Origin: Alphaproteobacteria bacterium
Lineage (GTDB): Bacteria > Pseudomonadota > Alphaproteobacteria > UBA828
Length of the DNA stretch: 64,000 nt
Reading direction: 5' to 3'
NCBI GenBank assembly: GCA_963422645.2
Contig: CAXXVO010000007.1
Location: 808,542-872,541, forward strand
The position numbers were made by a program, and so were the translations under genes. The notes below the pieces were generated by a model. It saw only the letters and a list, made by a program, of their open reading frames with translations. It made no database searches and had not been told where the DNA came from. Positions 1-64,000 of this stretch are shown here, one piece after another. The number at the start of each line of letters is the position of its first letter. Within the stretch, counting starts at the first letter, position 1.

Positions 1-127
1 TGCTGATGACCGAGCCCCCGCGCTTGAAGCGCGCCCGGTCGGTCGGGTCTCTGCGGTAGCCGAGGGCGGCGGCGACCCGGTCGAGGGGGATGTTGCGGCA
101 GGTGGCCAGGGGATCGCCGCCGCTCAT
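1..127 (-). CDS. 5' part of a probable primase-like (DUF3991/toprim-type) protein, runs off the window
   Basis: ATG at 127 (minus) reads MSGGDPLATCRNIPLDRVAAALGYRRDPTDRARFKRGGSVIS..., open to the edge; follows the helicase gene; N-terminus resembles DUF3991/toprim proteins from memory only. Confidence 0.45.
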   Translation of the reverse strand, partial: MSGGDPLATCRNIPLDRVAAALGYRRDPTDRARFKRGGSVIS

Positions 128-168
128 TGCCGGGTCCCGGCGAAGGTCTGCTTGGAAGGGAGGCTGAC

Positions 169-229
169 GGCGTTCCCGTTCCTGTACCCTTCAACGCTTA
201 AGAGTTCCGGGAACGGGAACGGGAACGCC
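169..229. repeat. Iteron-like palindrome, putative replication origin
   Basis: 14-bp perfect inverted repeat GGCGTTCCCGTTCC (169-182)/GGAACGGGAACGCC (216-229); GGGAAC x3 at 209-226; A/T-richer spacer. Confidence 0.55.
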
Positions 230-1228
230 TCATCCCGCACTTCCGTTGATGGCGGCAGGGGATTGCGGCTCCCGGTGCGCCTCGGCGGCTGCGAGGCGAT
301 AGCCACCCCTGGGCGCCCGTTCGATGCGCCCCTCCCTGGTGAGGCTCTCGATGGCGGCAACGACGGTGGCGTTGCGGGCAGCGGCGCGTGAGCGGATCTG
401 GGCTTTCGAGAGCGGCTTTTCGGCCTGCTCGATCGCCTTGAAGACGCGCTGCTCGACGGTGGCGGGCTCGTGCCTGTCTTCATCTGCCGCGTCCTGGTGC
501 AGACGGAAGGCCGGCCCATGTCCGCCGTCGACGAGTTCCAGCTCGATGTCGTTGAGGCCCCGGGCGTCGCGCTGCTCGACCGTCATGACGATCTTCTTGT
601 CGCGCCGGCGCAGGTACAGATTTGAGTCACCCCAAGCGTGCAGCTCGCTGCTCCCGCGCAGGGCCTGCCCCGGCCGGGTGCCGCCGCTCTTGCGGGCGTG
701 GTGGACGAGGAGGACGGCGGTTTCGAAGCGGCGCTGCAGTTCGCGCAGGAAGCCGAGGATGGGGGCGATCTCTGCGACGGCGTTCTCGTCGACGCTGTGC
801 AGGCGGACCAGGGGATCGAGGATCAGGAGGCGCGGTTCGATGCGCTCCACGGTCTGCTGCAGGCGTTGACGGTCGCCGGGCCGGTCGAGACGCAGGGTGG
901 GCACGTCGATGACGGCGATGTCGAGTTCGTCGAAGGGGGTGGCGGCGGCGCGGGCGATCCCCTGCAGACGCTTGCGCACCCTGTGGCCGGCGTCCTCGGC
1001 GGCGAAGAGCAGCACGGTGCCGCTTGCGCTGGGGCGGTAGTGGCGCAGGCATGGGACGCCGGTGGCCACGGCGACGGCGAGATCGAGCGCGAGCAGGGAT
1101 TTGCCGCACTTGGGCTCGCCGCCGACGATGCCCACGGCCTGCTCGGCCCACAGCGTGTCCACCATCCACTGTTGCGCCCGGGGGCGATCCTCGAGCTGCA
1201 TCGGCGCCCGTGTCGGGAAGCCCTTCAC
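230..1228 (-). CDS. AAA_25/RepA-like (SF4) helicase-ATPase with C-terminal winged helix
   Basis: GTG at 1228 overlaps the upstream stop (GTGA); Walker A GEPKCGKS, Walker B LLILDP, LLVHHARK and LRGSS motifs typical of RSF1010 RepA-like helicases. Confidence 0.85.
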   Translation of the reverse strand: MKGFPTRAPMQLEDRPRAQQWMVDTLWAEQAVGIVGGEPKCGKSLLALDLAVAVATGVPCLRHYRPSASGTVLLFAAEDAGHRVRKRLQGIARAAATPFDELDIAVIDVPTLRLDRPGDRQRLQQTVERIEPRLLILDPLVRLHSVDENAVAEIAPILGFLRELQRRFETAVLLVHHARKSGGTRPGQALRGSSELHAWGDSNLYLRRRDKKIVMTVEQRDARGLNDIELELVDGGHGPAFRLHQDAADEDRHEPATVEQRVFKAIEQAEKPLSKAQIRSRAAARNATVVAAIESLTREGRIERAPRGGYRLAAAEAHREPQSPAAINGSAG

Positions 1229-2058
1229 CGCCGTGCCCTCTTCGGCTTGGCGGGCTCGCCCAGGATCTCCATGAAGAGCTTCTCGTCGAGAACCTCGCGG
1301 TTCTTCTCGGCGCCGGCGGCGAGCAGCATGTCGCCCATGACGGTAAGCGCCCTGGGGTTGCCGCCGGCGTGGGTGACCAGGGTGTCCTTGAGCTCTGCGC
1401 TCATGAGGCCCGGATTGCCGGCCTGCTCGACCAGATGGTCGAGCAGGGCCGCGAGGTCGCCGGCGTCTGCCTGGGTCATGACCAGGCGCTGGCGCAGGCG
1501 CGAGGCGATGGGCTGCAAGTCGGGCTGGCGGAGCCTGTCGATCAGGCGGCTGTCGCCGGCGAAGACGACCGAGAGGATGGCGCGCGAGTCGAAGTCGGTG
1601 GACGCCAGCAGGCGGATCTCGGAGATCACCGAGGGCAGCAGCTCCTGGGCCTCGTCGATGAGCACCACGGGCCGCATGCGGGTGTCGTCGACATGGGTGA
1701 GCCATCGCTCGCGCAGGTTTTTGAAGCTGGCCCAGCGGTTGTTGTACATCAGGTCGACGCCGAACATCCCGCCGATCTCGCGGTAGAAGTCGGACAGCCT
1801 GGAAGAGGGGTGGGTGATGGCACAGACCCTGAGCCCGTCCGAGCGGCCGAGGCGGTCGGCGAGCACGCGCAACGCCACGCTCTTTCCGGTGCCGGGCTCG
1901 CCGGCGATCAACGCGAAGCCGCCCTGGCGCACAAGATGATGCTCGATTCTGAGGCAGAAGCTGTCGACGGCGGGGCTCACCATGAGGCTGTCGACCGGAA
2001 GGTCGGTGGCGAAGGGGTTCCATTTGAGCCCGTAGAAGGTGAGCAGCTCGCGGTTCAT
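1225..2058 (-). CDS. ExeA/AAA_22-type ATPase (transposition helper)
   Basis: FYGLKWNPF N-terminus, Walker A GEPGTGKS, Walker B VVLIDEAQ, GGNPR; ATGA overlap with the transposase. Confidence 0.9.
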   Translation of the reverse strand: MNRELLTFYGLKWNPFATDLPVDSLMVSPAVDSFCLRIEHHLVRQGGFALIAGEPGTGKSVALRVLADRLGRSDGLRVCAITHPSSRLSDFYREIGGMFGVDLMYNNRWASFKNLRERWLTHVDDTRMRPVVLIDEAQELLPSVISEIRLLASTDFDSRAILSVVFAGDSRLIDRLRQPDLQPIASRLRQRLVMTQADAGDLAALLDHLVEQAGNPGLMSAELKDTLVTHAGGNPRALTVMGDMLLAAGAEKNREVLDEKLFMEILGEPAKPKRARR

Positions 2059-3533
2059 GACGGATCTCCCTGATCGTCGTCCTCGCCCGGACCGGGCGTC
2101 TTGTTATGGGGTACCCAGGCCGGCGGCAGGCCTGTTGCGGCCTGGGCGTCGAGCACGCCCTTGAGCAGCGGCGGAAGTTCGCCGACGCCCGCGCTGGCGC
2201 CGCCATGGTCGCTGCCGGGTCTCGCAGGACGGCGGACGCCATCGGCGTTGCCGCGCTTGTCGAGGGGGTACAGCGTGCACAGCCGCTCGCCGCTTCGGCC
2301 TTCCACCAGATCGACGCCGCTGAGGTCCCAGCGCGCATAGCGGACCCAGAGCGTCCTCAGGTGGCGCCACGGCTGTGGCACCTGGTAGCGGATGCCCTCG
2401 ACCGAGACGGTGCCGTCCGAGCGCCTGAGCGTGCGCTTCCTGGCGATGCGGAAGGCCGCCTTGAGCTCGTCCGAGGCGGGGCAGGGCCTCGATGCCTTGA
2501 CGCTCCCGGCGAGGCGTTCATGCGGCGTCATGCCGAGCTCGCGGTGCACCCGCCGATGGTAGTCCTGCTCCAGCCAGGCTATGGTGGCGTCGTTGAGCAT
2601 CTTCAGGGTGAGCGCGTCGACGCCTTCGAGCTGAGCCATCAGGCGGCCCTCGACCGTGCCCCAGAACGACTCGATTTTTCCATTTTGATGGGGGCTGTAA
2701 GCGAGTGTCGTGGCCCCCACGATGCCGATGAGGCGGTGCAAGCCCTCCTCGACCTCGCCCGCCGTCATCGGCCCGCCGTTGTCGGTCAGCAGGGACCTGG
2801 GCAAGTCCCTCTTCATGAAGGCCTGACAGAGCCCGTGGACGAAGACCTCGGCGGTCTCCTCCAGGTACCACTGCAGGTGGCAGCCAAGCCTGGAGTGGTC
2901 GTCGAGGAAGCCGAGCAGGATGGGCGTCTGCCATTCGCCCGACGCCGTCAGCACGCGGCGCTTGCCGTGGTGGAAGTCCCCGTGCCACAGCGCGTGACTG
3001 CGAGACACCTCGTAGCTAAGGACCTCGCGGGCTTCGACCGCCGGCTTGTCCTCACCCTCGTGCCACTTCCTGGGGCGCTCGCGCACCAGGCCGCGATTGC
3101 GCATCGCCCGCGTCAGCGTCGCGTAGGACGGCATCGGGCCGAGCTCGGGATGGGTCGCAACATGAGCCTTGAGGGTCTCGTAGTGGAGCTGCGCCGCCCA
3201 CGAGGGATGGACCCGGTACTGCTCGCGCAGCGCCGCGATCAGCCCCGCCGACATGGACCGCTCGCGGCCGACGTCGGTCCGAGGCTTCCGGCGCAGCGCC
3301 TTGACCGGGTCCTGCTCCTCTGCCCGCGCCCGGTAGTACCAGCGCTCGATCGTCGAGGCCGCAAAGCGCACCGGCCCCTTGCCCGACGGGTGCTCCCAGT
3401 CGCGCTGCGACAGACGCTCGAACTCGGCCCCCAGCTGGCCTGCAGGCGGCGGTGAAGCCAGAAGCGGCCCCACCACCGCAAAGCGCAGCCGGGCCCACTT
3501 CTCGCGCCTGGCGCCTGCGTCGTCCTTGTCCAT
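2055..3533 (-). CDS. DDE transposase (rve/Mu-like C-terminus)
   Basis: WHGDF...FLDDHSR...LTDNGG...NGKIESFW catalytic pattern; N-terminal HTH; C-terminal RRSDGTVSVEGIRYQVP; GGAGG-type RBS before ATG 3533. Confidence 0.9.
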   Translation of the reverse strand: MDKDDAGARREKWARLRFAVVGPLLASPPPAGQLGAEFERLSQRDWEHPSGKGPVRFAASTIERWYYRARAEEQDPVKALRRKPRTDVGRERSMSAGLIAALREQYRVHPSWAAQLHYETLKAHVATHPELGPMPSYATLTRAMRNRGLVRERPRKWHEGEDKPAVEAREVLSYEVSRSHALWHGDFHHGKRRVLTASGEWQTPILLGFLDDHSRLGCHLQWYLEETAEVFVHGLCQAFMKRDLPRSLLTDNGGPMTAGEVEEGLHRLIGIVGATTLAYSPHQNGKIESFWGTVEGRLMAQLEGVDALTLKMLNDATIAWLEQDYHRRVHRELGMTPHERLAGSVKASRPCPASDELKAAFRIARKRTLRRSDGTVSVEGIRYQVPQPWRHLRTLWVRYARWDLSGVDLVEGRSGERLCTLYPLDKRGNADGVRRPARPGSDHGGASAGVGELPPLLKGVLDAQAATGLPPAWVPHNKTPGPGEDDDQGDPS

Positions 3534-3582
3534 TCCGGCATCCCTCCCTCGCCGCATCGGAGAGATGCCCATGTAGAACGCC

Positions 3583-4200
3583 CTATCCGGGCGTGACAGG
3601 AACACTTTCTGCGGGCGGCGCCGAGCCATCGCCGAGCCCGCAATAGCCCGTCCACGGCTTGAACCAGATCAGGCTCAGGAACAGACGCTCACCGAAGCGT
3701 CCGCCCCGCATCTGCCGCAGCACGAAGAGCAGCGGCACCTCCTCGGGTGGCATCACCAGTTCGCCACGCTTCGCTCCCCAGGGCTCCGTCGCCGGGAACG
3801 CCTCCAGCCACCACTTCCGCCAGCGGCGCAGTGTGGCGACCGAGACCCCCCACTTCCGCTTGATCGTCTGCAACCGCACCCCGCCTCTCAGAACCAGTGC
3901 ACTCAACAGAACGAACAGGGCGCCCAGATAAAAGCGGCGCCCGAAGAATCGTACCGATGGTGGGGTCGCTCGCAGGCGGCAATCCGCGCAGCAGAAGCTG
4001 AACCGCCGCGTGCCCTCTTCCCTCAACTCGGCTGCCAGACCGTACGGCTTGCGCGGATACGTCGCGCTGTGCAGCTTGCCGGGGCAGTGTCGGCAGCCCG
4101 CCTCGCGGCAGCGCGCCGCCTCGGCCTCATCGACCTCGCGCAGCCAGGCCCAGACCAGGGCGTTGCAAAGCATGGAGTGGCGGAAAATGTTGTGCGACAT
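3583..4200 (-). CDS. Zn-ribbon + HTH accessory protein of the transposon (DUF6431-like)
   Basis: CRHC and CCADC cysteine pairs, HTH-like VSVATLRRWRKWW; first gene of the operon. Confidence 0.7.
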   Translation of the reverse strand: MSHNIFRHSMLCNALVWAWLREVDEAEAARCREAGCRHCPGKLHSATYPRKPYGLAAELREEGTRRFSFCCADCRLRATPPSVRFFGRRFYLGALFVLLSALVLRGGVRLQTIKRKWGVSVATLRRWRKWWLEAFPATEPWGAKRGELVMPPEEVPLLFVLRQMRGGRFGERLFLSLIWFKPWTGYCGLGDGSAPPAESVPVTPG

Positions 4201-4248
4201 TGGGGCCGTCTCTGGCGATTGTGACCGTCACCACGAGACAAAGCCCCC

Positions 4249-4273
4249 CGGCGAACTTCTTGCAAGTTCGCCG
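4249..4273. promoter_or_regulatory. Palindrome upstream of the transposon operon (operator or hairpin)
   Basis: CGGCGAACTT-cttgc-AAGTTCGCCG, 10-bp perfect stem about 50 bp upstream of ATG 4200. Confidence 0.4.
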
Positions 4274-4329
4274 AGGGGCACCCGCCCCAAAACCTCAACA
4301 AATCCGAGCGGATCAGGCCCCGATCCCCG

Positions 4330-4965
4330 CTGAAAGACCGCGCGCGCTCAACGGCGCCCACGCCCGGAACCGTCCGCGTCCACAACGAGAGCGAGACCTG
4401 GCAGCCCCTCGCCCCCGACCTCGGCGGCCGCGACCTCGACGCAACATCCCGCCTCTTCCGCAACCACCTGCTCGGCGGCGCCGGCATGCCCGAGCACTGG
4501 TTCGGCGGCGGCGGCGACGTCAACCGCGCAACCGCCGCAGAGATGGGCGATCCCGCCTTCAAGACCCTCAAGATGCGCCAGAGGCTGTGGACCGAGATCC
4601 TGCGCCGGGCCGCAGACTACGCCATCGCCCGCAGGCTCGACCCCTCCGGCGCATCATGGCCCGATCCCGCAGACCCCGCCCTCGCCGTCTCCGTCGAATG
4701 GCCCGAGATGGTGGTCGCCGACGCCTCCCGACACGCCGCCGCGCTCGCCCAGACCGCAGGCGCCGCGGCGCTGGCCATCGAGCGCGGCCTGCTCTCGGAC
4801 GCCACCGCGCTCCGCGTCATCGCCGCCGTCGCCGGGCGCCTCGGCGTCGAGATCGACGCCGACGCCGAACTCGAGGCGGCGCGCGAAGACGCCGCCGGAC
4901 GGGCCGAAGAAGACGCCTTCCGCGAGCCCCCGCAGGACGAGGACGCCGACGACGGCGAGGCGTAG
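4330..4965 (+). pseudogene. Phage portal protein, C-terminal fragment
   Basis: Frame stays open upstream of ATG 4486 (PGTVRVHNESETW...RLFRNHLLGGAGMPEHWFGGGGDVNRATA) with no start codon; lies directly before a head morphogenesis gene. Confidence 0.65.
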
Positions 4966-4968
4966 CAC

Positions 4969-5904
4969 GTGGCTACCGACCGTCAGCGCCAGCACAGGCT
5001 CAAGGGCGAGCGATCCCGCCGCGCCCGCGCCCTGCCCCGCATCCAGAAGGACACCGCCGCCGAGGTCGGCCGCATCCTCGGGCGCGCCGAGCGCGACATC
5101 CGGGCCACCCTCGCCGGCGCGCCCTCCGATTACCAGGCATGGGCGCTGCCATCCCTCCAGGCCTCCGTCCGGGACGCCCTCGACAGCCTCGGCGCAGACG
5201 CCGGGCAGGCCATGGCCGAGGGCGCAACCCGCGCCTGGGACGCCGGCATCGATACCATGGACGCCCCCGTCGACGCCGCCATGCGCCTCGATGCCCCCGA
5301 CTTCCGCATCGCCGCCGTCCTGCCCGAGGTCGACACCCGCCAGCTCCTCGCCATGCGATCCTTCCTCACCGACAAGATGAAGGGCGTCACCGCCGCCCTC
5401 GCAGACCGCGTCAACACCCAGCTCGGCCTCGCCATGACCGGCTCGGTCCCCGTCGGCGAGACCACCGGACGCGTCGCCGCCATCCTCAAGAGCGGCCGCT
5501 CCCGTGCGCTCACCGTGATCCGGACCGAGCTCGGCCGCGCATACTCCATGGCCGGACAGCAGCGCATGGAGCAGGCCGCCGGGATCCTGCCGGGGCTGAG
5601 GAAGCAGTGGCGACGCTCCGGAAAGCTCAGAAGCCGCATCGCCCACGACGCCGTCGACGGACAGACCAGGGAAGCCGCCAGGCCCTTCGACGTCGGCGGC
5701 GCTTCGCTCATGTACCCCCGCGATCCCGCCGGACCCGCCGCCGAGACGATCAACTGCGGATGCCAGTCGCTGCCATGGATGGAAAGCTGGGAGGTCGAGA
5801 ACCCCGGGCGAAAGCCGTTCTCCGACGAGGAGATCGCACGCGACCCGCGGCGCGCCGATCTCGAAGGGAAGGAGGCCGGCGCGGGGACAACGCCGGCATC
5901 GTAG
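4969..5904 (+). CDS. Phage minor head/head morphogenesis protein (Mu gpF/SPP1 gp7 family)
   Basis: RALTVIRTEL, KQWRRS..SRIAHDAVDGQ, LMYPRDP..ETINCGC motifs. Confidence 0.85.
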   Translation: MATDRQRQHRLKGERSRRARALPRIQKDTAAEVGRILGRAERDIRATLAGAPSDYQAWALPSLQASVRDALDSLGADAGQAMAEGATRAWDAGIDTMDAPVDAAMRLDAPDFRIAAVLPEVDTRQLLAMRSFLTDKMKGVTAALADRVNTQLGLAMTGSVPVGETTGRVAAILKSGRSRALTVIRTELGRAYSMAGQQRMEQAAGILPGLRKQWRRSGKLRSRIAHDAVDGQTREAARPFDVGGASLMYPRDPAGPAAETINCGCQSLPWMESWEVENPGRKPFSDEEIARDPRRADLEGKEAGAGTTPAS

Positions 5905-6047
5905 ACCGGGCGAGGCGAAGCCCCGCGCCGCACCCCGATTTACCGGCGAATCCGCACCCCCGGAACCGCCCCGATTTACAGGCCTTTCAGCACCCCTGAA
6001 ACGCCCCGAAAATCACCGTTTCCAGCCAATTCACGGCCCTTTCCGGG

Positions 6048-6174
6048 CCGGATTCGCAAAGACTTTCGTCCGGCCCGCCAGACCCCGGAAACGCCGCCAA
6101 CCCCTTGACCGTCCGCCTTCTTCCGCCTTCTTCCCGGCATCTTCCGGATTCGCAATGACTTTCGTCCCCCTACA
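6048..6174. repeat. Transposon/Mu-like prophage end: two transposase-binding repeats and terminal CA
   Basis: CCGGATTCGCAA(A/T)GACTTTCGTCC at 6048-6071 and 6144-6167 (1 mismatch), followed by CCCTACA ending at 6174. Confidence 0.6.
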
Positions 6175-6538
6175 CAGGGTGCGGTGCGCGGCGCGCTCCG
6201 CCCGCATGACGCGATTGCCGCGCCCGCGACCCTTCAGGCGCAGGAGACACGCGTGCGGGACTCCTGATTTCGCGCGCACGACGCTGCGCGAGCGCGCGAC
6301 CCACTCATCCCACTTGAATCCCACTTATCCCGCGAATCCCGCATAAAATTTTTCGCCCTCCGCATCGCGGCCCCGCGCACGACTCTGCGGGCGGGCGCAA
6401 CGTCGCCTCCGGCCCTTACCAATACCTGCACCGGCGGCGTCTCCGCCGTAGTTGCCGAAGCGAGGCGATGGCTGATCCCGCCGAGCTTGACCCTGTCTCC
6501 GGCGATAACGCGCACAGGTACCCCGCTAAGCGGCCGGC

Positions 6539-7894
6539 TCAGGCTGCCGCGGCGCGGCCTTCCCCCAGCCAGTGGCCGAGATCCGCGCGGGCGCGCTCTA
6601 CCATCGCGACCTTGCGTGCGCGCTTGGGCACGCGCCCCGCGAGCGGCGGGAACAGGCCGAAGTTGACGTTCATCGGCTGGAAGGTCCCGCCTGCGCCCAG
6701 ATGACCGCCGGTGATGTGGCTGAGCAGCGCGCCGAACGCCGTGGTTGGCGGCGGCGGCGGGGCGGTCGCACCCGTAATCTCCGCCGCAGCGAAACGCCCC
6801 GCGAGCAGCCCGATCGCCGCGCTCTCGACATAGCCCTCGACGCCGGTGATCTGACCCGCGAAGCGCAGATGCGGGGCGCGGCGCAGCCGCAGCTCCGCGT
6901 CCAGCAGCACCGGGCTATTGATGAAGGTGTTGCGGTGAATGCCGCCAAGCCTGGCGAAGCTCGCCTGCTCCAGCCCCGGGATCAGACGGAAGATCCGCTT
7001 CTGCGCCCCGTGCGTGAGCTTGGTCTGGAAGCCCACTATGTTGAAGAGGGTGCCGAGCGCGTTGTCCTGACGCAGTTGCACCACCGCATGCGGGCGGGCG
7101 CCGGTGGCGGGGTCGGTCAGACCCACGGGCTTCATGGGGCCGAAGCGGAGCGTTTCGCGGCCGCGCGCCGCCATCACCTCGATGGGCAGGCAGCCCTCGA
7201 AGTAGGGCGTGTCGCGCTCCCAGTCCCTGAAGGGGATCGTGTCGCCGGCGAGCAGGGCGTCGATGAAGGCCTCGTAGCGCTCGCCGTCGAGCGGGCAGTT
7301 GATGTAGGCCGCGCGGTCGCCGCCGGGACCCGCCTTGTCGTAGCGGGACTGGAACCAGGCCCGGTCGAAGTCGATGCTGTCGCGGTGGACGATGGGTGCG
7401 AGCGCGTCGAAGAAGGCGAGGTGGTCCTCGCCGGTCTCGTCCAGGATCGCCTGGCTCAGCGCCGGGGCGGTGAGGGGGCCGGTGGCGACGATGGTCAGGC
7501 CCTCCGCCGCATCGGGCAGGCCGGGGGCTTCCGCACGGCGCAACCGGATTGCGGGCTCGTCTTCGATTGCTTGCTGCACGGCCTCGGCGAAGCCCGTGCG
7601 GTCCACGGCGAGCGCCTGCCCGGCCGGCACCTTGTGGCGGTCGGCGGCGGCCATGACCAGCGAGCCCGCGCGCCGCATCTCCTCGTGCAGGAGGCCGACG
7701 GCATTGCGCTCGGCATCGTCGGAGCGGAAGGAGTTGGAGCAGACCAGCTCGGCAAGCCGGTCCGTGATATGCGCCTCGGTGGCGCGCACCGGCCGCATCT
7801 CCCACAGCTCGACCGCTCCGCCTTGGCGCGCGATTTGCCACGCCGCCTCGCAGCCGGCGAGGCCGCCGCCGATGATGCGGATCCGCTCTTCCAC
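6539..7894 (-). CDS. trmFO: tRNA m5U54 methyltransferase TrmFO
   Basis: [48 protein letters not shown]. Confidence 0.97.
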
Positions 7895-7924
7895 CCGTCT
7901 GCTCTCCGCGCTCCGCCGCCCGGC

Positions 7925-10816
<2,892 letters not shown>

Positions 10817-10986
10817 GGGCGCGGACGAATTGGCTTGGGGATCGGTAGCAGAATATAGGAGCTTCGCCCTGCGAAGGCGAGAGCCGCCGCTATGGGTCGC
10901 CGGCATCGTGAGGTCGGTTTGAGGCGGCCCGGGCAATCGGCTAAGAGTGGCCACCGGAACCTGCGAGCACAGAGGGAGTTTGGGTC

Positions 10987-11451
10987 ATGGCGGGGAGCGT
11001 CAACAAGGTCATTCTGGTCGGCAACCTGGGACGCGACCCGGAAACCCGTCAGACACAGGACGGCAGGCCCATCGTCAACATGTCGGTCGCCACCAGCGAA
11101 AACTGGAAGGACCGTCAGACCGGCGAGCGGCGCGAGCGGACCGAGTGGCACCGAGTCGTTATATTTAACGATCGCCTCGGCGAGGTCGCGCAGAACTACC
11201 TGCGCAAGGGCTCCAAGGTCTATCTCGAAGGCCAGCTGCAGACCCGCAAGTGGACCGACCAGTCGGGGCAGGAGAAATACACCACCGAGGTGGTGCTGGG
11301 GCGCTTTCGCGGCGAGCTCACCATGCTGGACAGCCGTGCCGATAGCGGCGGCGGCGGGCGCGACTATGGCGGCGAGCAGGCCGCCGCCCCGGCCGCCGCC
11401 CGCGACAGCGGACCCTCATCCACCGACCTGGACGACGACATCCCCTTCTAG
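10987..11451 (+). CDS. ssb: Single-stranded DNA-binding protein
   Basis: [15 protein letters not shown]...DDDIPF. Confidence 0.98.
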
Positions 11452-11699
11452 CCCTCGGTTGCCGCGCCGGCGGGACGCGGCGCTACTGCCCGACCGGAAT
11501 CCGTTGATGGGGCGGCCCATCAACTTTGCATTTGCGTGATTCGGTTGCGCGATGCGTCTTCACCGGACTCCGTCCAGTTGGAAGTCGAACGCGGTCGTAC
11601 GCGAGCGACCGCAGATCACTGGACAATGGAAGGGTGAACGACACAGCGCAGCAGCGCGCGCTCCGCTGACCCGGCGGAGAGCGGGCGAAGGGGCAGGGC

Positions 11700-12713
11700 A
11701 TGAGCAGGACAGGGAAAGATCTGATCGTAAGCGTGGCGGCGGGTGCCGCCATTGTGGCGCTGTTCGCAAGCTTCGAACTGGTGGAGAGCCTGTTCGAGCT
11801 CACACGCGAGTACGAAGACTGGGATCTGGACGAGATCATCGCCTGCATCCCGGCGCTCGCCATCGTGGCAACGTGGTTTTCCCTGCGGCGTTGGCGAGAG
11901 GTCTCGGAACTGAACAGGACCCTGAACGGACAGGCCATCGAGCTCGCCGACGCGTTGGAGCAACGCCGGGCCATGGAGGAGCAGCTTCGCGAGGGGTACG
12001 AGGTCGCCGCCATGGGGACGCTTGGTGGCGGATTCGCCGGTGAGCTCCGTCGCGTGCTGGAGCCGATCGCAGGGCTTGCCGAGGAGGGACTCGAGCAGAG
12101 CGCCGCAGTCTCCGACGAGAAGATCCGACTGGAAGGGATCTCGGACGCGGCAAAGGGAGGTCTTGCGATCGTCAGTCGAATGCTCGCGTTCGGCGACGGC
12201 GGCATGCGGGTGCCGAAAACCATAGTGGCGGCCGACGGGGTGTTGGAGAGCATTTCGCTTGCCGGGGAGGCGCTCGATCCCGTCCCGGAGATCACTTGCC
12301 GCACCACCGACGACGCTTCCCGAATCCACGTCAACCCTTGGGAGCTCCACGAAGTCGCAGCACAGATCGTTACCAACGCGGCTGAGGCGACGGGCTCAGG
12401 CGGGCGGATGCAGGTGACCGTCGAGCGCACAGCGATCGATCCGCAGGGTGCAGAGGCGCGAGGCTTGACCGCCGGCAGCTATGTCCGGGTCACGGTGGAA
12501 GACGACGGACCGGGGATTCCACCGGGGCTCCAGGGCCAAGTGTTCGAGCCCTTCTTCACGACCAAGGGGGCGGGGGATGGCAAGGGCCTCGGGCTTGCCA
12601 TCGCCTATAGCCTGGTGCGCGGGTGGAAGGGCGATTTGTCGGTGGATTCCGAACCGGGAAGGGGCGCAATCTTCGAGATATTGATCCCAACCAGAGATGC
12701 GGACGAATACTGA
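11700..12713 (+). CDS. Membrane-anchored histidine-kinase-like protein lacking the phospho-acceptor His
   Basis: Two N-terminal hydrophobic helices; H-box region GTLGGGFAGELRR; intact N, G1 (DDGPGI), F (FEPFFTTK) and G2 (GKGLGL) boxes. Confidence 0.8.
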   Translation: MSRTGKDLIVSVAAGAAIVALFASFELVESLFELTREYEDWDLDEIIACIPALAIVATWFSLRRWREVSELNRTLNGQAIELADALEQRRAMEEQLREGYEVAAMGTLGGGFAGELRRVLEPIAGLAEEGLEQSAAVSDEKIRLEGISDAAKGGLAIVSRMLAFGDGGMRVPKTIVAADGVLESISLAGEALDPVPEITCRTTDDASRIHVNPWELHEVAAQIVTNAAEATGSGGRMQVTVERTAIDPQGAEARGLTAGSYVRVTVEDDGPGIPPGLQGQVFEPFFTTKGAGDGKGLGLAIAYSLVRGWKGDLSVDSEPGRGAIFEILIPTRDADEY

Positions 12714-12906
12714 ATAACAGGTGGAAGAACTTGGAGAGATCAGGAGATTCGATCGCTGGAAGCAGCCATCGAAGGGTCCGCTGGCGGCATCGCAATTCGC
12801 GTCTGCAACATTGTGGATCAGGGCCGATTCCTGTAGCCTATATGTCATGAGGACCGAGTCACGACGCGTGGCCTAATTCCTTGTCTTCCAATAATCTTTC
12901 CGGTCA

Positions 12907-15613
<2,707 letters not shown>

Positions 15614-15621
<8 letters not shown>

Positions 15622-16120
15622 GCGGGTCGGCCTCTATCCCGGAACCTTCGACCCGATCACCACGGGTCACCAGGACATCATCAAACGTTCCCTTAGAGTG
15701 GTGGACAGGTTGGTCGTGGGGATTGCCGTCAACGCCGGCAAGAGCCCGCTCTTCGACGTGGACGAGCGGGTGGCCCTCACCCAACAGGACCTCGAAGCGC
15801 TCGGTCTCAAGCCGCCGCAGCTAGAGGTCCGCAGCTTCGACAGCCTGCTCATGCACTTCGCTCATGAGGTCGGCGCCACTGTCATCATGCGCGGGCTGCG
15901 CGCGGTAGCCGATTTCGAGTACGAGTTTCAGATGGCAGGCATGAACTCCAGGCTCGACCAGGGTGTGGAGACCGTGTTCCTGATGGCGTCGGAGCGGCAT
16001 CACTTCATCGCCTCCAAGCTGGTCAAGGAGATCGCCTCCCTCGGCGGCGACGTGTCGAGCTTCGTCTCGCCGCTCATCGCACAGCGACTCGCCGAGCGGT
16101 TCGGGACGCCGCCTCCCTGA
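15614..16120 (+). CDS. coaD: Phosphopantetheine adenylyltransferase
   Basis: [24 protein letters not shown]. Confidence 0.97.
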
Positions 16121-16144
16121 GGCAGGCGGCGCCGGCGGCCAGCG

Positions 16145-17173
16145 GTGCGTGTCGACCCCTTCGATTTCGACCTCCCACGCGAGGCAATCGCGACACGCCC
16201 CGCCCGTCCGCGCGATTCGGCGCGCCTGCTGGACCTGACCACCGGCCTCGCCCACCGTGGCATAGCGGATCTCCCGGCCCTGCTGCAGCCGGGCGACATG
16301 ATGGTCTTCAACGATACGCGGGTAATCCCGGCGCGCCTTGTGGGCCGGCGGGGCGAGGCGAAGGTAGAGCTCACCCTGCACCGGCGCGTCGCGGACGACC
16401 GCTGGCAGGCACTCGCCAAGCCCGCGCGGCGGCTTAGGCCGGGGGACAGGGTGCGCTTCGCCGGAGATTTTTGGGCCACGGTCGAGGCGCGGGATGGGCC
16501 GGAGGTGAGCCTGGTCTTCGACCGGGGCGGTACGGCGCTCGCCGAGGCGCTGCAACGCCACGGCGCCATGCCGCTGCCGCCCTATCTCCGCCGCGCCGCC
16601 GACGCGCGCGACCGCGATGATTACCAGACCGTGTTCGCACGCTGTGAGGGCGCCGTCGCCGCCCCGACTGCCGGTCTGCATTTCACCGAGCGAGTGCTGC
16701 AGGCCATCGACGCGCGCGGCATCGCGCGGCGTTTCGTCACCCTCCACGTCGGTGCCGGCACGTTTCTGCCGGTCTCGGTCGAGGACACCGCCGATCACCC
16801 GATGCACGGCGAGTCTTGCGTGCTCACGCCCGACACAGCCCTCGCCATCAACCGCTGCCGCGCGGCCGGCGGGCGCATCGTCGCGGTGGGCACCACCGTC
16901 GTGCGACTGCTGGAGAGCGCCGCCCAGCCCGATGGTAACGTCGAGGCGTTCGCCGGCGAGGTCGATCTCTTCATCGAGCCGGGTTATCGCTTCAAGGCTG
17001 TCGACTTGATGCTGACCAACTTCCACCTGCCCCGTTCCACGCTCTTCATGCTGGTCTGCGCCTTCGTCGGCACCGAGCGGATGAAGGCGGCCTACACGGA
17101 GGCTCTTGCGGCAGGCTATCGCTTCTACTCCTACGGCGACGCCTGCCTGCTCGCGCGCGGGGAGGCCCCTTGA
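16145..17173 (+). CDS. queA: S-adenosylmethionine:tRNA ribosyltransferase-isomerase
   Basis: [44 protein letters not shown]. Confidence 0.97.
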
Positions 17174-18288
17174 GCCTCGGCTTTGCCGTCGAGGCGACGG
17201 ACAGCCACGCCAGGCTTGGCCGGCTGGAGACCGCCCATGGGCCTGTACACACGCCCGCGTTCATGCCGGTTGGGACCCAGGCAACGGTTAAGGGGCTCAC
17301 GGTCGATGCCGTGAGGGCAAGCGGCGCGGAGATGGTGCTTGCCAACACCTATCACCTGATGATCCGCCCCGGCGCAGGCCGTATCGCCCGTCTCGGCGGC
17401 CTGCGCAGGTTCATGAACTGGCCGGGGCCCATCCTCACGGATTCGGGTGGCTTTCAGGTGATGTCGCTCGCCCAGCTCCGCACCGTGCAGGAGGACGGCG
17501 TCGTCTTCCGCGCGCACACCGACGGCTCCCGCCATCATCTGACGCCGGCGGGCGCCATGGAAATCCAGCATGCGCTGGACAGCAATATCACCATGGTGCT
17601 GGACGAATGCACGCCCTATCCGGCCAGCGAGCCGGAGGCGGCCGACTCCATGCGCCGCTCCATGCGCTGGGCCGCGCGCTGCAAGGAGGCGTTCGTGCCC
17701 AGGCCGGGCTATGGGCTCTTCGGCATCGTGCAAGGCGGCGTCTACCCTGAGCTACGGGCGGAGTCGGCGGCAGCGCTGACGGAGATCGGCTTCGACGGCT
17801 ACGCCGTGGGCGGGCTCGCGGTGGGCGAGGGGCAGGCCCAAATGCTGGCGGTGCTCGATGGGCTCGAGGGCGCGTTGCCGGCGGAGCGGCCGCGTTACCT
17901 GATGGGGGTAGGCACGCCGGACGACATCGTGAAGGCGGTCTGCCGTGGGATCGACTTATTCGACTGCGTGCTGCCCACCCGCTCGGGCCGCACCGCGCGC
18001 GCCTATACCGCGAGCGGCACCCTCAACATGCGGAATGCCCGACACGCCGAGGACCCGTCGCCGGTCGATACCGCCTGCGCCTGCCCCACTTGCGCGGACT
18101 ACAGCCGCGCCTACGTCCACCACCTCTTTCGCACCGGCGAAATGCTCGGCCCCATCCTGCTGAGCCAGCACAATCTCTACGTCTATCAGCGGCTGATGGC
18201 CGATCTGCGCGCCGCGATCGCAGACGGGCGCCTCGACACCTTCGCGGCGGCGCAGGGAAGGGGCGGGGAGGCCGAGGAAGACGACTGA
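17170..18288 (+). CDS. tgt: Queuine tRNA-ribosyltransferase
   Basis: [32 protein letters not shown]. Confidence 0.97.
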
Positions 18289-18297
18289 CCGGTGAGG

Positions 18298-19059
18298 TCA
18301 GTCGCCGAAGCTCTTGACCCGCTCTGCCGTCTCGGGGTCGAGGAAGCGCTGCACCGTCGCCTCGGTCTCCAGCGCTAGCGCGCCCTCGATATCGAGGCCG
18401 CCCGCCCGGTTGAGCACCCGCTTGAGGTCGCGCACCGCGCCCTGGGGCAGGACGGCGATACGCGCGGCCGTCTCGTGCGCCGTCTCGAACACCGCATCGT
18501 CCGGCACCACGCGCCAGGCGAGGCCCATCTCGTGCGCGTCTGCGGCGCCGAAGGTCTCGCCGAGCAGGAGCAGTTCACGGGTCTTCGCCAGCCCCACGAT
18601 GCGCGGCAGGATCGCCGTTACGCCGCCGGTCGGGAACATGCCCCACTTGATCTCCGGGAAGAAGCACCTGGTGCCCTCGCCGAAGACGGCGAGGTCGCAG
18701 TTGATCGCCCACTCCAGCCCGCCGCCCACGGCCCAGCCGTGAATGGCGCCGACCACCACTTTGTCGCCCAGTACCAACCGGCGCGAGACCTCCTGGATCG
18801 CCTCGATAAAGGCCCGGGTTTCCACTTCGCCGGCGGTCTGGTTCTCGATCTCCTTGAGGTCATCGCCGGAGCAGAAGGCGCGTCCCGCCCCGCGCAGGAC
18901 CAACGCGCCCACGCCATCGTCGGCAAGCGCTGCATCGAGTGCTGCGCAGAGATCGGCGAGCAGCGTGTCGTTGAGCGCGTTGAGCCGTTCCGGCCTGTTG
19001 AGCGTGAGCGTGGCCACTCCCGCCGTCACCTCGGTGAGCACGGTACCCGCCATCCTCAA
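18298..19059 (-). CDS. Enoyl-CoA hydratase/isomerase family protein
   Basis: LNRPERLNAL, AFCSGDDL, AVGGGLE, FPE crotonase motifs. Confidence 0.9.
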   Translation of the reverse strand: MRMAGTVLTEVTAGVATLTLNRPERLNALNDTLLADLCAALDAALADDGVGALVLRGAGRAFCSGDDLKEIENQTAGEVETRAFIEAIQEVSRRLVLGDKVVVGAIHGWAVGGGLEWAINCDLAVFGEGTRCFFPEIKWGMFPTGGVTAILPRIVGLAKTRELLLLGETFGAADAHEMGLAWRVVPDDAVFETAHETAARIAVLPQGAVRDLKRVLNRAGGLDIEGALALETEATVQRFLDPETAERVKSFGD

Positions 19060-20354
19060 TCCTCCCGGATCAGCCGCTGCGTCTTGCCGCCGGTGCGCGG
19101 CAGCGAGCCAGGCGGCAGCAGGGTCACGTTGGCCGAGGCGCGGAGCGTCGCCTTGATCGCCTCTTCCACCCGTGCGGCAAGCGCGCCCGAGGCCGCGGCG
19201 CCTTCCTCCATCTCGGCTTCCACCGGCAGCCGGTCGTAAGGTCCGCTCCCCTTGAGCCGAATGCGGAATTCTCCCGAGAGCGCGTCGAAGCCGCCGATCA
19301 CGCCGCCGACGGCGGTGGGAAAAATATTGACGCCGCGCACCACCACCATGTCATCGCTGCGACCGAGGACGCGGAAGCGGGTCGCCTCGCGCCCGCAGGT
19401 GCACATGCCCGTGCCGGTGATCACGATCACGTCGTTGGTGTGAAAGCGCACCAGCGGTTGCGCCTCGCGCTTGAGGTGTGTCAGCACCAGCTCGCCGCGC
19501 GCGCCCTCGCGCCAGGGCACCGGCTCGCCGCTCTCCGGCTCGATCAGCTCCGGGTACAGCACGTCCTCCCCTAGGAAGTGCAGGTCGTTGTTGGCCCAGC
19601 ACTGGCTCGCGAAATTGCTGAACACGTCGGAGACGCCGTAGTTGGCGTTGCGCGCGGTCAAGCCCCAGACGGATTCCAGGCGTTCACGAAAGCTGGGATT
19701 GTCGAGCCCCGCCTCGCCGCCGAAGAGGCCGAGCCTCAGCCCCAGGTCACCTGGCGCGAGGCCCGGGAAGTGCTCCGCGATCGTCCGCTCCAGGACGGCG
19801 GGGTAAGAGGGCGTGCAGTGGATCACGCTGACCTTGAGGTCGAGGATCGTGCGCACCAGCAATTGGCTGTCTCCCGCGCCGAAGGGAATTACAGTCGCGC
19901 CGGTGGCCTCGAGGGAGAGATGATCGCTCACGCCACCCATCCACATCCGATAGTTGAGGCAGTGGACCGTGAGCGTCCCGGTGGTGAGCCCCGCGGCCTG
20001 GAAGCAGCGCGCGCCGACCTCGGCCGTCTGCGCCGCGTCGGCCTCAGTCTGGGCGATGTTCATGGCCTGGCCCGTGGTGCCGGAGGTGCGATGCAGGCGG
20101 ATGACGAACTCGCGCACGGCCGCGAGGTAGTCGCCGAAAGGCGGATTCGCCGCCTGGGACTCGCGCAGCATTGCCTTGTCGCAGAGGGGGAGCGCAGGCA
20201 GGTCCTTCAGCCGCTCCGGCACTGAGCGGCCAGCCCACAGCCGAGCGAAGAAGGGCGATCGCCCGATCACGTAAGCCCGCTGGGCACGCCAACGCTCTTG
20301 CTGGAGTGCGGCAATGCCTTCAGACGGCCGAAGCGCCTCGCTTACAGGGCTCAT
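19056..20354 (-). CDS. Phenylacetate-CoA ligase family (PaaK-like) AMP-forming ligase
   Basis: TSGTTG, GRSDDMVVVRGVNIFP, LPRTGGKTQR. Confidence 0.85.
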   Translation of the reverse strand: MSPVSEALRPSEGIAALQQERWRAQRAYVIGRSPFFARLWAGRSVPERLKDLPALPLCDKAMLRESQAANPPFGDYLAAVREFVIRLHRTSGTTGQAMNIAQTEADAAQTAEVGARCFQAAGLTTGTLTVHCLNYRMWMGGVSDHLSLEATGATVIPFGAGDSQLLVRTILDLKVSVIHCTPSYPAVLERTIAEHFPGLAPGDLGLRLGLFGGEAGLDNPSFRERLESVWGLTARNANYGVSDVFSNFASQCWANNDLHFLGEDVLYPELIEPESGEPVPWREGARGELVLTHLKREAQPLVRFHTNDVIVITGTGMCTCGREATRFRVLGRSDDMVVVRGVNIFPTAVGGVIGGFDALSGEFRIRLKGSGPYDRLPVEAEMEEGAAASGALAARVEEAIKATLRASANVTLLPPGSLPRTGGKTQRLIRED

Positions 20355-20396
20355 GGGTTACGACCCCGCGCGCATTCGGCCGCGTCCGCGAGCGGC

Positions 20397-24907
<4,511 letters not shown>

Positions 24908-24911
<4 letters not shown>

Positions 24912-26356
24912 GCGGCTGCCTCCCTCACGCCGTCGCGCTCGTCAGCGTTCGCCTGGATATAGCGGTGGATTGAGCGCGCGGCGTCGCGCCCGTCCTTGAT
25001 CGCCCATACCACCAAGGAGGCGCCGCGCACGATGTCACCGACGGCGAAGACGCCGTCGAGGCTCGTCATCATGGTGCTCCAGTCGATCAGCAGCGTGCCC
25101 CAGCGCGTCGTCTTGAGCGCGGGCTCTCCGAACAGCGCTGGCAGGTCCTCGGGGTCGAAACCGAGCGCCTTGATCAGCAGGTCGGCGTCGATGGAATAGC
25201 TCGAGCCCGGTATTGCCTGGGGCGTCTGACGCCCGCTGGCATCGGCGACACCAAGGTGAATGCGCACGGCGCGCACGCCCTCCACACTTGTGTCGCCGAG
25301 CACGGCCTCGGGCGCGGACAGCCAGACGAACTCGACGCCCTCCTCCTCGGCGTGGGTGACCTCCTGCATGGAGCCCGGCATGTTCACGCGGTTGCGCCGG
25401 TAGAGGCAGCGCACCGACCGTGCTCCCTGGCGTACCGCCGTGCGCACACAGTCCATCGCCGTGTCGCCGCCGCCGACGACAACGACGTTCTTGCCGCTGG
25501 CATCGAGGGTGCCGTCGTCGAAGGCCGGCACCGAATCGCCCAGCCCCTTGCGGTTGCTGGCGGTGAGGTAGTCCATTGCCTGGAAGATGTTGCCGAGGCC
25601 GATCCCCGGCACGGTCATGTCGCGCGCGTTGTAGGCCCCGGTTGCGACCACGAGCGCATCGTGCCGCGCGCGGAGCTCTTCGAGCGAAATGTCGCGCCCG
25701 ACTTCGACGTTGAGGTGCAGGTGCACGCCGCCTTCGATGAGCAGGTCGGCGCGGCGCTGGACGATGGTCTTCTCCAGCTTGAAGTTCGGAATCCCGTAGA
25801 TCAGCAGGCCGCCCACCCGGTCATAGCGGTCGTAGATGTGGGCCTGATAGCCCATCCGGCGCACTTCCTCGGCGACGGTCATCCCACCGGGGCCGGCGCC
25901 CACGATCCCCACCGATTGCGGGCGCTCGACCCTGGGCCTCGGCGGCTTGACCCAGCCGTTGCGGAAGGCCGTGTCGGTGATGTAGCGCTCTACAGCGCCG
26001 ATGGTGACCGACTCGAAGCCCTTTTCGATCACGCAGTTGCCTTCGCAAAGCCGATCCTGAGGGCAAATGCGGCCGCAAATCTCGGGCATATTGTTGGTGG
26101 CGGAGGAAATCTCGTAGGCTTCTTCCAGCCGCCCCTGCGCCGTCAGCATCAGCCAGTCGGGAATGTTGTTCGAGACAGGGCAGTGAATCTGACAAAACGG
26201 GACCCCGCACTGGGAACAGCGCGCTGCCTGGTCGGAGGCGGCCTCCGGGCGGTAGTCGTCGTACACCTCTCCCCAGTCGCGGCGGCGGAGCGCCGGCGCC
26301 CGCTTGTCCGGGTGCTGCTGCTCGAGCGTGACGAACTTGAGCATGTCTGAGCCCAC
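24908..26356 (-). CDS. gltD: Glutamate synthase small subunit
   Basis: RCSQCGVPFCQIHCP, GRICPQDRLCEG, GGGDTAMDC; start GTG 26356 or ATG 26344. Confidence 0.96.
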
Positions 26357-26668
26357 GCGCTCTCTCCCTAGCGTTTCTGCGTGGCGACCGCCGCCGCCAC
26401 CGGTCTTGCGCTGATGCCCCAACGTACTATAGCGGCATGTCGGTGTGCGCGCTAGGCAATTCGACTCTTTGCGGCAGTAACATTGTCTAAAAGTTGCGGC
26501 GCGTGCTCCACGAAAATTCTCGGTGAGCGGTCGGACCAATGCTCGCGCCGATTTTGGGTCCGATACGCGACGATACGTCACGAGCGGCGCATCGTGCCTG
26601 ATCGGGCCAGCGATGGTATAAGCGCGCCGCCGCCCCGAGTCGGTCGACAGTGAGGCAGCAGCACGGCC

Positions 26669-27478
26669 GTGCCGTTTCTTCATATCGTCGTTCTCACGAT
26701 CATCCAGGGCATCACCGAGTTTCTGCCGGTGAGCTCCTCCGGTCATCTGGTGCTGGTGCCATTCGTCACCGGGTGGCAGGATCAGGGGCTGCTCATGGAC
26801 GTGGCAGTGCACGTCGGCACGCTCGCTGCAGTCCTGGTCTATTTCTGGCGCGATCTCGGGCAAATGCTCCTCGGCTGGATCGGCGGACGCTGGCGGCGGC
26901 GGGACCGGCAGCTGGGTCGGGCGCTCGGCTTCTATCTGGTGGTCTCGGCGGTCCCGGTCATCATCGCAGGCGGCGCGATCTACGTGCTGGGACACGAGAT
27001 GCTCCGCAATCCGGAGGTCGTTGCCTGGGCGACCATCGGATTCGGGTTCCTGCTCTACGGCGCCGATCGCATCGGGCTCACCGTGCGAGAGGTCGAGCAC
27101 ATGACGCTCGGTCATGCATTCCTCCTCGGCCTCTTCCAGGTCCTCGCGCTGATTCCGGGCGCGAGCCGCTCCGGCGTCACCATGACGGCGGCGCGCTGGC
27201 TCGGCTACGAGCGGCCGGAGGCGGCCCGCTTCGCGATGCTCATGTCGATCCCGGTGATCGCGGCGAGCGGCGCGGTTGCCGGCTACGAGGTCTGGCAGCA
27301 GGGCGACCCGTTCGTCACCGCCGACGCAGCTCTGGCAGCGGCGCTCTCCTTCGGGGTGGCGCTCGTGGCAATCGCGCTGCTGCTCGCCCTACTGCGGCGC
27401 GTGAGCTTCACGCCCTTCGTGATTTACCGCCTGCTGCTGGGCGGGGCTGTTCTGGTCTGGCTCTACTACTGGTCGTGA
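26669..27478 (+). CDS. uppP: Undecaprenyl-diphosphate phosphatase
   Basis: QGITEFLPVSSSGHL, ALIPGASRSGVT. Confidence 0.96.
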   Translation: MPFLHIVVLTIIQGITEFLPVSSSGHLVLVPFVTGWQDQGLLMDVAVHVGTLAAVLVYFWRDLGQMLLGWIGGRWRRRDRQLGRALGFYLVVSAVPVIIAGGAIYVLGHEMLRNPEVVAWATIGFGFLLYGADRIGLTVREVEHMTLGHAFLLGLFQVLALIPGASRSGVTMTAARWLGYERPEAARFAMLMSIPVIAASGAVAGYEVWQQGDPFVTADAALAAALSFGVALVAIALLLALLRRVSFTPFVIYRLLLGGAVLVWLYYWS

Positions 27479-27513
27479 CGCGCCGGCGCGTCCGGCTGAC
27501 GGTTCGCGCCGGC

Positions 27514-28515
27514 TCAGGTCTCGCCCACCGGAGCGGATTCGGTGTTGCCGCGCCGGTAGTCGCGCAGATAGGTCGGCAGAATGAGCTCGGCTGCCGTCGC
27601 CTCGACGCCGAGGTCGGCAAGTCCCGGCTTATCGGGCGCCACGACGTTGTCGATCCTGAGCAGCTTGACCTGATCCGGCGTGAGCGGCGGGATCGGCGCG
27701 AACTGCAGAAACTTCGCCATCACCGCCGCCCCGAAGAAGGGCACCGGCACGCAGAGCGCCTTACGGCCGGTCTCGCGCGCGACCAGCGCCATCAACTCGG
27801 CGTAGCTGTAAATCGAGGGCCCGCCAAGCTCGTAGGTCTTACCCTCCGCCGCGTCGTCGCCGAGCGCCCGCTGGGCGGCCTCGGCGATGTCGCCGACGAA
27901 GACCGGCTGGAAGCGCGTGGTGCCCGCCTCGAACTCCGGCGTGAGGAAGAGCCCGTCGAGCTTCATCTTCGGCATGCCGTCGAAGAAGAGCGGCAGCACC
28001 GGGAGCAGACGCACCATGGACGCGAAGCGATTGAAGAAATCGTCCTCCGGCCCGAACACGAGGCTCGGCCTGAAGATGGTGGCGTTGGGGAACGCCCCCC
28101 GGACCGCCGCCTCGCCGGCCGCCTTGGAGCGCGCATAGTCCGAGGGCGAAGCCGCGTCGGCACCGATCGCCGAGACATGAAGCAGATGCTTGATGCCGGC
28201 CTCCGCCGCAGCGCGCGCAATGCGGTCGGCCGAGGCCACGTGGACGGCATAGAAATTCTGCCGGCCGCGCTCGTAGAGAATGCCGGTCAGATTGATGACG
28301 GCGTCCGCGCCGGCGACGGCGCGCCGCACCGACTCCTCGTTCCGCACGTTGGCCTGGACCGGCACGATCTGGCCGACATCGCCGCACGGGCGCAGGAATC
28401 CGGCGAGCTCCGGCCGCCGCGTCGCGACACGGATGCCGTAGCCCTCCTGCGCCAGCCGCTGGACGATGTGGCGCCCGAGAAACCCGGTCCCGCCGAAGAT
28501 GGTGACGATTTGCAA
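27514..28515 (-). CDS. Complex I NDUFA9-family NAD-dependent epimerase/SDR
   Basis: TIFGGTGFLGRHIV, GDVGQIVPVQANVR, YARSK, VFGPEDDFFNRFA. Confidence 0.92.
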   Translation of the reverse strand: MQIVTIFGGTGFLGRHIVQRLAQEGYGIRVATRRPELAGFLRPCGDVGQIVPVQANVRNEESVRRAVAGADAVINLTGILYERGRQNFYAVHVASADRIARAAAEAGIKHLLHVSAIGADAASPSDYARSKAAGEAAVRGAFPNATIFRPSLVFGPEDDFFNRFASMVRLLPVLPLFFDGMPKMKLDGLFLTPEFEAGTTRFQPVFVGDIAEAAQRALGDDAAEGKTYELGGPSIYSYAELMALVARETGRKALCVPVPFFGAAVMAKFLQFAPIPPLTPDQVKLLRIDNVVAPDKPGLADLGVEATAAELILPTYLRDYRRGNTESAPVGET

Positions 28516-28679
28516 CTCGACTCCGTTCGCCCGTCGCTGCCAGTGATGAGTTCCGTCTATCTAGGACAACTCGCGGTGATCAGCCAGAGAAAACCACGCC
28601 GTCATATCTGTTGCCCCGCACGGCGGGCCTGCGGGACATCGCGTTGACATCGCCCGGCCTGCGGACTAGGCAGCACGCC

Positions 28680-29297
28680 ATGGCTCAGCACCTCCATCGC
28701 GGCGATCTGCCGCCGGGGCTCACCTTCGGCGATTCGGTGGCCATCGACACCGAGACGATGGGCCTCAACCCGCATCGGGACCGGCTCTGCCTGGTGCAGC
28801 TCTCGCGCGGCGACGGCGACTGCCATCTGGTCCAGCTTCCCCCGGGCGAGCCCATCGACGCGCCCAATCTGGCATCGCTGCTGGCCGATGAGGCGGTGCT
28901 GAAGATCTTCCACTTCGGCCGCTTCGACATCGCGGTGCTCGTGCACGCGCTCGGGGTCCGGTGTGCGCCGGTCTATTGCACGAAGATCGCCTCCCGCCTT
29001 GCGCGCACCTTCACCGACCGCCACGGCCTCAAGGACCTCTGCCGCGACCTGCTCGGCGTCGAGATATCCAAGCAGCAGCAATCCTCGGACTGGGGCGCGG
29101 ACCGGCTCTCCTCCAGCCAACTCGACTACGCCGCGAACGACGTCCTCCACCTGCATCCGCTCAAGGAGAAGCTCGACGGGATGCTCGCCCGCGAGGGGCG
29201 CACCGAGCTCGCCGAGGCCTGCTTCGCCTTTTTGCCCCACCGTGCCCGCCTCGATCTCGACGGCTGGCCCGAGGTGGACATCTTCTCCCACGACTAG
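28680..29297 (+). CDS. rnd: Ribonuclease D-family 3'-5' exonuclease
   Basis: VAIDTETMGL, KIFHFGRFD, QQQSSDWG, YAANDV. Confidence 0.9.
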   Translation: MAQHLHRGDLPPGLTFGDSVAIDTETMGLNPHRDRLCLVQLSRGDGDCHLVQLPPGEPIDAPNLASLLADEAVLKIFHFGRFDIAVLVHALGVRCAPVYCTKIASRLARTFTDRHGLKDLCRDLLGVEISKQQQSSDWGADRLSSSQLDYAANDVLHLHPLKEKLDGMLAREGRTELAEACFAFLPHRARLDLDGWPEVDIFSHD

Positions 29298-29560
29298 CGC
29301 GCGTCTGTCTTCGGCTGTTGCGCGACAGGCCGCGACCGAAACCCGCCGGGGCCAAAGCGCAAATTTTTTGCCGGGATTCAGCGGGATTGGGCGGGACAGG
29401 CGGGATCGGCAGAATGCCCCGCGCGCAGAATGTGAGCCCGCTCGTGCAACCGTCCCGCCTGTCGTCGCCTGATCGCTCGCGCACCGCATGGCGCGACAGT
29501 GGCGCAGACGGCACCCGCCGTGCTCCGTACCATGGTCCGGGGAGCGGGTTCAGAGCGCGG

Positions 29561-30550
29561 TTAGAAATGCCGGTAGCCGGCGCGAGCGAGCGCGAGCGGC
29601 TGGCCGTCGGCGTCCACGACGTTGACGCCTCGCCCCGGCTCGATCACGCCGATGCGGGTGAGCGCGAGGCCGAGGCGGCGGCCCAGTTCGTCGATATCGC
29701 CCCGCGCCGACGGCGGCGCGCAGAAGAGCAGCTCGTAGTCGTCGCCGCCGGTCAAGAGGTCGGCGATCTCGACCTCGCCACCAGCTAGCGCGCGCCGCGC
29801 CGGGTCCGACAGCGGCACGGCATCTGCCGCGATGCGCGCCGCGGTTCCCGATCTTTCGCTGATATGGCCGAGGTCGGCGACGAGACCGTCGGAGACATCG
29901 ATGGCGCAGGTCGCGAGTCCGACGAGCGCGGTGCCGAGCGCGAGCCGGGGCTCGGGCAGGCGGAAGCGCTCGGCCAGGGTCGCGCGGTCTTCGGGCGGGA
30001 GCGCGGCGAGGCCGCCCTGCACCGCGCGCAAGCCCAGCGTCGCGTCGCCAATGGTGCCCGAGACGTAGATATCGTCGCCCACGCCAGCGCCCGAGCGGGT
30101 GAGGCAGGCATCGCCCTCGACTGTGCCGAAGGCCGTGAGCGAGAGCACCGCCGGCCCCCTTGTCGCCACCGTGTCGCCGCCGATCAGCGCGACGCCGAAC
30201 GCCTCCTGGTCGCGGGCAAGGCCTGCGGCAAACGCCTCCACCCAGGTGTCGTCAACGTCGGCAGTCAGCGCGAGGCCGAGCGCGTAAGCCCTGGCATCAG
30301 CGCCCATTGCCGCGAGGTCGGAGAGGTTCACGCGGAGCAGCCGGCGGGCGAGGATCACGGGCTCCTCGCCCTCGGGGTAGTGCACGCCGGCCACCATCAG
30401 GTCCTTGGTGACGACGAGGCTTGCGCCTTCCGGCGGCGTCAGCAGCGCGCCGTCGTTGCCGAGCGCGAAGGCGCCCGGCGCAGCGCGGCTCAGCGGCTCG
30501 AAGAAGCGGGCGATAAGGTCGAATTCACCCTGCCCGCGCCGGCCGGTCAT
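29561..30550 (-). CDS. thiL: Thiamine-phosphate kinase
   Basis: GEFDLIARFF, VNLSDLAAMGA, IGGDT, IDVSDGL, GGDDYELLF. Confidence 0.96.
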   Translation of the reverse strand: MTGRRGQGEFDLIARFFEPLSRAAPGAFALGNDGALLTPPEGASLVVTKDLMVAGVHYPEGEEPVILARRLLRVNLSDLAAMGADARAYALGLALTADVDDTWVEAFAAGLARDQEAFGVALIGGDTVATRGPAVLSLTAFGTVEGDACLTRSGAGVGDDIYVSGTIGDATLGLRAVQGGLAALPPEDRATLAERFRLPEPRLALGTALVGLATCAIDVSDGLVADLGHISERSGTAARIAADAVPLSDPARRALAGGEVEIADLLTGGDDYELLFCAPPSARGDIDELGRRLGLALTRIGVIEPGRGVNVVDADGQPLALARAGYRHF

Positions 30551-31049
30551 GATCCGCTCCGTCCGCCATCTCCGCCGTGCGCAGCCTGCGCGCCAGGCTG
30601 TCCAGCGCACCGTTGACGAAGGCGGGCTCCCGCTCGGAGAAAAATGCACGCGCGAGTTCGACGTACTCGTTGATCACCACGCGCGCGGGCACGTCCGGGC
30701 AGGCCGCGAGCTCGCAAGTGGCGGCCCGCAGGAGGGCGCGCACCACGGCGTCCAGCCGTTCCATGCTCCAGCGCTCCGCCAGCGTCGCAGCCACCAGCGC
30801 GTCGAACTCGTCTGCCCGCGCCGCCGCCTCGCGCACCGTGCGCTCGAAGTGGCGGCGGTGGGGCACCGCGTAGCGCTCGCCGTCGATCTCGTGGCCTGCG
30901 CGGTGGCTCAGGAACTCCTCGATCACCTCGTCCGCCGACTGGCCGGATATCTCGATTTGATAGAGCGCCTGGACACAGGCGAGCCGCGCGCTGCTCCGCC
31001 CCTGCCCCCGTGGCGGATTAGCCTCTGCGGCGCCGGGGGCGGCGGTCAT
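30525..31049 (-). CDS. nusB: Transcription antitermination factor NusB
   Basis: RSSARLACVQALYQ, VVINEYVELARAF, FVNGALD. Confidence 0.95.
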   Translation of the reverse strand: MTAAPGAAEANPPRGQGRSSARLACVQALYQIEISGQSADEVIEEFLSHRAGHEIDGERYAVPHRRHFERTVREAAARADEFDALVAATLAERWSMERLDAVVRALLRAATCELAACPDVPARVVINEYVELARAFFSEREPAFVNGALDSLARRLRTAEMADGADHDRPARAG

Positions 31050-31054
31050 CGCGT

Positions 31055-31493
31055 CTAGTCCTGCGAGGCCGCGCCGAGGGAGGCACGGATCGCCATCATT
31101 GCGAGGCACGCCTGGGCGGCGTCGGCGCCCTTGTTCTTCCGGTCCGTCGTCGCCCGCTCCCAGGCCTGCTCGCGGTTCTCGGCGGTCACCACGCCGAAGC
31201 CGAGGGCGATGCGGTGGCGCTCGGCCAGCATGGCGAGCCCGCGCGCGCACTCGCCGCAGACATGCTCGTAATGGCTGGTCTCGCCCCGGATCACGCAGCC
31301 GAGCGCGACGAAGCCGTCGTAGCGCCCGCTGTCGATCGCCATCGCAAGCGCCGCCGGCAGCTCGAAGGCGCCGGGCACGCTGATCCGCTCGTGGCTCGCC
31401 CCGGCGGCGTCGAGGGCGCCCGCCGCGCCCGCCACCAGCTGGTCGGCGATATCCTCGTAGAAGCGCGCCTCCAGGATGAGGACCCGCTGCCCC

Positions 31494-31501
<8 letters not shown>
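31055..31501 (-). CDS. ribH: 6,7-dimethyl-8-ribityllumazine synthase
   Basis: VPGAFELP, LGCVIRGETSHYE, NKG. Confidence 0.96.
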
Positions 31502-32642
<1,141 letters not shown>

Positions 32643-32651
32643 CTCGACCCT

Positions 32652-33245
32652 TCAGCGCTCGGAATGAAGGCGCGCAAGGTAGCGCGCGATCAGGTCCACC
32701 TCAAGATTTAGCCTACGGCCGGCGGCGCAGTCACCGAAGTTGGTCTCGGCCAGCGTGTGGGGGATGAGATTGATGCCGAACACATCGTCCGCCACCTCGT
32801 TCACCGTCAGCGAGACACCATCGAGCGCGACCGATCCCTTGGAAGCCACAAAACGCGAGAGCTCCGTCGGGCAGCACGCCGTGAGCCGGAGCGAGTCCCC
32901 TTCCGGCTCCGCACTCTCGAGCACCGCGACGCCATCGATATGGCCGGTCACCAGATGGCCGCCGAGCTCGTCGCCCAAGCAGAGCGCGCGCTCCAGATTG
33001 ACCCGTGTGCCCGCGCGCCAGTCGCCGAGGGTGGTGCAGTCCGCCGTTTCGCGGGAGACATCGACCGCAAACCACCCCGGCCCCTTGTCGACCACGGTGA
33101 GGCAAGGGCCCGAGCATGCGATGGAGGCGCCGAGCGCCATGGTGCCGGTGTCGTAGGCGGTGTCGATCGCCAGCCTGTGCCCACCGCCGGGAGCATCGGC
33201 AATCTCCCGCACCTGTCCGACATCGGTGACGATTCCGGTGAACAC
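32652..33245 (-). CDS. ribE: Riboflavin synthase
   Basis: [30 protein letters not shown]. Confidence 0.96.
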
Positions 33246-33255
33246 GGCGCGCCGT

Positions 33256-34374
33256 TCAGCCTGCCGGCACCAGGGTGTCCAGCACGTCTTCGCCCAGCGG
33301 GGCCGAGGAGACGCGGTGGAAGCGCGGCATGTCGTCGGCGCGTTCGACGCCGAGCGCGGCCAGCGCCGGCACGCCGTCGCCGCCGATGGCGCCGGGCGCC
33401 CGGAACCATTCGATGCGGTCCACCAGGCCTGCGTGCAGCAACGACGCCGCGAGTCGGCCGCCGCCTTCCACCAGGACGCGGGTGAGACCGCGCGCGGCCA
33501 ACGCTTCCAGCGCCGCCGCGAGCGCCGGGCGGTTGTCCGCCTCGGCCGCCACCTCGATTACCTCCACGCCCGTCTCGCGCCAGTCCGCGTGCCGTCCGTC
33601 GCCGCCGAGTGTCTCCGTCGAGACAATCCAGGTCGGATGCGCGCCGGCATCCGCGATGAGCGCGTGGCCCGCCGGCAGCCGCTCGCTGCCGTCGATCACC
33701 ACCCGCACGGGGCTCTGGCCGTCCATGCCGGGCAGCCGGCAGGTGAGCGCCGGGTCGTCGTCGAGCGCGCTCGCAGCGCCCACCATCACGGCGTCATGTT
33801 GGGCCCGCATCAAGTGCCCGCGGGCCCGGGCCGGCGCGCCGGTGATCCAGCGGCTGTCGCCGCTACGCGTCCCGATCCGCCCGTCGAGCGTGCTCGCCAG
33901 CTTGAGTGTCACGTGAGGCCGGCCCTTCTCCACGCGCGAGAGGAAGCCCGCGTTGAGCGCTCTCGCACGGTCCTCCATGCAGCCGCGCACGACCTCGATG
34001 CCCGCTTCTTCGAGTATCGCGATTCCACGGCCCGCGACACGCGGATCCGGGTCTTCGAGCGCGACGACAACGCGGGCGATCGCGGCCTGCACCAGCGCTT
34101 CGGCGCAGGGGCCGGTCTCGCCTTGATGGGCGCAGGACTCCAGGGTGACGTAGCAGGTGGCGCCTCTTGCGCCGTCCCCAGCGCGGGCGAGGGCCTCGGT
34201 CTCGGCATGGGGCCGGCCGCCGGGCTGGGTCCAGCCCCGGCCGACGATGTGTCCCGCTTGGACCAGCACGCAGCCCACCGCCGGGTTGGGCCACACGTTG
34301 CCGAGGCCCCGGCCAGCCAGCGCGAGCGCGAGCCCCATGAAGCGTCGGTCGAGGGCCGAATCGGCCTCCGCCAT
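33256..34374 (-). CDS. ribD: Riboflavin biosynthesis deaminase/reductase
   Basis: PNPAVGCV, HAE, TLESCAH..GPC, KLASTLDG, VEGGG. Confidence 0.96.
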   Translation of the reverse strand: MAEADSALDRRFMGLALALAGRGLGNVWPNPAVGCVLVQAGHIVGRGWTQPGGRPHAETEALARAGDGARGATCYVTLESCAHQGETGPCAEALVQAAIARVVVALEDPDPRVAGRGIAILEEAGIEVVRGCMEDRARALNAGFLSRVEKGRPHVTLKLASTLDGRIGTRSGDSRWITGAPARARGHLMRAQHDAVMVGAASALDDDPALTCRLPGMDGQSPVRVVIDGSERLPAGHALIADAGAHPTWIVSTETLGGDGRHADWRETGVEVIEVAAEADNRPALAAALEALAARGLTRVLVEGGGRLAASLLHAGLVDRIEWFRAPGAIGGDGVPALAALGVERADDMPRFHRVSSAPLGEDVLDTLVPAG

Positions 34375-34378
34375 GCGC

Positions 34379-34837
34379 TCAGTCCCGCTCGTCGGCGAGG
34401 CCGCCGATGAACTCCTCGAAGTCCTTCTTCTCGCCGAAGTTCCGGTAGACCGAGGCGAAGCGCACGTAGGCGACCTGATCGAGGCCCGCGAGCGCCTCCA
34501 TCACCATCTCCCCGATCACCGTGCTCGGGATCTCGGTCTCGCCCAGGCTCTCGAGGCGGCGCACGATGCCGGTCACGATGTGTTCGACCCGATCGGGCTC
34601 GACCGGCCGCTTGCGCAGCGCGATCTGCATCGAGCGCGCCATCTTCTCGCGCTCGAAGGGGGCCCGCTGGCCGTTGCTCTTGATCACCGAGAGCTCGCGC
34701 AGCTGGATCCTCTCGAAGGTGGTGAAGCGGCCGGCACAGTTGGTGCATTGCCGGCGGCGACGGATCGCGGTGTTGTCCTCCGTCGGCCGCGAATCCTTCA
34801 CCTGCGTGTCGTCATTACCGCAGAACGGACAGCGCAC
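34379..34837 (-). CDS. nrdR: Transcriptional repressor NrdR
   Basis: [28 protein letters not shown]. Confidence 0.97.
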
Positions 34838-34850
34838 GGCGAGCCTCCTC

Positions 34851-36161
34851 TCAGGCGTGATCGGGGTAGACTGGAAAAGCGGCGCAGAGCGCGCGGACCT
34901 CCTCGCGGATCTCGGCCGCGAGGCTCTCGCTGCTGCCCTCTGCGTCGACCTCCCGGTCGAGCAGGTCGGCGATCCAGCCTGCGATCCGCCGGAACTCGGC
35001 CGTACCGAACCCGCGGCTGGTCGCCGCCGGGGTGCCGAGCCGGATGCCGGAGGTGATCCACGGCTTCTGGGGATCGAAGGGGACGCCGTTCTTGTTGCAG
35101 GTGATCCCGGCGTGCTCCAGCACCGCCTCCGCCACCTTGCCGGTGAGTTCCTTGGCCCGCAGGTCCACGAGCAGGAGGTGCGTGTCGGTCCCGCCGGAAA
35201 CGATGTCGTAGCCGCGCTCCATCAGCGTGCCGGCCAGCACCTTGGCGTTGGCCACGACCTGCTGGGCGTAATCCTTAAACGCGGGCGTCATCGCCTCACC
35301 CAGCGCCACCGCCTTGGCCGCGATGACATGCTCCAGAGGCCCGCCCTGGAGGCCGGGGAAGACCGCCGAGTTGATCCGCTTCGCGAGCGCCTCGTCGTCG
35401 GTCAGGATCATGCCGCCGCGCGGGCCGCGCAGGGTCTTGTGGGTCGTGGTGGTGACGATATGGGCATGCGGGAATGGGTTCGGATGGATCCCGGCCGCGA
35501 CCAGTCCTGCGAAGTGGGCCATGTCGACCATGAAGACCGCGCCCACCGAATCCGCGATCTGGCGGAAGCGCGCGAAGTCGATGATGCGCGGGTAGGCCGA
35601 CCCCCCGGCGAGGATCAACTTGGGCTTCTCGGCCTCCGCGAGCGCTTCCACCTCGTCGAAATCGATCACCCCGTCCTGGCGGCGGACGCCGTACTGGATC
35701 GCCTTGAACCACTTGCCGGAGAGATTGGGCGGCGCGCCATGTGTAAGGTGGCCGCCGGCCGCCAGCGAGAGCCCGAGGAAGGAGGCGCCCGGCTCCAGCG
35801 TGGCGAGAAAGGCCGCCTGGTTGGCCTGCGCGCCCGAATGGGGCTGCACGTTGGCGAAGCCGCAGCCGAAGATCGCGATGGCGCGCTCGATGGCCAGCGC
35901 CTCTCCGATATCGACGTTCTCGCAACCGCCGTAGTAGCGCCGGCCGGGGTAGCCCTCGGCGTACTTGTTGGTGAGCACCGAGCCTTGCGCCTCCAGCACT
36001 GCGCGGCTCACGATGTTCTCCGACGCGATCAGCTCGATGGTCGTCTGCAGGCGCTCGACCTCGCCGGACACCGCTGCGTACACCGCCGCGTCGGCCTCCT
36101 GCAGGGAGCTGGTGAAGAACGAAGTCCCGGCCCCGCTCTCGGGGCGCGTGGAAGCGGCCAA
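34851..36161 (-). CDS. glyA: Serine hydroxymethyltransferase
   Basis: [30 protein letters not shown]. Confidence 0.98.
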
Positions 36162-36184
36162 GATCGTTTTCCTTTCTCTGGCGG

Positions 36185-36619
36185 TCAGGAGAGCTTGGCG
36201 ACACGCGCCTGGTGGCGGCCGCCCTCGAATTCGGTGTCCAGAAACGCCTCCAGGCAGCGGCGCGCGGTCTCCTCCGACACGCGCCGCGCGCCCAGGGCGA
36301 GGACGTTGGCGTCGTTATGGGCGCGCGCGAGCCGCGCCTCCTCCGCGTCGTGGCAGAGCGCGCCGCGCACCGCTCGGCTGCGGTTGACCGCGATGCTCAT
36401 GCCGATGCCGCTCCCGCAGATCAGGACGCCCCGGTCGGCGTGCCCGCTTTCGATCGCCTGCGCCAGCGCTTGCGCGTAGTCGGGGTAGTCGACCGATCCG
36501 TCGCCCTCCGGCCCCAGATCGACGACCTCATGTCCCGTCGCCTCTAGCTCGGCGCGCAGCATCGCCTTGAGGCTGACGCCCGCATGGTCGGAGGCGATGG
36601 CGAATCGCTGGTCTGGCAT
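36185..36619 (-). CDS. rpiB: Ribose-5-phosphate isomerase B
   Basis: IASDHAG, SVDYPD, ICGSGIG, HNDANVL, FEGGRH. Confidence 0.96.
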
Positions 36620-36756
36620 AGCCACCCCTCGCACGGCCTGTGGCGGGCCCTGTATACGCCCATGACCAAGAGGCGGGCAACAGTTGTTGGTGCACCCCTC
36701 CGTATGCGCTGCCCAGCAGGTGGGCTACTATATTTTGGTTGGACAAGGAGGAAGCC

Positions 36757-38460
36757 ATGGACGTCGTCACGATGAACATCGTCGAATCGACGATGCTCTC
36801 CATCTGCCGGGAGATGGGGATCACCATGATGAAGACGTCCTATTCGACGATCTTCAACGAATCCCTCGACTTCAGCTGCGCCATCGCCGACGCCAACGGC
36901 GACATGATCGCGGTCGCCGACTATTGCCCGGCGCAGATCGGCGGCATGTCGCTCCTGATCAAGTCCTGCATCCTCGAGATGGCGGACGATCCGGTGCTCG
37001 AGGGCGATGTCATCTTGCACAACGATCCCTACCGGGGCGGGCTGCATACGCCGGAGCACACCTTCTTCACGCCCTTCTTCGTCGACGGCGAGTTCATGGG
37101 CTACGCGGTGGCGATCGGCCATGTCGCCGAGGTCGGCGGCATGGTGCCGGGCGGCTTTGCCAGCGAGGCCACGGAGATTTTCCACGAGGGCCTGCGCGTC
37201 CCCCCGGTCAGGATCAAGAAGCAGGGCAAGGACGTGGACGAGGTCTGGAAGCTGCTGCTCGCGAACGTCCGTACCCCTCGCTACAACTACGGCGACTACC
37301 GGGCCATGATCAGCGCCTGCGAGCTCGGCTCAGACCGCATGGCCGGGCTGATCCGGAAGTACGGCCTGCCGCTCTTCCGCCAGACCATCGGCGATCTCAT
37401 GGACTATTCCGAAGCCCGGATGCGAGCCGAGATCGCGGCGATCCCCGACGGCCAGTACTCCTTCGAGGACTACATGGAGGACGACGGGATCGACGACCGG
37501 CCCTACAAGATTGCCGTCGACATGGTGGTGCAGGGTGACGAGATCGTCGCCGACTTCGGCCGCTCGGACGCACAGGCGAAGGGTGCGATCAACGCGACTC
37601 TCGGCGTCACCTGCTCCGCCACCTACAACGCCATGCTGCACCTGACCGACCCGTCGATCCCGCGCAACGCGGGTTGCTACCGGCCGATCCGCGTGCTGGC
37701 GCGGCCGACGACCGTGGTCAACGTGGATTACCCGGCGCCGGAGGTGGGCGGCAACACGGAGACCCACGTCCGCATCTGCTTCACGGTAATCGGGGCGATG
37801 TCCCGCTGCCTGCCTGGGCGCGCGTTCGCCACCGACGCCGGCACCCACGGCAACTTCCTCTTCGGCGGCCACGATCCGGAGAACGACGAGTTCTACGTCT
37901 GCTACGACTTCATGGTCGCCGGCTGGGGCGGGCGCCCCTTCGCCGACGGCAACGACACCTGCAACTGCATCAACGGCAACTGCCGCACCGTCCCGGTCGA
38001 GGTCTACGAGAGCCGCTACCCCTGGCTGGTCGAGAACCTCTCGCTCACCGAGGATTCCGGCGGCGCCGGCAAGTACCGGGGCGGGCTCGGCTCGACCAAG
38101 ACACTGGAGTGCACGGCAGACGAGATCATCATCAGCTACATGGCCGACCGCCACAGGAATGCGCCTTGGGGCCTGCTCGGCGGCAATTCCGGGGGATCGG
38201 CCGCGCTGCTCATCAAGAAGGCGAACGAGAACGCCTGGAAGGACGTCTGCGAGGGCCACGACAAGGTCTCGCCCAGCAAGTTCGGCAACGTCTCGGTCCG
38301 CCGGGGCGACCGGGTCCGCCTGCTCTCGGGCGGCGGCGGCGGCTACGGCCCCGTGACAGACCGGCCGCAGGAGATGGTGGACGAAGACGTGGCCGAGTGT
38401 TTCGTCTCGTCAACCGCTGCCGCCGAGCGCTACGGCCAAGCCGCCCAGGCCGCGGAGTAG
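36757..38460 (+). CDS. Hydantoinase B/oxoprolinase family protein
   Basis: AAGGAGG RBS before ATG 36757; ESLDFSCA, NDPYRGGLH, EIFHEG, DSGGAGKYRGG, GGGGYG. Confidence 0.92.
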   Translation: MDVVTMNIVESTMLSICREMGITMMKTSYSTIFNESLDFSCAIADANGDMIAVADYCPAQIGGMSLLIKSCILEMADDPVLEGDVILHNDPYRGGLHTPEHTFFTPFFVDGEFMGYAVAIGHVAEVGGMVPGGFASEATEIFHEGLRVPPVRIKKQGKDVDEVWKLLLANVRTPRYNYGDYRAMISACELGSDRMAGLIRKYGLPLFRQTIGDLMDYSEARMRAEIAAIPDGQYSFEDYMEDDGIDDRPYKIAVDMVVQGDEIVADFGRSDAQAKGAINATLGVTCSATYNAMLHLTDPSIPRNAGCYRPIRVLARPTTVVNVDYPAPEVGGNTETHVRICFTVIGAMSRCLPGRAFATDAGTHGNFLFGGHDPENDEFYVCYDFMVAGWGGRPFADGNDTCNCINGNCRTVPVEVYESRYPWLVENLSLTEDSGGAGKYRGGLGSTKTLECTADEIIISYMADRHRNAPWGLLGGNSGGSAALLIKKANENAWKDVCEGHDKVSPSKFGNVSVRRGDRVRLLSGGGGGYGPVTDRPQEMVDEDVAECFVSSTAAAERYGQAAQAAE

Positions 38461-38694
38461 AGGATTCACGGTAGGCAACATTCCGCGCACAAGTTGGCTG
38501 CGCGCAACAGCTCCAGGGTTGAAATCGCGATTAACCGTACCCGTAACTACCCAGGTACCCCGCCGCCAGTTCTGAGTGCGTGCTGATGTTGCTTGCCGTC
38601 GGTGCCGTTTCGCCGTCGGCGCGTCGTTGATCCCCGCTTGACTGTATAGGTTCTCTCGCCTATGGGTTGCACTCTCGCATGAGAGGAGCAGCCG

Positions 38695-39363
38695 GTGGGG
38701 TATTTCGGGTCGAAGGCGACGACCGGTCTGAGCCAGGCGCTGATTGCGCTGATGCCGCGGCACTCTGTCTATATCGAGAGCCATCTTGGGGGCGGGGCGC
38801 TGATGAAGCGCAAGCCTGCGGCCATGCGCTCGATCGGGATCGACCGCGACGAGCGGGCGCTTGAGGCCTTTGGCTGCGACTACCCGGTGGAGTTGGTGCA
38901 CGGCTGCGCCCATTCCTTCCTGGCCTCGTTCCCGTTTCTGGGCCCGGAGCTGGTCTACAGCGATCCGCCCTATCTGCACGCGACCCGGCGTTCGTCGCAG
39001 CGCTACCGCTTCGAGTACGAGGAGGCCGACCACGTCGCGCTCCTCGAACTGCTCAAGGGTCTGCCCTGCCAGGTGATGGTCTCGGGCCACCCGTCTGCGC
39101 TCTATGACGAGCTGCTGGCGGGCTGGCGCCGGCTGGCGCTGCAGGTGACGACCCAGGCCCAGGTGCGGACCGAGGTCGTGTGGTTCAACTTCGCGCCTGA
39201 CCGGGTGCACTGGGCGAGCTTCGCCGGCCGGAACTTCACCGAGCGCCAGTGCATCAAGCGCAAGGCGGCCAACTGGGGCCGGCGCTACGAGGCCATGCCG
39301 GCGGGCGAACGCCTGGCGGTGCTGGCCGCGATCATGGCCGTCGAGGCCGACGAGGGTTCGTGA
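38695..39363 (+). CDS. Compact Dam/D12-like DNA adenine methyltransferase
   Basis: GAGGAG RBS; GYFGSK (motif X), YIESHLGGGA (motif I variant), GIDRD, VYSDPPY (motif IV), RTEVVWFNF. Confidence 0.88.
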   Translation: MGYFGSKATTGLSQALIALMPRHSVYIESHLGGGALMKRKPAAMRSIGIDRDERALEAFGCDYPVELVHGCAHSFLASFPFLGPELVYSDPPYLHATRRSSQRYRFEYEEADHVALLELLKGLPCQVMVSGHPSALYDELLAGWRRLALQVTTQAQVRTEVVWFNFAPDRVHWASFAGRNFTERQCIKRKAANWGRRYEAMPAGERLAVLAAIMAVEADEGS

Positions 39364-40901
39364 CAGTGTCGCGCTGGCACGAGGACCTCGCTGCCCACGA
39401 CGAGGCCTTCGCGTGCCTGCAGGACCTTTTCACCCCACAATCCTTCGCAATGACCGCCGTCAAAGCCATTCGGGAATGGGGCCAGAGGTTGCTGCGCCTG
39501 AGCGCGGCCCTGGTCAAGGAGAACGACGCGCTGGAGCGGGAGAACGCCCGCTTGCGCGAGCGGATCGCCGAACTCGAGCGCAGCGCCGCGCTCGACAGCA
39601 CCACCAGCTCCAAGCCGCCGGCCAGCGACGGTCTGAAGAAGAAGAGCGGTGACCGGGAGAAGCGCACCCGGAGCCAGCGCGGCAAGTCCGACAGGCCCAG
39701 TGGCGGCCAGCCGGGCCACAAGGGAACTACCCTGGAGCGGACCGCGACGCCCGACCATGTCGTCGATCATGATCCGTCCGCCTGTGAGGGCTGCGGCGCG
39801 CCGCTGTCGGACGCTGACCGTCACGGAGCCCCCGTCTGCCGGCAGGTCTTCGATGTGCCCGAGCCGCAGCCCCTCGAGGTCACCGAACATCGCGGCCATC
39901 GTTGCCTCTGCGCTGCCTGCGGCACCGTGACGACAGCCGTCTTCCCGAACGGCGTGAGCGCACCGGTCCAATACGGGCCGCGCATCACCGCGTGGGTGAC
40001 CTACCTGCTGCACGCTCAGTTCATTCCCGAGAAGCGGGTCGCCGAGGTCATGAGCGACCTCTTCGCGGTCAAGCTCTCAACAGCCACCATCGTCGCCATG
40101 GGAAGGCGCACCGCCCGGCGCTTCGAGGGCTTCCTCGATCGCCTCGCGGAGATCATCCGCACCGCAGCCCCAGTCAAACACCTCGACGAGACCGGCATCC
40201 GCATCGCCGCCCGGACCCATTGGCTCCATGTGCTGTGCACCCCGTTGCTCACCATCCTGCGCGTCGCCACCGGGCGCAGCCACATCGACGAGAAGCTCAA
40301 CGGCATCGTCATCCATGACGACTACGCCACCTACTTCGCTCTCGAGGGCGTGCGCCACGGGGCCTGCAACGCCCATCACCTGCGCGAGCTCCAAGCCCTC
40401 ATCGAGATCGAGAAGGAAGACTGGGCAACGAGCACGCACCGGCTCCTCATCCGTGCCAACAGAGCCGCCCGCTTCGCCCACAAGAACGACCGCGACGTGC
40501 CCGCCTCACTGGTGGCCCGCATCTCGCGAGCCTGGGACCGCATCCTCGAACGTGCCATCGCCTCTCACGAAGAAATGCCACCGCTCCAGACCGGAAAGCG
40601 CGGACGACAAAAGCGCCGCATCGGTCACAACCTCGCCCTCCGACTCCAGAAGTACAAGGAGGGGTGCCTGCGCTTCCTCACCGATCCGCGAACCCCCTTC
40701 TCCAACAACGAGGCCGAGCGCGACCTCCGAATGGGCAAGCTGCGCCAGAAAATCTCAGGCGGCTTCCGCTCGATACAAGGCGCCCGCGACTTCGCAAACC
40801 TGCGATCCGTCATCGCCACCGCTCGAAAACAGCGCTGGAATGTCCTCGAAACCCTGGCGCACCCCGATCCAATCCAGCTGATCCCCGTATTGCGCTTCTG
40901 A
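39360..40901 (+). CDS. IS66 transposase TnpC
   Basis: GTG overlapping the MTase stop; coiled coil, SSKPPASD, GGQPGHKG, Zn finger, HLDETG, HDDY, CNAHHLREL, SNNEAERDLR. Confidence 0.93.
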   Translation: MTVSRWHEDLAAHDEAFACLQDLFTPQSFAMTAVKAIREWGQRLLRLSAALVKENDALERENARLRERIAELERSAALDSTTSSKPPASDGLKKKSGDREKRTRSQRGKSDRPSGGQPGHKGTTLERTATPDHVVDHDPSACEGCGAPLSDADRHGAPVCRQVFDVPEPQPLEVTEHRGHRCLCAACGTVTTAVFPNGVSAPVQYGPRITAWVTYLLHAQFIPEKRVAEVMSDLFAVKLSTATIVAMGRRTARRFEGFLDRLAEIIRTAAPVKHLDETGIRIAARTHWLHVLCTPLLTILRVATGRSHIDEKLNGIVIHDDYATYFALEGVRHGACNAHHLRELQALIEIEKEDWATSTHRLLIRANRAARFAHKNDRDVPASLVARISRAWDRILERAIASHEEMPPLQTGKRGRQKRRIGHNLALRLQKYKEGCLRFLTDPRTPFSNNEAERDLRMGKLRQKISGGFRSIQGARDFANLRSVIATARKQRWNVLETLAHPDPIQLIPVLRF

Positions 40902-41131
40902 AATCCTGCGCTGCTCCGGGAAAGCGCCGCCTGACCCCTGGCTGGTCAGAACCATCAATCCATCACGTCCGAGTGCTCGGCAGAATCAGACCTGGGCAGT
41001 TACCCGTACCCACCTAATACCCTGCTCCTTCCCTCGCCCCAGGGTCCTGCCCGGTTCGTGGGAGGGAGAATTACGCGGACAATTTGAATCTCTAGCGACC
41101 AGATATCCAACCTCTGGAAGCGGAGACGAGT

Positions 41132-41326
41132 ATGTCCTCGTACAAGGAGATGAAGCAGACCGTTCGGAAGTATGCGCGATTGGGCTTCAGCGTGATCAAG
41201 ACCCGCCGCAACCATTGGCGGTTTTATCGCCCGGATATGGCTTATCCAGTGTTTGCACCCAGCACCCCATCCGACTGTCGCGCAATCAAGAACCTCGACG
41301 CGAAAATTCGGCGCAGTATGAGGTAG
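41132..41326 (+). CDS. Small HicA-like protein
   Basis: 64 aa, basic; LGFSVIKTRRNHWRF...PSTPSD.RA..N pattern; GGAG RBS; followed by a terminator. Confidence 0.6.
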   Translation: MSSYKEMKQTVRKYARLGFSVIKTRRNHWRFYRPDMAYPVFAPSTPSDCRAIKNLDAKIRRSMR

Positions 41327-41351
41327 TCCTTCCTCACCTATTCGGAAGTCC

Positions 41352-41380
41352 AAGGGACCGCCGTACTCGGCGGTCCCTTT
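41352..41380 (+). terminator. Intrinsic terminator between convergent genes
   Basis: 12-bp stem AAGGGACCGCCG-tact-CGGCGGTCCCTT plus T. Confidence 0.7.
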
Positions 41381-41423
41381 CCCCCTCGGTACGCTGGTGG
41401 GGTGGCGGCCGGGCCAGATTAGA

Positions 41424-41630
41424 CTATACCTCCGGCTTCTCCCTGGGCGGCCGGCGGGTCGCGGCCTCGACATCCTCGGCGCTCCAGCGCCGACCGTCGC
41501 GGGTGAGGAAGCCGCGAGCGTTGAGGTGCTGGGCCAGGGCCTCCGGGTCGCGCGCGCCGCGTGAGCGCGCGAACGCAAGCTCGGCCCGAATGCGGTCGGC
41601 GAAATAGTCGCTCTTTCTGCCCGTACTCAC
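41424..41630 (-). CDS. Small protein resembling a recombinase-type HTH
   Basis: LAQHLNARGFLTRDGRRWS resembles the serine-recombinase DNA-binding segment; starts 3 bp after the rhomboid stop. Confidence 0.5.
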   Translation of the reverse strand: MSTGRKSDYFADRIRAELAFARSRGARDPEALAQHLNARGFLTRDGRRWSAEDVEAATRRPPREKPEV

Positions 41631-41633
41631 GTC

Positions 41634-42548
41634 CTATTCCTTCCGCGACCAGGGACGCCGGGGCCGCCGTCCCCAGGGGCCGCTGCGGTCCCCCGGCGCA
41701 ACGCCGCCGTTGGGCCGGCTGGGCGGGGGCTCCTGCCACGGCGCGTCGCCGTCGGCTTCGGGATCGGCGACCTCGTCGGCAGGCGGCTCCTCCCAGGGCC
41801 CCATTCCGGGGCTCTCGGCCGCAGGCGGCGGCTGGTAGGGCGTCCGCCTCCGGGAGCGTGAGTAACCGCGGTCGAAGAGCGGCACGCCGCGCTTGCGCAT
41901 CGGCACCACCAGCAGCGCCCCGGCGGCGAAGCCGCCGATGTGGGCGTACCAGGCGACCCCACCCCCGGCCGGGCCGGCGACCAACGCGTTGAAGACCTGA
42001 TAGCCGATCCAGAGCCCGAGCACCGCCCAGGCGGGGAAGCGGATCGGCATGAAGAAGACCAGAATCCAGACGCCCCGCTTCGGGTGAAGCATGAAGTAGG
42101 CGCCGAGCACGCCGGAGACCGCGCCGCTCGCGCCGATGGTGGGGACCTGCGAGGCAGGCTCCACGGCTGCATGGGTGAGCCCCGCCACCGCGCCACAGAG
42201 CAGATAGAAGATCGCGAAGCGCCAGTGGCCCATCGCGTCTTCGACATTGTCGCCGAAAATCCAGAGATAGAGCATGTTGCCGAACAGGTGCATGAAGCCC
42301 CCGTGCAGGAACATCGAGGTCACGATGGTGAGCCAGGGGGTGATGGTCACCATGTCGGGCTCGCGCCGGAGCTCGCCCAGCACGGTCACGGGGATCATGC
42401 CGAGGCGAAAGACCAGCTCGGCATCGAACTGATCCCCGCCCAGCCACTGGACCACCCAGACGATGGTGCAGGCGAGGATCAGCGCCACCGTCACGAACTG
42501 GAAGCCGATGCGGTGGAGCGGATTGTCGTCCCTGAGCGGCAGAAACAT
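41634..42548 (-). CDS. Rhomboid intramembrane serine protease
   Basis: MFLHGGFMHLFGNMLYLWIFG, GASGAVSG, AWYAHIGGF. Confidence 0.95.
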   Translation of the reverse strand: MFLPLRDDNPLHRIGFQFVTVALILACTIVWVVQWLGGDQFDAELVFRLGMIPVTVLGELRREPDMVTITPWLTIVTSMFLHGGFMHLFGNMLYLWIFGDNVEDAMGHWRFAIFYLLCGAVAGLTHAAVEPASQVPTIGASGAVSGVLGAYFMLHPKRGVWILVFFMPIRFPAWAVLGLWIGYQVFNALVAGPAGGGVAWYAHIGGFAAGALLVVPMRKRGVPLFDRGYSRSRRRTPYQPPPAAESPGMGPWEEPPADEVADPEADGDAPWQEPPPSRPNGGVAPGDRSGPWGRRPRRPWSRKE

Positions 42549-42649
42549 CGGTCAGCTCCTGCCCCGGCAGCGGGGCCGGCGGTCGCGCCGGGGCCGCGTC
42601 AGAGTCTGCAGCATTATGGCGTCATTGCCGCAGGACCAGCGCCCGGCGT

Positions 42650-44113
42650 TCAGGCGTCGAGCTTCGCGCGCAGCGCCTCGTTCACCGCCTTCGGGTTGGC
42701 CTTGCCGCCTGAGGCCTTCATCACCTGGCCGACGAACCAGCCCGAGAGCTTCGTCTTGCCGCCGCGATAGTCAGCGACCCTGTCGGGATTCTCGGCGATC
42801 ACCTGCTCCACGAGCGTCTCGATCGCGCCCGTGTCGCTGACCTGCCTGAGGCCCTCCTGCTCGATGATGGTGTCGGCGTCCTTGCCGGTCGAGACGATGG
42901 CCTCGAACACGTCCTTGGCCGCCCGGTTCGAAACGGTGCCGTCCGCCACCCGGTCGATCAACGCGCCGAGGGCAGCGGCAGCGACCGGGCTCTGCTCGAT
43001 CCCGATCCCGGCCCGGTTGAGCGCGCCGAAGAGCGTGCCCGTGATCCAGTTGGCGGCCTGCTTGCCGTCGCGCCCCGCAGCCACTTCCTCGAAGTACTCC
43101 GCGATCTCGCGCTCCGCCACGAGCACGCCGGCGTCATAGGCCGAGAGGCCCAAGTCCGCCATGAAGCGCGCCTTCCGGGTGTCGGGCAGCTCCGGCAGTC
43201 GGGCGCGCTCGGCCTCCACCCAGGCGGGGTCGAGGGTGAGCGGCAACAGGTCGGGATCGGGGAAGTAGCGGTAGTCGTGGGCCTCTTCCTTGGAGCGCAT
43301 GGAGCGCGTCTCGCCCCGCTCGGAATCGAAGAGGCGTGTCTCCAGCTCGATCGCGCCGCCCTCCTCCAGCACCCCGACCTGGCGCTCGGCCTCGATCTCG
43401 ATCGCCCTCATGACGAAGCGGACCGAGTTGAGGTTCTTGACCTCGCAGCGCGTCCCCAGCTCCCCGCCCGGCCGACGCACCGAGACGTTGACGTCAGCGC
43501 GCAGCGAGCCCTGCTCCATGTTGCCGTCGCAGGTGCCGATGTAGCGCAGGATGGAGCGCAGCTTGCGCAGGTAGAGGCCGGCCTCCTCCGGGCTCCTGAT
43601 GTCGGGCTCGGAGACGATCTCCATTAGTGCCACGCCGGCGCGGTTGAGGTCCACGCAGGTGGCGTCCGCGCGGCGGTCGTGGATGCTCTTGCCGGCGTCC
43701 ATCTCCAGGTGCAGCCGGGTGATTCCGATGGTCCGCTGCGACCCGTCCTCCAGGTCGAGCGTGACCCGGCCCTCACCCACGATGGGTCGCGAATACTGCG
43801 AGATCTGATAGCCGGGCGGCAGGTCGGGGTAGAAATAGTTCTTGCGGTCGAACACCGATGTCAGGTTGATCTCGGCCTCCAGCGCGAGCCCGGTGCGCAC
43901 GGCTTGCGCCACGCAATGGCTGTTGATCACCGGCAGCATGCCGGGCATCGCGGCATCGACGAGCGAAACCTGGGTGTTGGGCTCGGCGCCGAAGGCTGTG
44001 GGCGCGGTGGAGAAGAGCTTGGCCTCCGAGACCACCTGGGCGTGGATCTCCAGCCCGACCGCGATCTCCCAGTCGCCGTCGCGGCCTCTGATCCGGTAGC
44101 CGCCCGCGCTCAC
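42650..44113 (-). CDS. gatB: Asp/Glu-tRNA amidotransferase subunit B
   Basis: [29 protein letters not shown]. Confidence 0.97.
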
Positions 44114-45597
44114 GCCGCGCCTCCCGCCCCGCTCCGGTTGGGGCGATGGCTGAAGCCGGCGGCGCTCTCCAGCACGCCGGCCGTGCGGAAGAGCGTGGGC
44201 TCGTCGAAGGGCCGCGCGATCAGGTGGAGGCCGAGCGGCAGCCCGTCGCCCGTAAGCCCGGCTGGCACCGAGATCGCGGGCAGGCCCGCGAGGCTCGCCG
44301 GCACCGTGAACACGTCGTTCAGGTACATGGCGATGGGGTCGTCCATCTTCTCGCCGATGGCGAAGGCGGCGAAGGGCGCGGTCGGCGTCAGCACCGCGTC
44401 CACGGTCTCGAAGGCGCTCTCAAAGTCGCGCGCGATCAGCGTCCGCACCTTCTGCGCCTTCAGGTAGTAGGCGTCGTAGTAGCCGGCCGAAAGCACGTAG
44501 GTGCCGATCAGGATGCGCCGCCTGACCTCGCGCCCGAAGCCCGCCGCGCGTGTCCTGGCGTACATCTCGGTGGAGTCGTCGCCCTCGACGCGCAGCCCGT
44601 AGCGGACCCCGTCATAGCGCGCGAGGTTGGAAGAGGCCTCCGCCGGCGCCACGATATAGTACGTGGGCAGCGCGTACTTGGTGAGCGGCAGTGAGATATC
44701 GACGACCTTCGCGCCTGCGTCGCGAAACCAGCGCACGCCCTCGGCCCAGAGCGCCTCGATCTCCGCCGGCATGCCCTCCATCCGGTATTCCGCCGGCACG
44801 CCGATGGTGAGGTCGCGCACGTCGCCGGTGAGGCTCGCCCTGTAGTCGGGGACCGGGCGGTCGATGGAGGTCGAATCCTTGGGATCGTGGCCCGCCATCG
44901 CCTGCAGCATCAGCGCGGCGTCCTCGACCGTGCGCGTTAGCGGGCCGGCCTGGTCGAGCGAAGAGGCGAAGGCGATCATGCCCCAGCGCGAGCAGCGGCC
45001 GTACGTGGGCTTCATACCGACGATGCCGCAGAAGGCCCCCGGCTGGCGGATCGAGCCGCCGGTATCGGTCCCCGTGGCGCCGAGGCAGAGCCCCGCGGCC
45101 ACGGCCGCCGCCGAGCCGCCGGAACTGCCGCCCGGAACCAGCGGCTTGTCCTCGCCCTGCCGGCGCCAGGGGTTGATGACCGGGCCGTCGGCGCTGGTCA
45201 CGTTGGCCGAGCCCATGGCGAACTCGTCCATGTTGGTCTTGCCCAGCATGAGCGCGCCCGCGTCCCAGAGATTGGCGGTGACGGTCGATTCGTAGGGCGG
45301 CTCGAAGCCGTCGAGGATCTTGGAGCAGGCCTGGCTACGAACGCCGCGGGTGCAGAAGAGGTCCTTGACCGCGAGCGGGATACCTTCGAGCAGACGACCT
45401 TCGCCGGCCGCGAGCCGCGCATCGGCGGCATCCGCGTTGGCGCGCGCGGCGTCGAAGGTCTCGGCGACGAAGGCGTTGAGGTCGCGCCCGGCTTCGACGG
45501 CCGCGATATGCGCGTCGGTCAGTTCGCGCGCCGAGAACTTCCGCGCTGCAAGCCCGGCGCGGGCATCGGCGATGGTGAGCGCAGTCAGCGCGCTCAC
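44110..45597 (-). CDS. gatA: Glu-tRNA amidotransferase subunit A
   Basis: [31 protein letters not shown]. Confidence 0.97.
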
Positions 45598-45881
45598 TCG
45601 ATCACCTTGGGCACGACGAAGAAACCGTCGTCCGCCTCCGGTGCATTGGCCAGCAAGTCGTCGGTCGGTGCGCCAGCCGAAGCGTCGTCGTCCCGTTGCG
45701 GGAGCGTCGAGGCAATGGCGCCGGTCATCGGCTCGACGCCCTCGGTATCCACCTCGCCCAGCTGCTCGACCCAGGCGAGGATGCCGTTCAGCTCCTGCGC
45801 CATGGGCTCGAGCGCGTCCTCCTCCATCGCGATGCGCGAGAGGCGGGCGATCCGCACGACGGTATCCTTGTCAATGCTCAT
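45594..45881 (-). CDS. gatC: Asp/Glu-tRNA amidotransferase subunit C
   Basis: IARLSRI...[14 protein letters not shown]. Confidence 0.96.
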
Positions 45882-47014
45882 TGCCGGCCCTGCTCCTGCC
45901 AGCGGGCGAGCACGTCGGGCGCGCTCACGTAGTCCACGGGCGGGCGCGGCGGCGGCGGCTTGCCGTCGATCCAGCCGGGGAAAAGAATCTCGTATGCGGG
46001 CGTCGGGTCATCGTGCCGGCGCAGCATCTGCCGCGCCTTGATCTGCGGGTGCTCCGGCACGTCTTCCAGCCGATGAACCGGCTCGTAGCAGCAGTCGACG
46101 CCCTCCATCATCTCGTTCATCTCGTCGAGGGACTTGCCGCCCACGAAGGCGGCAACCTCGCCGATCAGCGCGTCCTGCGGCCGGGGCTCCCACTGGCGCC
46201 CGATCCATTCGGGCCGGCCGCAGGCGGTGCAGAAGTTGGCCCAGAACTTGTCCTCGAGCGCGCCCAGCGTGATGAAGCGGCCGTCGCTGGTTTCGTAGAT
46301 GTTGTAGAAGGCCGCACCGCCGTTCGGGAACTGCGCGCCGCGCGCGGCATCCCATTCCTTGTGGAAGAGCCCGTTGAGCGCCCACACCTGCCAGGGCAGC
46401 ACGGTCTCGGCGATGCTGACGTCGATGGCGGCGCCGCGCCCGCCTTCACTCCGACTACGGCCGATCAACCCGCCCATGATGCTGAGTGCAGCCTGCATCC
46501 CGCTCGCGAAATCGGCGGTGGGTGGGAAGGAGACGATCGGCCGCTCGGGCACGCCGGAGCGCTCCAGCCCGCCCATGAGCCCCATGTAGTTGATGTCGTG
46601 CCCGCCGCGCAGGCGATAAGGCCCTTCCAGGCCCCAACCCGAGAGCGAGCACGAAACTATACCGGGGTTCATCTCGTGCAGCGCCTCGTGGCCGAAGCCG
46701 AGGCGGTCCAGCACGCCGGGCCGGTAGGATTCGAGGAATGCGTCGGACTGCTCCACCAGGGCGCGGAAGTCGCGCTTGCCGTCGTCCGACTTGAGGTCGA
46801 TCTCCACCACGGTCTTGCCGCCGTTCACCATGCGGTACCAGATCGAGACGCCGGCTTCGTCCTTGGGCCCGACGCCCCGCATCGGCTCCCCGCCCGGCGG
46901 CTCGACCTTGATCACCTCGGCCCCGAGATCGGCCAGGATCAGTGTCCCGTACGGCCCGGGGATGTACTGGCTGAGGTCGAGGACCCTCAGCCCGGTGAGG
47001 AAGGGGATGGGCAC
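45878..47014 (-). CDS. CaiB/BaiF family III CoA transferase
   Basis: [35 protein letters not shown]. Confidence 0.92.
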
Positions 47015-47032
47015 CGCGCCGAGTGCAGCCGG

Positions 47033-49375
47033 TCAGGACGCGTATTCAGGCACGCGGGGGCGCTTGCCGGAGCCGCCGCGCCGGCCGGAACCGCCGCCGC
47101 CCTTGCGGCCGGATGCATCGGGTGCCGGGAAGCTGAATGTGAGCTTGCCGTCCTTGAGGCCAACCTGCACGCGCCCGCCCTTGGCCAGTTTGCCGAACAG
47201 GAGCTCGTCGGCGAGCGGCTTCTTGACTTCCTCCTGGATCAGCCGCGCGAGCGGCCGGGCGCCGTAGGTGGGATCGTAACCGTTTTCGGCAAGCCAGGTC
47301 CGCGCGGCCGCGCTCAGCTCGATCGTGACGTTGCGATCAGCAAGCTGCTCTTCCAGCTGGATGATGAACTTGTCCACCACGCGCACGATCACCTCCGGCG
47401 AGAGCGCGGCGAAGCGGATCACGGCATCGAGCCGGTTGCGGAACTCCGGCGCGAACATCCGCTTGATCGCCTCCTCGTCGTCGCCCTCGCGCTCCGTCCG
47501 GGCGAAGCCGATCGGCGGCTTGGCGAGCTCGGCGGCACCGGCGTTGGTGGTCATGATGAGGATGACGTTGCCGAAATCGACCGACTTGCCGTTGTGATCG
47601 GTTAGCTTCCCGTAGTCCATGATCTGCAGGAGGATGTTGAAGAGGTCGGGGTGCGCCTTCTCGATCTCGTCCAGCAGCAGGACCATGTGCGGGTTCTGGT
47701 CGGCAGCGTCGGTGAGCAGGCCGCCCTGATCGAAGCCGACGTAGCCGGGCGGCGCGCCGATCAGGCGCGAGACCGAGTGCCGCTCCATGTACTCGCTCAT
47801 GTCGAAGCGGACGAGCTCGACGCCCATCACGTGGGCAAGCTGGCGCGCGACCTCGGTCTTGCCGACCCCGGTCGGCCCGCTGAAGAGGTAGCAGCCGACC
47901 GGCTTGCCGGGCTCGCGCAGGCCCGCCCGGGACATCTTGATTGCGGTCGCCACTGCGGCGATCGCCTCGTCCTGGCCGAAGACCACGGTCTTCAGGTCGC
48001 GCTCCAGGCTCTCCAGGATCGTCTTGTCGCCCCGGCTCACGTTCTTGGGTGGGATCCGGGCGATCTTCGCCACCACGCCCTCGACGTCCTTCACGCCGAC
48101 GGTCTTGCGCCGCTTCGATTCCGGCAGCAGGCGCTGCGAGGCGCCGACCTCGTCGATCACGTCGATGGCCTTGTCGGGGAGCCTGCGGTCGTTGATGTAG
48201 CGGCTGGCGAGCTCGACGGCGGTGCGGATCGCCTCCGCCGTGTAGCGCACGCCGTGGTGCTCCTCGTAATAGGGCTTGAGCCCGCGCAGGATCTTGACCG
48301 TCTCGTCGACGCTTGGCTCGTTCACGTCGATCTTCTGGAAGCGCCGGACCAGCGCGCGGTCCTTCTCGAAGTAGTTGCGATATTCCCTGTAGGTGGTCGA
48401 CCCGATGCAGCGCAGCGTGCCGCTCTGCAGCGCGGGCTTCAGCAGGTTCGAAGCATCCATGGCACCGCCGCTGGTCGCGCCCGCGCCGATGACCGTGTGA
48501 ATCTCGTCGATGAAGAGGATCGCGTTTTCGTGGGCCTCGATCTCGCCAAGCACCGCCTTGATCCGCTCCTCGAAGTCGCCGCGGTAGCGCGTGCCGGCGA
48601 GCAGCGCGCCCATGTCCAGCGCGAAGATCGTGGCGCCGTCGAGCACCTGCGGCACTTCGCCGTGTTCGATGCGCCGCGCCAGCCCTTCGGCGAGCGCCGT
48701 CTTGCCCACGCCCGCATCGCCGACATAGAGCGGGTTGTTCTTGGTGCGGCGGCAGAGCACCTGGATGGTGCGCTCGATCTCGGCGTGGCGGCCGATCAGC
48801 GGGTCGATCCGCCCGGCATTGGCCTTGGCGTTCAGGTTGACGCAATAGGCATCGAGCGCCGCCGGCCCTTCCTTGACGATGTTCTCCTCGCGGGCGTCGT
48901 CGTCGGCGCCGGAGACGCCCTCGCCCGGTCCCGACTGGCCGGGGACCTTGGCGATCCGGTGCGAGATGTAGTTGACCGCGTCGTAGCGCGACATGTCCTG
49001 CTCTTGCAGGAAGTAGACCGCATGGGATTCGCGCTCGGAGAAGATCGCCACCAGGATGTTGGCGCCGGTGACCTCGGAATGGCCGGAGGACTGCACGTGC
49101 AGGACGGCGCGCTGGACCACCCGCTGGAAGCCTGTGGTGGGTTTGGCCTCGACCGCCTCCTCGGTGGCCAGGCTCTCCAGCTCTTCATCGATGAAGGTCT
49201 CGAGCTCGCGTTCGAGCCGCTCCAGATCGACGCCGCAGGCCTTGAACACGGCGATGGCGTCGGGATCCTCCAGCAGCGCGTAGAGCAGGTGTTCGAGGGT
49301 CGCAAACTCCTGCCGCCGCTCGACCGCAAGCGCCAGCGCGCGGTGCAGGCTCTTTTCGAGATCGCGGGAGAGCAT
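47033..49375 (-). CDS. clpA: ATP-dependent Clp protease ATPase ClpA
   Basis: Two AAA modules (GDAGVGKT, GPTGVGKT), RLIGAPPGYVG; downstream of clpS. Confidence 0.97.
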   Translation of the reverse strand: MLSRDLEKSLHRALALAVERRQEFATLEHLLYALLEDPDAIAVFKACGVDLERLERELETFIDEELESLATEEAVEAKPTTGFQRVVQRAVLHVQSSGHSEVTGANILVAIFSERESHAVYFLQEQDMSRYDAVNYISHRIAKVPGQSGPGEGVSGADDDAREENIVKEGPAALDAYCVNLNAKANAGRIDPLIGRHAEIERTIQVLCRRTKNNPLYVGDAGVGKTALAEGLARRIEHGEVPQVLDGATIFALDMGALLAGTRYRGDFEERIKAVLGEIEAHENAILFIDEIHTVIGAGATSGGAMDASNLLKPALQSGTLRCIGSTTYREYRNYFEKDRALVRRFQKIDVNEPSVDETVKILRGLKPYYEEHHGVRYTAEAIRTAVELASRYINDRRLPDKAIDVIDEVGASQRLLPESKRRKTVGVKDVEGVVAKIARIPPKNVSRGDKTILESLERDLKTVVFGQDEAIAAVATAIKMSRAGLREPGKPVGCYLFSGPTGVGKTEVARQLAHVMGVELVRFDMSEYMERHSVSRLIGAPPGYVGFDQGGLLTDAADQNPHMVLLLDEIEKAHPDLFNILLQIMDYGKLTDHNGKSVDFGNVILIMTTNAGAAELAKPPIGFARTEREGDDEEAIKRMFAPEFRNRLDAVIRFAALSPEVIVRVVDKFIIQLEEQLADRNVTIELSAAARTWLAENGYDPTYGARPLARLIQEEVKKPLADELLFGKLAKGGRVQVGLKDGKLTFSFPAPDASGRKGGGGSGRRGGSGKRPRVPEYAS

Positions 49376-49382
49376 GCGCCGG

Positions 49383-49709
49383 TTACTCCTTCTCCATCGT
49401 GCACTGCAGCGGGTGCTCGTTGCGCCGCGCGAATTCGCAGACCTGCTTCACCTTGGTCTCCGCGACCTCATAGGAATAGACGCCGCAGACGCCCACACCC
49501 CGCCGGTGCACATGGAGCATGATCGTCGTCGCCCGCTGCTCGTCCATCCCGAAAAACCGCATCAGCACGATGACCACGAACTCCATCGGCGTGTAGTCGT
49601 CGTTCAGCAGCAAGACCTTGTACATCGACGGCTTCTTGGTCTCGCTGCGGGACTTCGTGATGACCGAGGAATCGTCGCCGGGCCGTCCGGTTGTCCGTTG
49701 ATCCGACAT
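49383..49709 (-). CDS. clpS: Clp protease adaptor ClpS
   Basis: [24 protein letters not shown]. Confidence 0.97.
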
Positions 49710-49720
49710 CGCTCACGTCA

Positions 49721-49788
49721 TCCCGCGTTCGCCACGCGAACGACACCCCGCGTTCGCCACGCGAACGACACCCCGCGTTCGCCGCGCG
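49721..49788. repeat. Tandem 25-bp repeat (about 2.7 units) with internal hairpin
   Basis: Unit CCCCGCGTTCGCCACGCGAACGACA; the two full units contain CGTTCGC-cac-GCGAACG. Confidence 0.85.
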
Positions 49789-49834
49789 TGCCGAGCCGCA
49801 CTATAACATGGGGAGCAGAACAGGACGCGCAACG

Positions 49835-50257
49835 TCAGCCGACGATATCGGTCTCAGCGAAGAAGAACGCGATCTCGATAGCCGCGTTCTCCGGCGAATC
49901 CGAGCCGTGCACTGAGTTGGCCTCCACCGACTCGCCGAAGTCCTTGCGGATGGTTCCCTCGTCGGCGTTGGCCGGGTTGGTCGCCCCCATGATCGTGCGG
50001 TTAGCCTCGACCGCGTTCTCGCCCTGCAGCACCTGAACCACGACGGGGCCCGAGGTCATGAAGGCGCAGAGGTCGCCGTAGAACGCGCGTTCCTTGTGGA
50101 CCTCGTAGAAGGCGCGCGCCTGGGTCTCCGTCAACCTGACCCGGCGCTGGGCGACGATGGAAAGACCGGCTTCCTCGAAGCGCTGGTTGATGGCGCCCGT
50201 CAGGTTGCGGCGGGTGGCATCGGGCTTGATGATCGAAAGGGTGCGCTGGGTCGCCAT
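49835..50257 (-). CDS. ndk: Nucleoside diphosphate kinase
   Basis: [18 protein letters not shown]. Confidence 0.97.
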
Positions 50258-50340
50258 GGGTTCTCCCCCGTGCTGTGACGGCGGGCCCTTATAGAGTTTG
50301 GGCACCCGAGCGGCAACGGCGGGAATGGGCGTGCGAGCCG

Positions 50341-50799
50341 CTACCGGCGCACTTCGAAGAAACGCCGCAGCAGCTCCGCGGCGCGCGCCTCCTGCACGCC
50401 GCCGATGACCTCGGGCCGGTGGTGGCAGGTGGGCTGCTGGAAGATGCGTGCGCCGTGCTCGACCCCGCCGCCCTTGGGGTCGGCGGCGCCGAAGTAGAGC
50501 CGGCGCAGCCGGGCGAAGGCGATCGCCTGGGCGCACATGGCGCAGGGCTCCAGCGTGACGTAGATGTCGCAATCCACGAGCCGCGCCGTGCCCCGTGTGG
50601 CTGCGGCGGCACGGATGGCCAGCATCTCGGCGTGCGCCGTCGGGTCGTGCGTCGCTTCGGTCTCGTTGCCGGCCCGCGCCAGCACCGCGCCGGTGCGCCC
50701 GTCGACCACGACCGCGCCCACCGGCACCTCGCCCCGATCACGCGCCGCCTCGGCCTCGGCCATGGCGAGATCCATGGGGAAGGGCGATTCACTTAGCAT
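50341..50799 (-). CDS. tadA: tRNA adenosine deaminase
   Basis: [21 protein letters not shown]. Confidence 0.92.
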
Positions 50800-50911
50800 G
50801 GCCGCAGGGTCCAGCCGGTCCTTCGGCGGGTCAAGAGGGCGCGTTGCGGGCGCTGGTGCAGGCTCGTGTCACTCGGTTGCGGCGGGCTCGCGGCACTCCT
50901 ACAGTCCGCCG

Positions 50912-51625
50912 ATGGCAGCACCCGTCATCGGTCTCACCCTCGATTCCGAGCCGCCCGGCGGCTATTCCGGCGAGCCCTGGTACGCGATCCGCGAGAATTA
51001 CTGCACAGCGGTCGCGGCGGCGGGCGGAATTCCGATCGCGCTGCCGCACGAGCCGGAGCTCGCGGAACGCTATCTGGAGACGGTGGACGGCCTGATCATC
51101 ACCGGCGGCGCCTTCGACGTGGACCCAGCCCTCTTCGGCGCCGCGTCAAGGCACGAGACCGTCACCACCAAGGACCGCCGCACCGCCTTCGAGCTTGCCA
51201 TCACCCGCAACGCGCACCAGAGGGCGGTGCCCTCCCTCGGCATCTGCGGCGGACAGCAACTGATGAACGTGGCGCTCGGCGGCACCCTCATCCAGCACAT
51301 CCCGGACGCGGTACCCGATGCCTTGGCGCACGAGCAGCCCAACCCACGCACCGAGCCGGGCCACACGGTCTCGCTGGAAGCCGGCAGCGTGCTGCAGGCC
51401 ATCGTCGGCAGCGACGCAATGCAGGTGAACAGCGCCCATCACCAGGCCGTCGCCGAGGCGGCCCCCGGCCTCGTGGTCAATGCGCTGGCGCCGGACGGCG
51501 TGATCGAGGGCATCGAGGACCCAATGCACCGCTGGTTCGTCGGCGTGCAGTGGCACCCGGAGTACGCGATCGACCCCGGCGATGCCCGTATCTTCCGCTC
51601 TCTAATCGAGGCTTGTGTGACTTAA
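50912..51625 (+). CDS. Peptidase C26/gamma-glutamyl-GABA hydrolase family glutamine amidotransferase
   Basis: LGICGGQQ, VNSAHHQAV, GVQWHPE. Confidence 0.9.
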   Translation: MAAPVIGLTLDSEPPGGYSGEPWYAIRENYCTAVAAAGGIPIALPHEPELAERYLETVDGLIITGGAFDVDPALFGAASRHETVTTKDRRTAFELAITRNAHQRAVPSLGICGGQQLMNVALGGTLIQHIPDAVPDALAHEQPNPRTEPGHTVSLEAGSVLQAIVGSDAMQVNSAHHQAVAEAAPGLVVNALAPDGVIEGIEDPMHRWFVGVQWHPEYAIDPGDARIFRSLIEACVT

Positions 51626-51659
51626 GATTCCGCGCGCGCCAGGCTTCGCGGGCGCGTGG

Positions 51660-52295
51660 CTACGGCCGCCAGCCGAAGGGCGCGTAGTGACCGTTGTGGC
51701 CCCCCGCCGCATCGTCCCAGTCGATGCCGAAGGCGTGGAGGTGGCTGTGGGTCCCGATGGCGAGGTGCAGGCGCTTGTTGGCGGGATGGGCCGTGTTGTC
51801 GATCATGATGGTCTCGGAGGGATCGGGCAGGCTGGGCACGCCCTCGGCCCCATGGCTGAGCAGGTCGCCGGCTGTGATCGAGAAGCCCATCTCCCGCCGC
51901 TCGATCTTGATCGGCGCCCGCTCGACGCCGGCGAAGGTGCCGATGAGCGGCGCCATCAACGCCATCGGGCCGCCCTCGTCACCGGAGCAGATGCGGCCGA
52001 TGGCCTCCACTTGGCTCTCGCTCGCCCGCTCGTCGATGATGAGACCGAGGGTCCAGTTGCCGTCGCCCATGGGTCCCGCCACCATCGCCGCGGTGACGAA
52101 GGCCACGCCGTCGAGGCGGGTGTCGCCGTAGTGCCCCTCCGCAATGTCCAGCACGATCACGACCTCGCAGACGCCGTCGGTCGGCATCGCGGTCATGTTG
52201 GTGAAGATGCAGGGGCAGAGGTAATCGCAGCTGCAGGTCTCGAAATAGTCGCCCTTGATGTGCCAGTCAGCCCCGCTCATGGCCGTGCCCTCCAT
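51660..52295 (-). CDS. DUF1326-family protein
   Basis: W.IKGDYFETCSCDYLCPC, G.YGDTRLDG, IIDERAS. Confidence 0.75.
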   Translation of the reverse strand: MEGTAMSGADWHIKGDYFETCSCDYLCPCIFTNMTAMPTDGVCEVVIVLDIAEGHYGDTRLDGVAFVTAAMVAGPMGDGNWTLGLIIDERASESQVEAIGRICSGDEGGPMALMAPLIGTFAGVERAPIKIERREMGFSITAGDLLSHGAEGVPSLPDPSETIMIDNTAHPANKRLHLAIGTHSHLHAFGIDWDDAAGGHNGHYAPFGWRP

Positions 52296-52337
52296 CGCTC
52301 CAACACATCACCATAGCACGGCCCGTGCGGACGGCGA

Positions 52338-52769
52338 TCAGAGAAGACCGAGAGCACGAAGCTCGGCCGCCATATCCGGCGGGAAGGCGTCCTCGGGAAT
52401 TTCGACGGTACCCACCGGGCCGAGGTCGCGCGGCGCGGCGGAGCCCTCCAGGTAACGCCAGCCCTGGTGCGGGCGGCGGTGCACCGGGTCGGTGGCAATC
52501 AGCTCGGGATCGAGCACGATGGCGCACTTGGGCTTGCCTGCGGCCTTCGTCTCGTGACGGTCCAGGCCCAGAATGCGCTGGCGCACGCGAATACGGTGCC
52601 TGATGACCCAGTACATGGAACCGCCGGCCAGGATTTCCTCGGCCCGGCGCGGTCGGAAGCGGGTGACGTGGATCAGGCGGCCCAGCCGCTCAAGCCGCGC
52701 CGCCTGGACCGCGCGCAGGTGGTCGACGCCGTCGATACCGACCGCCAGCTTTAGCAGGTTGAGTGCCAC
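52338..52769 (-). CDS. DUF1489-family protein
   Basis: LNLLKLAVG, GGSMYWVI, PHQGWRYL, ELRALGLL. Confidence 0.8.
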   Translation of the reverse strand: MALNLLKLAVGIDGVDHLRAVQAARLERLGRLIHVTRFRPRRAEEILAGGSMYWVIRHRIRVRQRILGLDRHETKAAGKPKCAIVLDPELIATDPVHRRPHQGWRYLEGSAAPRDLGPVGTVEIPEDAFPPDMAAELRALGLL

Positions 52770-52782
52770 CACACTTTCGGGT

Positions 52783-53568
52783 TCAGGCCCACCATCTGGG
52801 CGACCGCTTCTCCAGAAAGGCGGCGATGCCCTCCTTCCCGTCCTCCGATGCGCGCGCATCGGCGATCCGGCGCGCGACGTCGTCGGCCAGCGCATCGTCG
52901 ATCGGCCGGCCCGAGACCGCGTCGACCAGTGCCTTTACCCGGCGCTGCGCGTCGGGCGAGCAGCGCAGGAGAGTTTGGACGACCTCCGCGCCCCGGTCTT
53001 CGAGGGCTTTGGCGGGCACCACCTCGTGCACCAGCCCGATCCGGAGCGCGGTCTCCGCATCGAAGCGCTCGCCCGTGAGCATGAAGCGCCGGCTGTGGGA
53101 GTCGCCGATCGCACGAACCACAAAGGGGCTGATCACCGCGGGGATCAGCCCAAGGCGCACCTCGGTCAGCGCGAAGCTCGCGCCCTCGGCCGCGATGGCG
53201 ATATCGCAGGCGCTGACCAGCCCGACGCCGCCGCCGTAGGCGGGCCCCTGAACTTGCGCAACGGTCGGCTTGGGCAGTCTGCCCAGCACCATGAGGAGGC
53301 CCGCGACCGCGCGGGCATCGACGATGTTTTGCGCCTCGGAGAATCCCGCGGCCCTCTTCATGTAGGCAAGGTCGGCGCCGGCGCAGAAGGACTTGCCGCG
53401 CCCGGCGAGGACCACCACGCGCACGTCCTTGCGGCCGCCCAGATACCCGAAGGTGCGCGTGAGCTCGGCAACCAGCGCGTCGTCGAAGGCATTGTGCGCC
53501 TTGGGCCGGTTGAGCGTGACGGTAGCGACGGCGCCATCCATCCCCACCAGCACGGTGTCGTCCGCCAT
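52783..53568 (-). CDS. liuC: Methylglutaconyl-CoA hydratase
   Basis: HNAFD, FCAGADL, GGGVGL, TEVRLGLIPAVISP; adjacent to the carboxyltransferase. Confidence 0.85.
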   Translation of the reverse strand: MADDTVLVGMDGAVATVTLNRPKAHNAFDDALVAELTRTFGYLGGRKDVRVVVLAGRGKSFCAGADLAYMKRAAGFSEAQNIVDARAVAGLLMVLGRLPKPTVAQVQGPAYGGGVGLVSACDIAIAAEGASFALTEVRLGLIPAVISPFVVRAIGDSHSRRFMLTGERFDAETALRIGLVHEVVPAKALEDRGAEVVQTLLRCSPDAQRRVKALVDAVSGRPIDDALADDVARRIADARASEDGKEGIAAFLEKRSPRWWA

Positions 53569-53584
53569 CGCCCTGCGCTCCCCG

Positions 53585-55189
53585 CTACATCCTGAAGACG
53601 CCGAAGCGCGTCGCCTCAGCCGGCCCGCCAGTGACGATGCCCAGAGCCCGCGCCAGCACCTGCCGCGTCTCCGCCGGGTCGATCACCCCGTCGTGCCAGA
53701 GCCGGGCTGCGGCGTAGTAGGGATTCCCCTGCTCCTCGTACTGGGAGCGGATCGGCGCCTTGAACGCCGCCTCATCGTCCTCGCTCCAGTCGTCGCCGCC
53801 GGCCTCGATCCGGTCGCGCCGGATGCGGGCGAGCACGCTCGCCGCCTGCTCGCCGCCCATCACCGAGATGCGCGCATTGGGCCACATCCAGAGGAAGCGC
53901 GGCCCGAAGGCGCGCCCGCACATGCCGTAGTTCCCGGCGCCGTAGCTGCCGCCGATGATGACCGTGAGCTTGGGCACGGCCGCGCACGAGACCGCGGTGA
54001 CCAGCTTCGCCCCGTCCTTGGCGATGCCGCCCTGCTCGTAGCGCTTGCCCACCATGAAGCCCACGATGTTCTGCAGGAAGAGCAGCGGGATGCCGCGCTG
54101 GCAGCAGAGCTCGATGAAGTGCGCGCCCTTGAGCGAGGATTCGGAGAAGAGGATGCCGTTGTTGGCGAGGATGCCGACCAGGTGACCGCCGATGTGCGCG
54201 AAGCCCGTCACCAGGGTGGCGCCGTAGCGGGCCTTGAACTCGTCGAAGGCGCTGCCGTCCGCGATGCGGGCGATGACCTCGCGCACGTTGAACATGGTCC
54301 TGAGCGACTGCGGCACGATGCCGTAAATCTCTGCCGGGTCGTAGGCGGGCTCGGGCGCCATCGCCGGCGCGGGCGCCGTCGGTGTGGCATCGAGGCGGGC
54401 GACGATGGACCGCGCCCGGTGGATGGCATCGGAATCGTCCGCCGCCATGTGGTCGGCGACGCCCGAGAGCCGCGTGTGCACGTCGGCGCCGCCCAGCTCT
54501 TCTGCGCTCACCTCCTCCCCGGTCGCGGCCTTCACCAGGGGCGGGCCGCCCAGGAAGATCGTGCCCTGCTCCTTGACGATGATGGTCTCGTCGGACATCG
54601 CCGGCACGTAGGCGCCGCCCGCCGTGCACGAGCCCATCACCACGGCGACCTGGGCGATACCCTTCGCCGACATGCGCGCCTGGTTGTAGAAGATGCGCCC
54701 GAAATGCTCGCGGTCGGGGAACACCTCGTCCTGATGCGGCAGGTTGGCGCCGCCCGAATCCACCAGATAGACGCAGGGCAGCCGGTTCTGCTCCGCGATC
54801 TCCTGGGCCCGGATGTGCTTCTTGACGGTCAGCGGGTAGTAGGTGCCACCCTTGACCGTCGCGTCGTTGGCGATGACGACGCACTCGCGCCCCTCGATCC
54901 GCCCGATCCCGGTGATGATGCCGGCGGCTGGCACCTCGGCGCCGTAGAGGCCGTCCGCCGCCAGCGCCGAGAGCTCCAGGAAGGGCGAGCCCTGGTCGAT
55001 CAGCGCCGCGACCCGCTCGCGCGGCAGCATCTTGCCGCGCTCCCGGTGCCGCTCGCGCGCACGCGCCGGGCCGCCTTCCAGCACCCGCGCGTGGCGCGCG
55101 GCGAGGTCGTCGACCAGCGCCCGCATGGCCGCCTCGTTGCCCTTGAACTTGTCCGAGGCCGGATCGGCCGTCGAGCGCAATACGTCCAT
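53585..55189 (-). CDS. liuB: 3-methylcrotonyl-CoA carboxylase carboxyltransferase subunit
   Basis: [45 protein letters not shown]. Confidence 0.92.
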
Positions 55190-55362
55190 CGCCTCCTCGC
55201 TGGCTGGCGCCGCCAAGGTACAACTGGTCGCCTGCGCCTGAAAGGTCGTGCACCGCCGAAGGGTCGTGCTCGCGTATAGGTATTCCGCTCGCGGGCAGGG
55301 CGTTCCGTATGCTGACGCAACCGTGTGGAAGAAAGATTAGGTGAGACAACGTGAGATTTATT

Positions 55363-57081
55363 GTAACTGCCCAGGTACCCCCTCTCTCTTATGGAACAAG
55401 CCAGTTCCTTTTGCGTCAACGCCCCCACGCCGCGGGGGTGCCTACTCTCTTGAGCGCGAGAGGATGATGAACGCCGCGTCGCGAACAAGATGAGAGGACA
55501 GCGATACTCAGGATGAGCCGGAGAAGTTCAGGAGCGCAGTATAGGGATCAGCTGCATCGGTTCCGGGTGCGCCAGGATTTGCAGGATGTTCCAGCCTTGC
55601 TTTCGAGCGGTGACGATGACGCTGCGCATTCCGGCGAAGTTGCAGGCGCCTTGCAGGGAGCGGAAGCCGCCTGAGATCTTCTCATGCACTTTGTTCATAC
55701 GGATGTCACGCTCCGCCTCGTTATTCGTGAACGGCGTGCGCAGGTCGGTGAGGAAGCGCAGGCAGCCCTCCTTATGCTTTTGAAGGCGGCGCGCGAGGTT
55801 GTGGCCGATGCGGCGTTTCTTTCGCCCTCGCTTTGCGATCTGGAGCGGCGGTTGGGCCTCATGGAAGGCGATGGCTTCTTCGAGGATACGGTCCCATGCC
55901 CTTGAGATGCGGGCCACCAGGGAGGCGGGGACTTGACGGTCTTTCTCACGGGCGAAGCGGGCGGCCCTGCGCGCGCGCTGAAGCAGGCGGTGCATGCTCG
56001 CCGCCCATTCCTCCTTCTCGATGTCGATCAGGGCCTGGAGTTCGCGCAGGTGATGTGCGTTGCAGGCGCCGTGGCGGACGCCCTTGATGGTGAAGTAGGG
56101 GGCGAAGTCGTCGTGGACGAGGATGCCTTTCAGGTTCTTTTCGACATCGCCGCGTCCCTCGCCGATGCGCAGGACGGTGAGCAACGGGGTGCACAGCACA
56201 TGGAGCCAGCGGGTACGGGCGGCGATACGCAGGCCGGTCTCGTCGAGGTGCTTGACCGGCGCCTGCGTGCGGATCAGATCGGCGACATGGTCGAGGAAGC
56301 CCTCGAAGCGCTGCGCTGTGCGCCGGCCCATGGCGGCGATCGTGGCAGTGGAGATGGACACCGCGAAGATGTCGCTCATGAGTTCGGCCAGACGCTTCTC
56401 GGGCACGAACTGGGCGTACAGCAGGTAACTCACCCAAGCGGTGATGCGAGGGCCGTACTGGACCGGGGCGGTGACGCCCGGCGGGAAGGCGGCTCGTGTC
56501 AGCGTGCCGCATGCGCCGCAGAGGCAGCGATGGGCGCGGTGTTCGGTGACCTCGAGAGGCTGCGGCTCGGGTACGTCGAAGACCTGCCGACAGGCGGGCG
56601 CGCCTTGCCGGTCGGCGTCCGAGAGCTCGACGCCACAGCCGGAACAGGTGGAGGGGTGGTGATCGACGACACGGTCCGGGCTGTCGCTCCGCGCGAGGGT
56701 GGTTCCCTTGTGGCCGGGCTGGCCGCCACTGGGCCCGCCGGACTTTCCGCGCTGGCTTTGGGTGCGCCTCTGGGCTCCGCTTTTCTTCTTGAGCCCGTCG
56801 CTGGCGGGGGGCTTGCTGCTTGTGGTGCTGTTGAGGGCCGCGCTGCGCTCGAGTTCGGCGATGCGCTCGCGCAGGGCCGCGTTCTCCTGCTCGAGTGCGG
56901 CATTTTCCCGGCGAGCGCGGTGGCTGATCGCAGCAGCCCCTGCCCCCATTCCCGGACGGCAACGACGACAGTGGTTGCGAGGGATGATGGCTCGAGAAGC
57001 TCCTTCAGGCAGCAGAAGGCCTCGTTACGGGCGGCGAGGTCTTCGTGCCAGTGCGACACCGTCACGTGTCTTCGGCCTCGA
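55363..57081 (-). mobile_element. IS66-family variant B, 5'-truncated
   Basis: IRR GTAACTGCCCAGG at 55363; only the last codons of its MTase gene (EAEDT-stop) remain at 57062-57081. Confidence 0.85.
55528..57065 (-). pseudogene. IS66 transposase variant B with frameshift near 56910
   Basis: N-terminus VTVSHWHEDL (GTG 57065) is out of frame with the HLDETG/CNAHHLREL/NNEAERD body; variant A is in frame at this point. Confidence 0.8.
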
Positions 57082-58046
57082 CGGAGCCAGCGCGGCAAGT
57101 CCGACAGGCCCAGTGGCGGCCAGCCGGGCCACAAGGGAACTACCCTGGAGCGGACCGCGACGCCCGACCATGTCGTCGATCATGATCCGTCCGCCTGTGA
57201 GGGCTGCGGCGCGCCGCTGTCGGACGCTGACCGTCACGGAGCCCCCGTCTGCCGGCAGGTCTTCGATGTGCCCGAGCCGCAGCCCCTCGAGGTCACCGAA
57301 CATCGCGGCCATCGTTGCCTCTGCGCTGCCTGCGGCACCGTGACGACAGCCGTCTTCCCGAACGGCGTGAGCGCACCGGTCCAATACGGGCCGCGCATCA
57401 CCGCGTGGGTGACCTACCTGCTGCACGCTCAGTTCATTCCCGAGAAGCGGGTCGCCGAGGTCATGAGCGACCTCTTCGCGGTCAAGCTCTCAACAGCCAC
57501 CATCGTCGCCATGGGAAGGCGCACCGCCCGGCGCTTCGAGGGCTTCCTCGATCGCCTCGCGGAGATCATCCGCACCGCAGCCCCAGTCAAACACCTCGAC
57601 GAGACCGGCATCCGCATCGCCGCCCGGACCCATTGGCTCCATGTGCTGTGCACCCCGTTGCTCACCATCCTGCGCGTCGCCACCGGGCGCAGCCACATCG
57701 ACGAGAAGCTCAACGGCATCGTCATCCATGACGACTACGCCACCTACTTCGCTCTCGAGGGCGTGCGCCACGGGGCCTGCAACGCCCATCACCTGCGCGA
57801 GCTCCAAGCCCTCATCGAGATCGAGAAGGAAGACTGGGCAACGAGCACGCACCGGCTCCTCATCCGTGCCAACAGAGCCGCCCGCTTCGCCCACAAGAAC
57901 GACCGCGACGTGCCCGCCTCACTGGTGGCCCGCATCTCGCGAGCCTGGGACCGCATCCTCGAACGTGCCATCGCCTCTCACGAAGAAATGCCACCGCTCC
58001 AGACCGGAAAGCGCGGACGACAAAAGCGCCGCATCGGTCACAACCT
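57082..58046 (+). pseudogene. Internal fragment of IS66 variant A transposase
   Basis: 965 bp matching 39669-40633; interrupted at the HNL codons by another IS. Confidence 0.88.
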
Positions 58047-60403
58047 CAGACTTCCTGACCTCTGCTGATTTTAGGTGACACGAGCCGCGCGGATTCCGAG
58101 GCCCCGTCGATGTCATAGACTATGCGCAGACGGGTGCCGGGGAAGACCGTTTCGGTGGCGTTCAGGTCGCTCAGAACCGCATCGATCCAACGGTCGCAGG
58201 CGTCGTTTGCGAGGCCAAGAATGTGGACCCGCAGGAGGCCATTGCCAGGATCCGGCAGGATGTCGGCATCGGCGGTGAGCAGCGCTTGAAGCAGTTTCCG
58301 GGGATGGGGCTTGTGGCCCTGCGCCTGCATGACGGGAAGCATCATGCGGGTTTCGGCGCGGTAGGCGATCATCCGGATGACGTCGAGGAGGAGGCGCTCG
58401 CGCGCGGGCAAGGCATCGAGCTGCTCGGCTTCGTCGAGGTCGCCGGCCCGGCAGTGCTTGGGCGTCTCCCTGCGGCTGGCCCTGACGATGTCGCGGACAT
58501 CCTGGAGGTCCCTGACTTCCCTCCTGAGTTCCGCCGTCGGCTGCTTCTTCCGGGCCGTGTCGGCGATGCGGTTGCGCAGGCGGCCAAGCTGGCGGTCGAG
58601 GCGATGGATTGCCTTGTCATAGGCCCGCCGCAGCGGGTTGACGACCATGGCGGCGGGATCGAGAGGCTCGAGCTCGTGGGTCGGCAGGGCGTCGAGATTG
58701 AACTCGTCACGCATGTACTTGAAGAAGTTCTCCTGCGACCAGCGCGAGAACATGGCGCCCGCAACCTCAGCCATCGGCTTGTGCGGATCGGTGGTGATCA
58801 GCGGCACCTGACGGCCGTTGTCGAGCAGGCGGCGGATCTGGCGCACCCTGAAGCCGTTCGGCAACGTCACCGGCTTCTCAGCCAGCCGCATGGTGGCGCT
58901 GCCGTCCGCCGCCGGTCCGTGAATGGGAACGGTCATCGCGCCGAAGTCCTCGGCCGGCCAGTCCTCGCCCCTGAAGTTCTTGTGCCAGGTCAGGCAGGCG
59001 ACGCCGCGCCTCGCCAGCCGGCGGAACAGATCCGGGCTCCAGCCCTCGCGGTCGAAGACCAGGGTGAGCGCCGGCTGGCCGGGATGCTCGGCGGTCAGGT
59101 CCGGCGCCCCGGCGCCAACGATCCCAAGCTCCTGCAGCGCCGGCACCACGTCGGCTTCGATGGCCGCGACCATCTTCGGGTCCAGCGGCTTGTGCAGACA
59201 GAGCAGCGGCTTGCCGCCCAGAGCGTTGATCCAGTAGCTGGCGCTCGCCGGCAGGCACAGCTTCTCGCGCGAGACGAAGTGCTTGGGCAAGCGCCCCTTG
59301 CGGCCGGAGTAGACCTTGACGTGCCCGTCGATGGCCAGCGTCGCCCAGAGCTCCGGCTCGTCGGCCTGCCAGCGCCTGGCAAGGGCGAGCTGCCACGCCC
59401 GCACGCCGGCCTCGTCGTCGGCGATGAGAGCGATCTTGCGGCGCAGCGTCTTGACCTCGGGGCAGCGATCGAGGCCGAGAATGGCGCCCCATTCGCCCGG
59501 CGCCTGGTAGCGCAGGCTCTCGGGGTTGCGCACCCGCGCCAAGGTCATGAAGGCCAGGAAGAGCAGGATCGTAGGCAAGCCGTAATAGCCCTTCGGCAGC
59601 AATGGCAGGAGACCGGTCTCGGAGAGAAGACCTTCCTTCAGCAGGGCCGGCAGGGCGGCGAGCACGCCGCCGAAGCGGACACCGCGGGCGGCGGCGGCGA
59701 ACTGCGGTTCGACCGGCCCCGCCTGTCCACAACTGGCCAGAACCCGAGCCGGAACATCGCAAGTCGCACGCCCCATCGGCGCCTGCCGGTCCCGCCGATC
59801 GCGCGCGCTGCGATCCGTTTGCGGCTGCGCTTCCAGCCCCGGCGCCGTCTCCGGCCCCGGGGCACCGGTACTCTCTTCATCGACACGGCCTTCAGGAGCC
59901 GCACCCGCGTCAGGCGGCGCAGCCAGCGCTGAGCGTCCGGGCTCCCCATCCGCCTCCGTGTTGCCGATCAGTCCCTGACGGCGCCACTTGTTGACCGATG
60001 GCGCTGACACGCCGAGAACCCGGGCCGCCGCAGAGCCGCTCAGGCCCGATGCCAGCAACGCCGTCGCCTTCTCCGCCAACTCCGGAGTGAACACCGACGG
60101 CCCGCGACCGCGCCGGGGCTTCATGAACCCCGCTTCGCCCTCGGCCAGGTAGCGCCGTCGTGCGCGCTGCACCGTCGCGCGCGAGACAGCGAAAGCGTCA
60201 GCCAGTTCCTGCGGCGAGACCGCGCTGATCGCCGCGAGGCGGCCGATCCGCAAGAGCATGGCCGTGCGGTCATCGGCGGCGTGGCTGTCAAAGGGAATGA
60301 GGTTGGAAAAGTAGGTGAAGGTGTCGTCCGAGATCAGGACGGCGAAGCAGCTGTTGCCGATCGAGACCGCCTCTGGAGGGCACATTGGGAGGGTACTGGG
60401 CAT
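58046..60403 (-). CDS. Large DDE transposase (785 aa) with N-terminal HTHs
   Basis: AIDGH, LVFDREGWS, RWSQENFFKYMR (YREK-like); TATAAT at 60429-60434 upstream. Confidence 0.85.
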   Translation of the reverse strand: MPSTLPMCPPEAVSIGNSCFAVLISDDTFTYFSNLIPFDSHAADDRTAMLLRIGRLAAISAVSPQELADAFAVSRATVQRARRRYLAEGEAGFMKPRRGRGPSVFTPELAEKATALLASGLSGSAAARVLGVSAPSVNKWRRQGLIGNTEADGEPGRSALAAPPDAGAAPEGRVDEESTGAPGPETAPGLEAQPQTDRSARDRRDRQAPMGRATCDVPARVLASCGQAGPVEPQFAAAARGVRFGGVLAALPALLKEGLLSETGLLPLLPKGYYGLPTILLFLAFMTLARVRNPESLRYQAPGEWGAILGLDRCPEVKTLRRKIALIADDEAGVRAWQLALARRWQADEPELWATLAIDGHVKVYSGRKGRLPKHFVSREKLCLPASASYWINALGGKPLLCLHKPLDPKMVAAIEADVVPALQELGIVGAGAPDLTAEHPGQPALTLVFDREGWSPDLFRRLARRGVACLTWHKNFRGEDWPAEDFGAMTVPIHGPAADGSATMRLAEKPVTLPNGFRVRQIRRLLDNGRQVPLITTDPHKPMAEVAGAMFSRWSQENFFKYMRDEFNLDALPTHELEPLDPAAMVVNPLRRAYDKAIHRLDRQLGRLRNRIADTARKKQPTAELRREVRDLQDVRDIVRASRRETPKHCRAGDLDEAEQLDALPARERLLLDVIRMIAYRAETRMMLPVMQAQGHKPHPRKLLQALLTADADILPDPGNGLLRVHILGLANDACDRWIDAVLSDLNATETVFPGTRLRIVYDIDGASESARLVSPKISRGQEV

Positions 60404-60556
60404 GGTGAGACCGTGCAATTGGTATCAAATTATACTATCAGACCTCGGGCGCGACACCCAGCGAAAAACCGCCTGAAACAACCGAAATGTATCAGAATTC
60501 AAGGAGTTCCCGGCACGCTGCCCAGAACAGCCAGCATCACGAGGTCAGGAAGTCTG
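58047..60556 (-). mobile_element. Unclassified IS4-superfamily-like IS, copy 1 (2510 bp)
   Basis: Perfect 16-bp IR CAGACTTCCTGACCTC; 5-bp TSD AACCT at 58042-58046 and 60557-60561; empty sites visible at 40629-40633 and 55796-55800. Confidence 0.92.
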
Positions 60557-60994
60557 AACCTCGCGCGCCGCCTTCAAAAGCATAAGGAGGGCTGCCTGCG
60601 CTTCCTCACCGACCTGCGCACGCCGTTCACGAATAACGAGGCGGAGCGTGACATCCGTATGAACAAAGTGCATGAGAAGATCTCAGGCGGCTTCCGCTCC
60701 CTGCAAGGCGCCTGCAACTTCGCCGGAATGCGCAGCGTCATCGTCACCGCTCGAAAGCAAGGCTGGAACATCCTGCAAATCCTGGCGCACCCGGAACCGA
60801 TGCAGCTGATCCCTATACTGCGCTCCTGAACTTCTCCGGCTCATCCTGAGTATCGCTGTCCTCTCATCTTGTTCGCGACGCGGCGTTCATCATCCTCTCG
60901 CGCTCAAGAGAGTAGGCACCCCCGCGGCGTGGGGGCGTTGACGCAAAAGGAACTGGCTTGTTCCATAAGAGAGAGGGGGTACCTGGGCAGTTAC
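60557..60994 (+). mobile_element. IS66 variant B 3' end with IRR
   Basis: 438-bp inverted copy of 55363-55800; ends CCTGGGCAGTTAC. Confidence 0.88.
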
Positions 60995-61293
60995 GAAATA
61001 TCCAATGTGGTGCCCGCAGGTGGTACCCGGCGCACCCAGCGCGCGGTCATGGCACTCTTGCCACCTCGCGTGGCAGAGTGGACAATTGAAATTTTCCACA
61101 TCCAATCATCCACTTGCGCCGAAGCGGTGGCCAAATGTTGGCTTGGGCGTTTGGGGTGACGTGCGCGACCGCCGGCCAGCAAGATGTGGGGAGTGGGCTA
61201 GTCGGCCACTCGGAGCAGCCGCAAAATGTGCGCCAAAATCGAACGGCCGGAAACGGCCCCATACGATCCGGGACCGCTCCGTACCACGTAGAC

Positions 61294-63652
61294 TCAGACT
61301 TCCTGACCTCTGCTGATTTTAGGTGACACGAGCCGCGCGGATTCCGAGGCCCCGTCGATGTCATAGACTATGCGCAGACGGGTGCCGGGGAAGACCGTTT
61401 CGGTGGCGTTCAGGTCGCTCAGAACCGCATCGATCCAACGGTCGCAGGCGTCGTTTGCGAGGCCAAGAATGTGGACCCGCAGGAGGCCATTGCCAGGATC
61501 CGGCAGGATGTCGGCATCGGCGGTGAGCAGCGCTTGAAGCAGTTTCCGGGGATGGGGCTTGTGGCCCTGCGCCTGCATGACGGGAAGCATCATGCGGGTT
61601 TCGGCGCGGTAGGCGATCATCCGGATGACGTCGAGGAGGAGGCGCTCGCGCGCGGGCAAGGCATCGAGCTGCTCGGCTTCGTCGAGGTCGCCGGCCCGGC
61701 AGTGCTTGGGCGTCTCCCTGCGGCTGGCCCTGACGATGTCGCGGACATCCTGGAGGTCCCTGACTTCCCTCCTGAGTTCCGCCGTCGGCTGCTTCTTCCG
61801 GGCCGTGTCGGCGATGCGGTTGCGCAGGCGGCCAAGCTGGCGGTCGAGGCGATGGATTGCCTTGTCATAGGCCCGCCGCAGCGGGTTGACGACCATGGCG
61901 GCGGGATCGAGAGGCTCGAGCTCGTGGGTCGGCAGGGCGTCGAGATTGAACTCGTCACGCATGTACTTGAAGAAGTTCTCCTGCGACCAGCGCGAGAACA
62001 TGGCGCCCGCAACCTCAGCCATCGGCTTGTGCGGATCGGTGGTGATCAGCGGCACCTGACGGCCGTTGTCGAGCAGGCGGCGGATCTGGCGCACCCTGAA
62101 GCCGTTCGGCAACGTCACCGGCTTCTCAGCCAGCCGCATGGTGGCGCTGCCGTCCGCCGCCGGTCCGTGAATGGGAACGGTCATCGCGCCGAAGTCCTCG
62201 GCCGGCCAGTCCTCGCCCCTGAAGTTCTTGTGCCAGGTCAGGCAGGCGACGCCGCGCCTCGCCAGCCGGCGGAACAGATCCGGGCTCCAGCCCTCGCGGT
62301 CGAAGACCAGGGTGAGCGCCGGCTGGCCGGGATGCTCGGCGGTCAGGTCCGGCGCCCCGGCGCCAACGATCCCAAGCTCCTGCAGCGCCGGCACCACGTC
62401 GGCTTCGATGGCCGCGACCATCTTCGGGTCCAGCGGCTTGTGCAGACAGAGCAGCGGCTTGCCGCCCAGAGCGTTGATCCAGTAGCTGGCGCTCGCCGGC
62501 AGGCACAGCTTCTCGCGCGAGACGAAGTGCTTGGGCAAGCGCCCCTTGCGGCCGGAGTAGACCTTGACGTGCCCGTCGATGGCCAGCGTCGCCCAGAGCT
62601 CCGGCTCGTCGGCCTTGCCAGCGCCTGGCAAGGGCGAGCTGCCACGCCCGCACGCCGGCCTCGTCGTCGGCGATGAGAGCGATCTTGCGGCGCAGCGTCT
62701 TGACCTCGGGGCAGCGATCGAGGCCGAGAATGGCGCCCCATTCGCCCGGCGCCTGGTAGCGCAGGCTCTCGGGGTTGCGCACCCGCGCCAAGGTCATGAA
62801 GGCCAGGAAGAGCAGGATCGTAGGCAAGCCGTAATAGCCCTTCGGCAGCAATGGCAGGAGACCGGTCTCGGAGAGAAGACCTTCCTTCAGCAGGGCCGGC
62901 AGGGCGGCGAGCACGCCGCCGAAGCGGACACCGCGGGCGGCGGCGGCGAACTGCGGTTCGACCGGCCCCGCCTGTCCACAACTGGCCAGAACCCGAGCCG
63001 GAACATCGCAAGTCGCACGCCCCATCGGCGCCTGCCGGTCCCGCCGATCGCGCGCGCTGCGATCCGTTTGCGGCTGCGCTTCCAGCCCCGGCGCCGTCTC
63101 CGGCCCCGGGGCACCGGTACTCTCTTCATCGACACGGCCTTCAGGAGCCGCACCCGCGTCAGGCGGCGCAGCCAGCGCTGAGCGTCCGGGCTCCCCATCC
63201 GCCTCCGTGTTGCCGATCAGTCCCTGACGGCGCCACTTGTTGACCGATGGCGCTGACACGCCGAGAACCCGGGCCGCCGCAGAGCCGCTCAGGCCCGATG
63301 CCAGCAACGCCGTCGCCTTCTCCGCCAACTCCGGAGTGAACACCGACGGCCCGCGACCGCGCCGGGGCTTCATGAACCCCGCTTCGCCCTCGGCCAGGTA
63401 GCGCCGTCGTGCGCGCTGCACCGTCGCGCGCGAGACAGCGAAAGCGTCAGCCAGTTCCTGCGGCGAGACCGCGCTGATCGCCGCGAGGCGGCCGATCCGC
63501 AAGAGCATGGCCGTGCGGTCATCGGCGGCGTGGCTGTCAAAGGGAATGAGGTTGGAAAAGTAGGTGAAGGTGTCGTCCGAGATCAGGACGGCGAAGCAGC
63601 TGTTGCCGATCGAGACCGCCTCTGGAGGGCACATTGGGAGGGTACTGGGCAT
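61294..63652 (-). pseudogene. Transposase copy 2, frameshifted near 62615
   Basis: Split into ORFs 62126-63652 and 61294-62631 by one inserted base relative to copy 1; may be a sequencing indel. Confidence 0.8.
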
Positions 63653-63806
63653 GGTTGAGACCGTGCAATTGGTATCAAATTATACTATCAGACCTCGGGC
63701 GCGACACCCAGCGAAAAACCGCCTGAAACAACCGAAATGTATCAGAATTCAAGGAGTTCCCGGCACGCTGCCCAGAACAGCCAGCATCACGAGGTCAGGA
63801 AGTCTG
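61295..63806 (-). mobile_element. Unclassified IS, copy 2 (2512 bp)
   Basis: Same 16-bp IRs; flanks AGACT (left) and AACCT (right) do not match; two extra T (62615/6 and 63655/6). Confidence 0.9.
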
Positions 63807-64000
63807 AACCTCGCGCGCCGCCTTCAAAAGCATAAGGAGGGGTGCCTGCGCTTCCTCACCGATCCGCGAACCCCCTTCTCCAACAACGAGGCCGAGCGCG
63901 ACCTCCGAATGGGCAAGCTGCGCCAGAAAATCTCAGGCGGCTTCCGCTCGATACAAGGCGCCCGCGACTTCGCAAACCTGCGATCCGTCATCGCCACCGC
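63807..64000 (+). pseudogene. IS66 transposase 3' fragment, variant B/A chimera, runs off the window
   Basis: Matches variant B to about 63841, then variant A (GATCCGCGAACCCCCTTCTCCAAC...). Confidence 0.8.

Follow-up and report, generated by a model that had tools for sequence, protein, structure and literature searches.

Several transposon families pair an rve-type transposase with a dedicated ATPase, among them Mu (A/B), Tn552, Tn5053 (TniA/B), Tn7 (TnsB/C) and IS21 (IstA/IstB). The start of replication in replicative and copy-out transposition is poorly understood and is thought to need host restart proteins. To our knowledge, none of the heteromeric DDE+AAA+ transposons, IS21 included, encodes a primase or helicase, and a literature search found no report of either in this group. 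Casposons, Polintons and pipolins are self-synthesising transposons that bring their own replication proteins, joining a protein-primed or primer-independent family-B DNA polymerase to Cas1, a retroviral-type integrase or a tyrosine integrase. In contrast, the element described here encodes a helicase and a primase but not a polymerase.

The PrimPol-helicase IEE is reported to act at the copy-out replication step of circle-forming IS families including IS21 (bioRxiv 10.1101/2023.06.07.543989). IEE has a PrimPol of archaeo-eukaryotic type, its gene lies outside the IS, and its effect is to promote excision (abortive transposition), whereas the primase of the present element is DnaG-type and carried by the element itself. 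The closest described transposon is Tn6049, found in Cupriavidus metallidurans CH34 and on the P. aeruginosa plasmid pHS87a, with the same order of ORF1, DDE transposase and AAA ATPase. Tn6049 is a 3.5-kb element without helicase or primase, present in 12 copies in C. metallidurans CH34 (PMC2864759); its ends are TG..CA, its inverted repeats are short and imperfect, and it duplicates 4 bp of target (PMC4739549). Tn6049 ends with a 90-aa ORF. The element described here instead carries a helicase, a repeat array and a primase, measures 5.2 kb and makes duplications of 4-5 bp.

A mobile five-gene element with a Tn6049-like core

The window, a stretch of 64,000 nucleotides (G000:C8:808542-872541, where G000 is the source genome), holds the right-hand 4350 bp of an element of 5192 bp at C8:807700-812891 (window -841..4350). 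All of its features lie on the minus strand and all five genes lie between its ends. An earlier sequence-only reading had placed the element at 1..4333; the repeat boundaries correct this extent and enclose the five genes in each of 8 intact copies in G000 (identity at least 99.8%) and 11 intact copies in the same-genus genome G008, with no element end between ATPase and helicase. The five-gene order, shared ends and target duplications that this reading proposed to look for recur, and the same five-gene element is also found once in genome G014. Besides many fragments, G000 holds 4 further copies that are IS-interrupted and keep both ends; some twenty copies are present overall. G008 holds 12 copies, the intact ones being 5185 bp long. 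The element is mobile, and its copies in G000 occupy ~30 unrelated sites.

The termini are TG..CA and belong to a terminal inverted repeat, TGAGCG[C/T]GCGC, in which the right and left ends match at 10/11 positions. The right end (4293..4350, minus strand) shares a subterminal TCGGATT-TTGA-G motif with the left end (TGAGCGTGCGC, window -841), which is located 99 bp past the end of the primase gene. A palindrome with 16-nt arms (4243..4279, equal to L002 6784-6820; pair I4 of the palindrome listing) separates the first gene from the right end and is possibly an operator or a read-through barrier. Target duplications are of 4-5 bp: 5 bp in 3/12 and 4 bp in 2/12 copies in G000, and 5 bp in 4/11 and 4 bp in 4/11 copies in G008. 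Many copies lack one (7/12 in G000), for which recombination among the ~20 copies is as good an explanation as replicative events. The element lacks a resolvase, TnsA and TniQ.

The co-oriented Zn-ribbon/HTH gene, DDE transposase, ExeA-type ATPase and AAA_25 helicase of the sequence-only reading are all present. The overlaps that it saw joining the last three are real: ATGA at 2055-2058 between transposase and ATPase, and GTGA at 1225-1228 between ATPase and helicase, where the GTG start is supported by the N-termini of homologues. The first operon gene (3583..4200, minus strand) encodes a Cys-rich, Zn-ribbon-like protein with a weak HTH_23 match that falls below the cut-off (E 1.8e-3). Its look-alike clusters in the Atlas partly carry DUF6431/HTH, a lead only.

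The DDE (rve-type) transposase follows (2055..3629, minus strand) and likely starts at M33 (3533), since its relatives are 491-492 aa long. The transposition ATPase (1225..2058, minus strand) is AAA_22 (ExeA/GspA-like; Pfam AAA_22 69 bits) and matches PHROG 296, 'DNA transposition protein', with E 6e-19; for the transposase-ATPase pair, the PHROG families matched are those of Mu-type transposases and of 'DNA transposition protein'. Among the domain searches that the sequence-only reading had suggested, AAA_25 and DUF3991/Toprim_2 scored above cut-off, AAA_22 was matched at the 69 bits given above, rve stayed below its Pfam cut-off in the transposase and Pfam detected no Mu-transpos_C domain there. 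Matches of the transposase to rve_3 and HTH_32 were likewise below cut-off. Against the IS481 model (NCBIfam NF033577), the transposase scores 109.9 bits and does not reach the curated cut-off of 224.

With the five proteins as tblastn queries on the pHS87a Tn6049, the first three give collinear matches: 41% identity of the Cys/HTH protein to ORF1, 48% over 95% of the length of the transposase to the Tn6049 'IS481 family transposase' (RefSeq label), and 50% between the ATPases. Gene order and termini agree with the Tn6049 family, while size and fourth ORF do not; no homologue of the 90-aa ORF was matched by tblastn in 59 metagenome loci (L101-L159).

Helicase, repeat array and primase

The fourth gene (230..1228, minus strand) encodes a RepA/DnaB-like ATPase of the AAA_25 family (Pfam 125.6 bits, cut-off 27), a putative SF4 helicase. 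It has an AAA_25/RecA-fold core with Walker A (GxxPKxxKS) and Walker B, conserved His/Arg motifs, and invariant K41/K44, D139, E149, H177/H178, R180, K181 and R192. RepA of RSF1010 (IncQ) is its only sequence match in the PDB (1g8y, E 1.9e-8) and, together with DnaB (2q6t), heads the Foldseek matches of its model (E 8e-10). RAD51, RadA and KaiC come next, within about one to two orders of magnitude of these two, and RecA/RadA/KaiC proteins fit the model almost as well. Its PHROG matches are the helicase domains of phage primase-helicases. A C-terminal winged-helix domain spans residues ~259-313 in the structure model and its secondary structure. An IncQ-type replicon would have a RepC-type iteron-binding initiator beside RepA and the primase, and Pfam and NCBIfam reveal none among the five ORFs; DNA binding may instead reside in the winged helix.

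Directly 3′ of the helicase gene lies an inverted array of 6-nt repeats (169..229, minus strand), with three copies of CGTTCC, a 33-nt spacer and two copies of GGAACG. The sequence-only reading had noted this palindrome and a further ORF start behind it, which lies at 127. The arms (GGCGTTCCCGTTCC / GGAACGGGAACGCC) fold as single-stranded DNA with -24.1 kcal/mol (z = -4.1; 0/200 shuffles as stable), and the array is a candidate helicase docking site or origin. Relatives keep the array with variable unit number and spacing, and the unit switches in all copies together between GGAACG, GGTAACG, GGAAACG and GGGAACC. In 12/12 relatives with helicase identity of at least 64%, the motif at the start of the predicted recognition helix and the unit of the array correspond one-to-one: RNA[T/S] with GGAACG (5 loci), RPAT with GGTAACG (5 loci), RATT with GGAAACG (1 locus) and RNTT with GGGAACC (1 locus). 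The winged helix and its repeats pair as cassettes, cutting across similarity in the ATPase domain: L101, 87% identical overall, has RPAT/GGTAACG, and L105, at 68%, has RNAT/GGAACG. Relatives at 41-48% identity show no clean code. Since the winged helix and the repeats adjoin, their co-variation may be plain linkage. Most likely, the winged helix would dock on the inverted GGAACG array just downstream of its own gene.

Extending the contig leftward turned the ORF at 1-127, which the sequence-only reading had called a probable primase, into a complete DUF3991-Toprim gene of 289 aa, ORF5 (C8:807799-808668, window -742..127, minus strand), whose first 42 codons are window 1..127. Both DUF3991 (41.6 bits) and Toprim_2 (37.4 bits) exceed the Pfam cut-offs. 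The AF2 model (pLDDT 87.5) shows the RNA-polymerase-domain fold, with N-subdomain and Toprim, of DnaG/T7-type primases. All 40 of its 40 Foldseek PDB matches at E<=1e-3 are DnaG-type primases, comprising Aquifex ZBD+RPD (best match 2au3, E 4.8e-7), T7 gp4, Twinkle, E. coli DnaG and T4 gp61, with the primase domains of T7 gp4 and Twinkle among the top; other Toprim proteins appear only at E>=1.5e-2. In structural alignment the N-terminal domain falls on the zinc-binding domain of 2au3 and 1nui, and within it (motif FFDHLxGxGGGGAIDLVIHA) no Cys/His ligand set of the Cys4 or CHC2 kind is found. The protein ends after Toprim, without a helicase-binding C-terminal domain.

Across alignment A1, D251 and D280 are invariant and D253 and E201 nearly so. 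These four residues are kept in 13/13 class-A rows, strictly kept in class D and mostly in class B (17-20/20). The main IS21 co-oriented clade differs: its Toprim Glu is replaced by Lys in 14/16 rows and D253 by Thr in 15/16, and the basic R179/K180 pair is lost. Judged by these residues, the protein of that clade cannot be acting as a primase. By its fold and catalytic residues, ORF5 itself is a predicted zinc-less DnaG/T7-type primase, which would synthesise primers.

Helicases with a DNA-binding domain beside short repeats are also known from phage P4, whose alpha protein resembles the present arrangement. Compared with RSF1010 (RepA and MobA-RepB'), P4 alpha and T7 gp4/Twinkle, the element encodes helicase and primase as separate genes, helicase first. 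It has no RepC-type initiator, its primase lacks the zinc ligands, and its module belongs to a transposon instead of a plasmid or phage.

Recurrent association of the primase with DDE+ATPase transposons

Close relatives of the primase occur in four DDE+ATPase transposon backbones, two of them IS21-type, from at least four phyla, and the IS21-family members belong to the same primase clade as the element. Of 78 genome loci (40 assemblies), 66 have the primase inside a DDE+AAA+ element, and four architectures account for all of these: Tn6049+helicase (7 loci), rve+AAA_22 (37), IS21 co-oriented (15) and IS21 convergent (7). No other IS family was seen around the primase in these 78 genome loci with seven protein queries. 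The repeat boundaries enclose the gene, which is invariably found at one end of the element and in many cases shows translational coupling to the ATPase. The primase tree requires 7 or more backbone switches, where 3 would be the minimum, and an AU test rejects a single origin of the Tn6049+helicase set (p = 9.6e-7). ATPase-assisted DDE elements have captured this primase repeatedly and, going by the phylogeny, its relatives have switched backbone repeatedly.

The sequence-only reading expected helicase and primase to be conserved beside homologous transposases. This is borne out in close relatives, where 7 metagenome loci with transposase identity of at least 75% have the helicase in 7/7 and the primase in 4/7, and it does not extend to the whole family. 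In two of the seven the primase is missing even though the contig continues for at least another 1 kb, and among 26 informative loci at 38-60% transposase identity, 12 have the helicase and 14 do not. Helicase and primase are thus optional in the family, and the pair is dispensable for mobility in the Tn6049 family.

Possible roles of the helicase and primase

The account favoured here, tentatively, is that the locus is an active DDE transposon of the Tn6049 family, in which a replication-priming kit has been added to a three-gene core so that the element starts its own copying when it moves. The kit would consist of the RepA/DnaB-like helicase with its winged helix, the GGAACG array and the zinc-less DnaG/T7-type primase. 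Transposase and ATPase would produce a strand-transfer intermediate in the form of a copy-out single-strand bridge or of a Shapiro fork. The helicase would bind and open the element from an internal site and the primase would lay primers on the displaced strand, so that copying would not have to await the host restart primosome (PriA/DnaB/DnaG). The earlier designation of the locus as a candidate self-replicating transposon stands as to its anatomy, and is strengthened by the pairing of iterons and winged helix, while we infer replication by the module and any effect on transposition. The repeated gain of an own primase, joined here by a helicase and its matching docking site, suggests pressure to control the start of replication, and the compact five-gene system lends itself to genetic dissection of that step.

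A stronger version, which is doubtful, makes the DDE transposon also a minimal replicon: the winged-helix helicase would recognise an internal iteron origin and, with the primase, replicate the element, on the transposition intermediate or as a free circle. If this is true, the primase-bearing IS21 and rve/AAA_22 elements, spread over at least four phyla, amount to a widespread class of 'self-priming' transposons that has not been described before and that would be for prokaryotic DDE elements what casposons and Polintons are elsewhere.

It is unlikely that an excised or copied-out circle replicates autonomously from the iteron palindrome as an episome by means of its initiator-helicase and primase, raising its copy number before reinsertion; the element would then be a genuine self-replicating transposon or an integrative mini-replicon. 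A primase, an initiator-like helicase that carries a DNA-binding domain, and cognate inverted short repeats do form a complete initiation kit, resembling the logic of P4 alpha and RSF1010 RepA/RepB'. That this type of primase can serve a minimal replicon is seen from a Paracoccus plasmid of 2.9 kb, which encodes one MobV-DUF3991-Toprim protein. However, the G000 assembly contains no right-end-to-left-end junction, genes for partition or copy control are absent from the element, relatives lacking the kit reach multi-copy state just as well, and PLSDB holds helicase relatives on only 4 plasmids, all at 35% identity or less.

Another role, also improbable, is that of a targeting adaptor, in which the DnaG-like protein, catalytic or not, recognises forks, lagging-strand gaps or incoming conjugative ssDNA and steers the ATPase and transposase to them, in the way that TnsE serves Tn7. 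In the IS21 co-oriented clade, multi-copy elements retain the gene even though its catalytic residues are lost, and the association is limited to transposons with a target-selecting AAA+ ATPase. Outside transposons, the nearest relatives are parts of conjugative relaxase/helicase proteins, the module being fused to MobV relaxases and a TraI-like helicase, which is the setting of conjugative primases. Retention of the E/DxD/D residues in classes A, D and, mostly, B nevertheless argues for catalysis there, and the exchange of the primase between unrelated ATPases (IstB, AAA_22) argues against a co-adapted protein contact.

That helicase and primase are plain cargo without a role in transposition, for example a defence/addiction module or a captured plasmid fragment, is very unlikely. 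The optional nature of the kit would fit such passengers, as would the PADLOC result that ORF5 matches, at domain level, a DnaG-like segment within a DRT model (E 3e-9). PADLOC gives no whole-protein match to a defence family, however, and the ORF5 model is matched by primase folds, not by nuclease Toprim folds. Repeated capture of the same small primase by four DDE+AAA+ backbones, at the element end and often coupled to the ATPase, speaks against cargo as well.

The sequence-only reading had also suggested a transposase-integrated phage satellite exploiting the neighbouring head genes, which is highly improbable and not supported: the adjacency to the C-terminal fragment of a portal gene and to a MuF-like head gene is real, but these belong to a separate multi-copy repeat, the flanks of the window copy come from two unrelated contexts, the copies are scattered, IMG/VR yields 0 primase relatives and 2 distant helicase relatives (28-30% identity), and the 5.2-kb element has no packaging, hijacking, capsid-remodelling, repressor or integrase genes. 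The adjacency stems from insertion or rearrangement in a prophage-like repeat.

Current annotation gives the genes no more than the labels 'AAA family ATPase' and 'toprim domain-containing protein'. The elements are abundant in sponge-associated and other environmental bacteria and, with 10-20 near-identical copies in a genome, they are relevant to genome plasticity and repeat annotation.

Tn6049-like core and the added helicase

Self-BLAST of the region against the source genome (G000) delimits a repeat of 5192 bp at positions 807700-812891 of contig C8, or -841 to 4350 of the window. The feature first recognized at 1 to 4333 is, after leftward extension of the contig, the right-hand part of this larger unit. 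Five genes, all on the minus strand, lie within the repeat boundaries. They encode a Cys-rich/HTH protein (ORF1, 3583-4200; a weak HTH_23 match), an rve-type DDE transposase (ORF2, 2055 to 3533 or 3629; Pfam matches under cut-off, and 109.9 bits for NCBIfam IS481 vs a cut-off of 224), an AAA_22 ATPase (ORF3, 1225-2058; 69 bits), an AAA_25 protein, the putative helicase (230-1228; 125.6 bits), and a 289-aa DUF3991-Toprim protein (ORF5, -742 to 127; both domains over cut-off). The ATGA and GTGA gene overlaps described in the sequence-only reading are present, and its observation as a whole is confirmed.

The self-BLAST identifies eight uninterrupted copies in the genome at 99.8-100% identity, including the window's own. 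Four more retain both ends and are split by other insertions, and about 20 further truncated pieces, some nested in one another, are found among 44 HSPs. In tblastn counts of full-length genes at ≥95% identity, the Cys/HTH gene has 24 copies, the transposase gene 14, the ATPase gene 16, the helicase gene 19 and the primase gene 21. Two otherwise near-identical primase copies (C3:59105-59971 and C4:4119-4985) carry an in-frame TGA, and some copies are thus decaying.

Among plasmids, the transposase is most similar to the 'IS481 family transposase' that Tn6049 carries on pHS87a and on the replicons of Cupriavidus metallidurans CH34 (47.7% identity across 95% of its length). On pHS87a, genes for a 181-aa 'transposase', a 479-aa transposase, a 277-aa AAA ATPase and a 90-aa ORF follow one another, and the first three share both order and 41, 48 and 50% identity with ORFs 1-3 of the element. 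Tn6049 is described as a 3.5-kb transposon with 12 copies in CH34, each carrying a gspA-like ATPase gene (PMC2864759), and as bounded by 12-bp imperfect inverted repeats starting with TG and by 4-bp direct repeats (PMC4739549).

A set of 80 metagenome loci was retrieved with the transposase. At ≥75% transposase identity, the helicase is found in all seven loci and the primase in four; of the other three, two show no primase although at least another 1 kb of contig follows, and the third is truncated. In the four-gene forms, homology to the window's element ends just after a repeat array that follows the helicase gene, and a conserved, hairpin-rich tail extends about 200 bp past the array (4440-4560 in locus L103, 9430-9560 in L105, 2990-3120 in L106). 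A search of Rfam with the element and three four-gene relatives, tail included, gave no match at E ≤ 0.1. Among 26 informative loci at 38-60% transposase identity, the helicase is present in 12 and absent from 14. Judged from this gene content, the helicase/primase module is optional in the family.

Searched by sequence against the PDB, the AAA_25 protein matches RSF1010 RepA only (E 1.9e-8). Its predicted model (pLDDT 74) fits DnaB and RepA best, with RAD51, RadA and KaiC close behind. Its PHROG matches are the helicase parts of phage primase-helicases, and its relatives in PLSDB number four, all distant. Residues 259-313 are predicted to follow the helix-helix-helix-strand-strand pattern of a winged helix. 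The palindrome noticed earlier does lie right after the helicase stop codon, but it is not a conserved perfect hairpin. In relatives it takes the form of an inverted array of 6-7-nt units, variable in number and spacing, with the unit itself changing in all copies together. In 12/12 relatives with at least 64% helicase identity, each version of the four residues that open the predicted recognition helix goes with one repeat unit and no other: RNA[T/S] with GGAACG (the window's own element and loci L015, L023, L105 and L106), RPAT with GGTAACG (L026, L101, L103, L104 and L107), RATT with GGAAACG (L024) and RNTT with GGGAACC (L051). This pairing cuts across similarity of the ATPase domain, since L101 is 87% identical overall and of the RPAT type, and L105 is 68% identical and of the RNAT type. 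The recognition helix and the array are adjacent, so linkage alone could yield the pairing, which is not clean in relatives at 41-48% identity. Initiator-helicases of viruses and plasmids, such as SV40 T antigen and P4 alpha, likewise carry a DNA-binding domain and have inverted short repeats next to them. By this analogy, the array is probably the docking site of the helicase. Nothing comparable was found among hairpins near the primase gene in helicase-less elements, and the array therefore belongs with the helicase and not the primase. Complex prediction for helicase and primase returned a score of 0.00, which counts neither for nor against binding.

The primase and its transposon backbones

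The sequence-only reading called ORF5 a probable primase. Structure matches and alignment uphold this as far as fold and catalytic residues go; zinc ligands and a C-terminal helicase-binding domain are absent. The AlphaFold model (pLDDT 87.5) gives 40 Foldseek matches in the PDB at E ≤ 1e-3, every one a DnaG-type primase. They include the Aquifex primase (zinc-binding and RNA-polymerase domains), a T7 gp4 primase fragment, Twinkle, T4 gp61 and the DnaG cores of E. coli, B. subtilis, S. aureus and M. tuberculosis, whereas the non-primase Toprim proteins JetD, topoisomerase I and RecR match only from E 1.5e-2. A sequence search of the PDB with ORF5 gave no match. Alignment with 25 relatives (A1) identifies the Toprim glutamate E201, replaced by Lys in one row (the IS21-borne copy of the related genome G005), the DxD aspartates D251 and D253, a KDWN motif with D280, and a cysteine-free N-terminal motif, FFDHLxGxGGGGAIDLVIHA.

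The nearest plasmid relatives, at 30-38% identity, are C-terminal parts of MobV relaxases, one of them encoded by the sole gene on a Paracoccus plasmid of 2.9 kb. Further ones, from mobilisable or conjugative plasmids, are free-standing proteins labelled 'DUF3991 and TOPRIM', and a cyanobacterial relative forms the C-terminus of a 1942-aa TraI-like protein. Such a relaxase or TraI-type setting is typical of conjugative primases, as in RSF1010 MobA-RepB' and RP4 TraC.

ORF5 relatives occur in 11 of 41 related genomes (the source genome counted), all 11 of the same genus and often in multiple copies. The same five-gene order, sought in other genomes, recurs in G008 (12 copies) and G014 as a mosaic with 66-91% identity per gene. 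In G005 (11 copies), G011, G004 and, once, on contig C22 of the source genome, an IS21-family element of 4.2 kb instead has a primase relative of 47-49% identity as its last gene; the IstA of this element carries Mu-transpos_C_2, and its IstB scores 192 bits. The copy on C22 (G000:C22:64440-67722, locus L019) has 77% (IstA) and 87% (IstB) identity to the G005 element, and its primase is 49% identical to ORF5.

A scan with the A1 profile, one genome per species, found 351 relatives. The best 78 of these loci, from 40 assemblies, were classed by tblastn with seven query proteins. Class A combines a Tn6049-like core with helicase and primase (7 loci); class B, of about 4.1-4.3 kb, joins a distant rve transposase and AAA_22 ATPase to the primase (37 loci; rve/HTH_32 and AAA_22 confirmed by Pfam); classes C and D are IS21 elements with a co-oriented (15 loci) or convergent (7 loci) primase. 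The remaining 12 have no recognisable neighbour, several being cut by contig ends and three being fusion proteins. Comparison of copies within genomes places the primase inside the repeat boundaries in each class. By database labels, hosts include Alpha- and Gammaproteobacteria, Acidobacteriota, Verrucomicrobiota and Chloroflexota, many of them sponge-associated MAGs. In a maximum-likelihood tree of 61 distinct primases, transposon-borne forms stand apart from plasmid and fusion forms, and at least seven changes of backbone class are needed vs a minimum of three. An AU test rejects a single origin of class-A primases (p = 9.6e-7), the group being defined by backbone but after inspection of the tree. 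On this comparative evidence, the primase recurs as an accessory gene of DDE transposons that work with an ATPase.

A conserved motif, TTCCAAG[C/T]AGA, precedes the primase start by 29-105 nt, on the minus strand at about 140-160 of the window and likewise in loci L101, L104, L107, L024, L026, L112, L027 and L064. Tn6049+helicase elements have it, as do IS21 elements whose primase is convergent, but elements with the primase coupled to the ATPase gene do not. The motif may serve as a promoter or recognition site that moves with the primase gene.

A proposed role in replicative transposition, and alternatives

The interpretation offered with the first observation, in which the element replicates an excised intermediate, supplies its own fork or is a phage satellite, is supported in part. 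Of the readings considered, a Tn6049-family transposon with priming gear of its own has the best support; its putative helicase and primase would serve the replicative step of transposition. The only related precedent found in print is IEE, a PrimPol-helicase that acts at the copy-out step of circle-forming IS families, IS21 included, but is encoded outside the IS (bioRxiv 10.1101/2023.06.07.543989). The open-access literature that was searched yielded no description of a DDE insertion sequence or transposon that carries a primase or a helicase.

An episomal phase would also be compatible with the initiator-like layout of helicase and array. No right-end-to-left-end joint is listed in Logan contigs; because such contigs drop rare forms, the missing joint is no proof that circles do not occur. 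In run X1, word depth is 426-457 for element contigs vs 11-13 for flank contigs, which is not a copy number. A joint from 1364 to 5974 was disregarded, having only 23 letters on one side.

The primase might alternatively be a targeting adaptor. In the main IS21 co-oriented clade (L016 7647-8567; L052-L070, L084, L087), the Toprim Glu is changed to Lys in 14/16 rows and D253 to Thr in 15/16, and the basic pair R179/K180 is also lost; these elements nevertheless reach up to 11 identical copies per genome. Such residue loss argues against a purely catalytic role for the primase protein. E201, D253 and R179/K180 are kept in classes A (13/13) and D, and mostly in class B, apart from single substitutions in both. 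As plain cargo, helicase and primase would fit an optional module, but as a defence module they find only domain-level matches in defence libraries. A phage satellite is the reading that fares least well, with two distant helicase relatives and no primase relatives in IMG/VR. The transposon with its own priming gear remains preferred to each of these.

Ends, target duplications and flanking repeats

The element begins with TGAGCGTGCGC... and ends with ...GCGCGCGCTCA, which match at 10/11 positions, and a subterminal motif, TCGGATT-TTGA-G, is common to both ends. Target-site duplications are 4 or 5 bp long. Two-ended copies in the source genome have a perfect 5-bp duplication in 3/12 cases, 4 bp in 2/12 and none in 7/12; the corresponding figures for the 11 intact 5185-bp copies of G008, a genome of the same genus, are 4, 4 and 3. 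Reciprocal flank matches, sought by eye among copies without a duplication, amounted to one chance-level 5-mer.

The window's own copy has ACGG on either side, which was set aside as a 4-bp duplication because the flanking sequences are unrelated. Other copies of the two flanking repeats run on differently past its insertion point, diverging exactly at the transposon ends. This places it between unrelated sequences instead of within one interrupted site. The copy is probably rearranged, and the ACGG pair may reflect chance or target preference.

Both flanks (window 4351-6175; positions 14491-17700 of the extracted locus L001, or C8:804491-807700) are multi-copy repeats with 92-98% identity. 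Large ORFs left of the element match no Pfam family. The right flanking unit, present in at least six full-length copies, codes for the C-terminal fragment of a portal protein (PHROG 10963; 4486-4965) and for a MuF-like head-morphogenesis protein (PHROG 2468; 4969-5904). At C8:253270 and C13:70743, two other right ends of the transposon adjoin this right-hand repeat family as well, though at different positions within it, which hints at target preference or nesting. Element copies are also inserted into, or truncated by, other copies (G000:C6:430794-436755 and C3:162385-166181), and this self-nesting suggests an element without strong target immunity.

Follow-up and report, generated by a model that had tools for sequence, protein, structure and literature searches.

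The window, by which we mean the whole 64,000-nucleotide stretch of DNA analysed, contains an intact IS66-family element of 2461 bp at positions 38543–41003. Direct reading of the sequence confirmed the earlier note, which had described an element bounded by inverted repeats and an exact 8-bp target-site duplication and holding only a DNA methyltransferase gene (ORF1 below) and tnpC with a GTGA overlap between them. The termini begin with GTAAC, the left (GTAACTACCCAGGT) and right (ACCTGGGCAGTTAC) ends are identical at 13 of the 14 terminal bases, and a wider left-end stretch (GTAACTACCCAGGTACCCC) is common to this element (form A) and a second form, variant B. No credible genes other than ORF1 and tnpC were found within the element. 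The overlapping start of TnpC is supported by comparison of A, B and two further loci (L046 and L068), since third-codon-position changes just 3' of its GTG leave the peptide V-T-[VL]-S-[RH]-W-H-E-D-L unaltered. In each of five related species, 12–200 bp and no element separate the two genes that flank this copy; only this adjacency could be demonstrated, and an exact empty site was not found in the relatives because their intergenic DNA is not conserved. All features are listed in Table 1.

Table 1. Features of the IS66-family element and of its variant B copy in the window
Feature	Position	Strand	Details and basis
Target-site duplication, left copy	38535–38542	.	CCGTACCC; direct reading; the copy is C8:847084-849544 in the genome list, with the same flanks
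Left terminal inverted repeat	38543–38556	+	GTAACTACCCAGGT; direct reading and comparison with variant B
Cassette promoter (predicted)	38638–38665	+	TTGAC (-35) 38638–38642; TATAG half-site 38645–38649; 10-nt spacer; CTATGG (half-site and -10) 38660–38665
IS-interrupted site in promoter spacer	38648–38653	.	Element positions 106–111; other form A copies are split here by an unrelated IS of about 2.5 kb; intact in this copy
Leader with predicted hairpin	38659–38700	+	CTATGG region pairs with start-codon region; GGAG Shine-Dalgarno (38685–38688) in inner stem
ORF1, Dam-like class-I methyltransferase-fold protein, Upf31 family	38695–39363	+	222 aa, GTG start; HLGGGA, DPPY, two basic C-terminal helices
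GTGA overlap	39360–39363	+	tnpC start GTG / ORF1 stop TGA; direct reading, comparison of copies
tnpC, IS66-family DDE transposase	39360–40901	+	513 aa; profile matches
Right terminal inverted repeat	40990–41003	-	End sequence ACCTGGGCAGTTAC, reverse complement GTAACTGCCCAGGT; direct reading
Target-site duplication, right copy	41004–41011	.	CCGTACCC; direct reading and genome copy list
Variant B, 5'-truncated copy	55363–57084	-	B positions 786–2508, 99.9% identical; alignment to B

TnpC matched the IS66 transposase model NF033517 with an E-value of 1.4e-84 (284.5 bits, cut-off 180), and its Pfam domains are DUF6444, zf-IS66 and DDE_Tnp_IS66 (PF03050; 2.8e-38, 132.4 bits, cut-off 23.1). IS66-family elements generate 8-bp target-site duplications and have terminal inverted repeats beginning with GTAA; both traits are found here, with CCGTACCC on either side and termini that start with GTAACT. 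The closest relatives of TnpC are single-gene IS66 elements, including ISGst1 and ISGka4 of Geobacillus; its best matches on plasmids are likewise single-gene IS66 elements (34–48% identity), and no relative with at least 60% identity was present in the plasmid collection searched. Neither tnpA nor tnpB was detected between the left end and tnpC. ORF1 is the sole ORF there and gave no Pfam match to IS66 accessory families; the element was therefore grouped with the tnpC-only IS66 elements, which we take to be the ISBst12 group of ISfinder, and not with the three-gene group. Thus, the earlier proposal that the methylase gene stands in place of tnpA/tnpB was not upheld: TnpC belongs to the single-gene branch, a TnpC-only sister with the same termini exists, and so there was nothing for ORF1 to replace. 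An N-terminal extension of about 35–45 aa, which begins at the ORF1 stop codon, is absent from the relatives of TnpC that lack ORF1.

We next consider the copies of the element in its own genome. Form A is present in 15 full-length copies, of which 13 have both ORFs intact and 14 an intact ORF1, with a perfect 8-bp duplication at 11. Variant B (2508 bp) is represented by 36 full-length copies; ORF1 is intact in 34, TnpC in 32 and both genes are open in 32, while a perfect 8-bp duplication flanks 22 of them. Full-length copies are 99.7–100% identical to their own query form, the exceptions being two A copies (97% and 91%). Such a pattern of intact copies with duplications is far beyond chance. 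The window itself contains B only as a truncated copy, which retains the last 22 nt of ORF1 (VEAEDT-stop), the GTGA junction, TnpC and the right end; full B copies are located elsewhere in the genome. The same ORF1/TnpC junction was seen in the truncated copy and in the full ones, as had been noted for B before. The TnpC-only sister element, which has neither the cassette described below nor the CATAG operator, is also highly multi-copy in this genome and at least as numerous, and therefore the cassette is not needed for proliferation. Four of 40 related genomes have a match, a patchy distribution that suggests horizontal spread; in related genomes all TnpC matches with at least 76% identity adjoin ORF1. 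Together with the IS66 type-1 layout of about 30 of the best 80 public loci, this bears out the view that the pairing is old and widespread and was not a one-off capture.

The fold of ORF1 is that of a class-I methyltransferase, and the protein has both the SAM-binding motif I and the catalytic DPPY. Residues G32–G34, D50 and D90–P92 are invariant in all 25 aligned relatives; among the best 80 of 345 public loci DPPY is present in every one, and both motifs lie in an open frame in 75. The structure model of the protein (pLDDT 76.4) gave E. coli Dam as its top Foldseek match (4rtl_A, E 4e-7; TM 0.49–0.54 over Dam entries). At the same time, no Pfam methyltransferase family was matched at E 0.01 or better, a few relatives having a precomputed PF02086 match, and the TIGR00571 dam model matched only residues 85–154 (3e-6) at 27.1 bits against a cut-off of 114.85, i.e., below the family threshold. 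A profile search of solved structures returned DpnM (E 0.007) and otherwise only chance-level matches to TPR-like designs. The homodimer prediction, with scores of 0.17 and 0.16 where the mark is 0.42, has no weight either way. ORF1 is not evolving neutrally: dN/dS was 0.09–0.40 over 45 pairs, indicating purifying selection, and 0.22 between A and B (0.24 for TnpC).

The sole studied homologue of ORF1 is Upf31 of plasmid pBP136 (BLASTP 4e-62, 43% identity over residues 1–220 of 222). According to the available part of the preprint on this protein, neither GATC methylation nor any SMRT-detectable methylation by Upf31 was found, in a host with only an expression vector (bioRxiv 10.1101/2024.02.05.579024). 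The earlier note called ORF1 a DNA methyltransferase; we treat its methylase activity as putative and unproven.

We analyzed the genes downstream of ORF1 at the best 80 of 345 public loci, assigned by tblastn of the downstream gene with several rows then re-read by hand; many copies came from the same genomes, and the counts are not those of independent events. An IS66 type-1 TnpC like that of the window followed ORF1 at 30 loci (31 before L103 was re-read as the second IS66 lineage), a TnpC of a second IS66 lineage (type 2, about 30% identical) at 21, a 429-aa DDE_Tnp_1_assoc/DDE_Tnp_1 transposase at 19 and an IS701-family transposase at six. Two more loci hold remnants of type 2, and at one of them an IS1634 lies inserted behind; of the remaining two, one ends early and one is degenerate. 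The 429-aa frame begins at the ORF1 stop codon and has weak matches to IS4/ISAs1-type profiles of Pfam and NCBIfam. The ORF1 proteins of all four groups share 68–96% amino acid identity and make up a compact clade of their own, which amounts essentially to a single cluster at 50% identity. Hence the pairing is not specific to IS66: ORF1 genes of this clade, behind a promoter of the same kind, also lie inside IS701-type and ISAs1/IS4-like elements.

In every family ORF1 is located within the inverted repeats, and target duplications enclose the whole unit: 8 bp for IS66 type 2 (4/4), CTNAG for the IS701 type (4/4), and 9 bp for the ISAs1/IS4-like units (all four copies in one genome and two of four, those clearly readable, in a second). 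ORF1 and the transposase gene overlap or are separated by 0–25 nt in most families and by about 70–80 nt in the IS701 type. In the ORF1 tree the IS701-linked proteins are nested in the IS66 type-1 clade (support 100/99) and the ISAs1-like ones cluster with part of type 2, 11 changes of transposase label being needed where the minimum is seven. Variant B and the IS701-type element are homologous at the nucleotide level from a point 57 nt before the start of ORF1 up to the ORF1 stop codon (B 86–811, 82%), where the homology ends. ORF1 with its promoter and leader is a portable cassette. It should be mentioned that IS1634 was considered as a further partner family and rejected, since at locus L112 its gene sits behind a remnant type-2 TnpC start and locus L080 has only the cassette part in common.

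The true nesting at L112, and Sphingobium plasmids with an IS1380 element 200 bp behind a homologue, would suit the idea that the cassette is a mobile promoter or translation-initiation module with ORF1 as a neutral relic, or that free-standing ORF1 genes mimic cross-family sharing through IS nesting. The selection and boundary data largely refute this idea, to which we assign hardly any probability: ORF1 is open with both motifs at nearly all loci, has a low dN/dS, is intact in most A and B copies, and is enclosed together with the transposase by inverted repeats and target duplications in IS66, IS701-type and ISAs1-like units.

Orphan methylases on plasmids have been proposed to protect incoming DNA from restriction. 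ORF1 might likewise be a passenger that aids its vector or host, either by guarding incoming DNA or by reshaping the methylome as copies rise, as the earlier note had also considered. In favour of this, 134 of 198 plasmids with a homologue were typed as conjugative, the three plasmid contexts inspected are backbone regions with ParA/ParB, SprT-like and zincin-like (ArdC-type) genes, and the element is patchy among related genomes. However, an IS does not travel as its own naked DNA, no cognate or nearby restriction gene lies inside any element, the TnpC-only sister thrives in the same host, and Upf31 gave no methylation in the available account. Moreover, a generic protective gene need not be fixed between promoter and transposase start in several IS families. 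We find a passenger role very unlikely. Because the same cassette heads unrelated IS families, it probably governs jumping and is not cargo.

The region upstream of ORF1 contains a conserved motif, TTGAC-N2-CATAG-N10-CTATGG, which is a candidate sigma-70-like promoter. Its full form was found in 60 of 69 distinct upstream regions, and the other nine keep TTGACnnCATAG (CCTAG in L077) with a variant -10. The columns of the motif arms are 73–97% conserved, against 32–47% in most columns of the spacer (one reaches 73%). CATAG-N10-CTATG also occurs upstream of a 53%-identical homologue on a Xanthomonas plasmid. The form A leader folds with a predicted free energy of -26.6 kcal/mol (RNAfold), and similar folds were predicted for 13 further distinct leaders of the IS66 type-1 and IS701 lineages and for one ISAs1/IS4-like leader; this hairpin may have a regulatory role. 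RNA-library contigs of relatives cover both genes (shares 0.09–0.13), and two of them bridge the junction. These contigs cannot give starts, strand or level, their uncovered parts carry no meaning, and since such libraries can contain DNA, they are no more than a weak hint.

In A and B, CATAG/CTATG occurs in the promoter and at one place within ORF1, and nowhere else; the inverted repeats lack it. With no candidate recognition site in the ends, methylation-controlled end activity, another of the earlier suggestions, is without support. As a shared site in the ends, GTAC, which is found in those of A, B and the IS701 type, was also considered and dropped, being missing from IS66 type-2 and ISAs1-like ends.

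A further reading is that ORF1 is an active site-specific N6-adenine methyltransferase whose target is its own CATAG/CTATG, so that the methyl mark and not occupancy would switch the promoter. This would link expression to replication, through hemimethylation, or to unmethylated arrival, as in the Dam control of IS10 and IS50 but self-encoded. The invariant GGG of motif I, the acidic D50 and the DPP residues, the Dam-like fold with its partial TIGR00571 match, and a dN/dS well below 1 agree with such an activity; from the invariance of the SAM-binding and DPPY residues it can be argued that catalysis, and not binding alone, is under selection. Adenines are present in both conserved half-sites, which overlap the -35/-10 spacer. 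Less easily reconciled with it are the absence of a Pfam methyltransferase match at the threshold given above, the low score against the Dam model and the short distance from motif I to DPPY. Only about 55 residues separate the two in ORF1, whereas Dam has its DNA-recognition domain between them. In the available text on Upf31, which has the same motifs, methylation was not detectable; a rare, long site may have escaped that SMRT test, given its expression-vector-only host. We regard this reading as possible but rather unlikely; it is compatible with repression by ORF1 and may add to it.

We favour, giving it about an even chance of being right, the reading that ORF1 is an autoregulator which gates transposase expression from the portable 5' cassette of an active, recently expanded tnpC-only IS66 element. 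Such an element would have acquired at its 5' end a cassette composed of the promoter, a structured leader and ORF1. Because the cassette terminates exactly at the ORF1 stop codon, where the GTGA overlap starts tnpC, every transposase message would be cassette-driven and ORF1-coupled. On the model of Upf31, ORF1 would bind the CATAG/CTATG half-sites of its own promoter and switch it off, so that all copies in the cell would be repressed in trans. A burst of transposase would be expected only where ORF1 is scarce, e.g., once the element has entered a naive host or ORF1 has been diluted, and the leader fold may block translation of read-through transcripts. The promoter-operator role, its binding by ORF1 and the limit on transposition are what we infer from this arrangement. 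The analogy draws on the repression by Upf31 of its own promoter (0.09 versus 4.76 XylE units), which bears an inverted repeat, and on its predicted C-terminal dimerisation domain, as given in the available part of the preprint (bioRxiv 10.1101/2024.02.05.579024).

Several features of the half-sites should be mentioned in their own right. The homologue on which the operator reading rests is 43% identical, and its operator, composed of CAGCATCG repeats, differs, which speaks against that reading. Conservation of CTATGG needs no operator, because this arm probably doubles as the -10 box and also supplies one side of the leader hairpin; CATAG is the only arm unexplained by promoter function. The centres of the half-sites are 15 bp (1.5 helical turns) apart, unusual for a symmetric dimer.

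An IS is generally assumed to bear nothing beyond what evolved within its own transposase family. In the present case one methyltransferase-fold regulatory module is exchanged between IS families, and selection maintains it in elements that number dozens of copies per genome. Should ORF1 prove to be a trans-acting repressor or a self-targeting methylase, this would provide a simple, testable explanation of IS burst followed by silence, a mechanism for cross-talk among unrelated ISs in one cell and a role for the "orphan methylases" of the Upf31 type that are widespread on plasmids. A bolder version can also be hypothesized, in which unrelated DDE families (two deep IS66 lineages, IS701 and ISAs1/IS4-like) repeatedly recruited the cassette as a shared self-encoded epigenetic switch. 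ORF1 would bind and N6-methylate its own CATAG/CTATG, silencing all cassette-bearing ISs of the cell together, with firing restricted to naive hosts in which their DNA is unmethylated. We consider this version unlikely; if true, it would amount to cross-family, trans-acting control of IS copy number and establishment, in thousands of copies across marine bacterial genomes. Automatic annotation names Upf31-type proteins DNA adenine methylases without evidence, and such genes should not be called methylases in surveys of methylomes or defence systems.

None of the papers searched describes a methylase-like gene built into IS66, IS701 or ISAs1 elements, ISfinder and REBASE being outside the scope of the search. 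The available parts of PMC11410982 and PMC2266710 are not relevant to such a gene, and that of PMC2266710 has no word beginning with "methyl".

Comparison with known systems revealed both likenesses and differences. With the tnpC-only IS66 elements the element shares a single DDE_Tnp_IS66 transposase with DUF6444 and zf-IS66, 8-bp duplications, GTAA termini and the lack of tnpA/tnpB; the promoter-plus-ORF1 cassette before tnpC and the N-terminal extension of TnpC are additional here. Transporter ISs (tIS), described in the available part of PMC9330008 as IS derivatives with passenger genes, also have an extra gene inside the inverted repeats that moves with the element, as in A, B and the IS66 type-2, IS701-type and ISAs1-like units. 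In our case, however, the gene sits between promoter and transposase, is translationally coupled and recurs across families, and its position and recurrence therefore indicate involvement in the control of the element itself, as opposed to cargo. Upf31 (upf31.0 of the IncP-1beta plasmid pBP136) resembles ORF1 in size (224 versus 222 aa), HLGGG, DPPY and the basic helical C-terminus. A half-site of its promoter repeat abuts the TTGACA -35 box; the conserved inverted repeat of the cassette lies in the -35/-10 spacer. Unlike ORF1, Upf31 is a plasmid backbone gene and not part of an IS, its repeat is not CATAG, and KorB, the partner proposed for it in the available preprint text, has no counterpart in this element.

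In IS10/Tn10, IS50/Tn5 and IS903 the transposase promoters are regulated by Dam, with GATC in the ends, and a leader fold blocks read-through translation. The likeness lies in transposase expression tied to an adenine-methylation-type function and in the leader fold, which is putative here. However, those elements use host Dam and GATC ends, whereas here the Dam-like protein is element-encoded, the ends have no conserved site and methylation is putative. InsA of IS1, OrfA of IS911 and TnpR of Tn3 are element-encoded repressors whose genes lie ahead of or overlap the transposase gene; as proposed here for ORF1, the product of a small upstream gene limits transposase in trans. These are HTH or recombinase proteins of their own IS family, whereas ORF1 has a methyltransferase fold and is shared, together with its promoter, across transposase families.

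The IS66-family element in the window (form A) is filled by two genes, tnpC and, upstream of it, the Dam-like gene ORF1. Direct reading bore out the picture drawn in the earlier note, of inverted repeats and an 8-bp duplication around a methylase-like gene and TnpC joined by an overlap: the ORF1 stop TGA is overlapped by the tnpC start GTG. After this GTG, form A, form B (its diverged form in the same genome) and two public relatives vary mostly at third codon positions, which preserves the peptide and makes a genuine overlapping start probable. The same junction had been claimed for variant B; the window copy, being 5'-truncated, has lost all of ORF1 but its tail and still has the junction, which full B copies elsewhere confirm.

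Features of the element, its relatives and associated DNA (window positions unless a contig or locus is named; C, contigs of the own genome, G000; L, public or own-genome loci)
Feature	Position	Strand	Size	Details
Form A element	38543-41003		2461 bp	termini GTAACTACCCAGGT and ACCTGGGCAGTTAC, complementary at 13/14
Target duplication	38535-38542 and 41004-41011		8 bp	CCGTACCC, flanks form A copy
First promoter arm, form A	38645-38649			TATAG
Promoter spacer site	38648-38653			A positions 106-111; intact in window copy
ORF1	38695-39363		222 aa	GTG start, GGAG six bases upstream
tnpC	39360-40901		513 aa	NF033517 1.4e-84; Pfam DUF6444, zf-IS66, DDE_Tnp_IS66
ORF in lineage-specific intergenic DNA	41132-41326	+	64 aa	just right of form A element
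Variant B, 5'-truncated	55363-57084	minus
Internal A fragment	57082-58047			A 1127-2092; abuts truncated B copy
IS debris nest	55363-58047, 60557-60994, 63807-64000
Fragments weakly similar to type C	55585-56869 and 39557-40856
Type C example, own genome	G000:C8:74007-75894		1888 bp	501-aa TnpC
Copies with swapped flanks, own genome	C15:4379-6839 + C15:1643-4150; C9:531722-534228 + C6:391794-394300
Spacer-inserted IS, example	G000:C10:125349-127860 (L125:150-2661)
Extra DNA ahead of cassette, IS701-type elements	L074:3446-4000 and L117:671-1217		about 550 bp	long minus-strand ORF, 176 aa and 127 aa, mutually dissimilar
Sphingobium plasmid pCFD-1-3 locus	L123:2495-4771			ORF1 homologue and ISSp1

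The element is active and multi-copy. Its own genome (5.9 Mb, 23 contigs, 67% G+C) contains 15 full-length copies of form A (both ORFs open in 13, perfect 8-bp duplications in 11) and 36 of the 2508-bp form B (both ORFs open in 32, ORF1 in 34, perfect duplications in 22). The two forms share 82% nucleotide identity and identical termini, and ORF1 alone gave 91 matches within this genome. The genes on either side of the window copy are neighbours in five related species, separated by 12-200 bp and without an element. ORF1 was found at E 1e-30 or better in 4 of 40 related genomes; its spread is therefore patchy. It should be mentioned that several copies without matching duplications carry swapped flanking 8-mers (e.g., GATCTATG with CATAGATC, and GAATACAT/GGAGAGTC exchanged), which points to inversion or exchange through recombination among IS copies, or to contigs joined at repeats during assembly. 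The debris nest in the window also includes a piece of the right end of B and an A fragment truncated by the end of the window.

The proposal that ORF1 stands in place of tnpA/tnpB did not hold: neither gene was found within form A, and the nearest TnpC relatives are single-gene IS66 elements. The best plasmid-borne ones show 34-48% identity, some being named ISGst1 and ISGka4. A TnpC-only sister element of the own genome (type C) has the termini of forms A and B (GTAACTGCCCAGGT), no ORF1 and no CATAG site in its promoter; a nucleotide search listed roughly a hundred matches to it there, at about 65% identity. In related genomes all TnpC matches of at least 76% identity adjoin an ORF1 match, and those at 53-59% begin at query residue 35-46 without adjoining ORF1. 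Since the plasmid-borne relatives, type C and the 53-59% matches are all without ORF1, this gene was added onto a single-gene element, and TnpC became slightly longer at its N-terminus, at the junction. The cassette (predicted promoter, leader and ORF1) is unnecessary for proliferation in this host, as is shown by type C, which multiplies there without it.

More than one IS family has this cassette. When one genome per species was scanned, 345 ORF1 relatives were found, of which the 80 best loci were retained. Downstream of ORF1, 30 of these 80 have a TnpC of the form A/B lineage (IS66 type 1), 21 a TnpC of a second IS66 lineage, about 30% identical (type 2), and 19 a 429-aa DDE_Tnp_1_assoc/DDE_Tnp_1 transposase, ISAs1/IS4-like by weak matches. 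An IS701-family transposase (NF049999, 4.5e-92 and 4.1e-46) follows in six and type-2 remnants in two, one then with an inserted IS1634; no class was assigned to two. Assignment was by hand for L103 (type 2), L117 and L119 (IS701), and L112 and L080 (type-2 remnants). The unit repeated within genomes always included ORF1, and each type of unit has inverted repeats and target duplications of its own. The ISAs1-like unit (termini CAGCAGTTCTCATTTTG) has 9-bp duplications in 4/4 copies of one genome, and 2/4 are clearly readable in a second; the type-2 unit (GTAACTACTCACCCC) has 8-bp duplications and the IS701-type unit (CTCGACTTTGTACA) a CTNAG duplication, each in 4/4.

Across these families ORF1 is 68-96% identical to the window protein, while the transposases either share about 30% identity or are unrelated. 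An ORF1 tree places the IS701-linked proteins within the type-1 clade (100/99) and the ISAs1-like proteins with part of type 2; it needs 11 label changes versus a minimum of seven. The DNA of B is homologous to that of the IS701-type element from 57 nt before the ORF1 start to its stop codon. Two IS701-type elements have extra DNA ahead of the cassette (see table). The locus records are titled MAGs of Alphaproteobacteria, Paracoccaceae, Pseudomonadales, Azotimanducaceae, Rariloculaceae, Poriferihabitaceae, Chromatiaceae, Tectimicrobiota and Caldilineaceae. No description of a methylase-like gene as a built-in component of IS66, IS701 or ISAs1 elements was found in the literature searched, ISfinder, REBASE and the main IS reviews lying outside this search.

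In every family ORF1 is preceded by TTGAC-N2-CATAG-N10-CTATGG, a predicted -35 box, 17-nt spacer and TATGGT-like -10. Of 69 distinct upstream regions, 60 contain the full motif and nine retain TTGACnnCATAG (CCTAG in L077) with a variant -10. The arm columns are 73-97% conserved versus 32-47% for most spacer columns and 73% for one (34 distinct sequences, three mis-anchored). The CATAG/CTATG site was not found in the ends of A or B. The leader is predicted to fold with base pairing between the CTATGG and start-codon regions and with the Shine-Dalgarno sequence in an inner stem; the outer 5' arm would be absent from a transcript begun at the native promoter and present in a read-through transcript.

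In other A copies an unrelated IS of ~2.5 kb is inserted, in both orientations, exactly at the promoter spacer site. It has AGACTTCCTGACCTC termini and a 436-aa transposase (HTH and PF21804), and makes up five of the six inserts examined (1022, 2422 and 3 x 2512 bp), the remaining one being a 148-bp remnant; A is also present as 16 solo left stubs whose last position is 107-111. This pattern suggests either targeting of a specific site or selection for copies with an inactivated promoter. Four metatranscriptomic libraries from three studies contain contigs with relatives of both genes (85-99% alike), two of which span the ORF1-tnpC junction; since such libraries can contain DNA, this is a weak hint that both genes are expressed. 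Loose ends in these data join the ORF1 3' end to other downstream sequences, one resembling a type-2 TnpC start.

ORF1 matched no Pfam family at E 0.01 or better, and the NCBIfam Dam model matched residues 85-154 only, far below its cut-off. Its AlphaFold model (pLDDT 76.4) has a class-I methyltransferase fold with E. coli Dam as the first Foldseek match. ORF1 is a member of the Upf31 family, with a compact Dam-like fold and putative methylase activity. A word-indexed search gave 2873 relatives, the best 120 being all at least 69% identical and about 220 aa long, with many clusters of tens to hundreds of members; an exhaustive representative search found essentially one 50%-identity cluster, followed by a fall to 40-57%. 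Plasmid homologues are all below 60% identity, include the IncP-1 gene upf31.0, and in 134 of 198 cases lie on plasmids typed conjugative. On Sphingobium plasmid pCFD-1-3 a 48%-identical homologue lies 200 bp ahead of the IS1380-like ISSp1 transposase; this homologue is found again in about ten plasmids of sphingomonads.

For ORF1, dN/dS is 0.09-0.40 across 45 pairs; between A and B it is 0.22 (dS 0.32), and for TnpC 0.24 (dS 0.62). The halved synonymous divergence of ORF1 could reflect cassette exchange or conversion between A and B, or extra constraints on its sequence. DPPY is present in all of the best 80 of 345 loci, and in 75 of these motif I and DPPY are found together in an uninterrupted reading frame. 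Among the other five, truncation at the N-terminus accounts for one; the tblastn alignments of the remaining four contain a stop, which for at least L080 and L112 is the natural one.

The best fit is a portable control cassette. Its promoter would drive ORF1 and, since the next gene overlaps the ORF1 stop or lies close behind it, the transposase as well; ORF1 would act back on this promoter by binding as in Upf31, by half-site methylation, or both. All cassette-bearing copies would be silenced in trans, with a transposase burst where ORF1 is absent. An anti-restriction or host-methylome function would leave unexplained both the fixed position of ORF1 and its recurrence across IS families. As to the mode of feedback, ORF1 could be purely a repressor, as Upf31 represses its own promoter, but the catalytic motifs argue against this: motif I (GGG), D50 and DPP do not vary across 25 aligned relatives. 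Alternatively, it could methylate the promoter half-sites; against this, the Upf31 experiments were negative.

The studied homologue, Upf31 of the IncP-1beta plasmid pBP136, is 43% identical to ORF1 end to end and keeps both motifs. It is reported to have shown no GATC methylation, to have left no SMRT-detectable modification in a methylation-free host, and to have repressed about fifty-fold its own promoter, which bears inverted repeats; a C-terminal dimerisation domain is predicted (bioRxiv 10.1101/2024.02.05.579024). Upstream of a Xanthomonas plasmid homologue, 53% identical to ORF1, lies the CATAG-N10-CTATG of the cassette promoter. Finally, a fold-back protection similar to the predicted ORF1 leader fold has been described for IS10 and IS50.
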